A stretch of 64,000 nt of DNA from Blastopirellula marina. Lineage in GTDB: Bacteria; Planctomycetota; Planctomycetia; Pirellulales; Pirellulaceae. The notes beneath the pieces were generated by a model, which worked only from the letters and a program-made list of their open reading frames with translations, was not told the origin of the DNA and did no database searches. Shown here in pieces: positions 1-64,000 of this stretch (its first letter is position 1; each line of letters begins with the position of its first letter). The position numbers and the translations under genes are program-made. The stretch lies in contig NZ_PUHY01000005.1 in NCBI RefSeq assembly GCF_002967765.1, forward strand, positions 688,774 through 752,773. Reading direction: 5' to 3'.

Positions 1-116
1 GAAAATGATGAGAGTACGCGTGATCGTACCCGCTTCCCGAGGGGAATGCTAGTCAAATCTTGACCAAGTTGGGGGGAGATCTTCGTCGATCACGTGGCCG
101 ACCGGAACGAAGGGAA

Positions 117-2585
117 TCACTCGGTGCGATCGACGGTTCGGTAGAGAAACGCGTCAGAGGTTAGCAGAGACATAAGCAGCGCCTTCATGCTTCCTCCGTT
201 GTCCCGATAGGCTGCATGGGCAGCCTGCAAGATCGGGGCGTCATTGAGCGTTTCGTTGCGGCCCATCCAATAACGGAACGCATGACGGACAAACACTTGC
301 TCAGCCCGCTCGCTATCAGCGATTCGCTCGATCAGTTCGATCGCATTAGCCACCTCGCCGTCGAGCTCGGGATCGCCTGAATCGATGATTTCGCCGGTAC
401 TGTCGACCGGCTTGTCCTGTTCCGTTTCGCGATACAAACCGGCATGGTTGTACATCTCGAACGGCAAGCCCAGCGGATCCATCTTCTTATGGCAAGTCCA
501 GCAGTAAGCCTCTCGGGTGACGCGCATCCGCTCGCGGAGTGTGTTCTCGGGCTCGTCAGGTAGCATCGCGTCGACCGTGATCGGTACGTCAGGAATGCCA
601 CCTCCGAGCAAACGTTCGCGAATCCAGTGGCCGCGGCGAATCGCATGGTTGTCCATGGCATCAGAGTGTGAAACGAGCCAGCTTGGATGGGTCAGGATGC
701 CGAGTCGTTCCCCTGCGGGCACCGTCGCTAACATTCGATCTGGCTGCATCGATCCATTGCCAAAACTTCGTCGGCTGACGCGAGCATAGATCTTCTCGCC
801 TGAGAGATCGGCTGGTGTTACTTTATGGTTGATACCGTTCCGTTTCTTGGTGAGGGAAGCGGGCGGCTTTTTGCCAGGGTTCGCTTCGCGCCAGGCTTTC
901 AACTCCTCTTCGGTCGCCTTTTTTGCGGCAGCGATGGAAGCGGCTGTTTCCTGGCGGGTTCTTCGTTGTCCGTAATAGATGTTGTCACCCTTGGTGGCGA
1001 CAACCTGTTCGGTGGTGAGAAGTCGTTTAAGGACATCTTGGTCGTCGTGCAGGACGAGTTCAATCAAGCGATCCGTACTCGCCGTTGCATCGAACATCGC
1101 GCGGTAATGGGCTTGGCCAGCGGCACTCGCGCCGGTATCGGCCAGGGCTTTCGTGTCCTTACAAATGTAGCCTGCCAAGTCGTAGTCGAAGTAGTCGCGG
1201 AAGAATTGCAAGACGCGCGGCTTGCGAATACTCTCGTCGGCCAGCATCCGCTCGACTTCCCGTTTCACATCTTCCTTGGTCCGCATCTTTCCATCGAGAA
1301 TTGCCGTGCGAAGCTGTTCATCTGGTTTGATGTAACGAAGAGCATGGTTCAACGCCAAGCCGAGCTCCCAGTCTCTCAGCATCACTCGTCCGTATTCGTC
1401 CGGCGAATCGTGCGCAGCGAGTTCCGGGCGAAACAACGCATCGCGATCGAGGAAGATCGCCGAAAGTCCCAGGACAACCCCTTCTTCTTTCCCCAATGTT
1501 TCAATCGATTGTTGGGCGATCGTCAGGTAAGTGTCGGACTCTTTGGGAGTCGGCGGACGGAACGTTAACGCTTCAAACAGGTAATCGACCGCGGCGCGTA
1601 ACCGCTCGGTGGTAACCCCTTCGTTGTTCATCAAATCACTTACCGGTGTCAGCGGACGCATGACTTTCGTGCTATAGACGATGGAAGTTGGCAGGCCGCG
1701 GAGGTCTCCCTGCATCTTGTCTTTAATTGAGTTCGGATCGTCCGTGATTTGATATGGCTCGGCAATGCTGAGCGGACCGTATGCCATGTAGCGGATGATG
1801 TCTTCGGCAACGCCAGCAATCTGCGTAGCCTCGGCACTATTCACGGAATAGAAATCGGGGTAGTTCTCCAAGCCATGATCGCGGGCCGTCGAGAGAACCG
1901 CCGGCACGCTTTTCACGGCCGTGGCATAAGCGACGGTACCACCTTGCCACTTGATGATACGGTCGATTCCAAAGTATAGCTTCAACTCCCCGCCATGATT
2001 GGTCGGCACCACGTCGCCGTGCGTTCGCAGACCTGGCTTGGCTGGGTTGAACTTCGGTTCGCGGTTGATCAGTTCGTTGAGGCGAGTGATATGTTCCTGG
2101 GGAGTTACCCGCCAGATCCGCGCAGGGGAAGACGACGGGCGAAGTTGTATGCCTTCTGGCAGGTCTCCGAACAGCAGCGCGTGATCGACGAAGTTTCCTT
2201 TGCCAGGATCACGATCGGCATGGAAGCCACCTTGATCGCGGAGCGTTTCCTTCAACTCGCTGACAACCCAATCCGAAAACATCAGCCGCTCGATCACCTC
2301 AGGCTGATCCATGTCCTTCGGGGGCATTTCTTTGAGGGTGACCTGAGCCCAGACGGTTCGCCAAGTGTCGGCATTAACCTCGTCGACCGGACCCAAATTG
2401 GTCAGCGACAAGCCACCTTCCGGGTCGGTCTCGCCGTGGCAATCAATGCAATGATTGGTGAGAAAGGGCTGGGCTAAACTGCGGAAGTCGCCGGTGACTT
2501 TTTGCCCAGGCATGTAGTTTTGGGCACTTACCGTTGCGACCATCACCAAGCAAAAGATTGCTGGGGTTGCCAAACGCATCATCAT
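117..2585 (-). CDS. Planctomycete DUF1592/DUF1588/DUF1587/DUF1585/DUF1595-family protein (PSCyt3-type, two CxxCH motifs)
   Basis: The six-frame ORF is 117..2738. A signal peptide ([21 protein letters not shown]) begins at an internal Met at 2585, which overlaps the stop of the upstream gene as ATGA, so I chose 2585 as the start. It has an N-terminal CIDCHG motif and a C-terminal [16 protein letters not shown] motif, typical of DUF1587 and DUF1585. This family is the classic partner of DUF1552 in Planctomycetes. Confidence 0.7.
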
Positions 2586-3916
2586 GCCAAGACTTCCTTC
2601 AGCGGACCAGTGCTCGAATCGAACTTGGTCGCCAGCTTGTCGGTCATGTTGAAACGGTCGCAGGTTACGCCCGCCGCTCGGAGCAGCGATGTGTACAAGG
2701 CATTGATCGGTCGCTTTCCGTCGAGCTGCGTGAAGCAACCGGTTTTGAAGGCACCATCAAAGTTACCCAGCAGCATGACGGGCCAGTTCGCACCGTTGGT
2801 GTGCTGACTGTCGGCGTTGTTGCTGGTATAGACGATCAGGGTATTGTCCATCATCGTGCCGCTTCCTTCGGGAATGTTTTCCAGCGACTGCATGATTTTC
2901 ACCAGCATGCGGCAATTGTATTGTCGGATCTTGATCCAAATCGGGTTGTCGGGCTGCTTCATGTGCCCCAGATTATGTCCTTGCTGATCGATGCCCAGTC
3001 CTTTCCATGCCCCAAAGATCTCGCCGCGGCCTGAACCGATGGTCAGCGTGTTCGTAATGCCGGAGGTCAGCGCCGAAATACCAAGATCCAGAAGCGCGTC
3101 GTGCCAGTCGGTTTCAAACTCGGGCTTGGTATACCGCTCATCCACTTCCGGAGCGAACTGTCGCAAGTGATCGGACACGGTTGCCAGTCGATCGCGAAGC
3201 CCGTTGATGTCTTGGAAACCGTTGACGTACTGCGAATAACGCTGTTGTTCGGCCGTCGGCAACGTTTGGCCTTTGGCCGTGGCCAGCTTTTCGATTTGGT
3301 CGAAGACATTCGAGCGGGCTTCATGCTGACGACGAATGTCCCCAGTCGAGATTCCTCCATAGAGCGTTTGATAAAGCTGGTTGGGATTCGAGTACATGAA
3401 GATCGGCGAACCGGCTCCGCTGGCGGAAAGCGTTGCCAAGGTTGGCTTCGAGGTCATGTTCTCGATCGAATCCATCCCGATGCAAAGATGCGGCAGAAGC
3501 GTTTGCGGCAACGCCTTGCTAATTTCATAGTCGATCGTCGCGGCACTGGGCGGAACGCCATCGCCGCCGCGATAACCACCCAACGCTCCAAAGAAAGCAC
3601 TGTGCGAGGGACTCGTGTGTTGGCCATGCAGACCATTGATGATGTGCAAACGATCCTTGAATGGTTCCAAATCTTGAATTGGTTCCGGCAGCTTGGCATT
3701 ACCCAACGACCCACTATGCTGCATTCCCTTGGGAACGCAGGTCGCCGGGTCGAAACCTTGATTCTGGAGGAAGAAGATGACCCGCTTGGGCGTTCGCCCT
3801 TGGTCGGACGAAGCGAACAACGGTTGCGGAACGAGAGAAAGGCCTAAGGCAGCGCTCGTACCGGTTGCTACGGCTTGCAACATTTTGCGGCGGTTAAGCA
3901 TCATCGATCCTTCCAC
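2582..3916 (-). CDS. DUF1552-family protein with twin-arginine signal
   Basis: The N-terminus ([23 protein letters not shown]) looks like a Tat signal. The stretch [15 protein letters not shown] matches the DUF1552 'vffy.pNG' motif. It lies immediately upstream of, and is translationally coupled to, the DUF1592-family gene. Confidence 0.65.
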
Positions 3917-4390
3917 GACGTAACAGCGAATCCGGCCAGAGTGAGGACTCTGGAGGATGGCTTAATGCTGGTATAGCTGATAGGTCTCTGGGGCACCCTC
4001 GAATGAGGGCGAGATCACAGCGTGAGGGAAAGCGGTATTGAGGGGGAAATCGGCGGGGCATAACTCCGCTTAGTATACGAAGATCGGCTGCGTTAAACTA
4101 CATAAACCGTCGACCTGTATCAAGCGAATTCCCTGTAAACGGTTGCCTGGGATGCCGTAACATGTTATCTGTAAACGTGTTAAGGACCGCGGTAGTCGGT
4201 TTTGTCTGGTGGAATAAATGATTTTGTGTGACACCAGATGCCGGTATCTGGGGTTCATCACTTACGAATTACCCCTCATCGATCGCTAGGTCATCCCTGA
4301 TTTCGGTATCGCCGGGGCACATTTAATAGAGTCCCGGTGGACGAAGAGATCCCCGACATCATGACATATCGCTTCTGCTTTGGAGTTGCA

Positions 4391-5311
4391 ATGCGTACGG
4401 CTCTTTTGCTCGTCTTGCTGGTTGCAGTTGGATGCAATCCCGTGAATCCACTACGTGCACCCAACAGTTCGTCAAACAATCAGCAGACCTTGGTCGAAGC
4501 GCGGGATGGCTTCGTTACCAAGATTGTCGAGACGGGCGAAGACTATGGCCCGCCAGATCAACCCGACGGAAAGCTGTTTGAACTGATCAAATACAAGTCG
4601 CCTGTTGGTGATCTTGCCGCCTACATCACACCTGATCCGGGCGATGGTCAGAAGCATCCGGCGATCGTGTGGATTACTGGGGGCGATAACAACACGATTG
4701 GTGACGTGTGGACACCGCAAGATCGCGACAATGATCAATCGGCGAGTGCCTTTCGCAAGGCGGGCATGATCATGATGTTTCCCTCGCAGCGCGGTGGGAA
4801 CGACAATCCTGGTCAGCGTGAAGGTTTTTACGGCGAGGTTGATGATATCCTGGCCGCTACCGATTACCTGGCCAACTTGCCGTACGTCGATCCAGACCAA
4901 ATCTATCTGGGCGGACACAGTACCGGCGGAACGCTGGCGATGCTCGTTGGCGAATGTTCGGATCGGTACAAAGCTATCTTCGCGTTCGGTCCTGTGGCTG
5001 GCGTAGTGCAGTATGGTGGCGAATACATGTACTGCGACCTAAATGATCAAAAGGAACTGGAACTACGCTCTCCCCTGTTCTGGCTGCACTGTGTGAAGAG
5101 CCCCATGTTTGTCTTTGAAGGGGCGAATCAAGGGAATTGGGATGGTTCGATTGAGGTGATGGCAAAAGAAAATCCGAACCCGCTGATCCAGTTTTGGAAG
5201 GTGCCGGGTCACGATCACTTCAGTGTGATCACCCCGATCACCGAGAGCTTGGCCCCACAGATCATGGAAGGAGAAATCGATGTCTCGCAAGACATGGTCG
5301 ATGGGTTCTAA
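4391..5311 (+). CDS. alpha/beta-hydrolase lipoprotein (S9 peptidase / dienelactone-hydrolase-like)
   Basis: The six-frame ORF is 4337..5311. The likely start is the Met at 4391, which has a GGAG 5 nt upstream and a lipoprotein signal (LLLVLLVAVGCNP). It has a GGHSTGG nucleophile elbow (GxSxG) and a downstream His-Asp region. Confidence 0.7.
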   Translation: MRTALLLVLLVAVGCNPVNPLRAPNSSSNNQQTLVEARDGFVTKIVETGEDYGPPDQPDGKLFELIKYKSPVGDLAAYITPDPGDGQKHPAIVWITGGDNNTIGDVWTPQDRDNDQSASAFRKAGMIMMFPSQRGGNDNPGQREGFYGEVDDILAATDYLANLPYVDPDQIYLGGHSTGGTLAMLVGECSDRYKAIFAFGPVAGVVQYGGEYMYCDLNDQKELELRSPLFWLHCVKSPMFVFEGANQGNWDGSIEVMAKENPNPLIQFWKVPGHDHFSVITPITESLAPQIMEGEIDVSQDMVDGF

Positions 5312-5404
5312 TCGCTTTGAACCTAGCGTCCCTCAAATCCGGTTTGGATACTCTTGATTTCTCGTCGAAAATCGGCCCTACCGATGCCAACACCACGACG
5401 ACCG

Positions 5405-5598
5405 AAGAACATCATACCGGTAGAACTTCGGGATGTTTACGCCGAAGTCGTTGCGAAGCCCCTGTAGAACTCCGTGAACAGGGTAAGACCTAAATGGAGG
5501 TCTGTAACGCCCTGACCGATCTTGGGTTCAGGACTCGCAACGGCAAATTCTGGCAGCATCCCCAGCAGATCGTGAAATTGCGACGGTCATTCCAATGA
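5405..5598 (+). pseudogene. frameshifted remnant of a (large) serine recombinase gene
   Basis: Two adjacent frames translate to ...IPVELRDVYAEVVAKPL* and MEVCNALTDLGFRTRNGKFWQHPQQIVKLRRSFQ*. The second matches the recombinase-domain motif 'ia..Ln..G..t..G.kW....v..iL' of serine recombinases. There is no intact ORF here. The fragment sits at the edge of a low-GC islet. Confidence 0.35.
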
Positions 5599-5614
5599 AC
5601 CTACAGAGATCACT

Positions 5615-6253
5615 TTATGATTCTCCTTCCTGCACAAGATCAAGAATATAGCCTCTCGCTCCCGCCCCTCGAAACTGCTGTACCCATCGTTCTTTAGGCT
5701 GTTCCTCTAACCACTGGATGGCATGAGGCCCAATCCAAACATTCGGTGCCGGCTTCGAGGGATTCGTCCTAGACCGAGGCAATTCGGTGTTCTGCCAGAT
5801 GAGCTTCGAGTTGCTGTATGTCTTCTTTATGTATTTTCGCAGGTTCTTGAAGCGTCTTTCGATTTGATCCGTAGACGAAGAATCGTGAACTGTTTTTTCT
5901 GTACTTGTCGTGCTGACTGCGATTCTTCCTTCAAACAAGTATGGCTCACCAAATTGAAAGCCAGATCGAAGGAATTGAATTGTCAGATACTCATTGTTGC
6001 AATACCACCATTCCTTGTCCTTCTTCCGATGGTGATCTGCTGTCAGACCAGCTGTCTCTGACGGATTCCAGATCATCAGATAGCTTCCGGCCTTGTCAAT
6101 TTCGGAGCAAATTGGCGGACTTGGCTGATCCCACTTCGGGCCATCCACATACACAACTCCCTGTTCTGAAGTGACGAACCGCGCGAAGTCTTCTTCATCT
6201 TCCGGGTGCATTACAAAACAGACTTCGCTTCTCATTTGATCTTTGCACTCCAC
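5615..6253 (-). CDS. hypothetical protein (low-GC)
   Basis: It is a 212-aa ORF with no recognisable motifs. Its GC content is clearly below the window average. Confidence 0.5.
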   Translation of the reverse strand: MECKDQMRSEVCFVMHPEDEEDFARFVTSEQGVVYVDGPKWDQPSPPICSEIDKAGSYLMIWNPSETAGLTADHHRKKDKEWWYCNNEYLTIQFLRSGFQFGEPYLFEGRIAVSTTSTEKTVHDSSSTDQIERRFKNLRKYIKKTYSNSKLIWQNTELPRSRTNPSKPAPNVWIGPHAIQWLEEQPKERWVQQFRGAGARGYILDLVQEGES

Positions 6254-6580
6254 ACGTTGAAAGTGGTGTCATATATCGGGACCGCTATTCGCCTATGACC
6301 TTCACTAGCACCCTTTTGGGCGCGCGACCGTCGAACTCGCTGCAGAAGATGATCCTAAGCGGCGAAATCCAGTTTGCCATTCGTAATAACGACGACAACT
6401 TACCCGGCTCATGACCTGACGCTTCATGTGAGCATGGGCATTGTCTTCGCCTGTTCGATTGAGGGCGCATCGCTGAGTAGACGCATCGAAAGAGCCAGAC
6501 TTTTCAACCATTTAATGTAGACCTTCTGGAGGTCCGATTCATCATCGTTGATGAAAACAGAGGCCGTATTTTGCATTGCA

Positions 6581-7255
6581 TTACCGATAATGAGTCACGC
6601 CGATGTATTCGTCGTACTCGGCACGCTGGTCTTCGGGTAACTGTTGTCGTTGATAACGTAGCGAGTAACCGCCGGAGAGGTCACCGTTGTCATTAATGGC
6701 CCAGTCGACGACGTCGTTCTCCGCAATCGTACGCTCGTCACCTACGGCAATGCCCGTCAGCCCTGCGGGCACTTCAAAGAAGGAAGCGACAAAGTTGGCG
6801 CCATCGCAGCGAACAACGTGCAACCAGACATAACATGTTTGCTCGTCCGTCTCGATCCGAGTCTTAATCATCGCCGACTTCAGCCCGCTACCATCGGCAG
6901 GAAGCGATTGCCGAAAGGTATCAAGGGTTTTTCGGGCGTCGTGGATCGTTTGCTGAAACAAGGCATCTTGGCTGTCGACCAGGTTAACCTGAGCACCTGG
7001 ATCAAGGTCTGGCTGGCGGCCTAGGTCGCGTCGCAGCATTTGAAAGTCGTACCAGCAGCTTTCTGGCGAGATATCGTTGCCTCGCTTCTCTCGAAACTTG
7101 GCCACAGCCTGCGGAGTCATCATGATGCACGTGGCACCGTCACGTATGGCAATGACTTCTTCCAGGGAGAGAGGCGATCCCTTTGAATCCTCGGCACTGA
7201 GCAACACAGCACCGAGCTTCGGGATAAACACCGGAATCAACGTGTCATCGGTCAT
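6581..7255 (-). CDS. DUF2314-like protein
   Basis: The C-terminal part ([23 protein letters not shown]...[18 protein letters not shown]) resembles the YegJ/DUF2314 fold signature. Confidence 0.45.
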
Positions 7256-7356
7256 CGATAGAGCTCCAGGAAACGGTCATCAAAGTCGACTTGTTTCCTC
7301 GAAGATAACGCACCGAAGCGATGGCTTCCAAGAGATTGAACAGGGATGGTCAGGCT

Positions 7357-7797
7357 TTAGCTTCCCTTGCCATCCTTCGTCAAAGCAAAGTCGAGGCTTT
7401 CCGTCGCTTCGGTAATCGAAGCTTTGAGCGGAGTCAGGTGGGCTGCGTTGTAGTTCGGATGCGTGGTCGTCTTCAATTTGTCACGCATGCCACTAGCGGG
7501 CACGCCCTCCAAAACCAACTCTTGACCGACAACTTCGTTTCCGAGAATCATAATGGTCTTTTCTCCCGGCACGATCTCTGCGGAGTATTCCCCACCAGCA
7601 ATCACGCCGCCCGACGAAGGCGTTTCGCCATCGGTAGCAAGGAAAGTAATCGATCCTTGTTCAACTGGCTTACCGTCGACGGTCACCTTCCCTTGAACGG
7701 TGACCGTGTTATTTGACTCGGCGCCACAGCCGGTCAGCATAGTGACGGCGCTCAGGACGACCATTGATACAGCAAAAGGAAAACGAATCATCTTCAA
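7357..7797 (-). CDS. small lipoprotein, carboxypeptidase-regulatory-like beta-sandwich
   Basis: It has a lipoprotein signal (MKMIRFPFAVSMVVLSAVTMLTGC) followed by VTVQGKVTVDGKPV. In Planctomycetes this is the usual small partner downstream of DUF1559 genes. Confidence 0.65.
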   Translation of the reverse strand: MKMIRFPFAVSMVVLSAVTMLTGCGAESNNTVTVQGKVTVDGKPVEQGSITFLATDGETPSSGGVIAGGEYSAEIVPGEKTIMILGNEVVGQELVLEGVPASGMRDKLKTTTHPNYNAAHLTPLKASITEATESLDFALTKDGKGS

Positions 7798-7929
7798 TGT
7801 CTCGAATCAGGCTTTAGGCGGGACTGAAATAAACAAAGCGCGAACGGCACTTCGCGATAAGAGCGGTCTCGTCATCGAACGAGTTCTACCTTCGATGACG
7901 AAACGAGTTTGAACAAGAGAAGCTACGAA

Positions 7930-8874
7930 CTACGGAAGCTGTGTGGCTTCGCCACCACGGCCTGAAAGGGCAGCCCGCCAAATATTTTGCGAAACGGTTT
8001 CGGTAACAAAGCGGACCGAACCATCCATCATGCTCACGTTGACACCACCTGGATGGTTACTGCGTGCCGCGATCTGGTATTCCTGATTGCTACCAACCGG
8101 CTGGCAAGGCATGCGGCGGTATTCTGGGTTGGTAGCTAATGTCGTCCGCGGAGTACAAGCCCGGCACTGATCTGGCACGTTCGAATTCGGGGTGTTGATC
8201 GACATGAAGCCAGGGCTGCCTTCATCGTTCAACATGTCACCGCGGTTGTCGTCCAACTTGCCTGGTGAAGCGATAAGAATCTCGGAAAAGCCAGCGGTAT
8301 TCGAGGTTCCGTCGACCAGATCAGCAAATCGATACATGTGCCGGACACCAAACGGCGATCCGGTAAAGATCGCTTGATCGGCGGCATTTTGGTGAAGATG
8401 CGTGTTGCCCATGTTGGTCACATAGCTACCCATGACGCGCCAGTACTGATCGTTTTGATCTTGAGTGACGTTGACCTTGTCGGAAGGACAGTAATAGCCC
8501 GGCACGAACACGCGCTGCGTGGCAAGATTCGGTGCGTCGTGGAACGGAATGTTGAAATCGTATTGGTCCGCTAAAGCGGTTTGTTCGATGAATGGCCACA
8601 AGAAGACGGGCCAGGTAACACGTTGATACGTTTGACCGTTCTCGACCTTGCCGCCACTATTCATCGCGCCCAGCGGCATAAAACCTTTGTTGATGTCGGC
8701 AAAGTTGTGGGAGGCCAATGCCCATTGTTTCAAATTATTGGTGCATTGCATGCGGCGAGCTGCCTCGCGAGCTTGTTGGACAGCCGGCAGGAGCAAAGCG
8801 ATCAAGACGCCAATGATGGCGATGACCACCAACAATTCGACAAGGGTAAAGCCACGATGGGTACGTGCAGGCAT
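7930..8874 (-). CDS. DUF1559 protein with prepilin-type N-terminal cleavage/methylation domain (type II pseudopilin-like)
   Basis: The N-terminus ([43 protein letters not shown]) is a textbook Planctomycete DUF1559 N-terminus. Confidence 0.85.
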
Positions 8875-9469
8875 GGAAAGGCACCTTTGTTTGTAAGAAT
8901 CCGAGAAAAAGATCGTATACGACGTGACGAGATCAGCATCGTTAAGGTGGGTTGTATCAGGCGGGTTCGAAGGGAGGGGTAATCGCTGGCAGGAGGTCGT
9001 TGGCGTGCGATTGTAGAAACTTTACATCGCCCCGGCTAGAGCCATATTGAGGAATGTTGCGTCGTTGAGATAGCACAGTGGTGCTCAAGTCGGCGTTGCA
9101 AAGCGTTCATGGATAAGTGATATCTCATCAACTAGCTTGACTGTCGTAGTAAAAAGATGCAAATACTGGCAAATGACGGTGCCATGTTTTGCAAGGGGAT
9201 GCATGGGGAAACGACGAAGTTTCTTCGCAGATTTTACGGTCGGTAAGCCTGCGTCTTGTACGAAAGAAGGGGTATTTAGGAGGGTGTCGCAACAGAAATC
9301 AATTGCATTTCGCATCGTTGTCGTTGGGGTTTTTCTTTTCGGCTTGGATCATGCTTCTGAAATTGTGCTTGGTCTGCCATCGTCGTGGACGTCAGCAATA
9401 ATTTGGGTGTACAATTAACGAGCTATCTTCCCTCCTTAATAAATCGCCGATTTCTCGCCCAGGACCTGC

Positions 9470-10744
9470 ATGTTGGCTTGGAAAACGAACCACAACTTGT
9501 CTTCGCGAATCTTCGGTTGGGCGACCAGCCTCTTGTTGCTGCTTGGGCTAATTGTTCCGACTTACGCTCAGGAGGACATCGAGCAGCTCGGCGCCCATCT
9601 GAAAGAGGCGACTGGCGAGGAACTCGTCCAAAAGCTTGGCGCAAATGATTTCGATGTTCGTGAAGCAGCCGAGGCAGAGATTCTCACCCGAGGCGAAGAA
9701 ATCGTTTCCCTGGTCGAAGCGGCCTGTAAATCGCCCGATCCGGAAGTTCGCATTCGGGCGAACGATATCTACCGTCAATTATCGATCCGTCTACGCGACG
9801 AGCGGTTTGAACGTTTCTTATCGATGGATAAGAAAACGGATCTCCCTGGCTGGAAGCGATTCAAAGAGCAACACGGCGATTCCCCGGCGAATCGAAAGCT
9901 GTACGTCGAGATGCTGCGGCAGGAGTGGGAGTTGCTGGTCGCATTAGAAGATCAGCCTCACTTGATCGACTATCTGTTTTATCAGCGTGCCAACAAGATG
10001 CGTGGCAACTTCCAATTCCCCAATCAAGGTCAGGGAGTTAGTGAAGGAAGTGCGGCGGCCATGTTCCATGCGGCATCGCAGAAAGATGTGCGGATCACGC
10101 AGCCCGCCATGGAGCAAATGCGTTTTCTGATGGCCACGCCGCAGCTTTCAGGAAGTTTGCAAGATCCTGAAAACAACAAACCTCTGCTCAGCGTGTTCGA
10201 TCATTGGCTGAGAGCCAACATCGAGATGGGACGCTTCACGTCCGAAATGCGTTTTGTCGTATTGGCGACTTGCATGCGCGAGCATTTGCCCAGTGGTGTT
10301 ATCCTCGCTCGCAAGATGCTCGACGATCGATCTAATCCGTTGCGAGTCGAAGAGTTTACCCAGTTTAATGTTGGGATCGATTCCGATCAGCAAATGATGT
10401 ACGCGATGCTGGCCTTGGCCAAACTGGGTTCGCGCGAAGATCTCAAGATCCTCAAGCCATTCCTCGACGACGAAACCGCAATCGACGCCCACTTGGGAAT
10501 TACCGATCGTTTCACCACGCAGCTTCGTGATGTGGCCTTGCTTGCCTCAATAAAACTGATGGGCGAAGAGCCCAAAGATTACGGTTTCTCACGCTTGGCG
10601 ACCGATCCGAGTTTCCTCTACAACGTCCGTTCGATCGGCTTTCTATCGCAAGAAGAACGAACCGCGGCCTTCGAAAAATGGGAACAAAGCCGCAAAGAAG
10701 AGACCGAGCCAAAACCGGACGAATCGACTGCCGAGACTAAGTAA
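9470..10744 (+). CDS. secreted hypothetical protein (helical/HEAT-like)
   Basis: It has a signal peptide (WATSLLLLLGLIVPTYAQE). I found no catalytic motif. Confidence 0.55.
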   Translation: MLAWKTNHNLSSRIFGWATSLLLLLGLIVPTYAQEDIEQLGAHLKEATGEELVQKLGANDFDVREAAEAEILTRGEEIVSLVEAACKSPDPEVRIRANDIYRQLSIRLRDERFERFLSMDKKTDLPGWKRFKEQHGDSPANRKLYVEMLRQEWELLVALEDQPHLIDYLFYQRANKMRGNFQFPNQGQGVSEGSAAAMFHAASQKDVRITQPAMEQMRFLMATPQLSGSLQDPENNKPLLSVFDHWLRANIEMGRFTSEMRFVVLATCMREHLPSGVILARKMLDDRSNPLRVEEFTQFNVGIDSDQQMMYAMLALAKLGSREDLKILKPFLDDETAIDAHLGITDRFTTQLRDVALLASIKLMGEEPKDYGFSRLATDPSFLYNVRSIGFLSQEERTAAFEKWEQSRKEETEPKPDESTAETK

Positions 10745-10898
10745 TCGCCGGTCGAATAGTCTACTGCTAGCGTGCTGGCTGTTCGCATTGACGCGATTGG
10801 GTGAAGTTGGCATGATTCGGCCGCCTGTTTTCAGTAGCGCTCCATGGCAACTCTGGACGATACTAAACATGCTAGTGAATCGTTCAAGGAGGAACCCC

Positions 10899-11513
10899 AT
10901 GCGCCACGTAGCGCCTCTGCTGCTTTTAGCATCGACCCTATTGGCCGGTAGTGTCGGTTGCCGCTCGCCTTATTACCAAGATAAGTTGGCCCTGATTGGT
11001 GCTGGCACTGGAGCACTTGCCGGTGCCGCAATCGGGAATGCCTCGGGGCATTCGGCCGGTGGTGCGATTATCGGCGGTATCGTCGGTGCCACAGCAGGCG
11101 GAGCGGTTGGCTCGCACATGGACGAAGTCGAAGCTCGCAATCAGGCCCTTATTCAAGAGCGTCTTGGCCGCAGCGTGGAAGGGGCGACGACTTACGCCGA
11201 CGTGATCGCGATGAGCAACGCTGGTCTCAGCGATCAGGTCATCACCACACACATTCGTCGTCACGGGGTCGCCCAAGTTCCTCAGGCCCAAGATTTGATT
11301 TATCTGAAGAGCAACGGTGTCAGCGACGCCGTGATTGGAACCCTACAGGCACCACCTCCAACGGAAGTCGTCCGAACGGTTGCCCCGCCTCCACCGCGCG
11401 CGGTGATCGTGGAAGAATACCATTACGGTCCACATTGTTGGGGACCGCCGCCGCGACGTCATGTGCATCATCACCACCCTGGGGTAAGCTGGGGTGTTTC
11501 GTTCAGCAACTAA
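10899..11513 (+). CDS. glycine-zipper (2TM-like) lipoprotein with His-rich C-terminal tail
   Basis: The six-frame ORF is 10788..11513. The likely start is the Met at 10899, which has AAGGAGG upstream and a lipobox (LLAGSVGC). It has a GAGTGALAGAAIGNASGHSAGGAIIGGIVGATAGGAVG glycine zipper. The C-terminus is RRHVHHHHPG. Confidence 0.7.
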   Translation: MRHVAPLLLLASTLLAGSVGCRSPYYQDKLALIGAGTGALAGAAIGNASGHSAGGAIIGGIVGATAGGAVGSHMDEVEARNQALIQERLGRSVEGATTYADVIAMSNAGLSDQVITTHIRRHGVAQVPQAQDLIYLKSNGVSDAVIGTLQAPPPTEVVRTVAPPPPRAVIVEEYHYGPHCWGPPPRRHVHHHHPGVSWGVSFSN

Positions 11514-11701
11514 ATTGCCAGTGTGAACCATCGAACAAAACAAATTAGGGAAGCTGTTGTCGCTTCCCTTTTTCTTTGCGCATGCTTAACGCCAACCAAT
11601 CGTTCTTCCGTAAAGTTCCTGAAACCCGACTCGGACCGCGAGGGGTAAAACAGGTATACTGATGCCGATAGTCCGAAGTTTCCCCCAGCACTGACCAGGC
11701 C

Positions 11702-13447
11702 ATGAGCAGCGACCAACCCAACCAAGACGTCAATCCATCCGCCGCGAACCAGAAAACGCCGCGCTACGTGCCACCCATGTGGGTTTGGATCACATCGGTC
11801 GTGTTGCTGGTGATTGGCATGATCGGCTTTTTTGGCAGCGAACTCGGCAAAGGCCCACTCGCAGCGTGGTACGATTCCGTTTGGTTTCTGCGTGATGGAG
11901 CGATCTGCAATTTGTTTCTCCTGATTGGCGGCTTCTTCGCCTTCTTTATCCCGCTGATGTGGATCACGTTCCGTAGCAGTTGGCCGACCGGAATTCGCCT
12001 GCTTCCTTTGGCAGTCGTGGTGCTGATGGTCGGTGGCTTCTTCGCCGTTTTTGAGATCAAAGCGGTCTCCGGTTACACCGTTCCCCGCTTCGGCTATCGC
12101 TGGGGGAAAGAACCGGACCAACGACTTGAAGATATCGCTGGCACGGCGCCTGAAGCCGTTGCGGAACAAGATGCGCAAACCGAGCTGTCGCCTGATCCCA
12201 ACGCCTGGCCGCAGTTCCTCGGTCCCGAGCGTAACAACCGCTTGCCTGGTCCGAAGTTGGCCACTGATTGGGGCGCGAAGCCACCCCAGGAGCTATGGCG
12301 AATGCCGATCGGCGCTGGCTGGTCGGGCTTCGCCGTGCAGCATGGTCGCATCTACACTATGGAGCAGCGTGGTGAGAACGAGTTGGTCACCTGCTACGAC
12401 ATCGAAAAGCTCGACGATGCAGGAAAGCCGACGTTGATTTGGGCGACTGGTATCGAAGCTCGGCATTACACCGTAATGGGCTACGCTGGCCCGCGTTGCA
12501 CTCCCCTGCTCTTCGATGGTCGCGTCTATGCTTCGGGAGCCACAGGCGTTCTCCGCTGCCTCGATCAAGCCAGTGGGAAAGTCGTCTGGCAGCACGATCT
12601 GAAGGAAATGTACGGGGTCACTCCCGACGTCGAGACCGCCAATATCGCTTGGGGCCGAGCTAACAGCCCGCTGGCCTATGAACTTGATGATCGCAAGATC
12701 GTGATCATTCCTGCCGGCGGTGCTGATTCCAAGAACGAGGAAGAGATGGTTTCGCTGGTTGCCTTCGATGCCGCTACGGGAGAAACGGTGTGGGAAGGTG
12801 GCCACCAGCAAATCAGCTATGCTTCACCCTGCATCATTCAAGTCGACGGTGCCGATCAGATTTGTAGTATCAACGAAGCCACGATCACCGGTCACGATCC
12901 GGCAACCGGCAAAGAGTTGTGGTCGATGGAGTGGCCAGGCAGCTCGCACGCCAATGCGACCTGCTCGCAAGTTCACTCGCTGGGTAACAACCAGTTCTTT
13001 GTCTCCAAGGGGTACGGCCAAGGGGCGCGCACTTTCGAGGTCAAGCCGTCCGGCGAAGATGGCTTCACCGTCGAAGCGTTGTGGGATAACAGCCGCGTGC
13101 TCAATACCAAGTTCACCAACGTTTCGATTTTGAAGGACGACATCTTCGGAATTGACGACGGCATCCTTGAAAAGGTCACGATCGGCGAGAAGCGCCCTGA
13201 GTGGCGCGAGCGTGGCTTCGGACATGGACAGGTTCTGCTGGTCGGTGATGTGTTACTCGTGATGGGCGAAGAAGGTAACTTGGCTGCCGTCGACACTAGC
13301 TCGGACAAGTATCATGAATATGGCCGCCTCAAAGCGCTCTCCAGCGAAGTCGCCGCCACCTGGAACCCACTCTGCCTCTACGGCGACTTGCTGCTCGTTC
13401 GCAACGCCGAAGAAGCGGCCTGTTACCAGCTGGCGACCGAGGAGTAG
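11702..13447 (+). CDS. PQQ-like beta-propeller repeat protein with N-terminal transmembrane helices
   Basis: It has three N-terminal hydrophobic helices. These are followed by WPQFLGPERNNRLPG and repeated 'G.vy.g...G.l.a.D..tGk..W' units typical of PQQ/BamB-like propellers. Confidence 0.7.
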   Translation: MSSDQPNQDVNPSAANQKTPRYVPPMWVWITSVVLLVIGMIGFFGSELGKGPLAAWYDSVWFLRDGAICNLFLLIGGFFAFFIPLMWITFRSSWPTGIRLLPLAVVVLMVGGFFAVFEIKAVSGYTVPRFGYRWGKEPDQRLEDIAGTAPEAVAEQDAQTELSPDPNAWPQFLGPERNNRLPGPKLATDWGAKPPQELWRMPIGAGWSGFAVQHGRIYTMEQRGENELVTCYDIEKLDDAGKPTLIWATGIEARHYTVMGYAGPRCTPLLFDGRVYASGATGVLRCLDQASGKVVWQHDLKEMYGVTPDVETANIAWGRANSPLAYELDDRKIVIIPAGGADSKNEEEMVSLVAFDAATGETVWEGGHQQISYASPCIIQVDGADQICSINEATITGHDPATGKELWSMEWPGSSHANATCSQVHSLGNNQFFVSKGYGQGARTFEVKPSGEDGFTVEALWDNSRVLNTKFTNVSILKDDIFGIDDGILEKVTIGEKRPEWRERGFGHGQVLLVGDVLLVMGEEGNLAAVDTSSDKYHEYGRLKALSSEVAATWNPLCLYGDLLLVRNAEEAACYQLATEE

Positions 13448-13543
13448 AAGACAGCCTCGCTCGCCATTGACAGAAGAAACTGGGAGGGCGCGTCTCGATG
13501 TATTGTCCGCCCCCTAGCGTTTGAGCCAACCAGTAGCAGCCTG

Positions 13544-16500
13544 TTATTCACCCGGCTCAATCACCAGCATCCGCACTTTGCGTTTCTCCTTCACAAATTC
13601 CAGCCCTGTCTGGGACGAGATAGTTGCTAACACCAGGTCCGGATCATGCGCCATCTGTAGTTCGACCGGGGTGGCCGGACTCGGAGCATGAAGGCGGAAC
13701 GAGACATTCTGTTCCGGCAAGTTGGTCGCTTCGATGACGATCGGGACGTCAATCCAGCGTCCCAGCCATTGATTGAAGAGCTGGAAAGTGCCCGTTCCTC
13801 CCCCGGCCCCGCCATCAGGAAAGGCTTTCGCGCCGAAGATTTCAATCGTATCGTACTGAGAGTAGGCGTGGCGCGGGGCATCCTCTTTCGGTACGAACTC
13901 CGGCAGCGGCTTGAACTTGTACTTTCCTTTCATGACGTAGACCTCCCGTTCCTGATCCTCGAAACGCATCTTCACGTTCAGCTTCAACTGATCGTTGAAA
14001 ATGGTGCTCAGTTCTGGCAAAAGCTTCTCACCTTTGGCCTCCGGGCGCACGACCCAGTCGCCAGTTATTTGGGTTGATAGGAAGTCGCTTGGTCCTGCGA
14101 TGTTTTGTGGATAGATATCGAACATCGTCTCCACGATCGAACCGATGTGCTGGCCACCGAAAACCATCCGCCAGCTTTCCAGGTTGCCTTCGCTGTAGTG
14201 GAACGTCAGCAAATCGGGGCCAGCGGGAATCGACTGATACTGGGACGGATGGGCGGCTTTGTACCACTTTGCCCGCGAATCAGGAAACGGTGGGGCAATC
14301 CGTTTGATATTCTGGTCATCATCAAGTCGATAGCCTGCTTCGATCATCGCTTGTAAATAAGGTGCGGCTTCCTGTTTGAGTTTCTTTTGCCGCTCGGCGA
14401 ACGAGAGTTTCGCGTCTTTGGGTTTCTCCTCCTCAGGCGACTCTTGCGGATCTTCCGCTTCCTTGTTCTCTGCCGCCAACGCGACAGCATCGTTCAACTC
14501 ATGAAATTTGCTGGCCACATCGTGCAGCGAACCATGTGCGGCGACTCGGCCTTCGGCGTCGAGTACGACGCAGTAGGGATACATCTTCACTGGGTAACCA
14601 CCGACCAGGTCTTCGTCTGACTTGGCCGCGGCAAACGTTGGATAGACATGCGCGCCATCTTGGATGGCGGCAGCGATGTCATCCGCTGGCGTCCCTGGCG
14701 GATGAATGCCGATCACTTGCCCTTTTTTCGCGATTTGATTTAGGATTGCGTAATCGTTTTTGCAAGGACCACACCACGCCGCCCAGAAGTGAACCAGCGT
14801 CGGCTTGCCACTTAGCTGCGGCTGCTCGCCCAGCCACTTGCCATCCGTTAAGGGAGGCGCGGCCTGACCGACTAGCTTTTGCATGGGGACTTTCAGCTTA
14901 TCGATCAACTCCTGGCTTTTCTGTAGTTCCAGCTGCTTTTGTTGCACTAGGTGATCGATTTCCGCTTGAGAAATGTCGTCTCGCCAGTCGTACTCGATAA
15001 CTGCATCGGCAACCCGTTGGTCTTGTACAAAGTCACCCGTCTGCGGTTTCAGTTTTTCTATCCGCTCGGTGAGATCGACATCGGTCGTACACTTCTTCAC
15101 ACGACTCTCGCAGCGGATGTAAGCATACTTTCCCTCGCCTTCTTTGCTGGTGTGGCAAACGATTCGATCCTGGGTGAAGGGATACCAAGCTCCGGGAGAG
15201 ATCTCTTGATAGTCACCGAACTGGACAAAACAGGAAGCGTTGGCCATGTGGTCGAAATTGGCCTCAAAAAATGCTTCGCCCAATTCGTCGATTTCCGCAG
15301 ATGTCAGCTGTGATTTTTGTTGTCGATACCACGCATAGTAATCTTTCGCCGAGGGAAACATTTGGCCTGCGATCTTCTTCACCGCTGGATGCTCATGCAC
15401 CAAGTCACTTTTGCCACCGTAGTACACGTAATAGAGCGCGGCATGAATCAGTCCCGTTTTGCGACCAATCCAAAGCCGTTCCGCGCGCCCCTTCGATTCC
15501 ACAATGTCGCATGTTTCACCTCCCATCTCCTCTTGACCCAGATGACGATAGGTAACGATGGCAGGATCGACGCGATTGTGGCACGTGTTGTGATAATCGT
15601 TGTCACCCCACCAAAACGTACGCGGTGTCGCTTGAATGAATTGATAAGCAAGGGGAGAAGAATGTTGCCACGACTTTTCGAAACTGGGTAGTCGAAAGAA
15701 GCGAGCTGGACGCGTGCCCGACCGTTCCTGACACCATGCCTCTTTCGAATCGTAATACCGTACGGCGTACCAATCCGATCCTCCATCGTTATCTCGCGAG
15801 TTTCTGTGGGAGAGGGATTCACTCAAGACACGAGTGGCATCCCAGGCCAGTAGGTTGTCAATGTTGACCCACTTCTCTTCGGCGACCGGCTCTGTCAGTG
15901 CGCGGCGGAGGTTTTCAAGGGACACGACCTCTTCAGCCGTCATGGTTGCCACATCACCGTTGCGGTAATCGATCTGACTGTAAAACCGGGGCAAGCGGTC
16001 GATCGCTCTGGCTTTCGCATGAGCCGCTATGGCCAGCTTTGTTGCCTGTTCGTCCGAAATCGTGGACGCATCGTCCTCGGCGGAAGCTTCGGACGTTTGC
16101 AACGCGAAGATCGTTGCCAGTCCTACCACAACCAAGAGTACCAGCATTGCTCCGGCGGCTTGTGGCGAACGCGAAGGTTGGCCGGTCAGGCGACGGATGC
16201 GCTGCAGCAGCGAGCCTCCACTGGCAGCAATCGCCAACGGTGTGCTGCTGCGGAAGGTTTCAACCGCCAGAAGGGCCTCGGAATATGGTAGCGGACCATG
16301 ACAAAGCTCGGCCGCGATCGCGTCGCAGCAGCATTCCCGCTCTTTCCGAATCTGGGCCGAGGCCCACCATACGGCCGGATGAAAGAACAGGACTGTTTCG
16401 GCCAGGTTTTGTAGCAGGTTAACCGCGTAGTCGTAACGGCGAATGTGGGCTAGTTCATGGGCCAAGATCGCTTCGAGTTGTCCCGGCGTCAGCCCACTGA

Positions 16501-17179
16501 CCATTTCCGTCGGAACTAGAATTACCGGTCGCAGCCAGCCCAAGACCATTGGCACGGTAATCGCCGCCGACTGTCGCAGCGACACCGAACCACGAATCCG
16601 CAAACGTTGACGCAGCCGCATGAGCGGTTCCTGCCAGCGAACCTCTTCGATTGTATGGCCAGTGCTGCGAAGCTGTTGTACGGCGAACCAATTCACAGCC
16701 AGTCGCAAGGCGAGTAACGCGACGCCCACCGACCACACGAGTACGAATCGATCAAGCCACGGGGCCAGGCCGACGGATAGCCATTGTGCCCAAGATAATT
16801 CGTTGTCTGTGGGAGCGGTAAATGTTCCTACACCGATCCGCTCCATTTCGATCGCAGGTGGAACCTCCGTCAGCGAGGCGGGCTCAATCGAACGATCCTC
16901 GATGGGAACGGGTTCCGCAGAGGGTTCTGAAGCTTCGAGAAGTTTGGATTCTTGCACCACAGCAACCACTGCTGGTTGCGCGACTTCCCAGGCGAAGGTC
17001 AGCGTCGCAATCGCCGCCATGCTGGTCAACGCCGTGCAGGCAATCAGATAACGCAGCTGTGCACGGGCATACGGCACACAGGCCAGCGCCAGAAGCAAGA
17101 CCACCCCAATCACGGTGCCTTGCCACAGGAAGTGAATCAACGTCCAGCCACAGGCATCGAGAAGGTGATCGATACTCAT
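13544..17179 (-). CDS. BlaR1-family M56 peptidase signal transducer with extracytoplasmic TlpA-like thioredoxin domain
   Basis: The N-terminus (LLDACGWTLIHFLWQG) is typical of BlaR1. The HEXXH motif (ILAHELAHIRRYD) lies in the membrane domain. A WAAWCGPCKND thioredoxin motif sits at about residue 800. The start overlaps the blaI stop as ATGA. Confidence 0.8.
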   Translation of the reverse strand: MSIDHLLDACGWTLIHFLWQGTVIGVVLLLALACVPYARAQLRYLIACTALTSMAAIATLTFAWEVAQPAVVAVVQESKLLEASEPSAEPVPIEDRSIEPASLTEVPPAIEMERIGVGTFTAPTDNELSWAQWLSVGLAPWLDRFVLVWSVGVALLALRLAVNWFAVQQLRSTGHTIEEVRWQEPLMRLRQRLRIRGSVSLRQSAAITVPMVLGWLRPVILVPTEMVSGLTPGQLEAILAHELAHIRRYDYAVNLLQNLAETVLFFHPAVWWASAQIRKERECCCDAIAAELCHGPLPYSEALLAVETFRSSTPLAIAASGGSLLQRIRRLTGQPSRSPQAAGAMLVLLVVVGLATIFALQTSEASAEDDASTISDEQATKLAIAAHAKARAIDRLPRFYSQIDYRNGDVATMTAEEVVSLENLRRALTEPVAEEKWVNIDNLLAWDATRVLSESLSHRNSRDNDGGSDWYAVRYYDSKEAWCQERSGTRPARFFRLPSFEKSWQHSSPLAYQFIQATPRTFWWGDNDYHNTCHNRVDPAIVTYRHLGQEEMGGETCDIVESKGRAERLWIGRKTGLIHAALYYVYYGGKSDLVHEHPAVKKIAGQMFPSAKDYYAWYRQQKSQLTSAEIDELGEAFFEANFDHMANASCFVQFGDYQEISPGAWYPFTQDRIVCHTSKEGEGKYAYIRCESRVKKCTTDVDLTERIEKLKPQTGDFVQDQRVADAVIEYDWRDDISQAEIDHLVQQKQLELQKSQELIDKLKVPMQKLVGQAAPPLTDGKWLGEQPQLSGKPTLVHFWAAWCGPCKNDYAILNQIAKKGQVIGIHPPGTPADDIAAAIQDGAHVYPTFAAAKSDEDLVGGYPVKMYPYCVVLDAEGRVAAHGSLHDVASKFHELNDAVALAAENKEAEDPQESPEEEKPKDAKLSFAERQKKLKQEAAPYLQAMIEAGYRLDDDQNIKRIAPPFPDSRAKWYKAAHPSQYQSIPAGPDLLTFHYSEGNLESWRMVFGGQHIGSIVETMFDIYPQNIAGPSDFLSTQITGDWVVRPEAKGEKLLPELSTIFNDQLKLNVKMRFEDQEREVYVMKGKYKFKPLPEFVPKEDAPRHAYSQYDTIEIFGAKAFPDGGAGGGTGTFQLFNQWLGRWIDVPIVIEATNLPEQNVSFRLHAPSPATPVELQMAHDPDLVLATISSQTGLEFVKEKRKVRMLVIEPGE

Positions 17180-17583
17180 TTCTTAGTTCCCTTTTGTCCT
17201 TTGGATTCCAGGTCGTCCAGCAGTTCGCGGATGGCTGCCAGGTCTTCTTTCGAGGCATGTTCGTCGGAAAGTGCCTGCATGACCATCTGTGCTGGTGAGC
17301 CCGCAAACACGCGGCGTACGAAGTCTCGGAGCAGTTGCCGCTGGGTTTGCTCGGCGGCGATCGCGGCAGAGTAGATATGCGATCGCTGCGTTTCATCACG
17401 CGTGACGAGACCCTTATCAAACATCTTCTGCAAGATCTTAAGGGTCGTCGTGTAGCCGGTCGCCGAATCTGGCAACGCGTCGTGAACTTCACGAACCGTA
17501 CTCGGCCCGCGTTGCCACAACACACTCAACAAAACGAGCTCAGCCTCGGTCGGTTTGGGGAGTTTCTTCTTCATGCCTGGCAT
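17176..17583 (-). CDS. BlaI/MecI/CopY-family transcriptional repressor
   Basis: It is 135 aa. The N-terminus (PTEAELVLLSVLWQRGPSTVREVHDAL) looks like a penicillinase-repressor winged helix. It is coupled to the downstream M56 peptidase gene. Confidence 0.8.
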   Translation of the reverse strand: MPGMKKKLPKPTEAELVLLSVLWQRGPSTVREVHDALPDSATGYTTTLKILQKMFDKGLVTRDETQRSHIYSAAIAAEQTQRQLLRDFVRRVFAGSPAQMVMQALSDEHASKEDLAAIRELLDDLESKGQKGTKK

Positions 17584-17587
17584 GATA

Positions 17588-17624
17588 TACGACGCGAGTC
17601 GTAGATGTCAACGACATTTGTCGT
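17588..17624. promoter_or_regulatory. candidate BlaI operator: two adjacent palindromes TACGACgcgaGTCGTA and ACGACAttTGTCGT
   Basis: Both palindromes are perfect and lie 5 to 40 bp upstream of the blaI start codon. They share a CGAC/GTCG core and resemble the TACA/TGTA dyads bound by BlaI/CopY repressors. Confidence 0.4.
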
Positions 17625-17873
17625 AGTTTGTGAGAATGAAAAAGATTTGTAAGGAGCAACCGCAGACAACAGGGACGCGTACGGTACCGTCTTGTCGCAC
17701 TTCAACTTTCGCCGAGAGTGCTATTTACGGTAGCCTCTTTAGACTGCCAAGAGTGAGAAGCGTATCCGTATCGGGGTGAAGCCGAATGGCCAGACATCCT
17801 TGAGCTCAAATCCGCGCCTATTGGTGTCATCCGCAATTAGCCTCTTCCTCACGAACTTCACGCAGCATAACGC

Positions 17874-19841
17874 CTACCCAGAGACCTTCATCGGGCGTTC
17901 GTGAAGGCGATTGGTTTGGTACGCTTCGATGAGGCGTTCCAGCATTTCGATGCGGTAGCGGATACGTTGGCCTCGTTCGGTATCGCGGGTATGTCTGGGG
18001 GAAGCGAACTCCCGAATGCTTTGGACTTGCGGGATGATGTCGACGCCATCTCGGATGGCTGCATCGACCGATTCGAAGTGACTGTGTTGGGCCAGCACGA
18101 TTCGGCCTGGTTCCAGTACCAATGTATAGCCGAAGTCTCCGTAGGCTTCGGAAAATGCCCCATCGATTGTGATCGCTTTGCCGCTCCGCTTCAGCGGCGA
18201 TTCGCCAGCTTCGACCTTTACGGGCACGTGGCCGTTAACGATGAGCCCACCTTCGGGATCCATGCCGAACTCGGCGAGGACCTTATCGCAAAAATCGACC
18301 TCATGAATGAGCGAGAAGTAGGCGTCTTTCGATTCGTGGTGCGACGATTTATCGGCAATGAAGTCACGCTCGAGTGTGGCGATGCGGTCTTTCCCGAACA
18401 GGGGCGAACGCGGCCCGCTCCACAGGTACCAGAGGAAGTCGAGGTCGGGTTCGTCCGAGTCGACTACCGCGCGGCGAACGACTTTCTCGATCTCTTCGAA
18501 CATCGCGCGCCCGGAGAGAGAACGTCCATCGATTTCCAGCGGAAGGAAGTTCCCTTCTTCGTCGGTCGGCACGCAGCCATGGAAGATCAAGCACTCGTCA
18601 CGCTTCAGATACATCGATCCGTAGCCCACCAGAAAACGCATCTGCTCGCGTAGCTTCTGGCTGTTGAGGAACGAGTTCTTCAGTGCCGATAAGCAGGTCG
18701 CTTCCTCTGGCGTCAATTCGTACGGGTTGTCGGGATTGACGGTGGGAAAGTTGGTGTCGCGTAGTTCGTACGTCTTGCCATCGATTTGGATTGTGCCCTG
18801 GGCATGGTCGATCCGATGCATTAAGCGGCGATGATCGAGATCCCACTGCGGGTTCCGCTCGATCATCTTTCCTTCCATCTTGAACTGGATGATCGCGATC
18901 GCCTTTTGCATGCGGGCCACCACTTCCCGCGGACGCATCCCCTCCCCTTTAGGCATGAAGCGCTCTGCCGGGTCGTCGGCGTAAACGGTTCGGGCTAAGT
19001 GTTCCAGCGGCGTGAGCGGTACGCTGTAGCCTTCGTCCAGCTGACCAATCCGGCGATACCGTAGTGAGATACGAAGCACGGTGCAAAGCGCCGCTTCATG
19101 TCCCAGCGAGGCCGCCAACCACAGCACATCATGATTGCCCCAGATGAACTCCACATTTGGCTGCAAGCGAAGATAGTCCATCACCCGGTCACCTCGCGGC
19201 CCACGATCCCACAGGTCGCCTGCGATGATCAATTCGTCCACTGCCAGGTTACGAATTAACCGTCCCAGCAAGTGAATCAAATGCAGCGCGCGATCCCGTC
19301 GAACCAGTTCATCCAAAATGGCACCCACGAACGCTGGCCCCCGCTCGGTCGACGGAGCGTGCATCATTTCCAGCAGCAGTTCGCGGTACTCGGCGGGAAA
19401 CACATTGGTTGCCAGACGCAGGCTGAAGTTCGAGACGAGGAACCGCAGCAGCTCCAATTGCGGCATCAACATCCGCTGGGCATAGGCCCGGATTTCATCC
19501 GGCTCGGTGACCGTTTCGCCTACGCGCTGGGTGACTTCGGCCGGGTAGAAGATCAGGGTCAAAAACTCTTCCTGTTCGGCTTCGGTCAGTGTCTCGGCAA
19601 ACATCTCCTCGACTAGAGGGCGGAGCGTTCCCGAGGCGTTGTTAATCACGTGCTGTAGTTTTTTATCTTCGCCATGAATATCGCTTATCACATGGACGAC
19701 CCCCTTGGGGAGCGTTTGAACCGCGGCCAATCGTGCTGATTCGGCGATTGCCGCGTCGATGTTAGGAAACTGTAAAGCCAGTAGCTCGATAAGCGAGAGA
19801 TCCGCTTCGGCCCGTTTGAACGAATGAGACGACGATTGCAC
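17874..19841 (-). CDS. fbp: fructose-1,6-bisphosphatase class 3 (Bacillus Fbp-type metallophosphoesterase)
   Basis: It is 655 aa, matching the roughly 640 aa of class III FBPase. VHVISDIHGE...LQHVINNASG aligns with B. subtilis Fbp (HFVSDLHGE...FQHVLRNGSG). GNHDVLW is also present. Confidence 0.75.
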   Translation of the reverse strand: MQSSSHSFKRAEADLSLIELLALQFPNIDAAIAESARLAAVQTLPKGVVHVISDIHGEDKKLQHVINNASGTLRPLVEEMFAETLTEAEQEEFLTLIFYPAEVTQRVGETVTEPDEIRAYAQRMLMPQLELLRFLVSNFSLRLATNVFPAEYRELLLEMMHAPSTERGPAFVGAILDELVRRDRALHLIHLLGRLIRNLAVDELIIAGDLWDRGPRGDRVMDYLRLQPNVEFIWGNHDVLWLAASLGHEAALCTVLRISLRYRRIGQLDEGYSVPLTPLEHLARTVYADDPAERFMPKGEGMRPREVVARMQKAIAIIQFKMEGKMIERNPQWDLDHRRLMHRIDHAQGTIQIDGKTYELRDTNFPTVNPDNPYELTPEEATCLSALKNSFLNSQKLREQMRFLVGYGSMYLKRDECLIFHGCVPTDEEGNFLPLEIDGRSLSGRAMFEEIEKVVRRAVVDSDEPDLDFLWYLWSGPRSPLFGKDRIATLERDFIADKSSHHESKDAYFSLIHEVDFCDKVLAEFGMDPEGGLIVNGHVPVKVEAGESPLKRSGKAITIDGAFSEAYGDFGYTLVLEPGRIVLAQHSHFESVDAAIRDGVDIIPQVQSIREFASPRHTRDTERGQRIRYRIEMLERLIEAYQTNRLHERPMKVSG

Positions 19842-20326
19842 GGTTAGACTTTGGCCTACTACACAGAAAGATTCGAGAAATCGACCAACTGCACGCTCCC
19901 TTTCCGGAATCGCGCACAGTTCTGGCGCACACGTAACATGCTACGATGACGGCAGTTTACGAAGATTCGTCTGGCGATACAAATCTTCTTCTCGCGGGAT
20001 TGGAAAGGAAGGCGACCTTGCCGGTTAAGTGGCGGAACTTGGGTGCTCGGGAGGGATCGCACTTGCTTTAACCGAGGAAGTCGCGGCGGAATTAGGAACA
20101 TCTTCGATCAATCGCGGTAAAGTTCGGAATAACCGTGTTTAACCGCAACTTTCACCCTTCTTGCGTCCGAAACCCCCGTGTAGGATTTACCAATCCGGCA
20201 ACCACTGGCTAAGATCACCCAAAGTGGTCAACTACCACAATTCAAACGTCCCCCCCAGACATCTTTCGGCCCAGGCCGCCGGGATTTGTACGGCCAGTGG
20301 CATAACGGGAGCCTGAGATCTCTGAT

Positions 20327-23143
20327 ATGGCGGATGATAGTCTGCAGGAACAATTCGACGCGTTAAAGCGTCAGCTCGCCGAAACTCAAGCTCAACTTAC
20401 GTCGCTGCAGAATGATCTCGTTGCTCGTAAAAGTGACGTTTCGCACCAGTTGGCCGAGAACGAACTTCTTCAAGTCACCCTGGAATGCATCGGCGATGCG
20501 GTCATTACGACGAATGAACAGGGCGAGGTCGAGTTTCTGAACCCCGTTGCCCAACAGTTAACTGGCTGGTCCAACGACGATGCCCGGGGCAAACCGCTGG
20601 AAACGGTGTTTGTTATCCAGAGCGAGGTAACCGGTCTTCCTGCGGAGAATCCGGTCAGCCGCTGCTTACGAGAGGGACACGTCGTCGGCTTGGCAAATCA
20701 TACAATTTTGATTGCCAAGGATGGGCGAACGTTTCCAATTGACGATAGCGCTGCACCCATTCGCGACCACCAGGGAAAGGTTCGCGGAGCCGTGTTGGTC
20801 TTTCGCGATGTTACCGAACGTCGCCAGGCGGAAGAAGCGATCCGCTCGGCCCGCTCGCGATTGAATACGACCTTGGCCGCTGGCGAGATTGGAACTTGGG
20901 AATTCGATATCTCCTCCGATCGGGTCGATGCCGACCAGAACATGGCCCGCATCTTTGGCGTCAGCGACGAGTCGGCCGACGGAGGGCCCTTCTCAGAGTT
21001 CGCCGCGGCTATCCATCCGGACGACCGGGAAGAAGTCGCCGCGAAAATTGCCAAAGCCTTAGAGAATGACAACTCGCTGGAAATGTCCTGCCGCGTGATC
21101 AACGCCGAAGGCGAAACACGCTGGTTGATTGCTCGTGGTCAGGTCGAACGAGATGAAAATGGAAAAGCAGTTCGACTTCCAGGCGTGGTGGTCGACATCA
21201 CTGGCGAACGTCGTGCAGAACAGCAGCTGCGCGTCAGTGAGTCCAAATGGCGACTGGCCCTAGAAGCGGCCGGGATGGGTGCCTGGAACGTCGACAAACG
21301 CACCAACACGCTTACTAGCGACTCTCGGTTTAACATGATCTACACCGGATCGCCGAAACAAATCAATCTCGAGCAGGCGTACGAGGCGATTCACCCAGAC
21401 GATCGCGACCGCGTACGCAGTCTAGTGGCGCGCGCCGTAGACCGAGAAAATCCCGAAACCTACGCAGCCGAGTATCGAGTAGTTCATCCCGATGGATCGA
21501 TCCACTGGGTTTATGCCAAAGGGCGGGCAACGTTCGAGCATTATGGCAGTGAGAGGTCGCTGATCAGCTTTGATGGAACTGTGATCGATATCACCGATCG
21601 CGTGCAGATCCAAGAGAAGTTGCGGGAAAGCGAGACACAATTCCGCCAGTTGGCCGATGCCATTTCGCAGCTGGCATGGATGGCCGATCCTGATGGGCAC
21701 ATCTATTGGTACAACGATCGTTGGTATCAATACACCGGCACGACCAAAGAAGACATGCTCGGCTGGGGATGGCAATCGGTTCATGACGAGAACGTGTTGC
21801 CGAAAGTGCTGGAACGCTGGCAGGCGTCCATCAAATCAGGCAAGCCGTTCAGCATGTCGTTTCCACTTCGCGGGGCCGACGGTGTTTTCCGCCCGTTTCT
21901 CACGAAGATTATGCCTTTGCTCGATCAAGCGGGCAACGTCACGCGTTGGTTTGGTACGAATACCGACATCAGCGAACAGCACGAGCTACAAGAGGAATTG
22001 CGACGCGTTGCTGCCGAGCTTTCCGAATCGGATCGTCGCAAAGATGAGTTCCTCGCGACCTTGGCGCACGAGCTACGAAATCCGCTATCGCCAATCAAGT
22101 CCGCGACGCAATTGATGCGGTTGATCGATAACGACCCGGACCAGTTTCGCGAGCTCAGCGAATTGATCGATCGTCAGGTCGTGCAAATGGTGCGACTGAT
22201 CGACGACCTACTCGATATCTCCCGCATCAGCCTCGGCAAAATCGAGTTGAAGACTGAGGCATGCGATGTCCGAAGTGCCATTCGCAGCGCCTTGGAATCG
22301 GCGACGCCGCTGATCGAAAACTTGGGACACCGGCTACATGTGGACATTGGCGAATCACCGCTGCTGGTGCAAGGCGATTCGACCCGTCTCGCGCAAATCC
22401 TGATTAACCTGCTGAACAATGCGGCGAAGTACACCGAACAACCAGGCGACATTTGGCTGACGGCAAAGCAAGAGGGAGACGAGGTTGTCGTCTCGGTCCG
22501 CGATAATGGAATTGGCATCGAAGAGCATGAACTGGCTCGCGTGTTCGAGATGTTCCATCAGGTCAAAGAGAAGCAGCAGCATGGCCAAAGCGGATTGGGA
22601 ATTGGTCTGTCGCTCGTGAAGTCGCTGGTGGCGCTGCATAAGGGATCGGTTGAAATCCGCAGCGAAGGGGTCGGGCATGGCTCGACTTTCATCGTCCGCC
22701 TCCCAGTTCTAGTGGAAGGAATGGAGACCGCCAAACTACCAGCATCCGGATACGAAGAAGCCGGAAATGGCCGTGCCGTCCGCGTGCTTGTCGTCGAAGA
22801 CGCGCGGGCCAATCGTGCGATTCTTGTGCGTCTGCTTGAAAAGCTTGGTCACACCGTCGAGCAAGCGGTGAATGGGCTGGATGGCTTGGACAAAGTCGAA
22901 GCGTTTCGCCCCGAGGTGATCCTGACCGATATCTCGATGCCGATGATGAATGGTATCGAGATGGTTCGTAAGATTCGCGAAACCGATCAGCAAACGGTCA
23001 TCGTCGCCATGAGCGGCTACGGCCAAGCGACCGACCGCGAGGTCGCCAACGCCGCTGGCTTCAACGGATATATCGTCAAGCCCGTCGATATCCGCGACCT
23101 GGAGCGAGTATTCAGCGAACTGCTGGATCACGAAGCGAAATAG
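20327..23143 (+). CDS. hybrid sensor histidine kinase: coiled coil, multiple PAS domains, HisKA, HATPase and a C-terminal receiver
   Basis: The H-box is ATLAHELRNPLSPI. N and G boxes are present (LLNNAAKYT, DNGIGI, GLGIGLSLV). The C-terminal receiver has VLVVEDARANR...LTDISMPMMNG. Confidence 0.85.
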   Translation: MADDSLQEQFDALKRQLAETQAQLTSLQNDLVARKSDVSHQLAENELLQVTLECIGDAVITTNEQGEVEFLNPVAQQLTGWSNDDARGKPLETVFVIQSEVTGLPAENPVSRCLREGHVVGLANHTILIAKDGRTFPIDDSAAPIRDHQGKVRGAVLVFRDVTERRQAEEAIRSARSRLNTTLAAGEIGTWEFDISSDRVDADQNMARIFGVSDESADGGPFSEFAAAIHPDDREEVAAKIAKALENDNSLEMSCRVINAEGETRWLIARGQVERDENGKAVRLPGVVVDITGERRAEQQLRVSESKWRLALEAAGMGAWNVDKRTNTLTSDSRFNMIYTGSPKQINLEQAYEAIHPDDRDRVRSLVARAVDRENPETYAAEYRVVHPDGSIHWVYAKGRATFEHYGSERSLISFDGTVIDITDRVQIQEKLRESETQFRQLADAISQLAWMADPDGHIYWYNDRWYQYTGTTKEDMLGWGWQSVHDENVLPKVLERWQASIKSGKPFSMSFPLRGADGVFRPFLTKIMPLLDQAGNVTRWFGTNTDISEQHELQEELRRVAAELSESDRRKDEFLATLAHELRNPLSPIKSATQLMRLIDNDPDQFRELSELIDRQVVQMVRLIDDLLDISRISLGKIELKTEACDVRSAIRSALESATPLIENLGHRLHVDIGESPLLVQGDSTRLAQILINLLNNAAKYTEQPGDIWLTAKQEGDEVVVSVRDNGIGIEEHELARVFEMFHQVKEKQQHGQSGLGIGLSLVKSLVALHKGSVEIRSEGVGHGSTFIVRLPVLVEGMETAKLPASGYEEAGNGRAVRVLVVEDARANRAILVRLLEKLGHTVEQAVNGLDGLDKVEAFRPEVILTDISMPMMNGIEMVRKIRETDQQTVIVAMSGYGQATDREVANAAGFNGYIVKPVDIRDLERVFSELLDHEAK

Positions 23144-23175
23144 GCCGAGTGGTTTCAATCCAAGTTCACCACGAC

Positions 23176-24147
23176 CTAAGCGTCCACGACCTCAGCGTGC
23201 TCGCCAAGCAGGCCAAGTAGTTCCTTCACGCACTTCTTTCGCTGCGACTTCGTAACGTTGATTCGTAGCATCGGATGCCCCTTCTTACGCAAGTCACACT
23301 TCGGTGCGTATCCGTAAGTCAGATTCTTTTCGACCGCCAAAAAGGCTGGTAAATCTGTTTCCTCTAGGCCACCGGCAGCGCGGCGATAGTTTGGCCATTC
23401 CCATGCGGGTGGCAAGGCGACCTGTGAGTACATAACCCCCTTATACTTGAACACTTTGCATCCCACTGACTTCAATAAGATCGCGAGTTGTTTTCCCCGC
23501 ACCTTGGGCGAATCGAGCGCGATGGTTATCGGATCGTACGGATCTTCCGGCGCGGTCAGCATGTTCAGAAACTCGTTCAGCGAGCTCGCCACAAACGCGA
23601 TGCCATCTTCCGGATCGTCCACGTCAACATGATGGGGTGAATAGAAGAGCCAGATCTGCCCAACACGAGGACCAGAGTGAAACGTGAGCAGTAAATCATC
23701 CGAAGACAACGCCGCCACCGGTATCGCGTAACGTGGCAAGTAATCGCGGAATCGCACCATGATGCTCAAGCAGTCGATACTTCGGTCAGGCCCAAAGGGA
23801 CTTGGGTCAAGTCCGAAAAAGCGGTCGAGGCACATGACTTCGAGTTCGTCATGGGGCCGCTCCCAACGAAAATACTCCTGATCAGGCCGACCGCCATTCG
23901 ACTTCTTCAACAGCTTTTGGTGCTCTTCGGTCAGGCGTAGCTCGGAAGCCCAATAGTTGAGCTCGGCCGTCGTGAGAGGCTTGCCCGCGTGTTCGAACTT
24001 AAGCCGCGGCATCGAATGCTTCTTCATAGTCTTTTTCGAGTTTCGCTTCGACTTGGCCATGATGTGGGACATTCGTGAGAGGAATTCGAAGGGAATCGCG
24101 GACGAACTTTCACTGCCTAATTTGGATAACCGTCTATCGATTGTCAA
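23176..24147 (-). CDS. hypothetical protein with SMI1/KNR4 (SUKH-1)-like N-terminal domain
   Basis: LTTAELNYWASELRLTEEHQKLLKKSNGG fits the SUKH 'lp.dy..fL..sNGg' signature. The start is uncertain and may be the downstream Met (MAKSKR). Confidence 0.4.
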   Translation of the reverse strand: MTIDRRLSKLGSESSSAIPFEFLSRMSHIMAKSKRNSKKTMKKHSMPRLKFEHAGKPLTTAELNYWASELRLTEEHQKLLKKSNGGRPDQEYFRWERPHDELEVMCLDRFFGLDPSPFGPDRSIDCLSIMVRFRDYLPRYAIPVAALSSDDLLLTFHSGPRVGQIWLFYSPHHVDVDDPEDGIAFVASSLNEFLNMLTAPEDPYDPITIALDSPKVRGKQLAILLKSVGCKVFKYKGVMYSQVALPPAWEWPNYRRAAGGLEETDLPAFLAVEKNLTYGYAPKCDLRKKGHPMLRINVTKSQRKKCVKELLGLLGEHAEVVDA

Positions 24148-24148
24148 T

Positions 24149-24937
24149 TCACTGGCCGCGACGCACCCACTCGTCCACGTACTGCGAATACGCTTCCCAG
24201 ATTTCCGGAAAACGGGTGACGTTCGGGATGTGGTTCACTTCTAAGAGATGCGGTTGTCCGTCCGGCGTGACAATGTAATCGTTCGCCGCGATCTCCAAGC
24301 CCAACGCCTTTGCGACTTGCCGGGTATCGCTTACCAAGCTTGGGTCGGCTTCAATTAGCTGGGCCGTGGGATGGTGGATCGACTTCAACCAGCCGTCCCC
24401 TTCCAGCTTGATTTGCCATGCTCGTTCGCCAATGACGACGACACGCACGGCGTCCCCCGCAAGGAAAGGTTCAACAATCGCCACTTCTTCAGCTTGCCAC
24501 TGGCCATCGAAGACTTGCTTGTTCTCGCCGCAATGGAAGTTTCCCCATTTCGCTACCCGCGGCTGGTCGGTGGTAAAGGTCGCGCCCGCCGAAACAAACC
24601 CCCGGTTCGGCGCAGCAAACTGCGAGACCTGTAGGGCACGAACTAAACATGGTAATTTCAAGCGACAATCCATCATCGCCCGCGCATCTGGCAAACAACG
24701 GCCTCCCCACAACGCAAGTCCCGCGATCAAGTCGTGATCGTCCGCGAAGATGCCATGAAACACCACATCGGAAACAGGCCGATAACCAAACCCGCTCAGC
24801 GCTTCGACCAGCAGCTGGCCGTCCCGCACAACGATCTTGGGCAACGTTTCGTAACAAACGATCGGCGATTCTATCCGAGCGCGGAACCAGTCATTCTGAG
24901 GTTGATCGAGGCCAATGAAGCAAATACGGCGTGACAT
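24149..24937 (-). CDS. ATP-grasp fold protein (RimK-like)
   Basis: VAKWGNFHCGENKQVFDG is a glycine-rich loop and HLLEVNHIPNV is 'vlEvN..P'-like. It sits 1 bp upstream of the SUKH-like gene. Confidence 0.4.
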   Translation of the reverse strand: MSRRICFIGLDQPQNDWFRARIESPIVCYETLPKIVVRDGQLLVEALSGFGYRPVSDVVFHGIFADDHDLIAGLALWGGRCLPDARAMMDCRLKLPCLVRALQVSQFAAPNRGFVSAGATFTTDQPRVAKWGNFHCGENKQVFDGQWQAEEVAIVEPFLAGDAVRVVVIGERAWQIKLEGDGWLKSIHHPTAQLIEADPSLVSDTRQVAKALGLEIAANDYIVTPDGQPHLLEVNHIPNVTRFPEIWEAYSQYVDEWVRRGQ

Positions 24938-25131
24938 GTTTGTTACACAAAGCTAAGAAAGTGAGACGATTGGTTGGAATTAAGGCGCATACAGTTTCTC
25001 CGACAAGGTTTCGTAAGCTTTGGTTCACCGGAATAGGTTAGGAGGTTGCATCAGCTTTGCATAACAACGCAAATAGGCATGTCTCAATGCAAGACTGTTT
25101 CACTTCAGCGAAAACGAAATGGAGAAATGGC

Positions 25132-25542
25132 ATGAGCAAACTGCGATGTACCTGCGGGAATATTATCTCGGATACGCTAAGTCCGAGTGATGTCTCAGGT
25201 TGTCTTTTATCGGATATTTGCATGGATGAATTCTTTATCTCGATTTCAAGAATCGTCGATAGCTACGTTCAGCATTTTGCTAATGACGACGTCGAGAGTT
25301 GGCGACGAGAACATTTGGGCGACGGCTACCCAACCACCGTCTCGCCAGGGGACATGATTCACGACCTACTCGTGACTCAGTTTTTGGATCTTACACTCGC
25401 GGCCGTAGAGTGCGACGAATGTGGGCGACTATGGTTTCAAGAGAAGCCCAACACCAATCGTTATCATGCTTACGTTCCAGAAGTTGACGCGGAGAAACGG
25501 ACGAAGAAACTTGGCGATTTCAAGTCGCAAGATGAACGGTAG
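25132..25542 (+). CDS. small Cys-rich (zinc-ribbon-like) hypothetical protein, low GC
   Basis: The six-frame ORF is 25057..25542. The Met at 25132 has GGAGA upstream. It has CTCGN...CDECG cysteine pairs. Confidence 0.45.
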   Translation: MSKLRCTCGNIISDTLSPSDVSGCLLSDICMDEFFISISRIVDSYVQHFANDDVESWRREHLGDGYPTTVSPGDMIHDLLVTQFLDLTLAAVECDECGRLWFQEKPNTNRYHAYVPEVDAEKRTKKLGDFKSQDER

Positions 25543-25610
25543 CTGAACCTCAAAACCATTTATACTAATTTGTCGCACCGTCCTAACCGAGTCTGATGTC
25601 CAGGTAAATC

Positions 25611-26333
25611 ATGTGGCCCTTTCGACGCAAGAAGCCGACCCCACCGAAATCGGAATCGCCGCCGGTCTATTGTCTGCAACCACAGATACCGGATCTTCCC
25701 TCTGGATTCGGCTACAAGAACACCTGGTGGGCATTCCCAACGCAAGACACCAGCGCAGTGGTCGCTGCCATTGAACTTCAAAATCCGCAGCCTGCGAACT
25801 GGCAAACCGGCATCCTGCATGCTTACCAGCAGTCGGTGTTCGTGGCACCGCCGATCGGTAAATGGACGTTCGTGGCAGGCTTTGATCTGCCCCCGAGTAG
25901 CACGAATGCACGCCAAGAGGTGATTGATCCGCTCCTTCAGCTGAGTCAGGTCTTCGGCGAAGCTCAGGCTTTTTCTACCCACCGAGTGGTCGGCTACAAT
26001 GTCTGGGCTAAAGCGGTATCGGGACAACTCATTCGCGGCTTTGGCTACCTCGGCGAGTCAGGCGAAACCTTCTGGGACGAAGGCGAGATGACTCCGGAAG
26101 AACACAATCTAGGCTTCCGCTTCTTCGACGAACGTTTACCAGAGGCGGAAGACGATTCCTACTGGGATCGCGAAGATCTTAGCTATCCCGACGAGGATCA
26201 CGTCATGCAAATCGCCGCAGCTTGGTCGATCTCTCCGACAACGCTCGATTCATGCCATTACCAGAAGCCACAATTAGGGGTGCTCGGCACGACTGCGCGA
26301 CGGCTGGATGAGGTAAGATCACGTCGAGACTGA
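25611..26333 (+). CDS. hypothetical protein
   Basis: It is a 240-aa ORF with no recognisable motif. Confidence 0.5.
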   Translation: MWPFRRKKPTPPKSESPPVYCLQPQIPDLPSGFGYKNTWWAFPTQDTSAVVAAIELQNPQPANWQTGILHAYQQSVFVAPPIGKWTFVAGFDLPPSSTNARQEVIDPLLQLSQVFGEAQAFSTHRVVGYNVWAKAVSGQLIRGFGYLGESGETFWDEGEMTPEEHNLGFRFFDERLPEAEDDSYWDREDLSYPDEDHVMQIAAAWSISPTTLDSCHYQKPQLGVLGTTARRLDEVRSRRD

Positions 26334-26367
26334 GCGTCAAAACTCGGGTCGCAAATCCGAATGCTAG

Positions 26368-26955
26368 TTAGCCCGCATCCCCCAACTGTTCACGCAGACG
26401 TCGCAACACACGAGAGCGATATTTGCGAACGGATGCTGGGCTGATCTCGAGTTCCTCGGCCACTTGTCGAGCAGAGATCGAGTCGATCGTGGTTCGCCAG
26501 AACGCTTGCCAGGTTTTCGTTTCAAACTCGTTCTGCACTTGCGATAATGCTCGGTGCAAGAGTTGATTGAAGTGGAGATCATCGGTTGGTTCATCCGCCT
26601 CCGCCAAGTCGGGCAGTGCTTGCATCGCGGCAAGCCCTTCGGTCCCACCGGTCGCGTCGGCATGCTGGCCTTCGCGGCGGAGCGAATCGATGATCTTATT
26701 GCGTGTAATTGTCCACAACCACGCACGAAAGCAGCCAGTGGTACCGGTCGGGGTAAATGAGCCGAGCGACTTCAGCACGGCAAAGAAAACCTCCTGCAAG
26801 CAATCATGAATCGCGGCCGGCTGCAAACCCTTTCGCCGACACCAATAGGCGATCAACGGCGAATAGAGCTCGACCAATTCCCGCCAGGCAGCCGAATCGT
26901 CGTTCCGCACGCGAAGGATCAAGCTGGGACTGGTCGATTCCGACGAGCGAGCCAT
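26368..26955 (-). CDS. ECF-type RNA polymerase sigma-70 factor
   Basis: Region 2 (WRELVELYSPLIAYWCRRKG...CLQEVFFAV) and region 4 (ISARQVAEELEISPASVRKYRSRVLRRLRE) are both present. Confidence 0.85.
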   Translation of the reverse strand: MARSSESTSPSLILRVRNDDSAAWRELVELYSPLIAYWCRRKGLQPAAIHDCLQEVFFAVLKSLGSFTPTGTTGCFRAWLWTITRNKIIDSLRREGQHADATGGTEGLAAMQALPDLAEADEPTDDLHFNQLLHRALSQVQNEFETKTWQAFWRTTIDSISARQVAEELEISPASVRKYRSRVLRRLREQLGDAG

Positions 26956-27043
26956 CGGGGAAACTCCAAGAAAAGACGTGTCACACCTGCAGCGATCTTG
27001 ATAATAGTAACACGTATCTTTTTATTTCCTAGGATGTTCCAAC

Positions 27044-30000
27044 ATGATCGCAGCCCACTGTCCAGATCTTGACGATCTGCAGAAGTATCTTTCTGGTAGA
27101 TTGGATAGCATCGCCGCCGCTGACCTGGAAAGCCACTTAGATCAGTGCGAATCGTGCGAACAAACAATCGATCAGCTCGAAGCCGAGTCCGATTCGATGG
27201 TCGAAGTGTTGCGGAAGTGGAAGTCCTCGGATCGAGTAAGCTCCGTAGATGCTAGTCCAGAAATCGCCGCGGCCCAAGCGTTCTCGGCGAACCTGGCCGA
27301 TCGCCTGAAAGTGGCCAGTCATCTGACAATGGCTACATCGCCGACCATCGGAGCTTATCAACTCATTCGTCTCCTCGGACGTGGTGGGATGGGAGCCGTG
27401 TACCTGGCGCGGCACCGAAACCTCGACAAGCAGGTTGCCATCAAGCTTCTGCCAGCCCTTTCCGCCCAACAACAAGATATTGTCGCCCGTTTTCAACGTG
27501 AGATTCGCGCTTCGGGTCAGCTCGATCACCCTGCGATCGTCCGGGCGACCGATGCTGGCGAAGTTGATGGAATCCATTTCCTGGTGATGGACGCTATCGA
27601 CGGGCTTGATATCGGCCAGGTATGCCGAAATCTTGGACCACTATCGTTTGCCGATGCTTGCGAAATCGCCCGTCAGGCCGCCGTCGGCTTAGCGTATGCC
27701 CATGGAAAAGGGATTGTTCATCGCGACATCAAGCCATCGAACCTCATGCTCGACGAGAACGGCCAGGTGAAGATCTTAGACTTTGGCCTGGCGCAGATGT
27801 CACTGTGGAGTGACGAAGCAACGCAGCTCACGACCGTCGGTCAGTTGATGGGAACGCTCGATTACATGGCCCCTGAACAGGCTGAAGGAAGCGAACTGCC
27901 AGATCAACGGGCCGATATCTATGCCCTGGGTGCAACGCTCTATCGTCTGCTGACTGGCCGCCCTCCCCTGTGGGCTTCCCGGGCAGGAAGTCCGATCGAG
28001 AAGTTACGTCTCATCGCCAGCCACGATCCGCCGCCGATCGAATCCATTCGCGGCGATCTTCCTCCTGCTTTGACGCAGCTCGTGATGCAGATGCTCGCTC
28101 GCGATCCTGAACAAAGGCCGCAGTCGGCGGAGGAAGTCGCCGAGCGTTTGGCTCCGTACTGCGATACGTCAGAACTAAATCGCGTAATTAAGACAGCACG
28201 CGATCAATCTCCGGATGCCGACGGACATTCCGAATCACCCAGCGCGATACCTCGACCTATCAAATCGCAGCCGCCGCACAACATTTGGAAATGGACCACC
28301 CTGGCCGCATGTTTGGCACTGCTAATTCTCGGTGCCCGGTTTACCCTCGACACCTCCAAAGGCCAATTGATCATCGATTCCAAAGACGCCAACCTGCACA
28401 TCCACCTTCGCCGGGATGGACAGGCCTATCGTGACTTGGAAATCCATCCCGGCGTTCAAGTCACTAAGCTATACGGCGGCAATTACGAAATTGTCCTCGA
28501 TCAACCTAGTGATAATATCACCATCTCGCGGAAGAAGTTCAGCATTAGGATGGGGGAAAAACTCATTGCGACGGTTCAGGAAAAGCCTGGAGAAGTGGTC
28601 GCAGTAAACGAGCCCCAACCTGCTGAAAAGCCCGCTGCGGAAGCGGTGAAAGTCACTGCCAAACGTGTGAAAGTTGCCGCGGTCGAAGCAAAGACGGTCA
28701 GGGTTCGTTACCTCTATCTGGGCCGTCTCCAAGAGCGTGCTTTGGGATTCTTGACCCCGAACCGAGATGGCGTAGTCAAGGATTTGAATGTTCACCTTGG
28801 GCAAGAGGTGAAGAAGGGAGACCTGATTGCGGAAGTTGTTTCGGCCGACAACGAGAAAGAAGCTATCCAGGCTCCCTTCGATGCCTTCGTGATTGGGTTG
28901 AAGGTTGCCGAGGGAGACCAGGTGAAAAAGGGAGATATGCTGATGCTGTTATCCGCCAACGGTCCGGCGATCGTCAATTTCGATATTTCTCCAGACGAAC
29001 GTCTGCTGTTTGTGCAAAGCGTACTCAACGGCGATACGAAAATGGAGCTCGTGTTTGAAAAAAACGAGAAGAAGTACGACCACGCGGGAAAGTTGACGAA
29101 GGTTGACGGGAAGGTTGACTCGCATGGAAACATCGAACTGCAAGCCGAATTCCCCAATCCGGAAGGAAAGGTTGGGACGGGAACAAGGGCGTGGATCGAG
29201 ATCAACCCAACGCTCGAAAATGTCACCCTAGTCCCGAAAGAGGCCGTGTTCCGGAGGGACAATCGAACCTGCGTGTTGGTTGTGGACGATCATCAAATCG
29301 CTCACCTGCGTGATGTTACCGTAATGAATCCATGGGAGGATTGCTACGTCATTAAGTCAGGAGTAAGAGTCGGTGAGCAAGTCATCGTTGATGGCATCGA
29401 CCAGGTCCAAGATGGAGAAAAGGTGGTGGCACCTACCACAACAGCCGATCGGCCAGTTGCCAAGACCATCCAAGTCGGAACCGTGGAAGCTCAATCGGTG
29501 ACGATCACCAATCGTTACGTCGGAGAAATTCAGAAGCGAACGGTCGGATACGTTGAGGCGAAAGTGGACGGGACGGTCGATCAAGTTTACGTCACGACAG
29601 GGCAGAAGATCCGCAAGGGAGATTTGATTTTCGAGACCACATCGGCCGAAAGCTCAAGTGATCGTGACACCCCTGCTCAAGACCCCAACAGTGCGATCCA
29701 AGCGCCGTTTGATGGATTCGTCTGGGGCGTGAAATTCAAGAAGGGAGATCGGACCAAAAAAGGAGATAAACTGATCATCCTGTCCGAAGCTGGACCTGGG
29801 GTTGTCGACTTCAACGTTCCGGCGAGTCGACTGGAGGAGATCATCCGGTGGGATTCGAACAACGAGTTAAAGCTGTCCCTGATGTTCTCGAATGGAAAGA
29901 GGTACGACCTGCCTGGAAAGCTGACTACGATCGACGGCGAAGTCGAACTTGCATCTGGAAATGTTCACCTGCAAGCCGAGTTCCCGAACCCTGATGGGAA

Positions 30001-31075
30001 GATGAGCATTGGGCAATCTGCAACGGTGCTTTTGGCACACACCATGAATGATGCCCTGGTCGTTCCACAGCGAGCCACATTCGAGAAAAGTGGCAATCAC
30101 TACGTATTTGTCGTCGACGATCAGGGAATTGCTCATCAACGCGAGATCTTCGTCGAAAGTGAAACGGAAGACAATTTCGTCATCGCCTCTGGTATCCGCC
30201 AAGGCGAGCAGATCGTCTTGGATCGCGTTCGCGAGGTGCGCGACGGGGAGAAAGTTGCGGCATCCATTTCCCAGTTACCCTTCAGCGACCCGGCGAAGGT
30301 TGCCCGCGTCGAATCGAAAACGGTCACCATCGAACATCAGCACGTGGCATTGGTGAGTGGGCCAAAGATTCACAGTATCCCATCACCCGCCAAGGGCCGC
30401 TTCGATAAAAAGTATTCTCGTACTTTTCAGAGCGTCAAAAAAGGAGAACTCCTTTTCACGTTTTCTCCGACGACGGAGGATGGCGAGAATGCGAGTGATT
30501 CCAAAGATTCGATCATTGAGTGCCGAGCTCCGTGCAACGGGATCGTGATCGATCATACAACGCCTGCGAGGCAAGACTTCAACAAGGGAAACATTCTGAT
30601 GAGCGTCACCGAGCATGGTCCGCTAATCGCCGACTTCCATGTAACGGATTCAATACACGAGGCGTACCGAGGACAACGTGATCTGAAGATCGAACTTCAG
30701 TTTGAGGATGGCAAGACCTACGGGGAACTTGGTCAGCTTGAGCCAAACTTCGAAACGCTTAGCGAAACAGCACAAGTCATTATGCATGCCAGCTTCGAGA
30801 ATCGCCGGGGAAGTTCGTTTCACGCGCGGCCTGGAAAGATCCATATCAGCAAAACGTTCAAGGACGCCACGGTCGTTCCCCAACGTGCCACCTTCGAGCA
30901 AGATGGCAAACGGTACCTCTTCGTGGTCGACGATCAAAACGTAGCCCACCGGCGTGAGATTGAAGTCAAGGGCCAAACCGAAGACCAGTTCGTCATTGCG
31001 TCCGGCGTTTCCGAAGGGGAACAGATCGTCGTCGACGATCTTCTGCAAGTGCAAGATGGGCAGAAGTTTCGCTAA
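27044..31075 (+). CDS. Ser/Thr protein kinase with N-terminal anti-sigma zf-HC2 motif, one TM helix and three tandem periplasmic membrane-fusion-protein (HlyD/RND-adaptor-like) modules
   Basis: The zf-HC2 motif is HLDQCESC. The kinase subdomains are VAIK, HRDIKPSNLM, DFGLA and DYMAPE. The TM helix is WTTLAACLALLILGA. Three roughly 275-aa repeats follow. Each has two lipoyl half-motifs (G.v..l.v..G..VkkGDl) and a beta-barrel/MP-domain ending in VVDDq.iAH.R.i.v......i.sGv..GEqiVvd....v.DGeKV. Confidence 0.85.
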   Translation: MIAAHCPDLDDLQKYLSGRLDSIAAADLESHLDQCESCEQTIDQLEAESDSMVEVLRKWKSSDRVSSVDASPEIAAAQAFSANLADRLKVASHLTMATSPTIGAYQLIRLLGRGGMGAVYLARHRNLDKQVAIKLLPALSAQQQDIVARFQREIRASGQLDHPAIVRATDAGEVDGIHFLVMDAIDGLDIGQVCRNLGPLSFADACEIARQAAVGLAYAHGKGIVHRDIKPSNLMLDENGQVKILDFGLAQMSLWSDEATQLTTVGQLMGTLDYMAPEQAEGSELPDQRADIYALGATLYRLLTGRPPLWASRAGSPIEKLRLIASHDPPPIESIRGDLPPALTQLVMQMLARDPEQRPQSAEEVAERLAPYCDTSELNRVIKTARDQSPDADGHSESPSAIPRPIKSQPPHNIWKWTTLAACLALLILGARFTLDTSKGQLIIDSKDANLHIHLRRDGQAYRDLEIHPGVQVTKLYGGNYEIVLDQPSDNITISRKKFSIRMGEKLIATVQEKPGEVVAVNEPQPAEKPAAEAVKVTAKRVKVAAVEAKTVRVRYLYLGRLQERALGFLTPNRDGVVKDLNVHLGQEVKKGDLIAEVVSADNEKEAIQAPFDAFVIGLKVAEGDQVKKGDMLMLLSANGPAIVNFDISPDERLLFVQSVLNGDTKMELVFEKNEKKYDHAGKLTKVDGKVDSHGNIELQAEFPNPEGKVGTGTRAWIEINPTLENVTLVPKEAVFRRDNRTCVLVVDDHQIAHLRDVTVMNPWEDCYVIKSGVRVGEQVIVDGIDQVQDGEKVVAPTTTADRPVAKTIQVGTVEAQSVTITNRYVGEIQKRTVGYVEAKVDGTVDQVYVTTGQKIRKGDLIFETTSAESSSDRDTPAQDPNSAIQAPFDGFVWGVKFKKGDRTKKGDKLIILSEAGPGVVDFNVPASRLEEIIRWDSNNELKLSLMFSNGKRYDLPGKLTTIDGEVELASGNVHLQAEFPNPDGKMSIGQSATVLLAHTMNDALVVPQRATFEKSGNHYVFVVDDQGIAHQREIFVESETEDNFVIASGIRQGEQIVLDRVREVRDGEKVAASISQLPFSDPAKVARVESKTVTIEHQHVALVSGPKIHSIPSPAKGRFDKKYSRTFQSVKKGELLFTFSPTTEDGENASDSKDSIIECRAPCNGIVIDHTTPARQDFNKGNILMSVTEHGPLIADFHVTDSIHEAYRGQRDLKIELQFEDGKTYGELGQLEPNFETLSETAQVIMHASFENRRGSSFHARPGKIHISKTFKDATVVPQRATFEQDGKRYLFVVDDQNVAHRREIEVKGQTEDQFVIASGVSEGEQIVVDDLLQVQDGQKFR
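28640..31075 (+). repeat. three tandem intragenic repeats (~826 bp / ~275 aa each) encoding MFP-like modules
   Basis: The repeat boundaries are at about 28640, 29465 and 30292. They are conserved at protein level. Examples are VKKGDLIAEVVS / IRKGDLIFETTS / VKKGELLFTFSP and the VVDDHQIAHLRDV / VVDDQGIAHQREI / VVDDQNVAHRREI ends. The DNA has diverged. Confidence 0.75.
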
Positions 31076-31195
31076 TTTTGAGATTGCGTCCAAATTGCCC
31101 ACTGCTTTCGGCAGCGGGCAAGTCAAATAATATGTTTCGCGACGAGTGGTTCGTTTTCGTTGCGTTGCACGCAATCTTCCAGGTAACGCAGCTCC

Positions 31196-31277
31196 GTAGG
31201 TCAGGCTGTGCCTGACACGCCTTGGGAATCGTTCCACCATGCTTGTACCAGCTTCCGTCAGGCACAGCCTGACCTAC
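31196..31277. repeat. 21-bp perfect inverted repeat (gtaggtcaggctgtgcctgac / gtcaggcacagcctgacctac) with 40-nt loop in convergent intergenic region
   Basis: I verified this directly by reverse-complementing one arm. A smaller palindrome, ttgcgt-tgc-acgcaa, lies at 31160..31174. The pair sits between the kinase stop (31075) and the SPFH stop (31310). Confidence 0.7.
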
Positions 31278-31309
31278 GACTGGGTGCCATGTTCACGCAG
31301 CATGCTCGA

Positions 31310-32770
31310 TCAATGCTGCGTGCTGCTGATCGATTTACCCAACTCGGTATGGGCGGATTGGGCGGGCAGTTCAAGAAGCAAGTTCGGTGAATCGCTGCCT
31401 CCGCCCATTTGGAAAAGGTAGCTAGGATATTCGCCGTTCCACTTCTCAATTCGATCGTGCTCGACTTCCAATTGTTTCAGCTGGACGAACAGTGGGTCGG
31501 ACTTAGCTTCCCGAGTTGCTTCGGCCAGTTTACGAATTGCGTCCGCTTCCCCTTCGGCCACAGTGCGGGCCATGTTGGCTTGACCTTCCGCTTCCAGTTC
31601 AATCCGTTCGTTCTCTTTCTGCTGAGCATCGAACAGTGCCATATTCACCACCTTCTTTTGCTGAGCCACAAACGTTTCGTCGATCGCTTCCTGGATTTTG
31701 GGATTCTGGTAGGTGAAGCCACCGAACATGCCGACCGTGGTGATGGTAATCCCTCGTTCTTTGAAGAACGGAATCACGTCTTCGCGCACGTCGTCGACCA
31801 TTTCTTGTTTGCGCGAGCGAAGTTCATCCAAGTCATAGCGAGCGGCAGCTTCAGCCGCGACCGATTGAATTCGGGCCCGCACTTCCGAGTCCATCATGTC
31901 GGCCAGCGAGCGGCTCCGATACATGTATAAAAAACGAGCCGTGTCTTCCTCTTCAATGAACGCGGTGCAGTTGAAGCCGACCGAAAAACCGACCGAGTCC
32001 TTGCTCTCGATCCAAATCGCTTCGTTGGCGTTCTTGGTCCCACTGTTAACGTCCGCAGTCCATTCCCGGGTGACAGGTGATCGATCGACCTTGATCAGAC
32101 GCACCGTATCGAGCCATTCACCGTCATAGTACATGCGGCCGGTTGGTACCCAGCGATGCGGTACCTGAACTCGCTTGGCAGCGACCTTACGCTTGGCCAA
32201 ATAGCTTTCCGACTCGAAGGTGACTTGTTGATCGGTTTCGCCTTCCAGCGGAATCAGGAAACCCGTTTCCGAAGTATCGATCTCCTCGAACTCCGGTCGA
32301 TCGAACGGGCGGCAACCAACCGTGGCCAGAACCACGACGCCGACGGCTAACAATCCGAGCGACGAGTGGGACGATCCGCTCGAACGTGCCGCGCGAGCCA
32401 CTTTGCAAGCTACGCAGCGCGGACTGATCATCAGGGGAACAAACAGCACCGCCGCGGCTACCATCACAGCCGACCACAATGCGACCGGCATGATCGAATG
32501 CCAGGCCACCGCCGACTGCATAGTCTGCGACCAACCGGCCGAATCGAACTGATGCATCGCCAGCGTGTTGGCGACGCTCGGCCAGAGGTAATACTCGACG
32601 CTCATTTCGGTCCCTGCGGCACATGCGGCGATACCTGCCAACATCATTGCCCGGCGTGTTAGTAACTGAGTCCAACTCAATTCACAGTTCATCGATGGTC
32701 TCCACAAAGGGTGCGGGTTAGATTTCCGCTCCTTAACGCATCGGTCATGCCAAATTATTTCGAAATCCAT
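31310..32770 (-). CDS. SPFH/band-7 (flotillin/YqiK-like) domain protein with N-terminal membrane extension
   Basis: The C-terminal half (ITTVGMFGGFTYQNPKIQEAIDETFVAQQKKVVNMALFDAQQKENERIELEAEGQANMAR) has the SPFH signature. The N-terminal ~113 aa are hydrophobic. A lipoprotein-like signal (MISPRCVACKVARAA...LATVGC) begins at an in-frame Met at 32431, which may be the true start. Confidence 0.65.
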   Translation of the reverse strand: MDFEIIWHDRCVKERKSNPHPLWRPSMNCELSWTQLLTRRAMMLAGIAACAAGTEMSVEYYLWPSVANTLAMHQFDSAGWSQTMQSAVAWHSIMPVALWSAVMVAAAVLFVPLMISPRCVACKVARAARSSGSSHSSLGLLAVGVVVLATVGCRPFDRPEFEEIDTSETGFLIPLEGETDQQVTFESESYLAKRKVAAKRVQVPHRWVPTGRMYYDGEWLDTVRLIKVDRSPVTREWTADVNSGTKNANEAIWIESKDSVGFSVGFNCTAFIEEEDTARFLYMYRSRSLADMMDSEVRARIQSVAAEAAARYDLDELRSRKQEMVDDVREDVIPFFKERGITITTVGMFGGFTYQNPKIQEAIDETFVAQQKKVVNMALFDAQQKENERIELEAEGQANMARTVAEGEADAIRKLAEATREAKSDPLFVQLKQLEVEHDRIEKWNGEYPSYLFQMGGGSDSPNLLLELPAQSAHTELGKSISSTQH

Positions 32771-32818
32771 AAACTGCTAGGCAGTAGACACTTACGAAAA
32801 GTGACCCTGGTTTGCGAT

Positions 32819-32854
32819 GTGAGACTTTTCGCTAGATGTAGTGAAAAGTCTCAC
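32819..32854. promoter_or_regulatory. perfect 12-bp inverted repeat GTGAGACTTTTC-N12-GAAAAGTCTCAC upstream of NtrC-like gene
   Basis: I verified this by reverse complement. It ends 20 bp before the ATG at 32875. It is a candidate operator, enhancer site or 5' UTR hairpin. Confidence 0.55.
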
Positions 32855-32874
32855 ATCAAGTTACGATTGGGGCC

Positions 32875-34245
32875 ATGCATATCGCTCGAATTACGATCCT
32901 CACGCCCCCCAACGATCCGCTGGACGACCTAAGCTCCGCGTTTCGTGATGCTGCGCCCGAAAGTAACGTCCAAGTCTTACGCGAAGACCCTGACATCTTG
33001 CGTGAACTTCGCGACCAGGCTGACGACAGCTTGTTCGTGATTCATGGCAGTCGTACTAGTTCCGGGATCGTCACCGCGATGCGGGGGCTTTCGTCGACGG
33101 CGCTCATCGTCATTGCCGCCGATCAAGGAAGCGTCGAGACGGCGGCTTCGGCGATCACTATGGGGGCCAACGACTTCCTGGTTCGTGGCCCGCAACTCAA
33201 CGCCCGCGTAGCGACGTTGCTCGGCAAGATGGGTTACCTCCTGCAGGTGCTGCGCGAGGCCAGGTCGCTTGATGCCGAGAACGAGCGATTGCAGGAAGAG
33301 CTTCACTTCCGCGGGCAGATCATCGGCCAGTCGCCCCAGATCCAGTCGATTGTCCAGCGGATTCGCCTGATAGCGCCCGTTCCTCGGCCCGTGTTAATCG
33401 AAGGCGAACGAGGCACTGGTAAAGAAATGGTCGCCCGCGCAATTCACTTTGCTCATGGCGATCATGCCCGACCGATGGTGACAGTTAATTGCGCGGCGTT
33501 CTCGACCGACTTGCTCGAAAGCGAACTGTTCGGCCACGAAAAAGGTGCCTTCACTGGGGCCGATGAAACACGCGATGGTAAGTTTGGTCAGGCCAGTGGA
33601 GGAACGTTGTTCCTTGACGAGATCGGCCACATGTCGCTGCCGTTTCAGCGAAAGATTTTACGCGTGGTCGAGTACGGTACGTATAACCGCGTCGGCGGTC
33701 GTAACGAGCTGCATACCACGGCCCGCATCATCGCCGCAACAAACGTCGACCTGCGTAAGCAGATTAGCGAAGGTGAATTCCTCAGCGACCTTTACGACCG
33801 TCTAGCGTTCGAGGTCATCGAAGTGCCACCCCTGCGTGAACGCGAAGGGGATATCGAAGTCCTCGCCCAGCATTTCCTAGATCAATTCGCCAAAGAGATT
33901 CCCCTGTTCGCCGGTAAGAAGCTGGCCCGCTCGGCGATCGAAGTGCTCCGAAAGTACCGCTTCCCTGGCAATGTTCGGGAATTGAAGAACATCATCGAAC
34001 GCGCCGCGTATCGCGACACGACGGACGAGATCACTCCCGACGACATCGGTATGCTGGCCGCTACCCCGCCGGAAATCCCGGGCGGCAGTTTCAAAGAACG
34101 GCTCGACAACTTCTGCCGCTTAATGCTCAGCGAAGCCATGTCCCAAACCCAAAACAACCAAGCCGCCGCCGCCCGAGAACTAGGCCTCAGTTATCACCAG
34201 TTCCGTTACTACTACGGGAAGTACCTGACTGAGCAAACGGACTGA
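32875..34245 (+). CDS. sigma-54-dependent transcriptional activator (NtrC family) with atypical receiver-like N-terminus
   Basis: The AAA+ motifs are GERGTGKEMVARAIH, ESELFGHEKGAFTGA (GAFTGA) and GTLFLDEIGHM, plus GNVRELKNIIERA. There is a C-terminal HTH. The N-terminal domain lacks an obvious phospho-acceptor Asp. Confidence 0.85.
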   Translation: MHIARITILTPPNDPLDDLSSAFRDAAPESNVQVLREDPDILRELRDQADDSLFVIHGSRTSSGIVTAMRGLSSTALIVIAADQGSVETAASAITMGANDFLVRGPQLNARVATLLGKMGYLLQVLREARSLDAENERLQEELHFRGQIIGQSPQIQSIVQRIRLIAPVPRPVLIEGERGTGKEMVARAIHFAHGDHARPMVTVNCAAFSTDLLESELFGHEKGAFTGADETRDGKFGQASGGTLFLDEIGHMSLPFQRKILRVVEYGTYNRVGGRNELHTTARIIAATNVDLRKQISEGEFLSDLYDRLAFEVIEVPPLREREGDIEVLAQHFLDQFAKEIPLFAGKKLARSAIEVLRKYRFPGNVRELKNIIERAAYRDTTDEITPDDIGMLAATPPEIPGGSFKERLDNFCRLMLSEAMSQTQNNQAAAARELGLSYHQFRYYYGKYLTEQTD

Positions 34246-34255
34246 CCTCTCGATT

Positions 34256-34275
34256 TGGTGGCACCCAGCACGCGT
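34256..34275 (+). promoter_or_regulatory. candidate sigma-54 promoter (TGGCAC-N5-ACGCG; GG-N10-GC)
   Basis: The -24 box TGGCAC is perfect at 34259..34264. GC lies at 34272..34273 with the correct 10-nt spacing. The -12 box is weak (ACGC instead of TTGC). It is 140 bp upstream of the TetR gene and directly downstream of the NtrC-like regulator gene. Confidence 0.3.
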
Positions 34276-34415
34276 CCGGTGCATTCTTCGTCCGCAATTC
34301 TCATGAAATTGCTTTTTTCTGCGAAACCAACGCGCTCAGCCAGGGGTTTGTATCAGTGTTGCGTATCGGTCGGGCGCCCGACTAATCGTGCTAAGTGACA
34401 AATGGATAATGGGTT

Positions 34416-35003
34416 ATGTCTTCTTCTAGAGCTCCCAAGGTCTCTCGTTTCGACACAATCATCGCCGCTGCGGCAACACTATGCGCGCAGAAGGGAATCG
34501 CCGAAACGAGTCTTCGCGAAATTGCGACCGAGGCTAAGGTTTCCAATGGAACACTTCACTATTACTTCCCAAGCAAGGACGAATTAATTGAGAAGTTGAT
34601 TCTCTCGGCGGTCGAACCGTTAGGACGCCGGGCGGCGGAAATCGCGCAGAGCGAAGAAGATCCGTTTGATCAGCTTCGACAGATTGTCGATTTGTCGTTC
34701 GGCTTGTTCGACGACGATTGGGATCTCTATTACGTCGCGTTGCAATTAGGCGACCGGGTGCACGTTCGCCTGGCCGAACGTTTTCCCACCGCAACAAACG
34801 CGATGCAGCAAGTGATCGAGCGTGGTCAGCAATTGGGTGTCATGCGCAACGACGATCCCTTGCTTTTGGCTATTGAGTGTCACGGCGTGATGATGCGCGT
34901 TGCCCGTGCGCTAACTTTCGGTGAATTGACACCACCACTACGACGCTTCGTCGAGCCAGTCTCGGAAACGTATCGTCGAATTCTGCAAATCTCTTCCCCC
35001 TAA
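34416..35003 (+). CDS. TetR/AcrR-family transcriptional regulator
   Basis: The HTH is SLREIATEAKVSNGTLHYYFPSKDELI. Confidence 0.85.
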   Translation: MSSSRAPKVSRFDTIIAAAATLCAQKGIAETSLREIATEAKVSNGTLHYYFPSKDELIEKLILSAVEPLGRRAAEIAQSEEDPFDQLRQIVDLSFGLFDDDWDLYYVALQLGDRVHVRLAERFPTATNAMQQVIERGQQLGVMRNDDPLLLAIECHGVMMRVARALTFGELTPPLRRFVEPVSETYRRILQISSP

Positions 35004-35026
35004 AAAAGTTTGTTCGGAGACACGCG

Positions 35027-37936
35027 ATGCCTCGTTCTCTTCCTCCATTCGCGGCTGCCATGGGTGGTGCGATTCTGGTAGCGGCCCTCCTGGCTTCAAC
35101 CGCTGTCGCTCAAAACGAACCACCGGTTTGTTACGACTTGGAAAAAATGCCCAATCAGGTCGCCCGCCGCGTGACGCCGGTCAAGCCATTCGAGATCATG
35201 GACGGTGTCTATTATGTCGGCAACTCGGCCGTTTCGTGCCATCTTCTGACAAGTGAAGACGGTTTGATCTTGATTGACTCGACCTTTCCCCACACGGTTT
35301 CGATGCTAATAGATAGCATTCGCCAGCTTGGATTTGCGCCAAGCGACGTGAAGTTGGTAATCGCGACACATGCGGCGATCGATCACTCGGGAGGAGCGTG
35401 GTATTTTCAGAAAGTATTTGGCTCAAAGGTGTGGATACAAGAAGCCGACGCGACAGCGGCCGCGAATGCCTTGTGTGTCGGTGGAAAAAAGGTTGACTTA
35501 AGTGAGGTTCGTGCTTCCGAGGCGTATCCACCCTTCCAAGCAGATCGGCTGATTAAAGAGAAAGAAACAATTGATTGGGGAGGACGTCAGTTCACATTTC
35601 GTCGCACGCCACTAGCGACCGAAGGAACGATGGCGATCGAATGGCCATTACATTCCTCCGACGGCAAAACAGTGAAAGCGGGCCTGATCGGTGGCATCGC
35701 TAATCGAGTAGGCGACGCTCAACTGACCGTCCAGCGTTTGAAGGAAATGCGCGATATCGAAGTCTGGCTGGCCGTTCATCCCAATCAAAACAAGACCTTT
35801 GAGAAGGCGAATCGCCTTGATGCCGGCAAATTGGCCAACCCATTCGTCGATCCTTCTGGCTGGAACCAGTTTGTCGATCGCATCGTGGGGATGATGAGTT
35901 CCGAGCGGCCGACTCGTCGTCGTGATAACACAGACATGCGTCAACGGCAGCGCCCGATGAATCCAAGCCGCTCACCGGCCAGCGCAAGTAACGGACGCGT
36001 GCCAAACAAGAACATCGACAAACTCGATCGCGCGTGGCTCGATCCCGATACAACCGCTCCAGCACCGACTATCTACAAAACGTTCCGTAGTCAAACGATT
36101 CGGCAGGACGTCAGCTATTTGATCTACCTTCCGCCCGATTACCAGCAGCAATCGTCTCAGCGTTACCCAGTCATCTATTGGTTACACGGTACCGGCGGCA
36201 AGCAAAGCCGAGGGGCTGACCTGGCGAACCTCTTAGACGAGCAGATCCGGGCTGGAAAAATGCCGCCGATGATCATGGTTCTCGTTAACGGATTGCGAGG
36301 CACGACCCTCTATTGCGATTCGGCAGACGGAAAGTGGCCTCTTGAATCGGTGATCGTAAACGACCTGATACCGCATATCGACACCTCCTACCGCACGCAC
36401 GCTCGCCGCGAGGCACGGGCGATCGAGGGGTTCTCGATGGGAGGTTTCGGCGCGGCGCACCTCGGTTTCCAATATCCTGAAACGTTCGGCGTGATATCGA
36501 TCCTCGATCCCGCATTTCTTACTGGACTCGATCCTAACGCGGCGCCCCATCCAACTTGGCAGGGGCAAATCGATTTTGCTCTTGGCGGCGATGCAAAACG
36601 ATATCAGGCCAACAACCCATTCGTGTTGTTGGGCAAGAATGCCGACAAGTTACGTGGACGAACGACCATTCGTTTGGTGCCTCGGGCGAAAGGAAACACG
36701 CAAGGATTTCTAGCGAAGTGTGACGAGTTGCATGCGATGCTCGACCAACACAAAATCGCCCATACTTACGATCCGCGCCGTGACGTTGCGATCCATAACC
36801 CAAACGTCTTGTACGAGGCATTAGGAGAGCAGGGATTCGCATTTTTCAAATCCGCGTTTCAATTGACGCCACCCGCAGGCAAACAGACCGCCAGAAGCGA
36901 AATAGCTTGGAGAAAGCTACCCGATTGTTCATTCGGATATGAAACTGAGTACGCAGGAAAAAATGGGACACCAATCGCCGCTTACCTGCGTAAACCTGCC
37001 GGCGATGGGCCGTTTCCGCTGGTCGTCATGTTGCATGGGGGTGGCAGTTCCACCACCGGTACGATGAGCCTGGGACGATCGCAGCAGTCACCTACGGCCA
37101 ATTTCATCGAGCAAGGCTGGGCGGTCTATTCAATTGATTTTCGCCGTCGATCCGAATTTCAACCGATTGAATGGGACGATGCGATTGCCGCGGTTGAAAA
37201 CGCGAAGCAGTTTTCGTTCATCGATCCAACGCGGATTGCGATGATTGGCGGTAGCCATGGAGGTCACAATACGCTGCGGATTGCGGCGCGCCACGGCCTA
37301 AGCTGCGCCATCGCGTGTGCGCCCCCAGCGATCAATTTGGAAGAAGTTGCCAAGGCCAAAGCTGCCGGTTATCAACTGAGTCCCGCTCTCGAAAGGGTTT
37401 TGGCAGGTGGCAATCCAACGCCTGGTCCCACAATATTTGAAGAGGCCAGCAAACTACGATGTCCACTGCTGCTGGTTAGCGGAAAAAATGACTGGAGTTC
37501 TCCGCCCAATGTCATCGAGGCGTATGTCAAGGTGCTGGAGAAAGCGAAACGGGAGGTCGAGGTCTATATGCCCGAGAACGGACCGCATGGGTTTTATTTC
37601 GGTAGTCCACGAAATGCCGAGACGGATGAAGCGGCTCGCCGTGCCGTGGCCTTTATCTCGAAACACTTTGAGATGCCGCTGAAACCATCGAATTCGCCCC
37701 CTTTGTCCGCCGCTCCTGGTCGGGTCAATAATAGCCTCCGCTTGCCACCTGCCGAACAAGTGAATCGTGTCTTTTTACGCCTCGACCTGAATAAAGACGG
37801 CACGGTCGATCGGCAGGAAGCTGACAACCAGCCGGGACGACGACTGATCGCGACGTTTGATCGGAACGGCGATGGCAGCGTCACTCGCAGCGAGATACAG
37901 GAGGTGTTCGCATCCTCAAAGCCATCCAGTCGATAA
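35027..37936 (+). CDS. multidomain secreted hydrolase: metallo-beta-lactamase fold + esterase (PF00756-like) + S9/DLH-type alpha/beta hydrolase + C-terminal EF-hand pair
   Basis: There is a signal peptide. The MBL motif is HAAIDHSGG. The esterase has YPVIYWLHGTGGK and GFSMGG. The second hydrolase has GPFPLVVMLHGGG and GGSHGG. The two canonical EF loops are DLNKDGTVDRQE and DRNGDGSVTRSE. It starts 24 bp after the TetR gene. Confidence 0.75.
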   Translation: MPRSLPPFAAAMGGAILVAALLASTAVAQNEPPVCYDLEKMPNQVARRVTPVKPFEIMDGVYYVGNSAVSCHLLTSEDGLILIDSTFPHTVSMLIDSIRQLGFAPSDVKLVIATHAAIDHSGGAWYFQKVFGSKVWIQEADATAAANALCVGGKKVDLSEVRASEAYPPFQADRLIKEKETIDWGGRQFTFRRTPLATEGTMAIEWPLHSSDGKTVKAGLIGGIANRVGDAQLTVQRLKEMRDIEVWLAVHPNQNKTFEKANRLDAGKLANPFVDPSGWNQFVDRIVGMMSSERPTRRRDNTDMRQRQRPMNPSRSPASASNGRVPNKNIDKLDRAWLDPDTTAPAPTIYKTFRSQTIRQDVSYLIYLPPDYQQQSSQRYPVIYWLHGTGGKQSRGADLANLLDEQIRAGKMPPMIMVLVNGLRGTTLYCDSADGKWPLESVIVNDLIPHIDTSYRTHARREARAIEGFSMGGFGAAHLGFQYPETFGVISILDPAFLTGLDPNAAPHPTWQGQIDFALGGDAKRYQANNPFVLLGKNADKLRGRTTIRLVPRAKGNTQGFLAKCDELHAMLDQHKIAHTYDPRRDVAIHNPNVLYEALGEQGFAFFKSAFQLTPPAGKQTARSEIAWRKLPDCSFGYETEYAGKNGTPIAAYLRKPAGDGPFPLVVMLHGGGSSTTGTMSLGRSQQSPTANFIEQGWAVYSIDFRRRSEFQPIEWDDAIAAVENAKQFSFIDPTRIAMIGGSHGGHNTLRIAARHGLSCAIACAPPAINLEEVAKAKAAGYQLSPALERVLAGGNPTPGPTIFEEASKLRCPLLLVSGKNDWSSPPNVIEAYVKVLEKAKREVEVYMPENGPHGFYFGSPRNAETDEAARRAVAFISKHFEMPLKPSNSPPLSAAPGRVNNSLRLPPAEQVNRVFLRLDLNKDGTVDRQEADNQPGRRLIATFDRNGDGSVTRSEIQEVFASSKPSSR

Positions 37937-38067
37937 TGCTTGGGCAAGTAGGTCCTCGTTTCGAAGTCGTTCAAACACGTGACACAAACGAGCGTAGCTG
38001 TACAATCGCGGTTGGCAAGATGCAAACATGCCGTCTTTTCACGCGATACCACGGCGACTCAACCACA

Positions 38068-39288
38068 ATGAACCTTCCCAGTGAGATGCAAACTCGGCTG
38101 AATCGTAAACCTTTCCGGGTTCCTCAACGTTTGATCGAGCTGGGCGTCGTGTTGGTGATCATGGTTCTGATGATTGCGATACCGAATTGGTATTTCAGCT
38201 GGCGAGGCGGTCAGGCTGCGAAGGAACACGTGCCGATCGTGCAAGCGATTGTGAACTACCGAGCAGAAACGGGCTTATTGCCTTATACGCTGGACGATTT
38301 ACAACGGCGATTCCCCGTGGATATCCCAGAAGGGGTTGGTTGGTCGAATAGCGGTTCGACTGGTTCGCTGTATATCTTCTCCGGCATTCGCATCAGCTAC
38401 GAATTCGATGAAGGGAACTACGAAGGTTGGCATGGCGGCTTTGCGAACGTATCGCTTCCCAGAGTCACACCCACGGTAAGCGTAGTCACCGGACAGCAGC
38501 GTGTGGAAGCCGCGCTAGCCGAATACGATCGGCGTATCGCAGATTATCAGGAAGAGGAAAACAATCGCCGCATTCGAACGGCCAAGATGGCCATGTTGTT
38601 TTCTCTTGGCCGAAGCGATGATCTGCACGCCGAGTGCCTGGCGGCAAGGAAAGTCTATCCCGATTGGTGGCGGGCCCAATACGGCGCGGTGAAGTTCTCA
38701 GCCGATATTTACCGCGCCGAGCACGAAAGAGCGTTGACGGCTTGGGTCGAGCGTTCGCCGGGATTCGTTCACTCGTGGTATCTGGCGAACTACCTGCGAG
38801 AAGAAGGTCGACATGCAGAAGCTCTTGCCGCGATTAAGAAAGGATCTGAGCACCCACTCACTAGTCTCGATGACGATGCGACCTGGGTTCCGCATGCATT
38901 CGCGTTCGACGCTGCCACCTACGCGTGTCAGCAAAACGCGCCAAACGTCGCCTTGGCTGTCTGCGATTCCTGGAGCCGACCTGAGGGTGTGTACGACTAT
39001 CCCAGCAAAGACCTGCCTGCGTTTCGTGCTGCGGCACTGCTACAGCTCGGCCAGATCGAGGAAGCAAAATCTGCCATTGCCAAAGTCTTGGCGGCGGAAA
39101 AGAAGAGTCGCTTGTGGGCTGGCAATCTCGATCAGCTTCACGCCGCCATCAAACGGGGTGATCGAGAGTATATCTACGACCCAGGCCAAGTGTACGAAGG
39201 TTTCGGCCAGTGGAAGCTGTTCCCTCCGCCCGAGTTTCAACCCGCTGAGACCAACCCACCGGTCGCGGCCCCTTCGTCGTCTGATTGA
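38068..39288 (+). CDS. hypothetical membrane-anchored protein
   Basis: The six-frame ORF starts at 37936, overlapping the previous stop. The Met at 38068 or 38020 are plausible alternatives. Both precede a TM helix (LIELGVVLVIMVLMIAIPNWYF). No catalytic motif was found. Confidence 0.5.
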   Translation: MNLPSEMQTRLNRKPFRVPQRLIELGVVLVIMVLMIAIPNWYFSWRGGQAAKEHVPIVQAIVNYRAETGLLPYTLDDLQRRFPVDIPEGVGWSNSGSTGSLYIFSGIRISYEFDEGNYEGWHGGFANVSLPRVTPTVSVVTGQQRVEAALAEYDRRIADYQEEENNRRIRTAKMAMLFSLGRSDDLHAECLAARKVYPDWWRAQYGAVKFSADIYRAEHERALTAWVERSPGFVHSWYLANYLREEGRHAEALAAIKKGSEHPLTSLDDDATWVPHAFAFDAATYACQQNAPNVALAVCDSWSRPEGVYDYPSKDLPAFRAAALLQLGQIEEAKSAIAKVLAAEKKSRLWAGNLDQLHAAIKRGDREYIYDPGQVYEGFGQWKLFPPPEFQPAETNPPVAAPSSSD

Positions 39289-39388
39289 GCCGGCGAAAGT
39301 CTGAGCAAATTGGTGGCAATGGACGCTCGATCGGGGTATCCTCGTACCATCCTGTCATCTTGTCGCACGGCACCCAGCCCCAAGGAGT

Positions 39389-42346
39389 TTGCTTGTGTCA
39401 TTCCAGCTACGTCGATCGACGTTGATGGTCGCGTTGTTATTTCTTTTGGCTCCGGCGCAGCTCGCTTCGGCCGAGCATTTAGAAACCTTCGAGCTCCAAG
39501 CGACGCGCTCTCCCAGCTTTCAAGAGATGCTGATCGACGAAACGGGGACTCCGTGGGTTCTGGCGGGTGGACTGGTGCAATACTTCGACGGCAAGCAGTT
39601 CATCGCGCTCGATTCGGAAGTCGTTCGCTCCGGCAGCTACACCTCAGGTCTCTATGGCGGTCCGGATCGTGGCGTTTTTCTCACCCAAACGAGCAAGAAT
39701 CCTCAAGAGGGAATCGTTTATCGCCTGCGGGACGGTAACTGTGAAGAGATAACCACGTTCTTTTACGAGGTCGGGCACGAGAAGCCAGGCGTTTACGTTT
39801 CGAAGAATGGACGGATCTTCAACTGGGGAACGACCTTCCTGGCGGTGTTTGATGGCCAGCATTGGAAGCGGATCGAAGGCGAGTTCCATCGGAAAGCAGG
39901 CTACTATCGTCCTGAGATCTGCGATTTGGGAGACGAAGTTTATCTCTACTCGGCCATGGATAATCGTGTTTACCACTGCGATGCCGACAGTATCCTTTCA
40001 GCGAAGGATGGGCCAGAGGAAGTTGGTAAGGCAATCGCCGCCCACAACCAGCGATCGCAATATCCCGTTCCGCCCATGACGTGCAGTTGGAATGGCGATC
40101 GGGTGATCATCACACTTGACCGGTCACCGCGACCATTCGCGTTCAACGTTCGCACGAATGAAATCATCGAGTTGAGTCTTGTCCCGGAAGAGGGCCAGCC
40201 GCGGAGTTACGCCGACTTTATGGAATGTCGTGATGGCTCGGTCCTCATGTTGGCGCGAATCTCAGGGATTCATCAGTTCGCCTTGTGTCGACTTGACGTC
40301 GATGGCAAAGTACGCGAGTTGCCCGGCTCGCGGATTATTCCCTGGAGCAATGCACGACTACGGATGTTTCCGAAGTCGATCCTGGAAGCGAGTGACGGCT
40401 CTATCGTTGTCGGCTTACCTGAATTTGGAATCGCCCTTTATCATGACGGCAAGCTAACCACATACGATGCCAATTATGGGCTGTTCACCCCAGTGAATGT
40501 CGTCGTGGAAGGACCCACAGGCGAGGTATGGTTCCCACATGATCGACGCGGTCATCAAGTCGCGCGGATGAAGCTTGGCCAGCCGTTAGAACCCATTCAA
40601 GAAATTGCCGAGGATTGGAAGGAGTTCAAACTGGTAAGTCGGAGCCGTTTGTGGCAGCTTACCGACGATACGCTCGCGATGTTCGAAGTCGAACACAACA
40701 ACCAAATGACCCGCCGCACCGGGGATCAAGTCACCTATCAGCCAGTCCCCTTCAAACCGGAAGAGACCCAAGGCTCGATTGTCGATGACCGAGGCCATCT
40801 GATTCTCGAAAGCTTCCGGTCAGCTGCTTTCGACGTGGGGCCCGATGGGGTCGAAGAATATGAATCGATTCAAGATGCCTTGGTTGCCGCCGTCGCCGCA
40901 GGCGCGAAACAGTTCGATCCCTCGCCTGAATTCTCTGGGGTAGTTCTGACCGAAAACGGGGAACTGTGGTACGGCAAGCATAACGATCGTCGCGTATTCT
41001 GGCGGGAGGGTGACAAGTGGAAGGAGGCTCGCTTTCAAGATGACGTTTACCATCTGTTTGAAACCGACGAAGGTGTGCTAATTAGAACCCAAGGAGGAAG
41101 TCTTTACCGACCTGTTGACGGGCGAATGGTCAAGGATCCAGAGGCGCTCCGATCGGGGCCGCCGTTGATGCTAGGACCGAAAGAGTTCCAGCCCCTCGAC
41201 GAGCAACTGATCGAAGCTCACCCAGGCCGCTACTATCCGGTCCGCCAAGTCGAAGGCGAGATGCGCGTGTTTTATGACTTAGCGGCGTACCATCGGTCGT
41301 TCCAGTCGGCCGTTATTGCGAAGTTGGCGATGAACTCATTCCCTTTACCCAACTATTACGGTCGCGTAATTGAGTCGCGTCACGAGGGAGCGTGGCTGCT
41401 CATGTCGCACGGCGGAAGTCAGCCGTATCGTATCTTTCGTGATCGAATGGTCCAACTCGACCTGAATGGGACACCGTTAGCCGCCCAAAACGTGCGTGAG
41501 ATCCTGGAGGCCGCCAATGGCGACGTCTGGTTCACCACGTACTATGGCGACCATCCCCGAGCCCTTCGTTTGTCCGCTTCGCAACTTAAGATCGAAGCAC
41601 CACCAATCGATCAGCGGGTCGGCCGTGAAATGCAGCTTGCCATTGAAGTAAAACCGACACGGCTGAAAGATAAGATCGAGTTGTTCACCACGGTCAACGG
41701 AGTTCGACAAGAGGTAACTCCGACCGACGACGACAAGATCTTGTTTCGCTTTCCTCATGCGGGCACGTATCAATGTTCGGTCGGCGCGATCTGGCTAGGG
41801 GCAATCCAGCCGAAACTCCTTGAGTTTGAAGTGGAAGCCGCTTTCGAGATGCCTGAGACGAATTGGACCAGCACCGAGCAGCCTTACACGATTCAAACCA
41901 CCAAGTGGGGCCCGCCAGTTCAAGTGATCCCCACGCAAGCGAGCAGGCAAACAGCGCTTGAATGGCGCGTCGCTGGCGAGCCGTGGCAGAAGATTCAACC
42001 GACGCAGCCGATTGATTTCTCGTACTTATCGCCCGGCGATTACGACATGGAACTGCGGGGCGTGGAAGATCGCTTCTGGTACGATCCAACACCCGTGCAC
42101 GTGAAGGTGAAGTATTCCCCGGACTACTTTGCAATCGTCCATGAACTGGCCATGCGACTTGGTTCGCCCCATGCGGAGGAACGTCGCCAGGCGGCCCAAC
42201 AATTGGAAGCCCTCGGCCCAGCAGCCTTGCCCGAACTTCGCCGCGAGATCAAAGCCAGCGAAGGAGATCAACAAATCGTACCGACCTTGCGGAACGTCTT
42301 GGAACGCATCGAACGAAATTCCAAACCGCAGAACGACGCTAACTAG
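39389..42346 (+). CDS. large secreted beta-propeller-like protein with C-terminal HEAT-like repeat
   Basis: There is a signal peptide (MVALLFLLAPAQLASA). It has repeated G.vWf / GelWyG units (GEVWFPHD, NGELWYGKH, NGDVWFTTYYG) reminiscent of two-component-regulator propeller repeats. The C-terminus (EERRQAAQQLEALGPAALPELRREI) looks HEAT-like. Confidence 0.5.
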   Translation: MLVSFQLRRSTLMVALLFLLAPAQLASAEHLETFELQATRSPSFQEMLIDETGTPWVLAGGLVQYFDGKQFIALDSEVVRSGSYTSGLYGGPDRGVFLTQTSKNPQEGIVYRLRDGNCEEITTFFYEVGHEKPGVYVSKNGRIFNWGTTFLAVFDGQHWKRIEGEFHRKAGYYRPEICDLGDEVYLYSAMDNRVYHCDADSILSAKDGPEEVGKAIAAHNQRSQYPVPPMTCSWNGDRVIITLDRSPRPFAFNVRTNEIIELSLVPEEGQPRSYADFMECRDGSVLMLARISGIHQFALCRLDVDGKVRELPGSRIIPWSNARLRMFPKSILEASDGSIVVGLPEFGIALYHDGKLTTYDANYGLFTPVNVVVEGPTGEVWFPHDRRGHQVARMKLGQPLEPIQEIAEDWKEFKLVSRSRLWQLTDDTLAMFEVEHNNQMTRRTGDQVTYQPVPFKPEETQGSIVDDRGHLILESFRSAAFDVGPDGVEEYESIQDALVAAVAAGAKQFDPSPEFSGVVLTENGELWYGKHNDRRVFWREGDKWKEARFQDDVYHLFETDEGVLIRTQGGSLYRPVDGRMVKDPEALRSGPPLMLGPKEFQPLDEQLIEAHPGRYYPVRQVEGEMRVFYDLAAYHRSFQSAVIAKLAMNSFPLPNYYGRVIESRHEGAWLLMSHGGSQPYRIFRDRMVQLDLNGTPLAAQNVREILEAANGDVWFTTYYGDHPRALRLSASQLKIEAPPIDQRVGREMQLAIEVKPTRLKDKIELFTTVNGVRQEVTPTDDDKILFRFPHAGTYQCSVGAIWLGAIQPKLLEFEVEAAFEMPETNWTSTEQPYTIQTTKWGPPVQVIPTQASRQTALEWRVAGEPWQKIQPTQPIDFSYLSPGDYDMELRGVEDRFWYDPTPVHVKVKYSPDYFAIVHELAMRLGSPHAEERRQAAQQLEALGPAALPELRREIKASEGDQQIVPTLRNVLERIERNSKPQNDAN

Positions 42347-42394
42347 CGACCAAGTTTCTGTCCACCATACGTTATCCCCAGACCAGGAAGTGTC

Positions 42395-42916
42395 ATGTCC
42401 ATAATTCGTATCCTCTTGCTAACGACAACATTCCTCCTTCTAAGCAGCATGCAAGGGTTCGCTGCCGAACTGACCATTGAGAAAGATCCCGAGAACGTTG
42501 TCGCCAGCCGTTTGGAAGGGAACTGGATAGCGGAAGCGAACCTCACAAAGCGTCTCACCGGACGCGAAAGAGGATTTGCGTCGAAGCTATCCTTCCAATC
42601 AGATCCTTCCGTCTTGGCTAACGTACCTGAGAAACATGCCGAAGCCTTCACCGAGCGTAGCCTGAAAATCTACATGGCGGGGACGATGAAATTCGCGGAC
42701 AAAGAATGTCCGTTTGCTGTCACTAGCATCCATGGCAACCCGCATCTTTTGATGTGGTTTCCGCGTAATGGCGACCCCTTCGGCAATCTCGAATCCATGA
42801 ACCTCATGTTAACGGTCGCCGAGAAGAAGCAAAACGATCTCCTGTTCACCGGCGGTGATTTCAATAACCAACCATTCAGTGCGTACCAACGTGCAGAAAG
42901 TACGAATGCCGAGTAG
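42395..42916 (+). CDS. secreted hypothetical protein
   Basis: It is 173 aa with a signal peptide (ILLLTTTFLLLSSMQGFAAE). Confidence 0.55.
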   Translation: MSIIRILLLTTTFLLLSSMQGFAAELTIEKDPENVVASRLEGNWIAEANLTKRLTGRERGFASKLSFQSDPSVLANVPEKHAEAFTERSLKIYMAGTMKFADKECPFAVTSIHGNPHLLMWFPRNGDPFGNLESMNLMLTVAEKKQNDLLFTGGDFNNQPFSAYQRAESTNAE

Positions 42917-43008
42917 GCATGCGTTTTCGTGAATGAACTAGAACGAACGCACTTCTGATTGGCCCCACCCCATGCAAGTTCAATCGATCTATCGATGGAA
43001 CCTGGTCG

Positions 43009-44946
43009 CTACGGTGACTCAGCCTGAAGACGAAGCATCACCACGCTCCATTTCGGAAGATTAATATAAACGCGCCCATCTGACTGGGTATATGGTTCGT
43101 GGAAGGCATTCCCGGCACCATCCCAACCGCCGAACGTTTTGTCCTGCGTGCACAACACCTGCGACCACCGACCGTACTGCTGGTCGGTGGCGACGCCATA
43201 GGAGTGATCCTTAAAGTTCGTATCACTCATGTTGACAATGGTCAGAATCAGATTGCCATCTTGCCAACGCTTGAACGCTATGACCTGATTCGTATCGTCT
43301 TCATGCGTGATGATTAGCGTGTCGCTTCGTAGGGCTGGATTGGCCCACCGCACGTGATTCACAGCCGCGACCAAGCGGCGCATTTCGATACCGATCGGGT
43401 CGCCAGCGATATCCCAATCGAAGCGATGATCGCCGTGGTTGTCATGCCCGTCGTGCCAATATCCCCATGCCACCGTGGGCGAGCCCATATGGCACTCGCC
43501 TCCCATGAACATCATCGGGGTACCAGGCATCGCGACATTCAAGGCCCAGGCCAAGCGGCACTTGGCGCGGGCATGCCAATTGTCACGCCCGCCGAATTGA
43601 TCGATGAAGTAGCGATGTCGGGCATCCCAGTTCGTAAGGCCATCTTTGGCATTGCCGTTCTTGTCGTCACCAACATCGTCGTGCGAACCCATCGTGTACT
43701 TCACTAGATTCCACGGATGCGCGAAGCCGTCCCAGCCGAGAAACATCTTTACCTTTTCGATCGGACTCTGACCGTTCAATGCCCGCTGCATTTCATGATG
43801 GGACTTGGCTAACCAGCTGGCATCAAAGTTACCGAACGTGGTAATCCAGGGGCTGGCCGGTAAATGTTCCGCAATGAAGTACTTGTCGGGATAGGCCTTC
43901 TTCAACTTCCCCAAGACCTTAGCAAGGTGGTTGCCGTCGATCTGCGTGGTGACGTCGAATCGTAGGCCGTCGGCGTTGTAGTGATCGAAATACATGCATG
44001 CATTCTGGAAGAAGTAGTCCTGAACCTCTTGCTTCCACCACGCTGGTCCGCGCCCCCAATCGGTCCATTTGCCTCCTTCGAAGTAGATGCCCCCATCCTT
44101 CCCTTGCGAGTGATCGGACCAGCCGTCAAACTGCCAAAGAACATTGTCGCTTGGACCGGCGTGGTTGTAGACGACGTCAAAAATCACCGCCAAGCCATGG
44201 CGATGTGCCTCTTCAACGAAATGTTGCAGGTCGACCGGCCGTCCGTAAGCCGACTCAGGTGCGAAGAATGCTGCCGGGTTGTATCCCCATGACCTGGTAT
44301 GAGCAAACTCCTGAACCGGCAGTGGCTCGATAGCATTGAAACCTAGATCACGGATGTACGACAATTTCGTTTCAATATCTTGAAAGGTGGCGATCTCTTT
44401 ATCGAGGTGATCGTTTCGCCCAGCAAAGCTGCCGCAATGAAACTGATAGATCAAGAAGTTCGTGAAGCGGGGAGTATCGAATTTAGACCAGGGGTATGGC
44501 TCGTTCGTGACCACGATCGAAGCGTTGTGGCTACCGCGGTTACTGCGTGTTAGCTCAGAATGAATCGTATCCCGAGCCGCCGGATCGATTCGTTCAAAGG
44601 TGCCGTTATTCTTAATCTCGTAACGGTACAACTGGCCGGGGCCGACCCCGTCCGCAAACCCATTCCAGTAGCCTGCTTGATCTTTCTTTAAAGCAACCCG
44701 TGTCGGTGTTTCGGTAGAATCCCATGTCGAGCCGGTCTGCAACAGCACGCTGACCTCCTCGGCATGCGGTGCCCACACACGAAAGCGACAACCACTATCC
44801 TCAAGCGTTGCACCCAATGGAGATGTCATGAAACACGTACCTAGATCCGATGTTATAGAACAGTTAGCAGACGCGTATAAGTTATAGCTACCACAAACCA
44901 TAGCCATAGGAAAGCGCTGGGCTGTTACCTTGCGCCATGTTGCCAC
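43009..44946 (-). CDS. GH13 alpha-amylase-family enzyme with N-terminal CBM48; short 1,4-alpha-glucan branching enzyme (GlgB)-like
   Basis: The CBM48 region is RFRVWAPHAEEVSVLL. The GH13 regions are GFNAIEPLPVQEF...SWGYNPAAFFAP, HRHGLAVIFDVVYNHAG, GLRFDV, FIAEH and MGSHDDVG. An alternative start is the Met at 44829 (MTSPLG). TreZ or GlgX-like specificity cannot be excluded. Confidence 0.6.
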   Translation of the reverse strand: MATWRKVTAQRFPMAMVCGSYNLYASANCSITSDLGTCFMTSPLGATLEDSGCRFRVWAPHAEEVSVLLQTGSTWDSTETPTRVALKKDQAGYWNGFADGVGPGQLYRYEIKNNGTFERIDPAARDTIHSELTRSNRGSHNASIVVTNEPYPWSKFDTPRFTNFLIYQFHCGSFAGRNDHLDKEIATFQDIETKLSYIRDLGFNAIEPLPVQEFAHTRSWGYNPAAFFAPESAYGRPVDLQHFVEEAHRHGLAVIFDVVYNHAGPSDNVLWQFDGWSDHSQGKDGGIYFEGGKWTDWGRGPAWWKQEVQDYFFQNACMYFDHYNADGLRFDVTTQIDGNHLAKVLGKLKKAYPDKYFIAEHLPASPWITTFGNFDASWLAKSHHEMQRALNGQSPIEKVKMFLGWDGFAHPWNLVKYTMGSHDDVGDDKNGNAKDGLTNWDARHRYFIDQFGGRDNWHARAKCRLAWALNVAMPGTPMMFMGGECHMGSPTVAWGYWHDGHDNHGDHRFDWDIAGDPIGIEMRRLVAAVNHVRWANPALRSDTLIITHEDDTNQVIAFKRWQDGNLILTIVNMSDTNFKDHSYGVATDQQYGRWSQVLCTQDKTFGGWDGAGNAFHEPYTQSDGRVYINLPKWSVVMLRLQAESP

Positions 44947-45060
44947 ATGGCATATTCTATGCGAGAGAATGCCAGCCCCAGACCTCGTCCTGGGGTGCGA
45001 CCTTTACCCTTCGCTCAGGCGTTAAACTCTCGCTCGCATGAAAGTATCGAGGCCGTGACG

Positions 45061-45843
45061 CTACGGCGCGTCATCCTCACCAGACGGCTTCTTAACGAAC
45101 TGATGCTCGGCAACCTTCTGCTTAGGCACACCGATCGATCGCAGAAACTTTCTCTCGCGGGCGTAGTCGTCTTCGCCTTCCCAATAGCGATAGAAATAGT
45201 AGGTAGCAGACTCTCGTCGAAAGATTACCTCACGCCGATCCGCGCTGACCTTTAAGGTGTACAATTCACCAATGCCTTCATCGGGGTAACCTTGGTCGAC
45301 GTCCTCGAAGATGTAGAACTTCGTCGGCTCCTTTAAAGGGAGATATTCAGGGTAGATGAATGAGTCATCCGGCCGGGGAAACTGCGTTCGGTCGATCGCA
45401 ACAAAATTCTTGGCCGCAATGATTTTGTCCAGGTCGTCTGGAGAGATCTTGAAGCGGAATGAGAGATTGGGCGCATGCTTCTCTTCAAGCGATATGAACT
45501 CGAGATCTTCCACCGACTCCGGGATGGGCGAGGCAAGGTTGTCGCGAAAACGGTCATAGACAGCCACGTAATGCAAATGCCATGCATTTTGCCCTTCAAC
45601 AAGCGAGAACAGCGCTGCCGGAAACATCGCGATGGCAATGACAACGAAAGCTCGCCACCAGGTCTTCTCTATCAGAACGAAGCCAGCAATCAAGGCAAAT
45701 AGGTGAAATAGAAGCATCCCACCGAATATCATCAGCATCGCCTCGCCTGTCCCCATTCCGTAAAATGGATTCCACGCCCGAATAACGAAAATCGATGCGA
45801 AGAAGGTAACAATCAAGATCGGGAAGTGCCACAGATACTTCAT
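45061..45843 (-). CDS. hypothetical integral membrane protein
   Basis: It has four or more hydrophobic helices at the N-terminus. It is coupled to the upstream gene by a 4-bp overlap. Confidence 0.55.
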   Translation of the reverse strand: MKYLWHFPILIVTFFASIFVIRAWNPFYGMGTGEAMLMIFGGMLLFHLFALIAGFVLIEKTWWRAFVVIAIAMFPAALFSLVEGQNAWHLHYVAVYDRFRDNLASPIPESVEDLEFISLEEKHAPNLSFRFKISPDDLDKIIAAKNFVAIDRTQFPRPDDSFIYPEYLPLKEPTKFYIFEDVDQGYPDEGIGELYTLKVSADRREVIFRRESATYYFYRYWEGEDDYARERKFLRSIGVPKQKVAEHQFVKKPSGEDDAP

Positions 45844-47132
45844 GGTCGCGACGAACTCTCCTGGGATTCCTGCTTAGGTTTCAAACCGTGTCGCCATCTT
45901 CGCCACACCAGCAGCAGCGCTGGCAGAAGCACTAACAACGAGACCGCATGGATTGGTAAACGCCACCAAGCGCACATTTCGTAAGGTTGATCAGGGTGAT
46001 GCTGGGTCTGGGCAAACCACGGCCGGGCCACGTGGGCGTAAGTGACCATGATATCACCAATCGGAAGTAGGCCTGCGGCGTATTGCTTCTTTCCGTCGGA
46101 TGTCCAGGGCAAGCCAACCACTTCTCCCGTTTGAGCGATGGCGTCGGCCAACGCGTGGTCGCCGTAAACTTGCGCGACCCCCATCAGGAAGACGGTCGCG
46201 GAAAGGCTTCGTCCGAATACGAGCGGCCCGCTGTCGACGTCACCAGTTCCTGACATTCCACGAGGAAACTCCAGCACGCACGGTGCGCCCAAGAAGGTCG
46301 TCACATAATCTCGGCGGAATGACTCGTACTCAAGCTGCGCAATCCGGGGGGCAATGTCGGGAAGGAGCCGCAACACGATCACCTGCGAGGTAGCGCGAGC
46401 AACACTCCCTGCCCTTCCCTCCGGCAGACTGGCGGTATGCGGAAACAAGAGACCGGTCTGGCGATCGCGTCGCTCTTCCACTTCGACCAACCATTGTTTC
46501 ACAAAGGTACGATAACGCGATTCCTTCAACAGATGATCGTACGTGCACAGCGCGTGAATGGCCGGAACCGTATCGCACGGCCAGGCGGCCCCGTGGTACG
46601 AAGGAAGGAATGGCGTCTCTGATGTTTGCAGAGCAGTCACGATTTCGTCGCACTCGTCCCGCCACAAAGCCAACTGCTTTTCGTCGCTTGCTTGTTGTAA
46701 CGTCACGATGCCGCCCCGCAGGTGGCACTTCCAGGCCGCGTAGAACATTCCGTGGTCGGGCGGCAGGTCTGGTGGAAACGGTGCGTGGCCCTCTGGTGAT
46801 TCCATGTGCTGCAAACACCATGACGCTTCTTCGATCGCCTCTTCGGTATGACTTGCGTCGCGCATTGCCAACTCTACCCAGGCGAGCCCGTGAAAGAGGT
46901 AGCTGAAATAATAGCCCTCTGGAAAAAGAGCTTGCATTCGCGTGGCAGCCCCAGATTCGAGCGCCGCTCGATTGGCCGCAAGTTGGGAGGTTAGCTGAGG
47001 CGGAGCCTTGCTCAGGCTGGCGGCCAGTGGCGAAGGAGCATACAACCGCGCGTTGCCGTAAATCACCCCGATCACAATCAGCAGCCAGACACCCAGCAGA
47101 ATTCGGACGATCGAGATTCGAAGGTATTGCAT
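45840..47132 (-). CDS. hypothetical membrane protein
   Basis: It is 430 aa with N- and C-terminal TM helices. No motif was recognised. Confidence 0.5.
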   Translation of the reverse strand: MQYLRISIVRILLGVWLLIVIGVIYGNARLYAPSPLAASLSKAPPQLTSQLAANRAALESGAATRMQALFPEGYYFSYLFHGLAWVELAMRDASHTEEAIEEASWCLQHMESPEGHAPFPPDLPPDHGMFYAAWKCHLRGGIVTLQQASDEKQLALWRDECDEIVTALQTSETPFLPSYHGAAWPCDTVPAIHALCTYDHLLKESRYRTFVKQWLVEVEERRDRQTGLLFPHTASLPEGRAGSVARATSQVIVLRLLPDIAPRIAQLEYESFRRDYVTTFLGAPCVLEFPRGMSGTGDVDSGPLVFGRSLSATVFLMGVAQVYGDHALADAIAQTGEVVGLPWTSDGKKQYAAGLLPIGDIMVTYAHVARPWFAQTQHHPDQPYEMCAWWRLPIHAVSLLVLLPALLLVWRRWRHGLKPKQESQESSSRP

Positions 47133-47609
47133 AGGTGTCGGGAAAGGATGGAGGCGGTGCCAGGCAAACTTGTTGTGATGGACGGATTGTCACCTGTTTG
47201 GCGGGAGGCGTCCAGCATAAACAATCGCCGTTTCTGTTCGAGTGCTGGCTAGCAGTCAATCAACATGGTGCTCGATCGATCATTCCTGAAAAGGGCAAAC
47301 TGCGAAGCGAATGCCTAGCGAAAACAATCGATTCTCGCTGGTTATGCCGCTTTCCGTCGTGATTAATCCGCACTGAAATCAGTCCAACACGTTTCTTCTC
47401 ATGAACTGGCGCACCTTTTGCAAACTCGATATCGCAACTAGGTGCTTCGGCTCCCAGACAACATCGACTTGCAGCGGTAATGCGTCGACTTCGGTCTGAT
47501 TGGCCTGACCTATTTCTCATACAAGATGTTTTCGCGTGCGTGATTCGCCCCCGAACCCCGGGCGAATCGCGCGGCGACGTCACCCCGAACAACGTGAAAG
47601 GACACACTC

Positions 47610-48320
47610 ATGTATCACCATGTAAAGAAATTGATGTATACCGTTCAGGTCGATGATCCTGATCCGCGATTCGGCAGCATGTTGCTCGAACAATTCGGTG
47701 GAGCGAACGGCGAACTGGCCGCTGCTCTTCAATACTCCGTGCAAGGGCTCAACTGCGAAGAAGCCGCCGTCAAAGATATGTTGATGGACATCGGTACCGA
47801 GGAACTGAGCCATCTAGAAGTAATCGGTGCCCTAGCCCGTGCCCATCTGAAGCCACTGAAGGAAAAGGGTGAAGCGGCGGAACAAGATCCGCTCATTGCC
47901 GTGGTAGGTGGTGGCGGGATCTCGCTCAACAACTCGCAAGGCAATCCGTGGACGGCCGACTACTTGAAAGTCTCTGGCCAGTTGGAGGTCGACTTGCGAT
48001 CGAACATGGCCGCCGAAGCCAGGGCGAAGATCACCTACGAACGTTTGATCAACTTTACGGATGATCCTGGCTCGAAAGACGCGCTCAAGTTTCTGATGAC
48101 GCGAGAGATTACTCATCTCAAGGCATTTGGTGCGGCGCTCGAAAGCTTGGAGAAAGGTCCGCTCGAAATTGGGAACATGCCCATTGATGAGAAGTGGGTG
48201 AACAAGTATTTCAACGATTCAACCGGATCAGGCGAACTAGGCGATGACTACGAGGGACCGTGGAACACTGGGGGCGACTGGGAGGTCGTAGATAACCCTG
48301 CCTTCAACGGCAGCAAATAG
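47610..48320 (+). CDS. manganese catalase (ferritin-like, CotJC/YdbD family)
   Basis: The N-terminus (MYHHVKKLMYTVQVDDPDPRFGSMLLEQFGGANGELAAALQYSVQ) is a characteristic Mn-catalase N-terminus. The RBS is AAAGGA. Confidence 0.8.
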   Translation: MYHHVKKLMYTVQVDDPDPRFGSMLLEQFGGANGELAAALQYSVQGLNCEEAAVKDMLMDIGTEELSHLEVIGALARAHLKPLKEKGEAAEQDPLIAVVGGGGISLNNSQGNPWTADYLKVSGQLEVDLRSNMAAEARAKITYERLINFTDDPGSKDALKFLMTREITHLKAFGAALESLEKGPLEIGNMPIDEKWVNKYFNDSTGSGELGDDYEGPWNTGGDWEVVDNPAFNGSK

Positions 48321-48336
48321 TTCGCTGCTTCCGAAG

Positions 48337-48378
48337 ACGGTCCCAGGCCTCCACAGCCTCGGGACCGTTTTTTTTATT
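48337..48378 (+). terminator. rho-independent terminator
   Basis: The stem is ACGGTCCC...GGGACCGT followed by TTTTTTTT, immediately after the Mn-catalase stop. Confidence 0.7.
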
Positions 48379-48448
48379 CTTGCCCGATTCGCGTGAATTC
48401 TAGGGCCACAGGAATCTCTTCTTAGGATGAAACAGTCAGGACCGAGCG

Positions 48449-48982
48449 ATGGATGGGACGGCTGAGCAATTATTAACAATCGTCGCGGCCACCGTCGTGG
48501 TTTACGGGGCGATTCTATACTACACGCGTCTCACGGGGCTGCGGAGCTTCTCGAAGATGTCCGCCTCCGACTTCGCCATGACCGTGGCCGTTGGGTCGCT
48601 CTTTGCGTCCACCGCTGTTTCGCCTGAACAGCAATTCGGACCCGGCCTTGTGGCGTTAGCGACGTTGTTTGCGAGCCAATTCGCAATCGCTTGGGCACGG
48701 CGTAAATCATCCTGGTTTAGCCGCATCGTCGATAACGAACCTCTCCTATTGATGCGTAACGGACGAGTCTTGGATGAGAATCTCAACCAAGCCCAGGTCA
48801 CCCGGGCCGACCTCATTGCCAAGTTGCGTGAGGCGAACGTATGGGATCTGAATCAAGTTGCGGCAGTTGTCTTTGAAACGACCGGCGACATCTCTGTCCT
48901 TCACGGAAATCATTCGAGTGACGTGAGCCCACAGCTACTGGAAGATGTGTCTCCAGGTGAACTCGGACGAAGCCAGGCGTAG
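48449..48982 (+). CDS. DUF421 (YetF-like) membrane protein
   Basis: LLTIVAATVVVYGAILYYTRLTGLRSFSKMSASDFAMTVAVGSLFAS is the typical YetF N-terminal signature. Confidence 0.65.
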   Translation: MDGTAEQLLTIVAATVVVYGAILYYTRLTGLRSFSKMSASDFAMTVAVGSLFASTAVSPEQQFGPGLVALATLFASQFAIAWARRKSSWFSRIVDNEPLLLMRNGRVLDENLNQAQVTRADLIAKLREANVWDLNQVAAVVFETTGDISVLHGNHSSDVSPQLLEDVSPGELGRSQA

Positions 48983-49031
48983 TGCCGTCGATTGCGGTCC
49001 GCGCTCGCGCCAGTAAATGCGCGTAACGTCG

Positions 49032-50687
49032 CTAGGCCGTCAAAAATCGTGTCCACCGCTGCTCTGGTTCCAACGGCCGCGCCGCGCGATACGCCAACAC
49101 AGAAAACAACACGATCGAAGCCACCATCGTTCCATACACCACCGAGTACTTATAAAGCAGCGGGTTGTCCAGGACAAAGAAGCTGTCGTTGGATTGTCGT
49201 TCTGCGAACAACAAATCATTGTAAACTTGCAATGGCTCCATCCAGTTCGTCTGAGGGAACGACGTGACGACGATCATCAGCACCATGTAGGTGAAGATCG
49301 CGAGAAAGCCGCCGATCACTGGCTTTCGCACCACGCATGTCCCAAGCACGGCCAGCGTATACATCCAAGCGTGCAGCAAGGGAAAACAGGCGACGAACGA
49401 CCAACTCATCCCTTGCGTCATGCCGCCCCGTGGTCCGTTCCATGAAACCGCGATTGAAACGGCATCTAAGCAAATCTCCACCATCAGCAGACCGACGAAG
49501 AACTTCGTCCAAAACCACATCGCCGGTGAAATCGGGCGAGACCGCCAAAACGAACCCAACCTTTCTCCCAAGTCCGCCGAATAGAGTCCTGCTGCCACGA
49601 CCGTTGACCACAGCATGCCCACAAAGAACACGGTGTGGGGTAGCTGGGCTTGAAAGGATTGAGCGAACGAGCTACCCGGTGACTCGATATCCCCTTCCAT
49701 AACGATTGTCGCGACCGTCACTAGGATTGCCAGCAGCGCACCATAGAAGGCAAGCGGAAACGCTTGACGAAGTTCAAGCCAGATTTGCGCCATCGCGGGA
49801 CCCGCTGGTCGAAACGGAACATACGACCAAACCGACGGCAATCGCCAACGCCAACTACCGCCAGTCTTTTCGGAAGCAGGACGTGGCAATCGGCCGTACT
49901 GCGTCGTGAAAATCGCACCCAGGATAAGTAGCAACAAGCTGGCCAGTCCCATCGCGGCCCAACGATAGGTGGCCAACTCGTGATCGGTATACGAACCGGT
50001 CTCGGTGCCATATCCCCACTGCACGACCAATGATTGCGGAATGAAGGAGCCGTAAACCAGTTGAAACATTTCATTCCGAGGTTGCGACATCCATCCGAAA
50101 CCTGCGAGAATCATCGTTCCCAGTCCGAACACGGCGCCGAGGAAGCCAACTTGCGCTTGATTACCTAACCAGCAACCAACCAGGCTCAGCACAATCAACA
50201 GTTCAACGCCACCCAAGATGGCAATCGTCGTGACGCTCCACAGTTGTTCCAAGGAAACGATCAGCGAGCCCGTAGCACGGTCGGGCAGTTGGGTTGTGTA
50301 AGCAGCGTCGCGGGGCAACACTTGTTCAATGAGCCCGGTGGCAAGAGCAAGCGTGACGAGAATGGCACCCAAGACGATCGGCAAAGCCAAGGTTGCCGCG
50401 GCGGCCGTCATACGAACGCCAGCCACTCGACGCATGGAAACGGGCAACGCGGAGGTAAAGGGAAGCGTGCCACTGGTTCGCTCTTCCTGGGCGGTTCGCA
50501 TCGCCAGAAACACGGCGGCACACGTTGCATACAGCATCGCCGTGCCGCTAAAACTACCGATCGCGGCACGAAACTGGTAAGCACACTCGTAACCAACGCA
50601 GTACGCCGTCCCTAGCAACATCCACGCGCTGAACAAAAGCAAATAGCCCCGATTCTCCCGCCACTGCTTCCAGATCAAACTTCTCAT
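49032..50687 (-). CDS. ABC-2 type transporter permease (multi-pass)
   Basis: It is 551 aa and highly hydrophobic with 10 or more helices. It lies downstream of the ABC ATPase gene. Confidence 0.7.
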   Translation of the reverse strand: MRSLIWKQWRENRGYLLLFSAWMLLGTAYCVGYECAYQFRAAIGSFSGTAMLYATCAAVFLAMRTAQEERTSGTLPFTSALPVSMRRVAGVRMTAAAATLALPIVLGAILVTLALATGLIEQVLPRDAAYTTQLPDRATGSLIVSLEQLWSVTTIAILGGVELLIVLSLVGCWLGNQAQVGFLGAVFGLGTMILAGFGWMSQPRNEMFQLVYGSFIPQSLVVQWGYGTETGSYTDHELATYRWAAMGLASLLLLILGAIFTTQYGRLPRPASEKTGGSWRWRLPSVWSYVPFRPAGPAMAQIWLELRQAFPLAFYGALLAILVTVATIVMEGDIESPGSSFAQSFQAQLPHTVFFVGMLWSTVVAAGLYSADLGERLGSFWRSRPISPAMWFWTKFFVGLLMVEICLDAVSIAVSWNGPRGGMTQGMSWSFVACFPLLHAWMYTLAVLGTCVVRKPVIGGFLAIFTYMVLMIVVTSFPQTNWMEPLQVYNDLLFAERQSNDSFFVLDNPLLYKYSVVYGTMVASIVLFSVLAYRAARPLEPEQRWTRFLTA

Positions 50688-50714
50688 GGCAATCCTCCTC
50701 CTGACGCGATTTGG

Positions 50715-51638
50715 TTAAACGGAAACAGGTTCGGCAGGCGTAGAAGCATCGGGCCTGCCTTCGGTGCGGCCGATGACATAGGCCTCGAAGATCTCGTCCA
50801 AGCCCAAGTCGACGACGTCATACTCGATTTGCCGAGCGTCAAGCTGACCTAGGTAGGTTGACGCGTCCGCAACCACGAAGACCGCTCGATCTTCATGTCG
50901 CCGTAGATCAAGCAGTTGCTCAGGTCGAGAAATTTCCGCCAAGGCATCCCAGGGAAGGACAATCCTTTTGATATCGTCCCTTAGCCGATCCGTTCCAGCG
51001 GAGCGGACAATCTGGCCACGATCGAGAATCGCAATGCCATCGGCTACCGCTTCCACTTCGTCCAGTAGGTGCGAACTGTACAGCACCGTCGAGCCCTCGG
51101 CCTGAAGATGCTCGACCAGATGCCGATTGAATTCCTTGCGAGCGACCGGATCGAGCCCCATTGCCGGGTCGTCCAGGATGACAATCGACGGGCGATGGGC
51201 TAGCGCCGCGACCAGCCCCAGTTTCACCGTTTGTCCCTTCGAGAGCTTGCCAATACGTGCATGCCGGGGCAACTCGAATCGGTTGAGCAATTGATCCGCC
51301 CAGGCCGCGTCCCAGGTAGGGTAGAAGGAAGCGAGAAACCGGCAAAGTTCGATCGGTGTCATCCAGGGGTACATCGTTTGATCTTCCCCCAGGTAGCCGA
51401 CCTTGCCACGAACCTCAAGCGGCCGCTGGGCTGGATCGAGTCCGCCGATGCGGGCCGTTCCGGAAGTTGCTCCGATCAGGCCCAGCAGAATACGAATGGT
51501 CGTTGTTTTCCCGGCGCCGTTACGACCAAGCAAGGCAAACGTTTGCCCCGGGGCGATCGTTAGCGAAACGTCGCTGAGAACCTCATTCGATCCAAAAGTC
51601 TTAGCCAGTTTATCGAGAATGATCGCAGGCTCACTCAT
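50715..51638 (-). CDS. ABC transporter ATP-binding protein
   Basis: Walker A is GRNGAGKTT. The signature motif is LSKGQ. Walker B is IVILDDP. Confidence 0.85.
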   Translation of the reverse strand: MSEPAIILDKLAKTFGSNEVLSDVSLTIAPGQTFALLGRNGAGKTTTIRILLGLIGATSGTARIGGLDPAQRPLEVRGKVGYLGEDQTMYPWMTPIELCRFLASFYPTWDAAWADQLLNRFELPRHARIGKLSKGQTVKLGLVAALAHRPSIVILDDPAMGLDPVARKEFNRHLVEHLQAEGSTVLYSSHLLDEVEAVADGIAILDRGQIVRSAGTDRLRDDIKRIVLPWDALAEISRPEQLLDLRRHEDRAVFVVADASTYLGQLDARQIEYDVVDLGLDEIFEAYVIGRTEGRPDASTPAEPVSV

Positions 51639-52069
51639 GACCGTTTCCCTTCATCCTTAACTGGAGAAATATGCGATTTGACTTCTGCCACGGCTGCGGA
51701 AAGCTCACGCCGCAGATCACTGGCATTCAGCCCCAACAACAGCCCTCGACGGACCATCGATTGGAACTCCCGCGAGAACTGCTCGCGCTGCTGCTTCAGT
51801 TCGGCTGCTTGCTGATGGTTGGTCGACTGCGGCAAGACAAACGTCCCTTCGCCATGTCGCATCTCCACCAACCCTTCCGCGGCTAACTTTTCGTAAACGC
51901 GGACGACCGTGTTCACATTCACGACCAACTCAGCCGCAAGCTGCCGCACCGAAGGCAAACACTGCCCCGGCGGCAACAGTCCGGCCAAGCACTGAGCCCG
52001 AACCTGCTCAGCAATCTGCCGCGAAATAGGCGTCGCCGCACCTCGTTCAATCCGAATGTACATACCCAT
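51635..52069 (-). CDS. GntR-family (YtrA-like) transcriptional regulator
   Basis: The HTH is LPSVRQLAAELVVNVNTVVRVYEKLAAEGLV. It overlaps the ABC ATPase gene as ATGA. Confidence 0.8.
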   Translation of the reverse strand: MGMYIRIERGAATPISRQIAEQVRAQCLAGLLPPGQCLPSVRQLAAELVVNVNTVVRVYEKLAAEGLVEMRHGEGTFVLPQSTNHQQAAELKQQREQFSREFQSMVRRGLLLGLNASDLRRELSAAVAEVKSHISPVKDEGKRS

Positions 52070-52292
52070 TCCTCACTTCACGCCCTCAGGAGTACACAGT
52101 TGTAGTACAGTGAACAGGTTAAGGTCAAGCGAAATGTTTGAAGAAAGTTTAAGAACGGATCGGACCAGAAGAATCTAGCTGGCAGATGCCAATTCGTTGC
52201 CTCCCAATTTGAATCGTGATAGCTTAAGCCGTCTCCTACTCGATAGGGATGAACGTGACGCGGAGAGAAACTGTTTTTGACAACCCGATGCC

Positions 52293-53021
52293 ATGACGCC
52301 AGACGAGCTTACCTACCATTTTGAACGGATGCGTAATTTCCGACGCGAGATCCAACTCGCCATGTATCGAATGGGAATGTCCGCGGCTTATCACATTCAA
52401 TACGCACAATATATGATCGACGATGAAGAGCTGATTCGTCGGCGCACCTCGGTGAAGGACGTTGCGCATTTTCAGAAGTGCCTTCCCGATTTGATCCAAC
52501 GTATGGAACAGGTCAACGATCAGGCGAACGCATCGTGGGAGCATGCTCCGCAAAACAGAGAGGCGATGCGGGAACATTATGTTCAGTTGGTCGAGCTTTA
52601 CGACGCCGTTCAACTTTTGCCGCTTGCCTACGAACGCTTGAGTCGACAGTCGGAGAAGCCACTTCTGGACGACGCCCGAGCATTACAAGAGTTTCCCCGC
52701 AACGCAGCCGAGCGGATTCGTCTGGAACGAATATTGCGATTGACGATCGAAGACTATTTGGACATCGAGTCCCAGATTGATTCGCTAAATCGACAGATCG
52801 ACGCAGAAAGAGAGGCGGTGGTCGAGGGGCACCGCGAATTGATTCATGCCTACGTACACGAATTGGGCCGTCACGATGAAGTCTCCCTGGCAGCAGCCCG
52901 ATACGCGGCCCGCGTGGCCACAAGAATGTTCGACGAACGGCGCGGCTTCCGTTTCATGCCATACGCCGAGGTCTGGATCGATCGCGAGTTAAAACGGATT
53001 GGTGATCCAGAGGAAAGGTAG
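52293..53021 (+). CDS. hypothetical protein with sigma-70 region-2-like C-terminal segment (no region 4)
   Basis: ELIHAYVHELGRHDEVSLAAARYAARVATRMFDERRGFRFMPYAEVWIDRELKR resembles sigma70_r2 (..A..kFDp.rGfrFsTYA.wWIr). It is low GC. Confidence 0.45.
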   Translation: MTPDELTYHFERMRNFRREIQLAMYRMGMSAAYHIQYAQYMIDDEELIRRRTSVKDVAHFQKCLPDLIQRMEQVNDQANASWEHAPQNREAMREHYVQLVELYDAVQLLPLAYERLSRQSEKPLLDDARALQEFPRNAAERIRLERILRLTIEDYLDIESQIDSLNRQIDAEREAVVEGHRELIHAYVHELGRHDEVSLAAARYAARVATRMFDERRGFRFMPYAEVWIDRELKRIGDPEER

Positions 53022-53293
53022 ATCACGTAGAATAGCGGTTACGGCTGCAAATGACATCCTTCCGATCCGAGAGAGATTGCCGTAAACACCACTCGTGATC
53101 AGAAAAGCCCTGTCGGCAAGTTATCGCCCTCTGTGCACGCAGACAAAGGCATGCTTTCGGACTGTCATCCCCATAGAATAGCCTTGCCAACTCGCCGTTG
53201 TTAGAAGAAGCGGGCCGCCTCGGTCGAAGCATGGCAAGACTTGCGTTACGCTAACCGAATAGATCATCAAGTATCGTAAAAGACTAAGGCCAA

Positions 53294-54346
53294 ATGAATC
53301 TAATCCCGAGCAGGTCGATTGAATTGGCGCATCGTGCCTACTATATGAAACATGCCGGGAAGCGCTTTGCGGTCGCAGCGCAAGATGGCCATGTGAGTTT
53401 GTTTGATCAGCAATTCCGATTCGAATCTATCCGCGCGGTGAAGCAACACCTGCGCGGGATCTCTATTCATCCGTCAAGTGATTTGCTCGCGTTCACAGAC
53501 AACGATTGCCTGTCGATCTGCGACTTAAGCGGAAACATCATTTTCCGAGATGCTTCACCTGGTTTAAGTGACGATTCTCCTTCATGGTTGAACGGCGGGT
53601 TTGATGATTGCCAGTTTCACCCACAAGACGGTTCCCTTTGGAGTGTTGCGGCACGTTCGACGGAAAAGTTGGAAATACAGGTGCGTGATCCAATTCTTTG
53701 GACGATTAAACATAAAGTAGAGTTGGAGGATCCCTATCGTGGGAGTTCCTGTTCCTTTCATACCGTCCCCAATTCCAAGACATTGGCACTTTGGATTGCG
53801 GGCGGGCAAGACGGACAAGAAATCTATTGGCTTACCTGCGATCGGAAATTGCACGCTAAACGAGACGCGCTATTAGAGGACACGACACCACCAGACTTTT
53901 CACCTAATGGAGCTGAGTTTCTGATTCTGGAGAACTATCAAGCAATTTGCCGAATTAGCTATCCGAACACACGAGAACTCAGTCGATTGGAGTGGCCGTT
54001 CGCTGACGATGACTGCTTCGGCTGCTCGTTCGCTTACATCGACGATCAGTACGCCATGGTCGGCACCAATGCTGGTCGGTCGTTCTTGCTAGATGTGCCC
54101 TCGATGTCCTTGATCGATGAAGTTGCGATTGCCAATCACGAACCAAGACCAGTGGAACAGTTGTATCCAAGTTTGGTTGGAGATAAGTCACTCTGCACTG
54201 ATATCCACGGTTTTATGCGATTTGGCGACATGATCGTCGCCAGCTTCCGGCGTGACGGCGGCGATGAATTAGAAGACTGGAAGGATACCTTGTTGTTGTT
54301 TGATTGCCAAAGCATTCGCGCATCGATCTCTTCCCAAATTCCGTGA
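53294..54346 (+). CDS. hypothetical protein (beta-propeller/WD-like repeats), low GC
   Basis: It is a 350-aa ORF with repeated short beta-strand units. No catalytic motif was found. Confidence 0.5.
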   Translation: MNLIPSRSIELAHRAYYMKHAGKRFAVAAQDGHVSLFDQQFRFESIRAVKQHLRGISIHPSSDLLAFTDNDCLSICDLSGNIIFRDASPGLSDDSPSWLNGGFDDCQFHPQDGSLWSVAARSTEKLEIQVRDPILWTIKHKVELEDPYRGSSCSFHTVPNSKTLALWIAGGQDGQEIYWLTCDRKLHAKRDALLEDTTPPDFSPNGAEFLILENYQAICRISYPNTRELSRLEWPFADDDCFGCSFAYIDDQYAMVGTNAGRSFLLDVPSMSLIDEVAIANHEPRPVEQLYPSLVGDKSLCTDIHGFMRFGDMIVASFRRDGGDELEDWKDTLLLFDCQSIRASISSQIP

Positions 54347-54461
54347 GCAAGTGAGATACGTGCGTTCCGAGTTGGCAGCTGTGAAATTCGCTCCTAATGA
54401 CTCCGAGGAAAGTGGTCTCATCTTAGTGCAAGATAGACAGTGTAAGGTGTAAACATTCAAC

Positions 54462-54983
54462 GTGATTCCCGACTACTCCATCGAACTGTGCTTTCGGAAC
54501 GATCAGCGTGAGCGTGTGCGGGCGCATTTTGCGCAGTGGTGTGATCCCGATCATCGACATCTGGTTGAGGAAGCCAAATTCGATAATCGTTCTTGGGATG
54601 CTGAAATCTGCCTCCTGGCTCCCAGCGATGCTTCTGCGGAACAGTTGCACGGCTTGCGCAAACTTGCCGACGGTTCGACCCTTTGCGGAATCATCGATTT
54701 CACTTACGCTCCGCAAGCACAATACATCCGCGCTGCCGACTGTTTTTCGATTGAAATCTGGCCCCGGACGAAACGCCTGCAGTTCATTTTCTTTTCATCC
54801 ATGAAGTTCCGCACTGCGCTGGTCGACATCCTTAAGGAATGTCACGGCATGTATGGCTTGATTGTTTATGAGTCGTCATTTCCTATCATCTTTTGGACGA
54901 GTGACCAGGGGCGGATCAACGACGATCGTCCCGAGAGAACGTCTGATCGACTCTTGGTTCCTGCTGAACTGTATATGGAATAG
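54462..54983 (+). CDS. hypothetical protein, low GC
   Basis: It is a 173-aa ORF. Confidence 0.45.
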   Translation: MIPDYSIELCFRNDQRERVRAHFAQWCDPDHRHLVEEAKFDNRSWDAEICLLAPSDASAEQLHGLRKLADGSTLCGIIDFTYAPQAQYIRAADCFSIEIWPRTKRLQFIFFSSMKFRTALVDILKECHGMYGLIVYESSFPIIFWTSDQGRINDDRPERTSDRLLVPAELYME

Positions 54984-55182
54984 CGAGGTTGATCGTCATG
55001 GTATTGGGCCTACTTAAAAACGGGGCGAATAATACTTACTACAATTAACTTTATTGGTTGGTAGCTTCTAAATAGAATCGAAACTCGTCGATCTCATCGA
55101 CGACATCTCCCCATCGATTCTGGCAAGTGGATGGTTTCCGTCGCCCTTTCCGTTTGCCCTAGCCCCAGCTTGGTGACTTCTT

Positions 55183-58100
55183 GTGAAACCTCTCCAAACT
55201 CTTTCTACATGGTTTGCCAGTAAGCGAACTTCGCGCCGCAAATGGGCCTCGGCTTTGCCGAGCGTTGCTTGTCATGCCGAAGTGTTGGAAGACCGCCGCC
55301 TGCTTTCGGTCACGCAATTGGTGGCGGACATCAACCAGCAGGCCCCGGCAATTTCGTACGGGCACGGGATCGTCCTCGATGGAGTCCTTTACTTTGCTGG
55401 CCGCTCGCGTGAAGCCGAACCGACTTCGCGGAATAGCTTTTGGAGCTACGATCCGCAAGCCAATTCGGGAAATGGCCAATTGAGCTACCTTGGCGGCGAC
55501 GAGATTGGCTTGGAGAATCCAGGTAAATTCGTCATCGTCGATGGGAAGATCTTCTTCGCCGCAGGCTCAGGTTCGTTGTGGCAATACGACCCAACCGCTG
55601 CCGACGGAGCCGGGGAATTGACCAAGTTGACGGATATCCTGGTCGACCGCGCCAGCGATGCCGTCGCGGTTGGCGGATCGCTCTACTTTCGCACGAGCGA
55701 TTTCGAGGGCAACTTCGGGCTGGTTCGTTACCAAGTTGCCGAACAAAAGACGACTGTGGTCTGGACCATGTCCAATTCGATCCACCCGTCTGACAAACTG
55801 GTCGTTGCCGATGATAAGGTCTATTTCTACCTGGTAGCCCCAGCCGAGGAGTTTCAGCTTTGGCAGTTCGACCCGGCGGCAGGCGAAGCAGGCACGCTCT
55901 CGATGGTGGTCAATAATCTGAAACATTACACCTCGGAGCCCAATCTGGCTGCGGTTGGGGGCAAAGTTTACTTTTCGGCCGACGACGGCATTCACGGCAT
56001 GGAACTCTGGTCGTACGATCCCGAAGGTAACGACGGAACTGGAATTACTTCGCTGGTAAGTGATGTTTACGTTGGTGCCGGAGATGCCTATCCATCGGAC
56101 TTCGTCGTTCTCGATGGCAAGTTGTATTTGAGGATGCGCAACGGTCAAACCAGCCCAATGCTGTGGAGTGTCGATCCATCGTTAGATAACGCAATGGGAG
56201 GCATCGAACTGGTCAGCGATGAACTGCTGTGGGACACGGCCGTCCAATTTCACGCCAGTGGAGACAGCCTTTACTTTCTCGCCAGGGCTGATTTTAGGAA
56301 CTGGGCAATGTGGCGGTATACGCCAACGCCCGAGGGTTCGTCCCTGCCTGCGAAATTGGAAATGGTAGGGCCCAAGGTTGCCATGTCCGACGTTGATCTG
56401 AATGCGTCGCTACCGCAACACGCCGTCGCACTCGGGGACGCGATTGCGCTGCGGATAGATGATCGCTTGTGGATCTATCGGCCGGAGTCTAACGGAGGGG
56501 ACGGAAGTATCGTCCCAGTGCCTGATATCTCGGGAGCGACGAAAAGTTCCAGCCCGCGTTCTTACATCGCGCTTGGCGACGAGATTTACTTCGTCGCCAA
56601 CGATGGAATCCATGGGGCAGAGCTTTGGCGATATCGCCCAAACGCTACGCTTGAAGAGCGCGGACCGGAGTTGGTAAGCGATCTCTTCGTAGGAGCTAGT
56701 TCGTCGAGCCCAACCAACCTGACTGTCTTCGGTAACCGGCTAATCTTCCGCGCCACTACTGCCGACGGATTACAGCTATTTCAATTCGACAAGACGACTG
56801 GCGTTGTCACAATTTTGGCCAATCTCTCAGATTCCATTTCCGACCGCTGGATCATCGACGAAGGAAAACTCTATTTCTCGCGGATCGTCCAGGACCATGT
56901 CGAGTTGGTCTTTGTCGACTTGATGGCGCCGTCGGGGTCAGGCAGCATCGAGTTCGCAGGCGTCTTGCCCGCCGACGTACAGCAGCATCCGGCTTACTTT
57001 GCCGCTGCCGGAGGCAAGCTGTATTTCGATGGGATCGATTCCACAGGACTGGCCGGACTGTATCAGTACAATCCCTTGGCTAACGGCGGCCTGGGATTAA
57101 TCGCGCGGGTTACTGCTTACGCTGGCGGGCAAGTCTTGCCGACTTCGCTCGTGAGTTTGGCCGGGCGTGTCTACTTCCGCGGTTACGACACCGAACATGG
57201 CTGGGAAATCTGGGGGTACGATCCCGAGGCCAACGATGGCGAAGGGAGCGCGCGGCGGATTACCGATACACCTTCTTCCGAAACGTTCGACCCAACACCG
57301 GATCAAATGACCGTGGTTGGCGACGTGCTGTACTACAAAGTCGCGGCCCACGGACCCAACGCCAGCTTCCAATTGTGGCGATACGATCCGCATGCCAACG
57401 CTGGGTCAGGCAATCTCTCCCAGGTCGTAGAACTCGACGGATACTGGCGTGGTATCCTCGATTTACTACCCAACGATAACCCGCTGGCGTTCGACGAAGG
57501 GATGATTTACTTTTCGGTATTAAGCCCGGCTGGTCAATACGAGGTCTGGCAGTACAACACCGGCACCACAGGCCAACCCGAATTAGCGCCGGTTGTTGCC
57601 ACGAAAAATGGTCTCGATCTACAACAGCTGTTGCCATTCGGTGGCAAACTCTACTTCAACTCCTCCGCGGCCCCGTTCGGAACGGAGATGCAGGTCGCGA
57701 ACGATCTTTCTTCATCCACCTGGGTACAGTTCGCATTCGCTTCCGAACCCTCGATCGCCGCAGGCACCGTGCGAGCGGAATCACATCCCACAATTCCTGT
57801 CCTGCATGAGTGGGACGATGCGACCGGACAAGTGTGGATGACCCTGGGCGATGACAGGCCAAGTGGTCCCTTCAATCTATCGATTAGGCTGCGCGTTGAT
57901 AATCCCGCATTCGCTGATTTGCAGGTTCAATCCCATTTAGGCGAGAGCGTTCACATCAATTTAGAAACGGTCGATGGCGTTCGTTTCTATAAACTCTCGT
58001 TGGCCAATCTCGACCTGTCTAACTACGAACCCGGCGATCAGGTACTGCTGGCAGACGTGCGGTTTCTGCTTAATGACGAGACAGCCTCCTGGATTAGCAT

Positions 58101-58746
58101 GCAGGGAGAAGACGCCTACCCGCAACCGACCGCCAACCACGGTGTCAGTGTGATTTCAGCAGAGAATCGCTCATCTGACGAGGCGATCCTCTACGATCGG
58201 CATGTGCCAGGCCAGTTCGAGCCGATGGTGTACGATGCCAACGACGACGGGCAGGTCGGTCTGGCCGACTTCGCCCAATTTGTCAGTAATTTTGGTAGGA
58301 CCGTCAATGCGACTGACCCCAATACGTATCGCTTCGATTACAACCGTGACGGCAAGATCGGCTTAGCAGATTTCGCGCTTTTCGTATCGAAGTTTGGTCA
58401 ACGTAAACCGACGTCGGTAGCCAGTTCCTTCAGCAGCGGACTGATCGAGGGAGAACCAATCACCACCAGTTCAGTCGGACCGACCGATGCAAACCCCTTC
58501 ACGCATTGGCACGTCCTGAGCGACATGATGGCGACCGATCTGACGCTATCCACGAATTCCGTAGTAAACACCGACGCCGAAGAGACGGTCGAGCCGACCG
58601 CAATCGAAACCGCAATGCTCTTCTACAGAATCCAACCCCCATGGGACCCGAAATTGATCGACGCCATCCTGCAAGAAGATGAGCAAATTGAAGTTGCTGC
58701 CGATCGTATTCGAGTCAGTCATTCGCTTTCAGATCGACGTTTGTGA
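55183..58746 (+). CDS. large extracellular ELWxxDG-repeat protein with C-terminal dockerin-like repeats
   Basis: The N-terminus has the Planctomycete VLEDRRLLS export motif. The ELWxxDG repeats include GMELWSYDPEGNDGTG, GAELWRYRPN and GWEIWGYDPEANDGEG. The dockerin-like repeats are DANDDGQVGLADFAQFVSNFG and DYNRDGKIGLADFALFVSKFG. Confidence 0.75.
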   Translation: MKPLQTLSTWFASKRTSRRKWASALPSVACHAEVLEDRRLLSVTQLVADINQQAPAISYGHGIVLDGVLYFAGRSREAEPTSRNSFWSYDPQANSGNGQLSYLGGDEIGLENPGKFVIVDGKIFFAAGSGSLWQYDPTAADGAGELTKLTDILVDRASDAVAVGGSLYFRTSDFEGNFGLVRYQVAEQKTTVVWTMSNSIHPSDKLVVADDKVYFYLVAPAEEFQLWQFDPAAGEAGTLSMVVNNLKHYTSEPNLAAVGGKVYFSADDGIHGMELWSYDPEGNDGTGITSLVSDVYVGAGDAYPSDFVVLDGKLYLRMRNGQTSPMLWSVDPSLDNAMGGIELVSDELLWDTAVQFHASGDSLYFLARADFRNWAMWRYTPTPEGSSLPAKLEMVGPKVAMSDVDLNASLPQHAVALGDAIALRIDDRLWIYRPESNGGDGSIVPVPDISGATKSSSPRSYIALGDEIYFVANDGIHGAELWRYRPNATLEERGPELVSDLFVGASSSSPTNLTVFGNRLIFRATTADGLQLFQFDKTTGVVTILANLSDSISDRWIIDEGKLYFSRIVQDHVELVFVDLMAPSGSGSIEFAGVLPADVQQHPAYFAAAGGKLYFDGIDSTGLAGLYQYNPLANGGLGLIARVTAYAGGQVLPTSLVSLAGRVYFRGYDTEHGWEIWGYDPEANDGEGSARRITDTPSSETFDPTPDQMTVVGDVLYYKVAAHGPNASFQLWRYDPHANAGSGNLSQVVELDGYWRGILDLLPNDNPLAFDEGMIYFSVLSPAGQYEVWQYNTGTTGQPELAPVVATKNGLDLQQLLPFGGKLYFNSSAAPFGTEMQVANDLSSSTWVQFAFASEPSIAAGTVRAESHPTIPVLHEWDDATGQVWMTLGDDRPSGPFNLSIRLRVDNPAFADLQVQSHLGESVHINLETVDGVRFYKLSLANLDLSNYEPGDQVLLADVRFLLNDETASWISMQGEDAYPQPTANHGVSVISAENRSSDEAILYDRHVPGQFEPMVYDANDDGQVGLADFAQFVSNFGRTVNATDPNTYRFDYNRDGKIGLADFALFVSKFGQRKPTSVASSFSSGLIEGEPITTSSVGPTDANPFTHWHVLSDMMATDLTLSTNSVVNTDAEETVEPTAIETAMLFYRIQPPWDPKLIDAILQEDEQIEVAADRIRVSHSLSDRRL

Positions 58747-58922
58747 ACTGCCCCATAGCAACGTCCGGTTTCTTCTAGACGCAATGCTGATAGCGAGGAA
58801 GATTGCCATCGCTCAGCGCCGAAATAAAGACGGGGCGAAAGATACTCAGTGTGATATTTGAAAAGGTTTCGACTAGACGTTTGTGAGCCATTCGATCGAG
58901 TCATTTGTTGCACGATGGGTTT

Positions 58923-64000: not shown

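Follow-up and report, generated by a model that had tools for sequence, protein, structure and literature searches.

A planctomycete membrane protein with an anti-sigma-like zinc domain, a Ser/Thr kinase, and three hairpin-less efflux-adaptor modules

We identify here, in a 64-kb window of Blastopirellula marina DNA (the whole stretch that was analyzed, 64,000 nucleotides), a planctomycete membrane protein with a triple array of hairpin-less efflux-adaptor modules outside the cell and, on the cytoplasmic side, a Ser/Thr kinase preceded by an anti-sigma-like zinc domain. It appears that a pump component now serves as the sensory part of a sigma-factor switch. The protein is encoded by a single, uninterrupted open reading frame of 4032 nt (Table 1), within which the interval 28640-31075 of the original prediction corresponds to aa 533-1343. 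Pfam profiles match the 1343-aa protein once for Pkinase (2e-49) and in three stretches each for HlyD_3, Biotin_lipoyl_2, and HlyD_D23, which, together with one transmembrane helix, bears out the predicted fusion of a kinase through a single helix to three tandem adaptor modules. The original prediction knew of no described fusion of this kind, and our search of the accessible literature likewise found no description of a kinase-adaptor fusion, although this protein and its single-module relatives are already in public databases, labelled only as adaptor subunits. Identical proteins are entered at NCBI as WP_105328990.1, PQO37741.1, and RCS50128.1, and the name of RefSeq WP_105328990.1 (Bremerella/Blastopirellula) is only "efflux RND transporter periplasmic adaptor subunit". 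At least five independent assemblies contain near-identical copies with a protein length of 1343 or 1344 aa. The triple array does not stand alone: it is the derived endpoint of a small family.

Table 1. Positions of the kinase-adaptor gene, its domains, and the adjoining sigma factor gene in the window
Feature	Position (nt)	Strand	Details
ECF sigma factor gene, divergent from kinase gene	26368..26955	-	195 aa; Sigma70_r2 (1.8e-14), r4_2; TIGR02937 (1e-23)
Conserved intergenic block	26978..27014		near-invariant in window, L001, L004, L013
Sigma-70-like promoter match (predicted)	26978-27005	+	GTGTCA, 16 nt, GATAAT; promoter scan, within conserved block
Complete kinase-adaptor gene (all domains listed below)	27044..31075	+	1343 aa plus stop
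N-terminal zinc anti-sigma-like (ZAS, class I ASD-like) domain	27044..27328	+	aa 1-95; C6...H31-x3-C35-x2-C38
Hanks-type Ser/Thr kinase domain	27356..28135	+	aa 105-364; Pkinase 2.2e-49
Single transmembrane helix	28292..28348	+	aa 417-435; top Kyte-Doolittle 19-residue window of the protein (1.68)
Juxtamembrane periplasmic domain	28349..28672	+	aa 436-543; without Pfam or NCBIfam match
Adaptor module R1	28673..29488	+	aa 544-815; hairpin stump aa 600-606 (nt 28841-28861)
Adaptor module R2	29489..30298	+	aa 816-1085; hairpin stump aa 867-883 (nt 29642-29692)
Adaptor module R3	30299..31072	+	aa 1086-1343; hairpin stump aa 1142-1159 (nt 30467-30520)

The zinc-ligand residues C6, H31, C35, and C38 of the N-terminal domain are invariant across 68 related kinases. 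The domain contains the H-x3-C-x2-C sequence, with an upstream Cys/His ligand ~25 residues earlier, that characterizes the ZAS motif, and class I zinc anti-sigma factors are its top structural matches. It shares with these proteins (RsiW, RslA, ChrR, and RsrA; Pfam zf-HC2) the C...H-x3-C-x2-C pattern and possibly the helical fold of the N-terminal domain, but here a kinase is inserted before the transmembrane helix and sensor that otherwise come next. The kinase domain contains the catalytic motifs GRGGMGAVY at positions 112-120 (GxGxxG), VAIK at 131-134, HRDIKPSN at 226-233, DFG at 246-248, and APE at 276-278, and judged by these residues it is a Hanks-type Ser/Thr kinase of active appearance.

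The ten best-scoring 19-residue Kyte-Doolittle windows of the protein are all located at aa 412-439. Beyond the transmembrane helix follows a small, beta-rich, conserved juxtamembrane domain that is common to kinases with other sensors. In P0094, which has an LRR in place of the adaptor, the juxtamembrane part is 48% identical to aa 436-543, and the domain is also present in P0271, P0272, P0361, P0377, and P0378. Neither this domain nor the zinc domain at aa 1-95 figured in the original prediction. In relatives, LRR, WD40, HEAT, Poly_export, and other domains are found on this kinase chassis, and the position of the adaptors is therefore best read as a swappable sensor slot.

Each of the three modules is ~270 aa in length, with pairwise BLASTP identities of 42% for R1/R2 (1e-69), 35% for R2/R3 (6e-49), and 30% for R1/R3 (2e-33). 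The array matched the membrane-fusion-protein families significantly, both in Pfam (HlyD_3 2e-24, Biotin_lipoyl_2 3e-22, HlyD_D23 7e-19) and in NCBIfam, where TIGR01730 RND_mfp aligned with an E value of 5.8e-108 in six stretches; the alignment passes over the hairpin region and so breaks each module into two. A split lipoyl domain is present in all modules (three Biotin_lipoyl_2 matches, both halves in the module alignment), as are the beta-barrel (three matches each of HlyD_3 and HlyD_D23) and the membrane-proximal domain (N-terminal strand plus C-terminal region), with the TIGR01730 match extending to profile position 320 of 322; RND-MFP_C and YknX_C were recorded for P0001. What is lost is the alpha-hairpin, since only 7, 17, and 18 aa separate the lipoyl halves of R1, R2, and R3, respectively, compared to ~58 aa in canonical relatives. 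An AF2 model of R2, based on an 84-sequence alignment, had a pLDDT of 83.1, with ~90 in the lipoyl halves flanking the stump and a single internal low-confidence stretch in and just before the stump. In Foldseek searches the model matched MexA (E 7e-17), AcrA, CusB, and BesA at probability 1.0, and the matches to MexA, AcrA, and CusB bear out the beta-barrel. For the membrane-proximal domain, an alignment of R2 to MexA covers residues 203-359 plus the N-terminal strand. The predicted module layout, with lipoyl, beta-barrel, and membrane-proximal parts but no alpha-hairpin, thus agrees with profiles, alignment, and structural model alike, and the modelled fold is not that of an unrelated generic beta-sandwich.

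Like the RND adaptors MexA, AcrA, and CusB, the modules possess split lipoyl, beta-barrel, and membrane-proximal domains. They differ from these adaptors in lacking an alpha-hairpin, a lipid anchor of their own, and a signal peptide, in being present as three copies per chain joined to a kinase, and in having no transporter or channel gene nearby. Lipobox-like signals are found in free adaptor relatives; here the chain has one transmembrane helix, and R2 and R3 are tethered to the membrane only through R1. Both ends of each module lie in the membrane-proximal domain, and linkers of ~10-15 residues connect the modules. BesA of Borrelia burgdorferi (PDB 4kks, 4kkt, and 4kku) is a natural hairpin-less adaptor (PMC3807786) with the same three-domain layout, to which the R2 model aligns over ~261 columns with a TM-score of ~0.60. 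Sequence identity to BesA is ~15%, which argues that the hairpin was lost independently, and BesA, unlike the kinase-fused modules, is a free lipoprotein whose gene accompanies those of its pump (BesABC).

A functional connection to the adjacent ECF sigma factor had been proposed, and both gene order and the N-terminal zinc anti-sigma-type domain of the kinase support it. The sigma gene adjoins the kinase-adaptor gene in six of six distinct loci (window/L001/L002, L004, L005/L006, L013, and L014), orthologous sigma genes being located beside it in L004, L013, and L014; in L005 the sigma gene lies immediately upstream of it. The sigma gene is the only conserved neighbor. Among related kinase loci in GTDB genomes, 46 of 79 have a sigma homologue within 600 bp. 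No anti-sigma family match was found among the neighboring ORFs scanned. ECF groups that are linked to kinases and lack a separate anti-sigma factor are established (ECF43 and ECF59-62), and ECF/Hanks kinase pairs include EcfP-PknT of Vibrio, EcfK-PknS of Xanthomonas, ECF43, and planctomycetal ECF59-62 (PMC7826278, PMC13147305, PMC8103513). As in these pairs, a gene for a transmembrane Ser/Thr kinase adjoins an ECF sigma gene without a separate anti-sigma gene, part of the acidic DAED motif is lost, and the extracytoplasmic domain of the kinase is variable. The present kinase differs from them in its N-terminal zinc anti-sigma-like domain, of which we found no mention for kinases of ECF/kinase pairs in the literature searched, and in having an adaptor array as its sensor. 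Region 2.2 of the sigma factor reads AIHD in place of the canonical ECF DAED, and AVQD in one orthologue, with the loss of two acidic residues. Neither sequence offers a Ser or Thr at these positions, so the pair is not an EcfP-type switch. The linker between sigma2 and sigma4 contains a TGGT motif that the three close orthologues (window, L004, and L013) share and that is a candidate phosphorylation site only.

R1-R3 are 30-40% identical to planctomycetal adaptors of adaptor/RND/outer-membrane-factor operons. Canonical hairpin-bearing adaptors are located in pump operons, for example P0194 in an operon of adaptor, RND, and outer-membrane-factor genes. Single-module kinase fusions retain the full hairpin, and hairpin-less kinase fusions have one, two, or three modules. 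Neither the 64-kb window nor the surroundings of any related fusion contained an RND, outer-membrane-factor, or other pump gene, and ACR_tran and OEP genes were absent from the window and from loci L001, L002, L004, L013, and L014; the suggestion that the protein docks onto an efflux or secretion machine is therefore unsupported by gene context. The same adaptor clade also follows the last transmembrane helix of BlaR1-type M56 proteases (P0009, P0012, P0015, P0039, and P0056; fragment P0016 likewise combines M56 with an adaptor) and of sigma-TM fusions (P0011, P0019, P0031, and P0155). In these BlaR1/MecR1-type sensor-transducers and sigma-TM proteins of Planctomycetota the C-terminal extracytoplasmic domain is the same adaptor-derived module, but their output is a protease or sigma itself, they have one module, and many retain a short hairpin.

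All segments of the gene are under purifying selection, with dN/dS values of 0.16-0.36 that indicate that the modules are functional. R1-R3 keep 55-71 of the 146 positions conserved in pump adaptors (38-49%), compared to 105-127 of 146 (72-87%) in the hairpin-bearing single-module kinase fusions. Retention of pump-adaptor positions is higher in the membrane-proximal domain than in the barrel for R2 (66% vs 40%) and R3 (56% vs 28%); this preference is modest overall and absent in R1. The distal modules differ strongly between strains at ~97% nucleotide identity, dS is raised in R2 and R3, and in L002 one divergent module replaces both.

In the reading that we prefer, the gene product would span the membrane and regulate the ECF sigma factor encoded divergently from it. 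We infer sigma binding and phosphorylation: the zinc anti-sigma-type domain and the kinase would hold sigma and phosphorylate either sigma or themselves to release it. The adaptor modules would form the periplasmic input domain, derived from a planctomycetal RND efflux adaptor, with the hairpin, the part that reaches the outer-membrane channel, dropped from each module. The modules may self-associate side by side or dock on the periplasmic part of an inner-membrane transporter, the identity of the partner being speculative, and the state of pump or envelope would be passed on through kinase clustering and activity to sigma-dependent transcription. We read the modules as a sensor and not as a pump part because P0194 is operonic with a pump whereas the fusions have no pump gene nearby, and because the same clade is joined to M56 proteases and sigma-TM proteins. 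Contacts of the adaptor type may be retained, given the high conservation of the hairpin-bearing single-module fusions and the better preservation of the membrane-proximal, transporter-contacting domain than of the barrel in R2 and R3. On the other side, the low proportion of pump-adaptor positions kept in R1-R3 suggests that pump contacts may be lost, and a fixed stoichiometric match to a pump is hard to reconcile with the variable module number in close relatives. That the protein is a sigma-controlling receptor kinase whose adaptor-derived sensor acts through adaptor-type contacts is a proposition that we consider evenly balanced.

It is possible, if rather doubtful, that the modules have been neofunctionalized away from pumps and adaptors, with the same sigma output, and now bind a soluble ligand, a metal, or an envelope polymer or serve only as a dimerization scaffold or spacer. 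The few adaptor-conserved positions kept, the lost hairpin, and the missing pump genes fit such a role, as does a sensor slot that accepts many unrelated domains, and adaptors can bind metal ions, as CusB does. The strain-variable distal modules and raised dS in R2 and R3 would fit a fast-changing, ligand-facing surface, but dN/dS is below 0.4 with no overall sign of positive selection, and a ligand-binding motif was not found. Unless adaptor-type contacts are made, at least by the hairpin-bearing fusions, the conservation of these proteins would be difficult to account for. We consider it improbable that the array is a working efflux adaptor whose modules are covalently linked ring protomers, as in engineered fused adaptors, so that the kinase regulates a pump locally and not mainly through sigma. 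Each module has the full set of three transporter-side domains, BesA is a hairpin-less adaptor that belongs to a pump (PMC3807786), the structure of a fused TriA-TriB adaptor is known (6vej), two-module adaptor proteins are found in nature (P0004, P0005, and P0154), and module ends and linker lengths are compatible with side-by-side packing. Yet the true adaptors of the clade are operonic with the transporter and outer-membrane-factor genes that are missing here, the only conserved partner is the sigma gene, and divergence from adaptor-conserved positions is strong and module number variable.

We also considered a mis-assembled or mis-called fusion of the kinase gene with adjoining adaptor genes, or a pseudogenized array, since draft assemblies often produce spurious multi-domain proteins and since the ORF calls of several relatives in long-read metagenomes were truncated or frameshifted; nothing in favor of it was found. 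The intact reading frame, its recurrence in RefSeq and independent assemblies, purifying selection on all segments, and one- and two-module relatives of the same layout effectively refute this reading.

A broader proposal, which is tentative and which we think unlikely, is that the adaptor-derived modules constitute a previously unrecognized class of periplasmic sensor on three chassis (anti-sigma/Ser-Thr kinase, BlaR1-type M56 protease, and sigma-TM) that docks on RND transporters or the adaptor ring. If so, surrogate adaptors would let the cell read the assembly or activity of efflux pumps directly and adjust transcription, and the triple hairpin-less array would be a specialized form without outer-membrane contact. 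Such a system would be the RND counterpart of Bce-type flux sensing. The transporter-dependent "flux-sensing" kinase of BceS-BceAB in Firmicutes reads the state of its transporter by contact and not by substrate binding; BceS is a histidine kinase without a sensor domain and stands as its own protein, with its gene next to those of the transporter. In the present protein the Ser/Thr kinase is itself linked to a part taken from a pump, and any likeness to BceS would be one of functional analogy only.

The sigma and kinase genes are separated by 88 bp. The kinase proteins of L004 and L013 are only ~65% identical to that of the window, yet the intergenic block is near-invariant, and the promoter scan returned one site, compared to 0.2 in shuffles, for the predicted promoter within it.

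The interval 28640-31075, read in the original prediction as three hairpin-less adaptor repeats fused to a Ser/Thr kinase, corresponds to the C-terminal 60% of one ORF, whose product we call the kinase-adaptor protein. It is composed of a zinc anti-sigma-like domain, a Hanks kinase domain with the full set of catalytic motifs, one transmembrane (TM) helix, a juxtamembrane domain, and three adaptor modules, R1, R2, and R3. The Pfam families HlyD_3, Biotin_lipoyl_2, and HlyD_D23 each match three stretches of the protein, and TIGR01730, the NCBIfam model of RND efflux adaptors, matches six (E 5.8e-108), two per repeat, because the part of the model corresponding to the alpha-hairpin, which in RND adaptors reaches the outer-membrane channel, is skipped every time. 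Pairwise identities of the modules are 42%, 35%, and 30% (E-values 1e-69 to 2e-33). The two lipoyl halves are separated by 7, 17, and 18 residues in the three modules, compared to about 58 residues, forming a coiled-coil hairpin, in canonical relatives. Based on Pfam, TIGR01730, and the comparison of the repeats, the predicted structural details were all correct, and the matches to membrane-fusion-protein families are significant.

Features of the kinase-adaptor locus and other elements of the window (aa, residues of the kinase-adaptor protein)
Feature	Position	Strand	Remarks
Kinase-adaptor gene	27044-31075	+	1343 aa
Protein kinase domain	aa 105-364		Pfam, 2e-49
Single hydrophobic helix	aa 417-435
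Module R1	aa 544-815
Module R2	aa 816-1085
Module R3	aa 1086-1343
ECF sigma factor gene	26368-26955	-	divergent from kinase-adaptor gene, 88 bp apart
Sigma/kinase intergenic block	26978-27014		37 bp; sigma-70-like promoter match GTGTCA, 16 nt, GATAAT
ORF upstream of sigma gene	25611-26333		240 aa
Window-only segment	24944-25601		657 bp
ORF in window-only segment	25057-25542	+	161 aa
BlaR1-type M56 protein gene	13544-17179	-	1211 aa
ORF upstream of M56 gene	16884-17525	-

A structure model of R2, built from an 84-sequence alignment, reached a mean pLDDT of 83.1, and its sole poorly defined internal stretch is the short linker that replaces the hairpin, together with the residues just before it. 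When compared with the PDB, the model matched the adaptors MexA (E 7e-17), AcrA, CusB, MexC-like, and MacA with a probability of 1.0, and a PDB sequence search returned the same families. The model also matches BesA of Borrelia along its whole length (TM-score ~0.6), a natural adaptor that likewise lacks the hairpin. In the comparison with AcrA and MexA proposed originally, the modeled fold of R2 is thus not a generic beta-sandwich.

The predicted link to the adjacent ECF sigma factor is supported by gene order. A sigma gene immediately adjoins the kinase gene, in divergent orientation or overlapping upstream, at every distinct kinase-adaptor locus obtained, namely, those of the near-identical strains (L001 and L002), of the single-module proteins P0007 (L004), P0271 (L013), and P0377 (L014), and of the distant P0060 (L005/L006). 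By contrast, the suggested conserved neighbor, an RND or ABC pump or TolC-like gene, did not materialize: genes for RND or ABC-type pumps or outer-membrane factors are present neither anywhere in the 64-kb window nor at any kinase-adaptor locus compared, within the sequence available for each. In GTDB species genomes, 79 further loci encode related kinases; a sigma homologue is located at a distance of 600 bp or less in 46 of these, and an RND or outer-membrane-factor match in only one. Since the sigma gene recurs and pump genes do not, sigma factor and kinase form a conserved unit, in which the adaptor array occupies the sensor position of the kinase. P0194, a canonical adaptor of 364 aa from the same clade, is located in an operon of adaptor, RND, and outer-membrane-factor genes. 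The intergenic block separating the sigma and kinase genes hardly varies between loci, including L004 and L013, despite the kinase proteins of these two being only ~65% identical to that of the window. In L013 (12775-19578), the P0271 gene is directly followed downstream by another ECF sigma gene and then by one for a 2042-aa kinase-WD40 protein, indicating that sigma-kinase pairs cluster. The ORF upstream of the sigma gene was rejected as a conserved third component, being found only in near-identical strains and unrelated to a 239-aa ORF of L005.

The module is used by three kinds of signal transducer. Among the 150 best representatives, we observed a C-terminal adaptor module on BlaR1-type M56 membrane proteases (P0009, P0012, P0015, P0039, P0056, and the fragment P0016), and four proteins (P0011, P0019, P0031, and P0155) consist of an ECF sigma factor followed by a TM helix and an adaptor module. 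Wherever mapped (P0009, P0012, P0011, P0019, P0031, P0155, and the kinase fusions), the module follows the last TM helix, which is where a sensor domain is expected. The strongest evidence for use of the adaptor fold as an input domain, and not only in pumps, is this recurrence on M56, sigma, and kinase proteins. Modules of the M56 and sigma fusions (loci L007-L009 and L011) have short hairpins in some cases and none in others, and kinase fusions likewise occur with and without one; we thus rejected a rule by which hairpin-less modules signal and hairpin-bearing ones serve pumps. No pump genes are located near the sigma-fusion locus L007/L008; the M56-fusion locus obtained (L009) spans 3 kb only and is uninformative on pump neighbors. 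Free hairpin-less lipoprotein versions also exist, of which P0203 adjoins a BlaI/M56 pair and P0017 is an orphan, and neither adjoins a pump gene. The ~320-330-aa adaptors P0157 and P0188 were discarded as further hairpin-less free proteins, their sequences being N-terminally truncated ORF calls with hairpins; P0188 probably represents a sigma-adaptor fusion with a frameshift.

When aa 436-1343 were searched exhaustively against 1.84 billion representative proteins, 12,612 homologues were recovered, only 38 of them below 1e-30, and the strong matches were essentially single-module throughout, apart from the two-module P0002. A module profile retrieved thousands of planctomycetal adaptors, the best matches mostly of ~360-400 aa, and the consensus of the aligned adaptors contains the hairpin. 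When the search was made with aa 1-543, the chassis bearing the anti-sigma-like domain, kinase, TM helix, and juxtamembrane domain, 7 of the 120 nearest kinases had adaptor domains, and the others carried LRR, WD40, HEAT, Poly_export, FG-GAP, or other domains. A genome-contig scan with the whole 1343-aa protein recovered no relative, and one with P0377 recovered 80 kinase loci, with an adaptor at none but the locus of the query. The single-module kinase fusions P0271, P0272, P0361, P0377, and P0378 keep the full hairpin and 105-127 of 146 reference positions, defined by a conservation of 90% or more in pump adaptors. The corresponding count is 83 for P0007, which lacks the hairpin, and only 55-71 for the three modules of the kinase-adaptor protein. 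It is likely that a complete adaptor was fused to a kinase, then lost its hairpin, and was subsequently duplicated to two and three copies. Two adaptor modules per chain without a kinase are present in P0004, P0005, and P0154 (proteins or fragments), so that natural tandem adaptors exist outside kinase fusions; in P0004 (1001 aa), both modules are complete and have hairpins. The Poly_export (Wza-type polysaccharide export) domain found on the same chassis in P0282, P0283, P0284, P0290, P0306, P0328, and P0349 is a second instance in which the sensor position is occupied by a component of an envelope-spanning export machine.

The flanks of L001 and L002 are 96.6-98% identical to the window, yet the arrays differ between strains (window 29424-31280 compared with L002 12381-13197 and with L001). 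A single divergent module, 43% identical to R2, replaces R2 and R3 in L002, and L001 has mosaic patches. The dN/dS value was 0.11 in the cytoplasmic part and lay in the range 0.16-0.36 in the modules, and dS in R2 and R3 is three times the kinase value. Based on the low dN/dS, the raised dS, and the differing arrays, the modules are under purifying selection and are reshuffled by recombination; positive selection was rejected, given these dN/dS values and a raised dS that points to recombination. The window-only segment is missing from L001 and L002, which are otherwise collinear, and the ORF within it had no family match. In L001, the kinase-adaptor gene is separated from a convergent Band_7/SPFH gene by four additional genes (14060-16125), for TetR, CMD, an unknown protein, and a rhodanese, which are not present in the window.

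We infer by analogy with established families that the kinase-adaptor protein controls the neighboring sigma factor. The zinc anti-sigma-like N terminus is invariant across this large family of planctomycetal kinases and suggests how the long-noted pairing of sigma and kinase genes might work physically: this domain probably holds the partner sigma factor, and a change of state in the periplasmic part would probably cause the kinase to phosphorylate the sigma factor, or itself. In ECF43 pairs, the sigma factor is directly phosphorylated, in region 2.2 in the case of EcfP and at T106 of the linker in the case of EcfK (PMC13147305, PMC8103513). An EcfP-type switch is not supported here, since the partner sigma factor has AIHD in place of the canonical acidic ECF motif DAED and no Ser/Thr at this position. 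By comparison with EcfK, the sigma2-sigma4 linker would be a reasonable candidate target; a TGGT motif in it is kept in three close orthologues.

For the periplasmic input, we favor, speculatively, adaptor-type protein contacts, either self-association or docking onto an inner-membrane transporter at its periplasmic face, because the hairpin-bearing fusions are almost indistinguishable from working adaptors, because the parts kept are exactly the transporter-side domains, and because the membrane-proximal domain is better kept than the barrel in R2 (66% vs. 40% of adaptor-conserved positions) and R3 (56% vs. 28%). Arguing against such contacts are the strong overall divergence of the modules, the lack of a membrane-proximal bias in R1, the variable copy number, and the absence of a genomic partner. 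The main rival is that the modules are fully neofunctionalized as ligand or scaffold domains. That three modules in a kinase dimer represent the six adaptors of a pump was dropped as a firm claim, given close relatives with one or two modules.

Efflux-state sensing in bacteria is mostly explained indirectly, for example through substrate-binding repressors or systems responding to general envelope stress. A direct connection from a pump adaptor to a kinase and a sigma factor would offer a specific candidate, open to testing, for how the state of pumps or of the envelope could be sensed directly. Adaptors also appear reusable outside pumps, and the fusions with and without hairpin, in one to three copies, constitute a naturally occurring series that lends itself to study. 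In Planctomycetota, ECF sigma factors linked to kinases were already known, as was the diversity of kinase sensor domains (PMC7826278, PMC11032199); hairpin-less adaptors were known as well (PMC3807786). A sigma-linked receptor kinase with an adaptor-derived, triplicated sensor is unprecedented: in agreement with the original prediction, no description of an adaptor in a sensor role or in fusion with a kinase was found in the full-text literature, as far as its incomplete coverage extends, and those supplementary tables of a planctomycetal kinase-architecture survey that are available as text contain no HlyD or lipoyl entry.

The identical protein is in NCBI (WP_105328990.1, PQO37741.1, RCS50128.1) from Bremerella cremea and Blastopirellula marina (Pirellulaceae, Planctomycetota), and the triple array is restricted to this lineage in the databases searched. 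The sequence is thus public, but its annotation obscures its nature: RefSeq names WP_105328990.1 "efflux RND transporter periplasmic adaptor subunit" and UniRef a protein kinase domain-containing protein. The adaptor-only name of a 1343-aa signaling protein will therefore lead to its misclassification whether genomes are surveyed for efflux genes or for kinases. Other genes of the window encode planctomycete-specific families, among them PSCyt, PSD, and DUF1559. At a distance of 10 kb from the kinase-adaptor gene, the BlaR1-type M56 protein, whose C-terminal parts are thioredoxin-like and DUF3738, represents a further large sensor-transducer of planctomycetes; in L001 and L002, which are collinear with the window, its gene is preceded by one for a 135-aa BlaI-type repressor.

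Follow-up and report, generated by a model that had tools for sequence, protein, structure and literature searches.

The window, that is the whole stretch of 64,000 nucleotides that was analysed, carries on its forward strand a TetR-type regulator gene followed directly by the gene of a large multidomain hydrolase. The features of this locus are given below.

34366..34381, no strand assigned: TCGGTCGGGCGCCCGA, a near-perfect palindrome and the predicted operator of TetR, ~35 nt before the tetR start codon (ATG)
34416..35003, + strand: TetR/AcrR-family regulator (PF00440), 195 aa, WP_105328993.1
35016..35019, + strand: GGAG Shine-Dalgarno sequence of the hydrolase gene, inside the tetR-hydrolase spacer, by direct reading
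35027..37936, + strand: hydrolase gene, start ATG, 969 aa, WP_105328994.1
35027..35110, + strand: putative Sec-type signal peptide (residues 1-28), recognised by eye, predicted to be cleaved between AVA and QN
35114..35905, + strand: B3-like metallo-beta-lactamase (MBL) fold domain, residues 30-293, from Pfam, NF033105, AF2, Foldseek and an alignment with BJP-1
35906..36046, + strand: basic disordered linker 1, residues 294-340 (pLDDT <50 for residues 294-326)
36047..36865, + strand: PF00756/CE1-like serine esterase domain (Est), residues 341-613, Ser470, His590 and a relocated acid, probably Asp494
36902..37696, + strand: S9/DLH/BD-FAE-like serine hydrolase domain, residues 626-890, Ser743, Asp822 and His854
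37748..37915, + strand: EF-hand pair, residues 908-963 (Pfam EF-hand_1, 5 and 6 above cutoff)

A first-pass annotation had described a single 969-aa polypeptide in which an MBL domain, a PF00756 esterase (GFSMGG) and an S9/DLH-type alpha/beta hydrolase (GGSHGG) are joined to a pair of canonical EF loops. The reading frame is intact, and this composition was confirmed by Pfam, where Lactamase_B, Esterase, Peptidase_S9 and EF-hand_1 all scored above the curated cutoffs. The MBL-like character of the N-terminal region is supported by the match to PF00753 (residues 67-207, E 6.5e-14, 52.8 bits vs a cutoff of 22.7) as well as by Foldseek matches to B3 structures. In the AF2 model (pTM 0.42) three confident globular domains are separated by disordered linkers, residues 614-625 forming the one between Est and the S9-like domain, and the N-terminus is a single low-confidence helix (residues 7-29). 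The “three different hydrolase folds” of the first reading have to be reduced to two according to AF2 and Foldseek: one MBL fold and two alpha/beta-hydrolases of different families. The architecture is nonetheless rare, as supposed: among 1.84 billion representative proteins this MBL clade is confined to about 8 clusters at 50% identity.

It could be argued that such a fusion is an artefact, in which mis-assembly or a lost stop codon has joined separate genes, and in Blastopirellula marina the same modules are in fact encoded by two genes with TAG, 1 nt and ATG between them. However, an identical 969-aa protein (WP_105328994.1/PQO37745.1, Bremerella cremea/Pirellulaceae) is a RefSeq MULTISPECIES entry and lies on an 876-kb contig, and a 98%-identical allele is intact, with unchanged neighbours, on at least 8 independent metagenome contigs. 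Between the two alleles dN/dS is 0.19 overall and below 1 in every computable segment. Moreover, the internal signal peptide of the split B. marina gene is absent from the reading frame of the window, and still larger fusions occur in other lineages. The artefactual reading can be regarded as effectively refuted.

The regulator has an N-terminal helix-turn-helix of PF00440 (E 1.8e-16, 60.1 vs a cutoff of 24) and matched none of the NCBIfam equivalogs at cutoff. It does lie just upstream of the hydrolase gene, as the earlier annotation stated, although the intergenic gap measures 23 nt and not 24 bp; no terminator-like site was found between the two genes, and they are presumably co-transcribed. 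The predicted operator, with a perfect core GTCGGGCGCCCGAC at 34369-34382, has no second match with fewer than 3 mismatches in the window. The palindrome TCGGnCGnGCGCCCGA is kept upstream of tetR in 6 divergent loci including the window, the others being L005, L008, L010, L053 and L054, and when the otherwise unconserved intergenic regions of 4 divergent loci are aligned, no block but this one is invariant. In at least 6 divergent loci the same modules are directly preceded by an orthologous TetR (43-73% identity), so that the suggested linkage of regulator and enzyme is well supported. Aligned over their full length, ligand-binding half included, TetR orthologs are 49-70% identical. No TetR was detectable at two loci which carry the enzyme (L007 and L011). 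At L053 the TetR ortholog and the same operator precede an unrelated 552-aa PEP-CTERM protein; therefore the regulon is not strictly esterase-specific.

Both alpha/beta-hydrolase domains appear equipped for ester hydrolysis, which among the chemistries first proposed is the best supported: Ser and His are conserved in both. Est matches PF00756 over residues 355-544 (E 2.2e-20, 73.9 bits vs a cutoff of 22), its nucleophile motif GFSMGG lies at residue 468, and in a set of 140 domains conservation exceeds 90% in the S470 and H590 columns. The loop after beta7 (residues 552-558) reads PRAKGNT, with Gly in the column of the canonical acid. All 7 Est domains with an Asp after beta6 are devoid of an acid in the beta7 loop, and 0 of the 133 others have an Asp at this position. 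From this perfect covariation, together with predicted secondary structure, it seems that the acid has been relocated from behind beta7 to behind beta6 and that Ser470-His590-Asp494 probably form an intact triad. The relatives of Est in the PDB are ferulic acid esterases (7xrt, 8z91, 6rzo and 1jjf), the nearest coming from Bacteroides and Clostridium.

The second serine hydrolase domain matches Peptidase_S9 (PF00326) over residues 715-882 (E 5.6e-13, 49.3 vs a cutoff of 22.6), and BD-FAE, DLH and AXE1 matches overlap this region. The BD-FAE match (PF20434, E 1.5e-10, 41.4 bits vs a cutoff of 26.8) covers only positions 8-104 of the 215 in the profile. The GGSHGG motif lies at residue 741, and the triad S743, D822 and H854 is invariant in 97 homologous domains. 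The domain is modelled with a mean pLDDT of 87, and its Foldseek matches comprise dienelactone hydrolase 3f67, HSL-type esterases, the ferulic acid esterase of L. buchneri and S9 catalytic domains; carboxylesterases and dienelactone hydrolases are the nearest. Neither Pfam nor AF2 revealed a beta-propeller before the domain, which starts at about residue 626 directly after the disordered linker; it is therefore regarded as an S9-like esterase and not as a POP-type peptidase. The EF-hand pair that follows (EF-hand_1 at residues 939-963, E 2e-7, 30.5 vs 25.4; EF-hand_5, 30.7 vs 25.9) has two predicted Ca loops of the 12-residue DxNxDGxxxxxE type, DLNKDGTVDRQE (920-931) and DRNGDGSVTRSE (945-956), and appears in the AF2 domain model as two helix-loop-helix units with a short beta-bridge. 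No Pfam match to dockerin type I was obtained at E <=0.01, and the loops are 25 residues apart compared with segments of ~22 residues in dockerins. In relatives the EF module is likewise placed after the S9 domain, and the pair is part of the S9 module, which it probably stabilises or anchors with Ca2+.

The MBL domain is modelled as an alpha-beta/beta-alpha sandwich at pLDDT ~95 and superimposes on FEZ-1 and BJP-1 with TMt ~0.8 and E ~5e-21 (Foldseek). In the subclass B3 model NF033105 it scores 144.1 bits, below the cutoff of 240; clade relatives with full zinc sites reach 150-169 bits, and the clade as a whole spans 144-169. Its active-site motif is HAA/DHH, that is H115, A117 and A197 followed by D119, H120 and H251 (BBL 116, 118, 196 / 120, 121, 263), in which two of the three ligands of the Zn1 (alpha) site are gone (H118A, H196A); when aligned with BJP-1, THAAIDH stands opposite THAHLDH and TPLATEG opposite TPGHSPG. 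A motif census of the 152 nearest domains found this type of loss only in 10 clade members, where the A117 and A197 positions hold small non-coordinating residues, with G or S as alternatives. The Zn2 (beta) ligands D119, H120 and H251 together with H115 are invariant across the clade, which also has invariant residues of its own (C35, H72, H89 and a C-terminal NPF(V/I)DPxGW), and the subclade has gained an invariant Arg227 and Cys150. The domain is not decaying, because it differs from the 98% allele by 0 nonsynonymous and 5 synonymous changes and its identity to the B. marina counterpart (65%) is similar to that of the esterase domains (67-73%). Judged from these comparisons, purifying selection acts on a small clade in which the loss of the Zn1 ligands has become fixed.

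Most likely such a domain is directed at the same substrate as the esterases, either as an accessory hydrolase with one metal or as a module for substrate binding. A rival reading would make it a non-catalytic pseudoenzyme, a CBM-like binding or scaffold module which targets the esterases and leaves all catalysis to the serine enzymes. The fixed replacement of two of three Zn1 ligands in 10 clade members, the newly gained Arg227 and Cys150, the strong conservation of the domain and its terminal position, typical of binding modules and always adjoining Est, are consistent with this idea. On the other hand, a pure binding module has no need of invariant Zn2 ligands and H115, mono-zinc MBLs can be active, as subclass B2 enzymes are, and the same architectures (P0002/7/8/9/35) also harbour sisters whose HHH/DHH site is complete, implying that the ancestor was catalytic. 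The pseudoenzyme is thus possible but rather doubtful. A bolder proposal, still more tentative, is that HAA/DHH domains form an undescribed functional class of B3-related MBL folds, mono-metal hydrolases (beta site only, possibly assisted by Arg227) or ligand-binding modules, which would have evolved jointly with two serine esterases and with a TetR and operator of their own; the whole would be a portable “de-esterification cassette” of Planctomycetota and Verrucomicrobiota. If true, the HAA/DHH clade and its full-site sisters in these architectures would show that B3-like MBLs have a native role unrelated to antibiotics, namely the breakdown of decorated natural polymers. The HAA/DHH clade, a rare group of B3 relatives in which the alpha zinc site was dropped and selection was kept, is informative about the divergence of MBL active sites and the non-clinical roles of the fold.

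A further rival reading is antibiotic or signal inactivation, with a TetR-induced beta-lactamase or lactonase (quorum-quenching) domain working together with deacylases, for instance a “cephalosporin-C-deacetylase-like” esterase and an MBL degrading beta-lactams or N-acyl-homoserine lactones. In its favour, the solved structures nearest to the N-terminal domain are without exception B3 beta-lactamases, the S9 domain bears a weak likeness to CE7 cephalosporin C deacetylases (E 8e-7), and the wider family includes fusions of B3-like domains with beta-lactamase domains of class A or C (P0157, P0185). Some B3 enzymes are also reported to hydrolyse homoserine lactones (PMC7392888). Nevertheless, this reading is very improbable. 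The whole clade, canonical members too, falls below the B3 cutoff, and the alpha site destroyed here is part of the B3-defining HHH/DHH motif; the active variants described so far are HHH/DHH, QHH/DHH, EHH/DHH and HRH/DQK, none of which loses two alpha-site ligands, and HAA/DHH is not listed among them (PMC7381538). In addition, the CE7 likeness is generic to acetyl-xylan esterases, and the partners and neighbours of these modules are related to glycans. The “lactams” of the first proposal find no support in a domain at 144 bits without His118 and His196, and a beta-lactamase function is unlikely. It follows for annotation practice that the labels “MBL fold” or “class B beta-lactamase” on such planctomycete proteins are a tempting mis-annotation and should not be counted as resistance genes.

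The arrangement of the modules in relatives points to a common substrate. The order is reversed to S9-EF-Est-MBL in P0007/8/9/11, P0002 is S9-Est-Est-MBL and P0035 is Est-MBL, and in B. marina the adjacent genes encode MBL-Est and S9-EF, each with its own predicted signal peptide. Proteins of ~610 aa with Est and S9 only are abundant in both orders. As the modules are reordered, split into adjacent genes and found behind an orthologous TetR and operator, there is strong evidence of the Rosetta-stone type, drawn from sequence comparison, that the three hydrolase modules would act on one substrate. With regard to its nature, fusion partners of relatives include GH42, a GH29 fucosidase, an SGNH esterase and a 3-keto-disaccharide hydrolase/beta-helix; in Blastopirellula sp. 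JC732 a full-length BD-FAE esterase and a sulfatase come after S9-EF under an orthologous TetR; sulfatases, GH32, GH38 and GH4 surround P0006 and P0009; and GH92 is also among the carbohydrate-active partners or neighbours. The neighbourhoods of two S9-Est homologs were uninformative. Against a link with glycans stands the neighbourhood of the pair in the window, where no CAZyme cluster was found but a sigma-54 activator, unknown proteins and an SPFH protein, with a GH13 gene at a distance of 5 kb. Nothing in this material points to the “xenobiotics” that had been suggested: the enzymes fused to relatives or encoded beside them are carbohydrate-active (GH42, GH29, SGNH, BD-FAE, sulfatases, GH32/38/92).

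Non-carbohydrate polyesters or lipids (cutin/suberin, polyhydroxyalkanoate, wax, lipid esters) have to be considered as well, in which case the enzyme would be a depolymerase and the ligands of TetR would be fatty or hydroxy acids set free by it. The best partial NCBIfam match of TetR that reaches the ligand-binding domain is Bacillus FadR (E 1.3e-13, far below cutoff), structural neighbours of the S9 domain include lipases, HSL-family esterases and a PETase, a fusion of a B3-like MBL with a secretory lipase exists (P0262), and some relatives match the PHB-depolymerase family PF10503 (P0101). Yet the middle domain is most closely related to feruloyl esterases for xylan side chains, the modules are fused with glycoside hydrolases, SGNH and BD-FAE, and neighbourhoods rich in sulfatases point to glycans, which makes a depolymerase of this kind quite unlikely.

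The locus is most likely a ligand-derepressed operon for a secreted multi-esterase acting on esterified glycans or phenolic esters. In its full form, i.e. a two-gene autoregulated operon (operator-tetR-hydrolase) for a Sec-exported multi-esterase on esterified glycans or related natural polyesters, this reading is given a probability of roughly 55%. TetR would act as a repressor on the conserved palindrome in front of its own gene, until a small-molecule ligand, probably derived from the substrate as a product or fragment, frees it from the operator and both tetR and the hydrolase gene can be transcribed. TetR regulators sense lipophilic or aromatic small molecules more typically than sugars; by analogy, this preference fits a phenolic or fatty acid product of the hydrolase, without establishing such a product. 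The predicted product is a Sec-exported beads-on-a-string enzyme whose working parts would be two independent serine carboxyl-esterase domains, first the CE1/feruloyl-esterase-like one and then the S9/DLH/BD-FAE-like one, and together they most likely strip different ester substituents (acetyl, feruloyl, other acyl) from decorated glycans or related polyesters. With one repressor, one predicted operator and one predicted secreted enzyme, the locus is a compact and experimentally tractable system which could help to find both inducer and substrate, and the tetR/operator pair could possibly serve as an inducible expression switch for Planctomycetota.

Each component of the system has known counterparts. 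The regulatory part follows the TetR/QacR/AcrR paradigm, in which palindromic operators precede a divergent or co-directional target: the regulator has an N-terminal HTH and ~195 aa, a 16-bp palindrome lies ahead of its gene, and the target comes directly downstream; however, the paradigm targets an efflux pump, whereas the target here is a predicted secreted hydrolase. Est shares the fold (TMt ~0.8 by Foldseek), the GxSxG elbow and the His after beta8 with CE1-type esterases such as BT_4077 of B. thetaiotaomicron (7xrt), Bacint_04212 (5vol) and XynZ of C. thermocellum (1jjf). The similarity is clear over the N-terminal 160 residues (E 1e-16 to 1e-21) and fades in the C-terminal half, and in place of the Asp/Glu which those enzymes carry after beta7 Est has its Asp after beta6 (SILD494). 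The Ser-Asp-His order and the GGSHGG elbow of the second domain are those of S9 catalytic domains, and structural matches include 3f67 and 5yp1, although any solved structure is only ~20% identical to it; in POP (S9) enzymes an N-terminal beta-propeller gates the active site, a part which the window domain does not possess.

The MBL domain has the same fold as the subclass B3 enzymes BJP-1, FEZ-1 and L1 at 24-30% sequence identity and keeps the equivalents of H116, D120, H121 and H263. Unlike subclass B3, its clade is small, separate and fused or linked to esterases and TetR. B3-RQK (SPR-1/CSR-1) is likewise a lineage with replaced metal ligands, but there one alpha and two beta ligands are changed, and in B3-Q/B3-E position 116 only (PMC7381538), in contrast to the two alpha-site ligands lost here. 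Two different esterase domains in one secreted polypeptide are also known from the CE6-CE1 acetyl-feruloyl esterases of Bacteroidetes (PMC7110780), and BD-FAE (PMC8165983) is matched by the second of the two serine hydrolase domains. Those systems belong to Bacteroidetes PULs under SusR/HTCS-type control and have no MBL domain, EF pair or TetR, whereas the locus in the window unites all of these, as a rare variant whose parts are themselves known.

The hydrolase is encoded by a single open reading frame and is exactly identical to NCBI WP_105328994.1/PQO37745.1, which lies on an 876-kb contig. The deposited names are 'MBL fold metallo-hydrolase [Bremerella cremea]', 'EF-hand domain-containing protein' and 'alpha/beta hydrolase-fold protein [Pirellulaceae]', and literature searches returned no study on the protein or its architecture; it is thus already in the databases under generic names, without characterisation. 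An intact allele, 98% identical, is present on at least eight independent metagenome contigs, where its neighbours are unchanged, and dN/dS between this allele and the hydrolase is 0.19 overall. The first-pass annotation had considered that the reading frame might be a mis-assembly of separate genes; the exact NCBI match, the intact allele and the dN/dS value rule this out, and an artefactual fusion is refuted. Four independent Pfam matches, all above curated cutoffs, define the layout of the protein, whose features are as follows.

35027..37936, + strand: hydrolase open reading frame, 969 aa, without interruption
N-terminus: predicted Sec signal peptide, cleavage MPRSLPPFAAAMGGAILVAALLASTAVA/QN, read by eye from the sequence
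Residues 67-207: Lactamase_B (Pfam E 6.5e-14), the MBL domain
Residues 355-544: Esterase PF00756 (Pfam E 2.2e-20)
Residue 468: GFSMGG motif
Residues ~658-882: Peptidase_S9, overlapped by BD-FAE/DLH/AXE1/Abhydrolase models (Pfam E 5.6e-13)
Residue 741: GGSHGG motif
Residues 920-931 and 945-956: EF loops DLNKDGTVDRQE and DRNGDGSVTRSE
Residues 939-963: EF-hand_1/5/6 (Pfam E ~2e-7)

The domains, both motifs and the two EF loops are those which the first-pass annotation had read, while its 'three hydrolase folds' are to be reduced to two, one MBL fold and two alpha/beta-hydrolase domains. The whole-protein AlphaFold2 model, built on a 34-sequence alignment (mean pLDDT 80, pTM 0.42), contains three confident globular domains (~30-293, 341-613 and 626-890) and disordered linkers (294-326, 614-625 and from 891 onward), so that the modelled arrangement is beads-on-a-string. 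When residues 626-969 were modelled alone (mean pLDDT 87, pTM 0.77), the C-terminal tail was predicted to form two helix-loop-helix units with a short beta bridge, i.e. a classical EF-hand pair. A dockerin was ruled out by this modelled pair together with zero Pfam dockerin matches.

In homologous proteins the MBL, PF00756 (Est), S9 and EF modules behave as a set, being found in the following orders.

S9-EF-Est-MBL: P0007 and P0011
S9-EF-Est-MBL with a C-terminal extension, 1480 aa: P0008/9
S9-Est-Est-MBL: P0002
Est-MBL: P0035
MBL-Abhydrolase_3-Est-S9: P0006

In Blastopirellula marina (locus L005) the modules are shared out between two neighbouring genes, one for MBL-Est (702 aa) and one for S9-EF (368 aa); this split is genuine, since TAG, one nucleotide and ATG separate the genes and the S9-EF protein bears its own predicted signal peptide. 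Two-domain Est+S9 proteins of ~610 aa are plentiful in metagenomes in both orders, and the genomic context of the abundant S9-Est homologs P0051 and P0042 is uninformative. The permuted order was noticed because a global MAFFT alignment of Est-S9 with S9-Est proteins misaligned; colinear sequence sets were taken for structure prediction. Elsewhere the esterase modules are fused to GH42, GH29 alpha-fucosidase, SGNH/GDSL esterase or a 3-keto-disaccharide-hydrolase/beta-helix region, and MBL domains of the wider B3-like family are joined to pectin acetylesterase, secretory lipase, GDPD and serine beta-lactamase domains. The ~500-aa extension C-terminal to the MBL domain in P0008/P0009 (residues ~990-1480) gave no Pfam match at E <= 0.001 and includes a clan-A-glycosidase-like motif, 'FEIGNEV'; the locus of this 1480-aa relative (L008:8001-12443) is flanked by five sulfatases and a GH32 gene.

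By sequence and fold, the nearest kin of the MBL domain are the subclass B3 beta-lactamases: it matches BJP-1 (3lvz) at E 3.6e-24 and is superposed by Foldseek on FEZ-1 and BJP-1 with TMt ~0.8. Alignment with BJP-1 (THAAIDH vs THAHLDH; TPLATEG vs TPGHSPG) places Ala at His118 and His196 (standard B3 numbering), two of the three Zn1 (alpha-site) ligands, while His116 and the complete Zn2 (beta) site Asp120-His121-His263 are retained. On the NCBI B3 model the domain reaches 144 bits against a cutoff of 240, and full-site members of its clade are also low (150-169 bits). With a destroyed alpha site, a score under the cutoff and glycan-related surroundings, the hydrolase is unlikely to be a beta-lactamase or lactonase, and the lactam target named by the first-pass annotation is not supported.

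When 1.84 billion representative proteins were searched exhaustively by HMMER with the MBL domain, only ~8 clusters came out at E < 1e-70, beyond which the scores fall steeply to generic B3-like proteins of ~35% identity. The full HHH/DHH site is present in 130 of the 152 nearest domains; the pattern H-[A/G]-D-H-[A/S/G]-H is confined to exactly 10 members, which form one subclade with W150C, G227R and G249A further fixed, and in the sister subclade (P0002/7/8/9/35/123) the zinc site is complete. Published B3 active-site variants comprise HHH/DHH, QHH/DHH, EHH/DHH and HRH/DQK (PMC7381538), and the HAA/DHH motif of the hydrolase is absent from that set. The domain is not decaying, since it differs from the 98% allele by 0 nonsynonymous and 5 synonymous changes and its identity to the B. 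marina ortholog (65%) is near that of the esterase domains (67-73%). It may be either a mono-metal accessory hydrolase using the beta site only or a non-catalytic binding module. A scan of genome contigs with the close-clade MBL alignment returned 42 loci, the window's genome and B. marina not among them; only two were close-clade loci, both in Verrucomicrobiota MAGs, and the remainder were generic B3-like genes of <=36% identity. Generic B3-like MBL domains also occur in tandem, with 2-4 copies per protein (P0125, P0127 and P0144), full-site copies alternating with altered-motif copies such as HGHADK.

The closest solved structures to the PF00756 domain are feruloyl esterases (BT_4077 7xrt, 8z91, 6rzo and XynZ 1jjf; E 1e-16 to 1e-23, Foldseek TMt ~0.8). 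Ser470, the nucleophile, and His590 are >90% conserved across an alignment of 140 homologous Est domains. The catalytic Asp/Glu is usually sited in the loop after strand beta7 ('G..D' or 'H.ED'), which in the hydrolase, P0001, P0003 and P0006 reads PRAKGNT and is acid-free. These four, together with three domains in which the beta7 loop is deleted, have Asp directly after strand beta6 (SILD494), a residue seen in 7/7 of these domains and in 0/133 others. Relocation of the catalytic acid is known among alpha/beta-hydrolases, and from this covariation and the predicted secondary structure we infer a relocated acid and a putative triad Ser470-His590-Asp494.

The S9-type domain, which has no beta-propeller, is best described as a predicted serine carboxylesterase of the S9/DLH/BD-FAE neighbourhood. 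All 97 homologous domains retain Ser743, Asp822 and His854, and the structural neighbours of the S9-type domain, all at ~20% identity, are dienelactone hydrolase 3f67, HSL-family esterases and lipases, the Lactobacillus buchneri ferulic acid esterase and S9 catalytic domains. Of the 97 homologs, only 10 have an EF pair after this domain; in the MBL-associated clade the two travel as one unit.

The TetR gene which the first-pass annotation had placed just upstream of the hydrolase is confirmed, and the region is composed as follows.

34366-34381: predicted TetR operator, motif TCGGnCGnGCGCCCGA, footprint in the alignment of regions 5' of tetR
34369-34382: perfect 14-nt palindrome
34416..35003: TetR_N protein, 195 aa, upstream of hydrolase (Pfam E 1.8e-16)
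35004-35026: tetR-hydrolase spacer, 23 nt
35016-35019: GGAG in the spacer

A TetR ortholog (49-73% identity over the whole length) stands immediately 5' of the enzyme in the window, in B. marina (L005), in L008/L009 (P0009) and in L010 (P0002); the TetR 5' of P0035 in L055 is 43% identical, and none was found at enzyme loci L007 and L011. Aligned regions 5' of tetR from four divergent loci share a single invariant block, TCGG(T/G)CG(G/T)GCGCCCGAC, ~35-50 nt before the start codon, the rest being unconserved. The palindrome, spotted by eye after being missed by an automatic inverted-repeat search, was confirmed by alignment and pattern search, and occurs once within the 64-kb window. This phylogenetic footprint argues strongly for the palindrome as the putative TetR operator and for tetR and hydrolase as a predicted autoregulated operon. 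The intrinsic terminator scan found no terminator-like site in the spacer, an Rfam search of the 170 nt upstream of tetR gave no riboswitch or RNA element match at E <= 1, and counts from sigma-70 promoter and intrinsic terminator scans of 34100-39500 were at chance level and thus of no use.

At two further loci, L054 (Blastopirellula sp. JC732) and L053, the operator motif also stands before a TetR ortholog. In the former (L054:5951-10690; TetR 70% identical) the following genes are S9-EF (66% identical to that of the window), a full-length BD-FAE-family esterase (E 7.5e-25) and a sulfatase, with neither an MBL nor a PF00756 domain at the locus, which shows the S9-EF module, not MBL, to be the most constant TetR partner. 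In L053:6001-8337 (TetR 58% identical, operator TCGGTCGTGCGCCCGA at 6006) tetR is probably annotated from too early a start, which takes it over the operator, and the next gene encodes an unrelated 552-aa PEP-CTERM protein with no relative in Pfam or PDB; GH92 lies upstream of this locus and a sulfotransferase downstream.

Further genes of the window are listed below.

27044..31075, + strand: 1343-aa ORF; its annotation on contig L001 (98% identical) joins Ser/Thr protein kinase domains to RND membrane-fusion-protein (MFP/YknX_C/beta-barrel) domains, an odd combination
32875..34245, + strand: sigma-54-dependent activator (AAA+ Sigma54_activat, AAA_lid_14, HTH_8) directly 5' of the tetR operon, first ~148 residues without Pfam family match
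37936..39288, + strand: 450-aa ORF, annotated start overlapping the hydrolase stop by 1 nt, weak Pfam TPR matches only
39389..42346, + strand: 985-aa ORF, conserved in the 98% strain, a sub-threshold Reg_prop repeat as sole family signal

Judging from a sigma-70-like site (37979-38006) and a TM helix after Met45, the 450-aa ORF may really start near 38068; in other lineages it is not conserved beside hydrolase modules.

It is proposed, with a probability of roughly 55%, that the hydrolase is a derepressed secreted enzyme whose two esterase domains serve one complex natural substrate. A ligand would release TetR and derepress the enzyme, the two serine esterase domains would take off different ester substituents, and the EF pair may give the S9 module Ca2+-dependent stability or anchoring. 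The substrate would most plausibly be a glycan decorated with acetyl, feruloyl or other acyl groups and possibly sulfated, as suggested by the kinship to feruloyl esterases, by the partners (glycoside hydrolases, SGNH and BD-FAE) and by the sulfatase and GH genes around relatives; action on a non-carbohydrate polyester or lipid is possible and less supported. Unusual are the B3-related clade with an HAA/DHH site kept under selection, the obligate association of this clade with two esterase modules, whether shuffled, fused or split, and the dedicated TetR with its predicted operator, conserved across Planctomycetota; close-clade enzyme loci extend to Verrucomicrobiota MAGs too. Multi-catalytic fused carbohydrate esterases are on record (PMC7110780, PMC8165983), and the hydrolase is likewise multi-catalytic, with every part drawn from a known superfamily.
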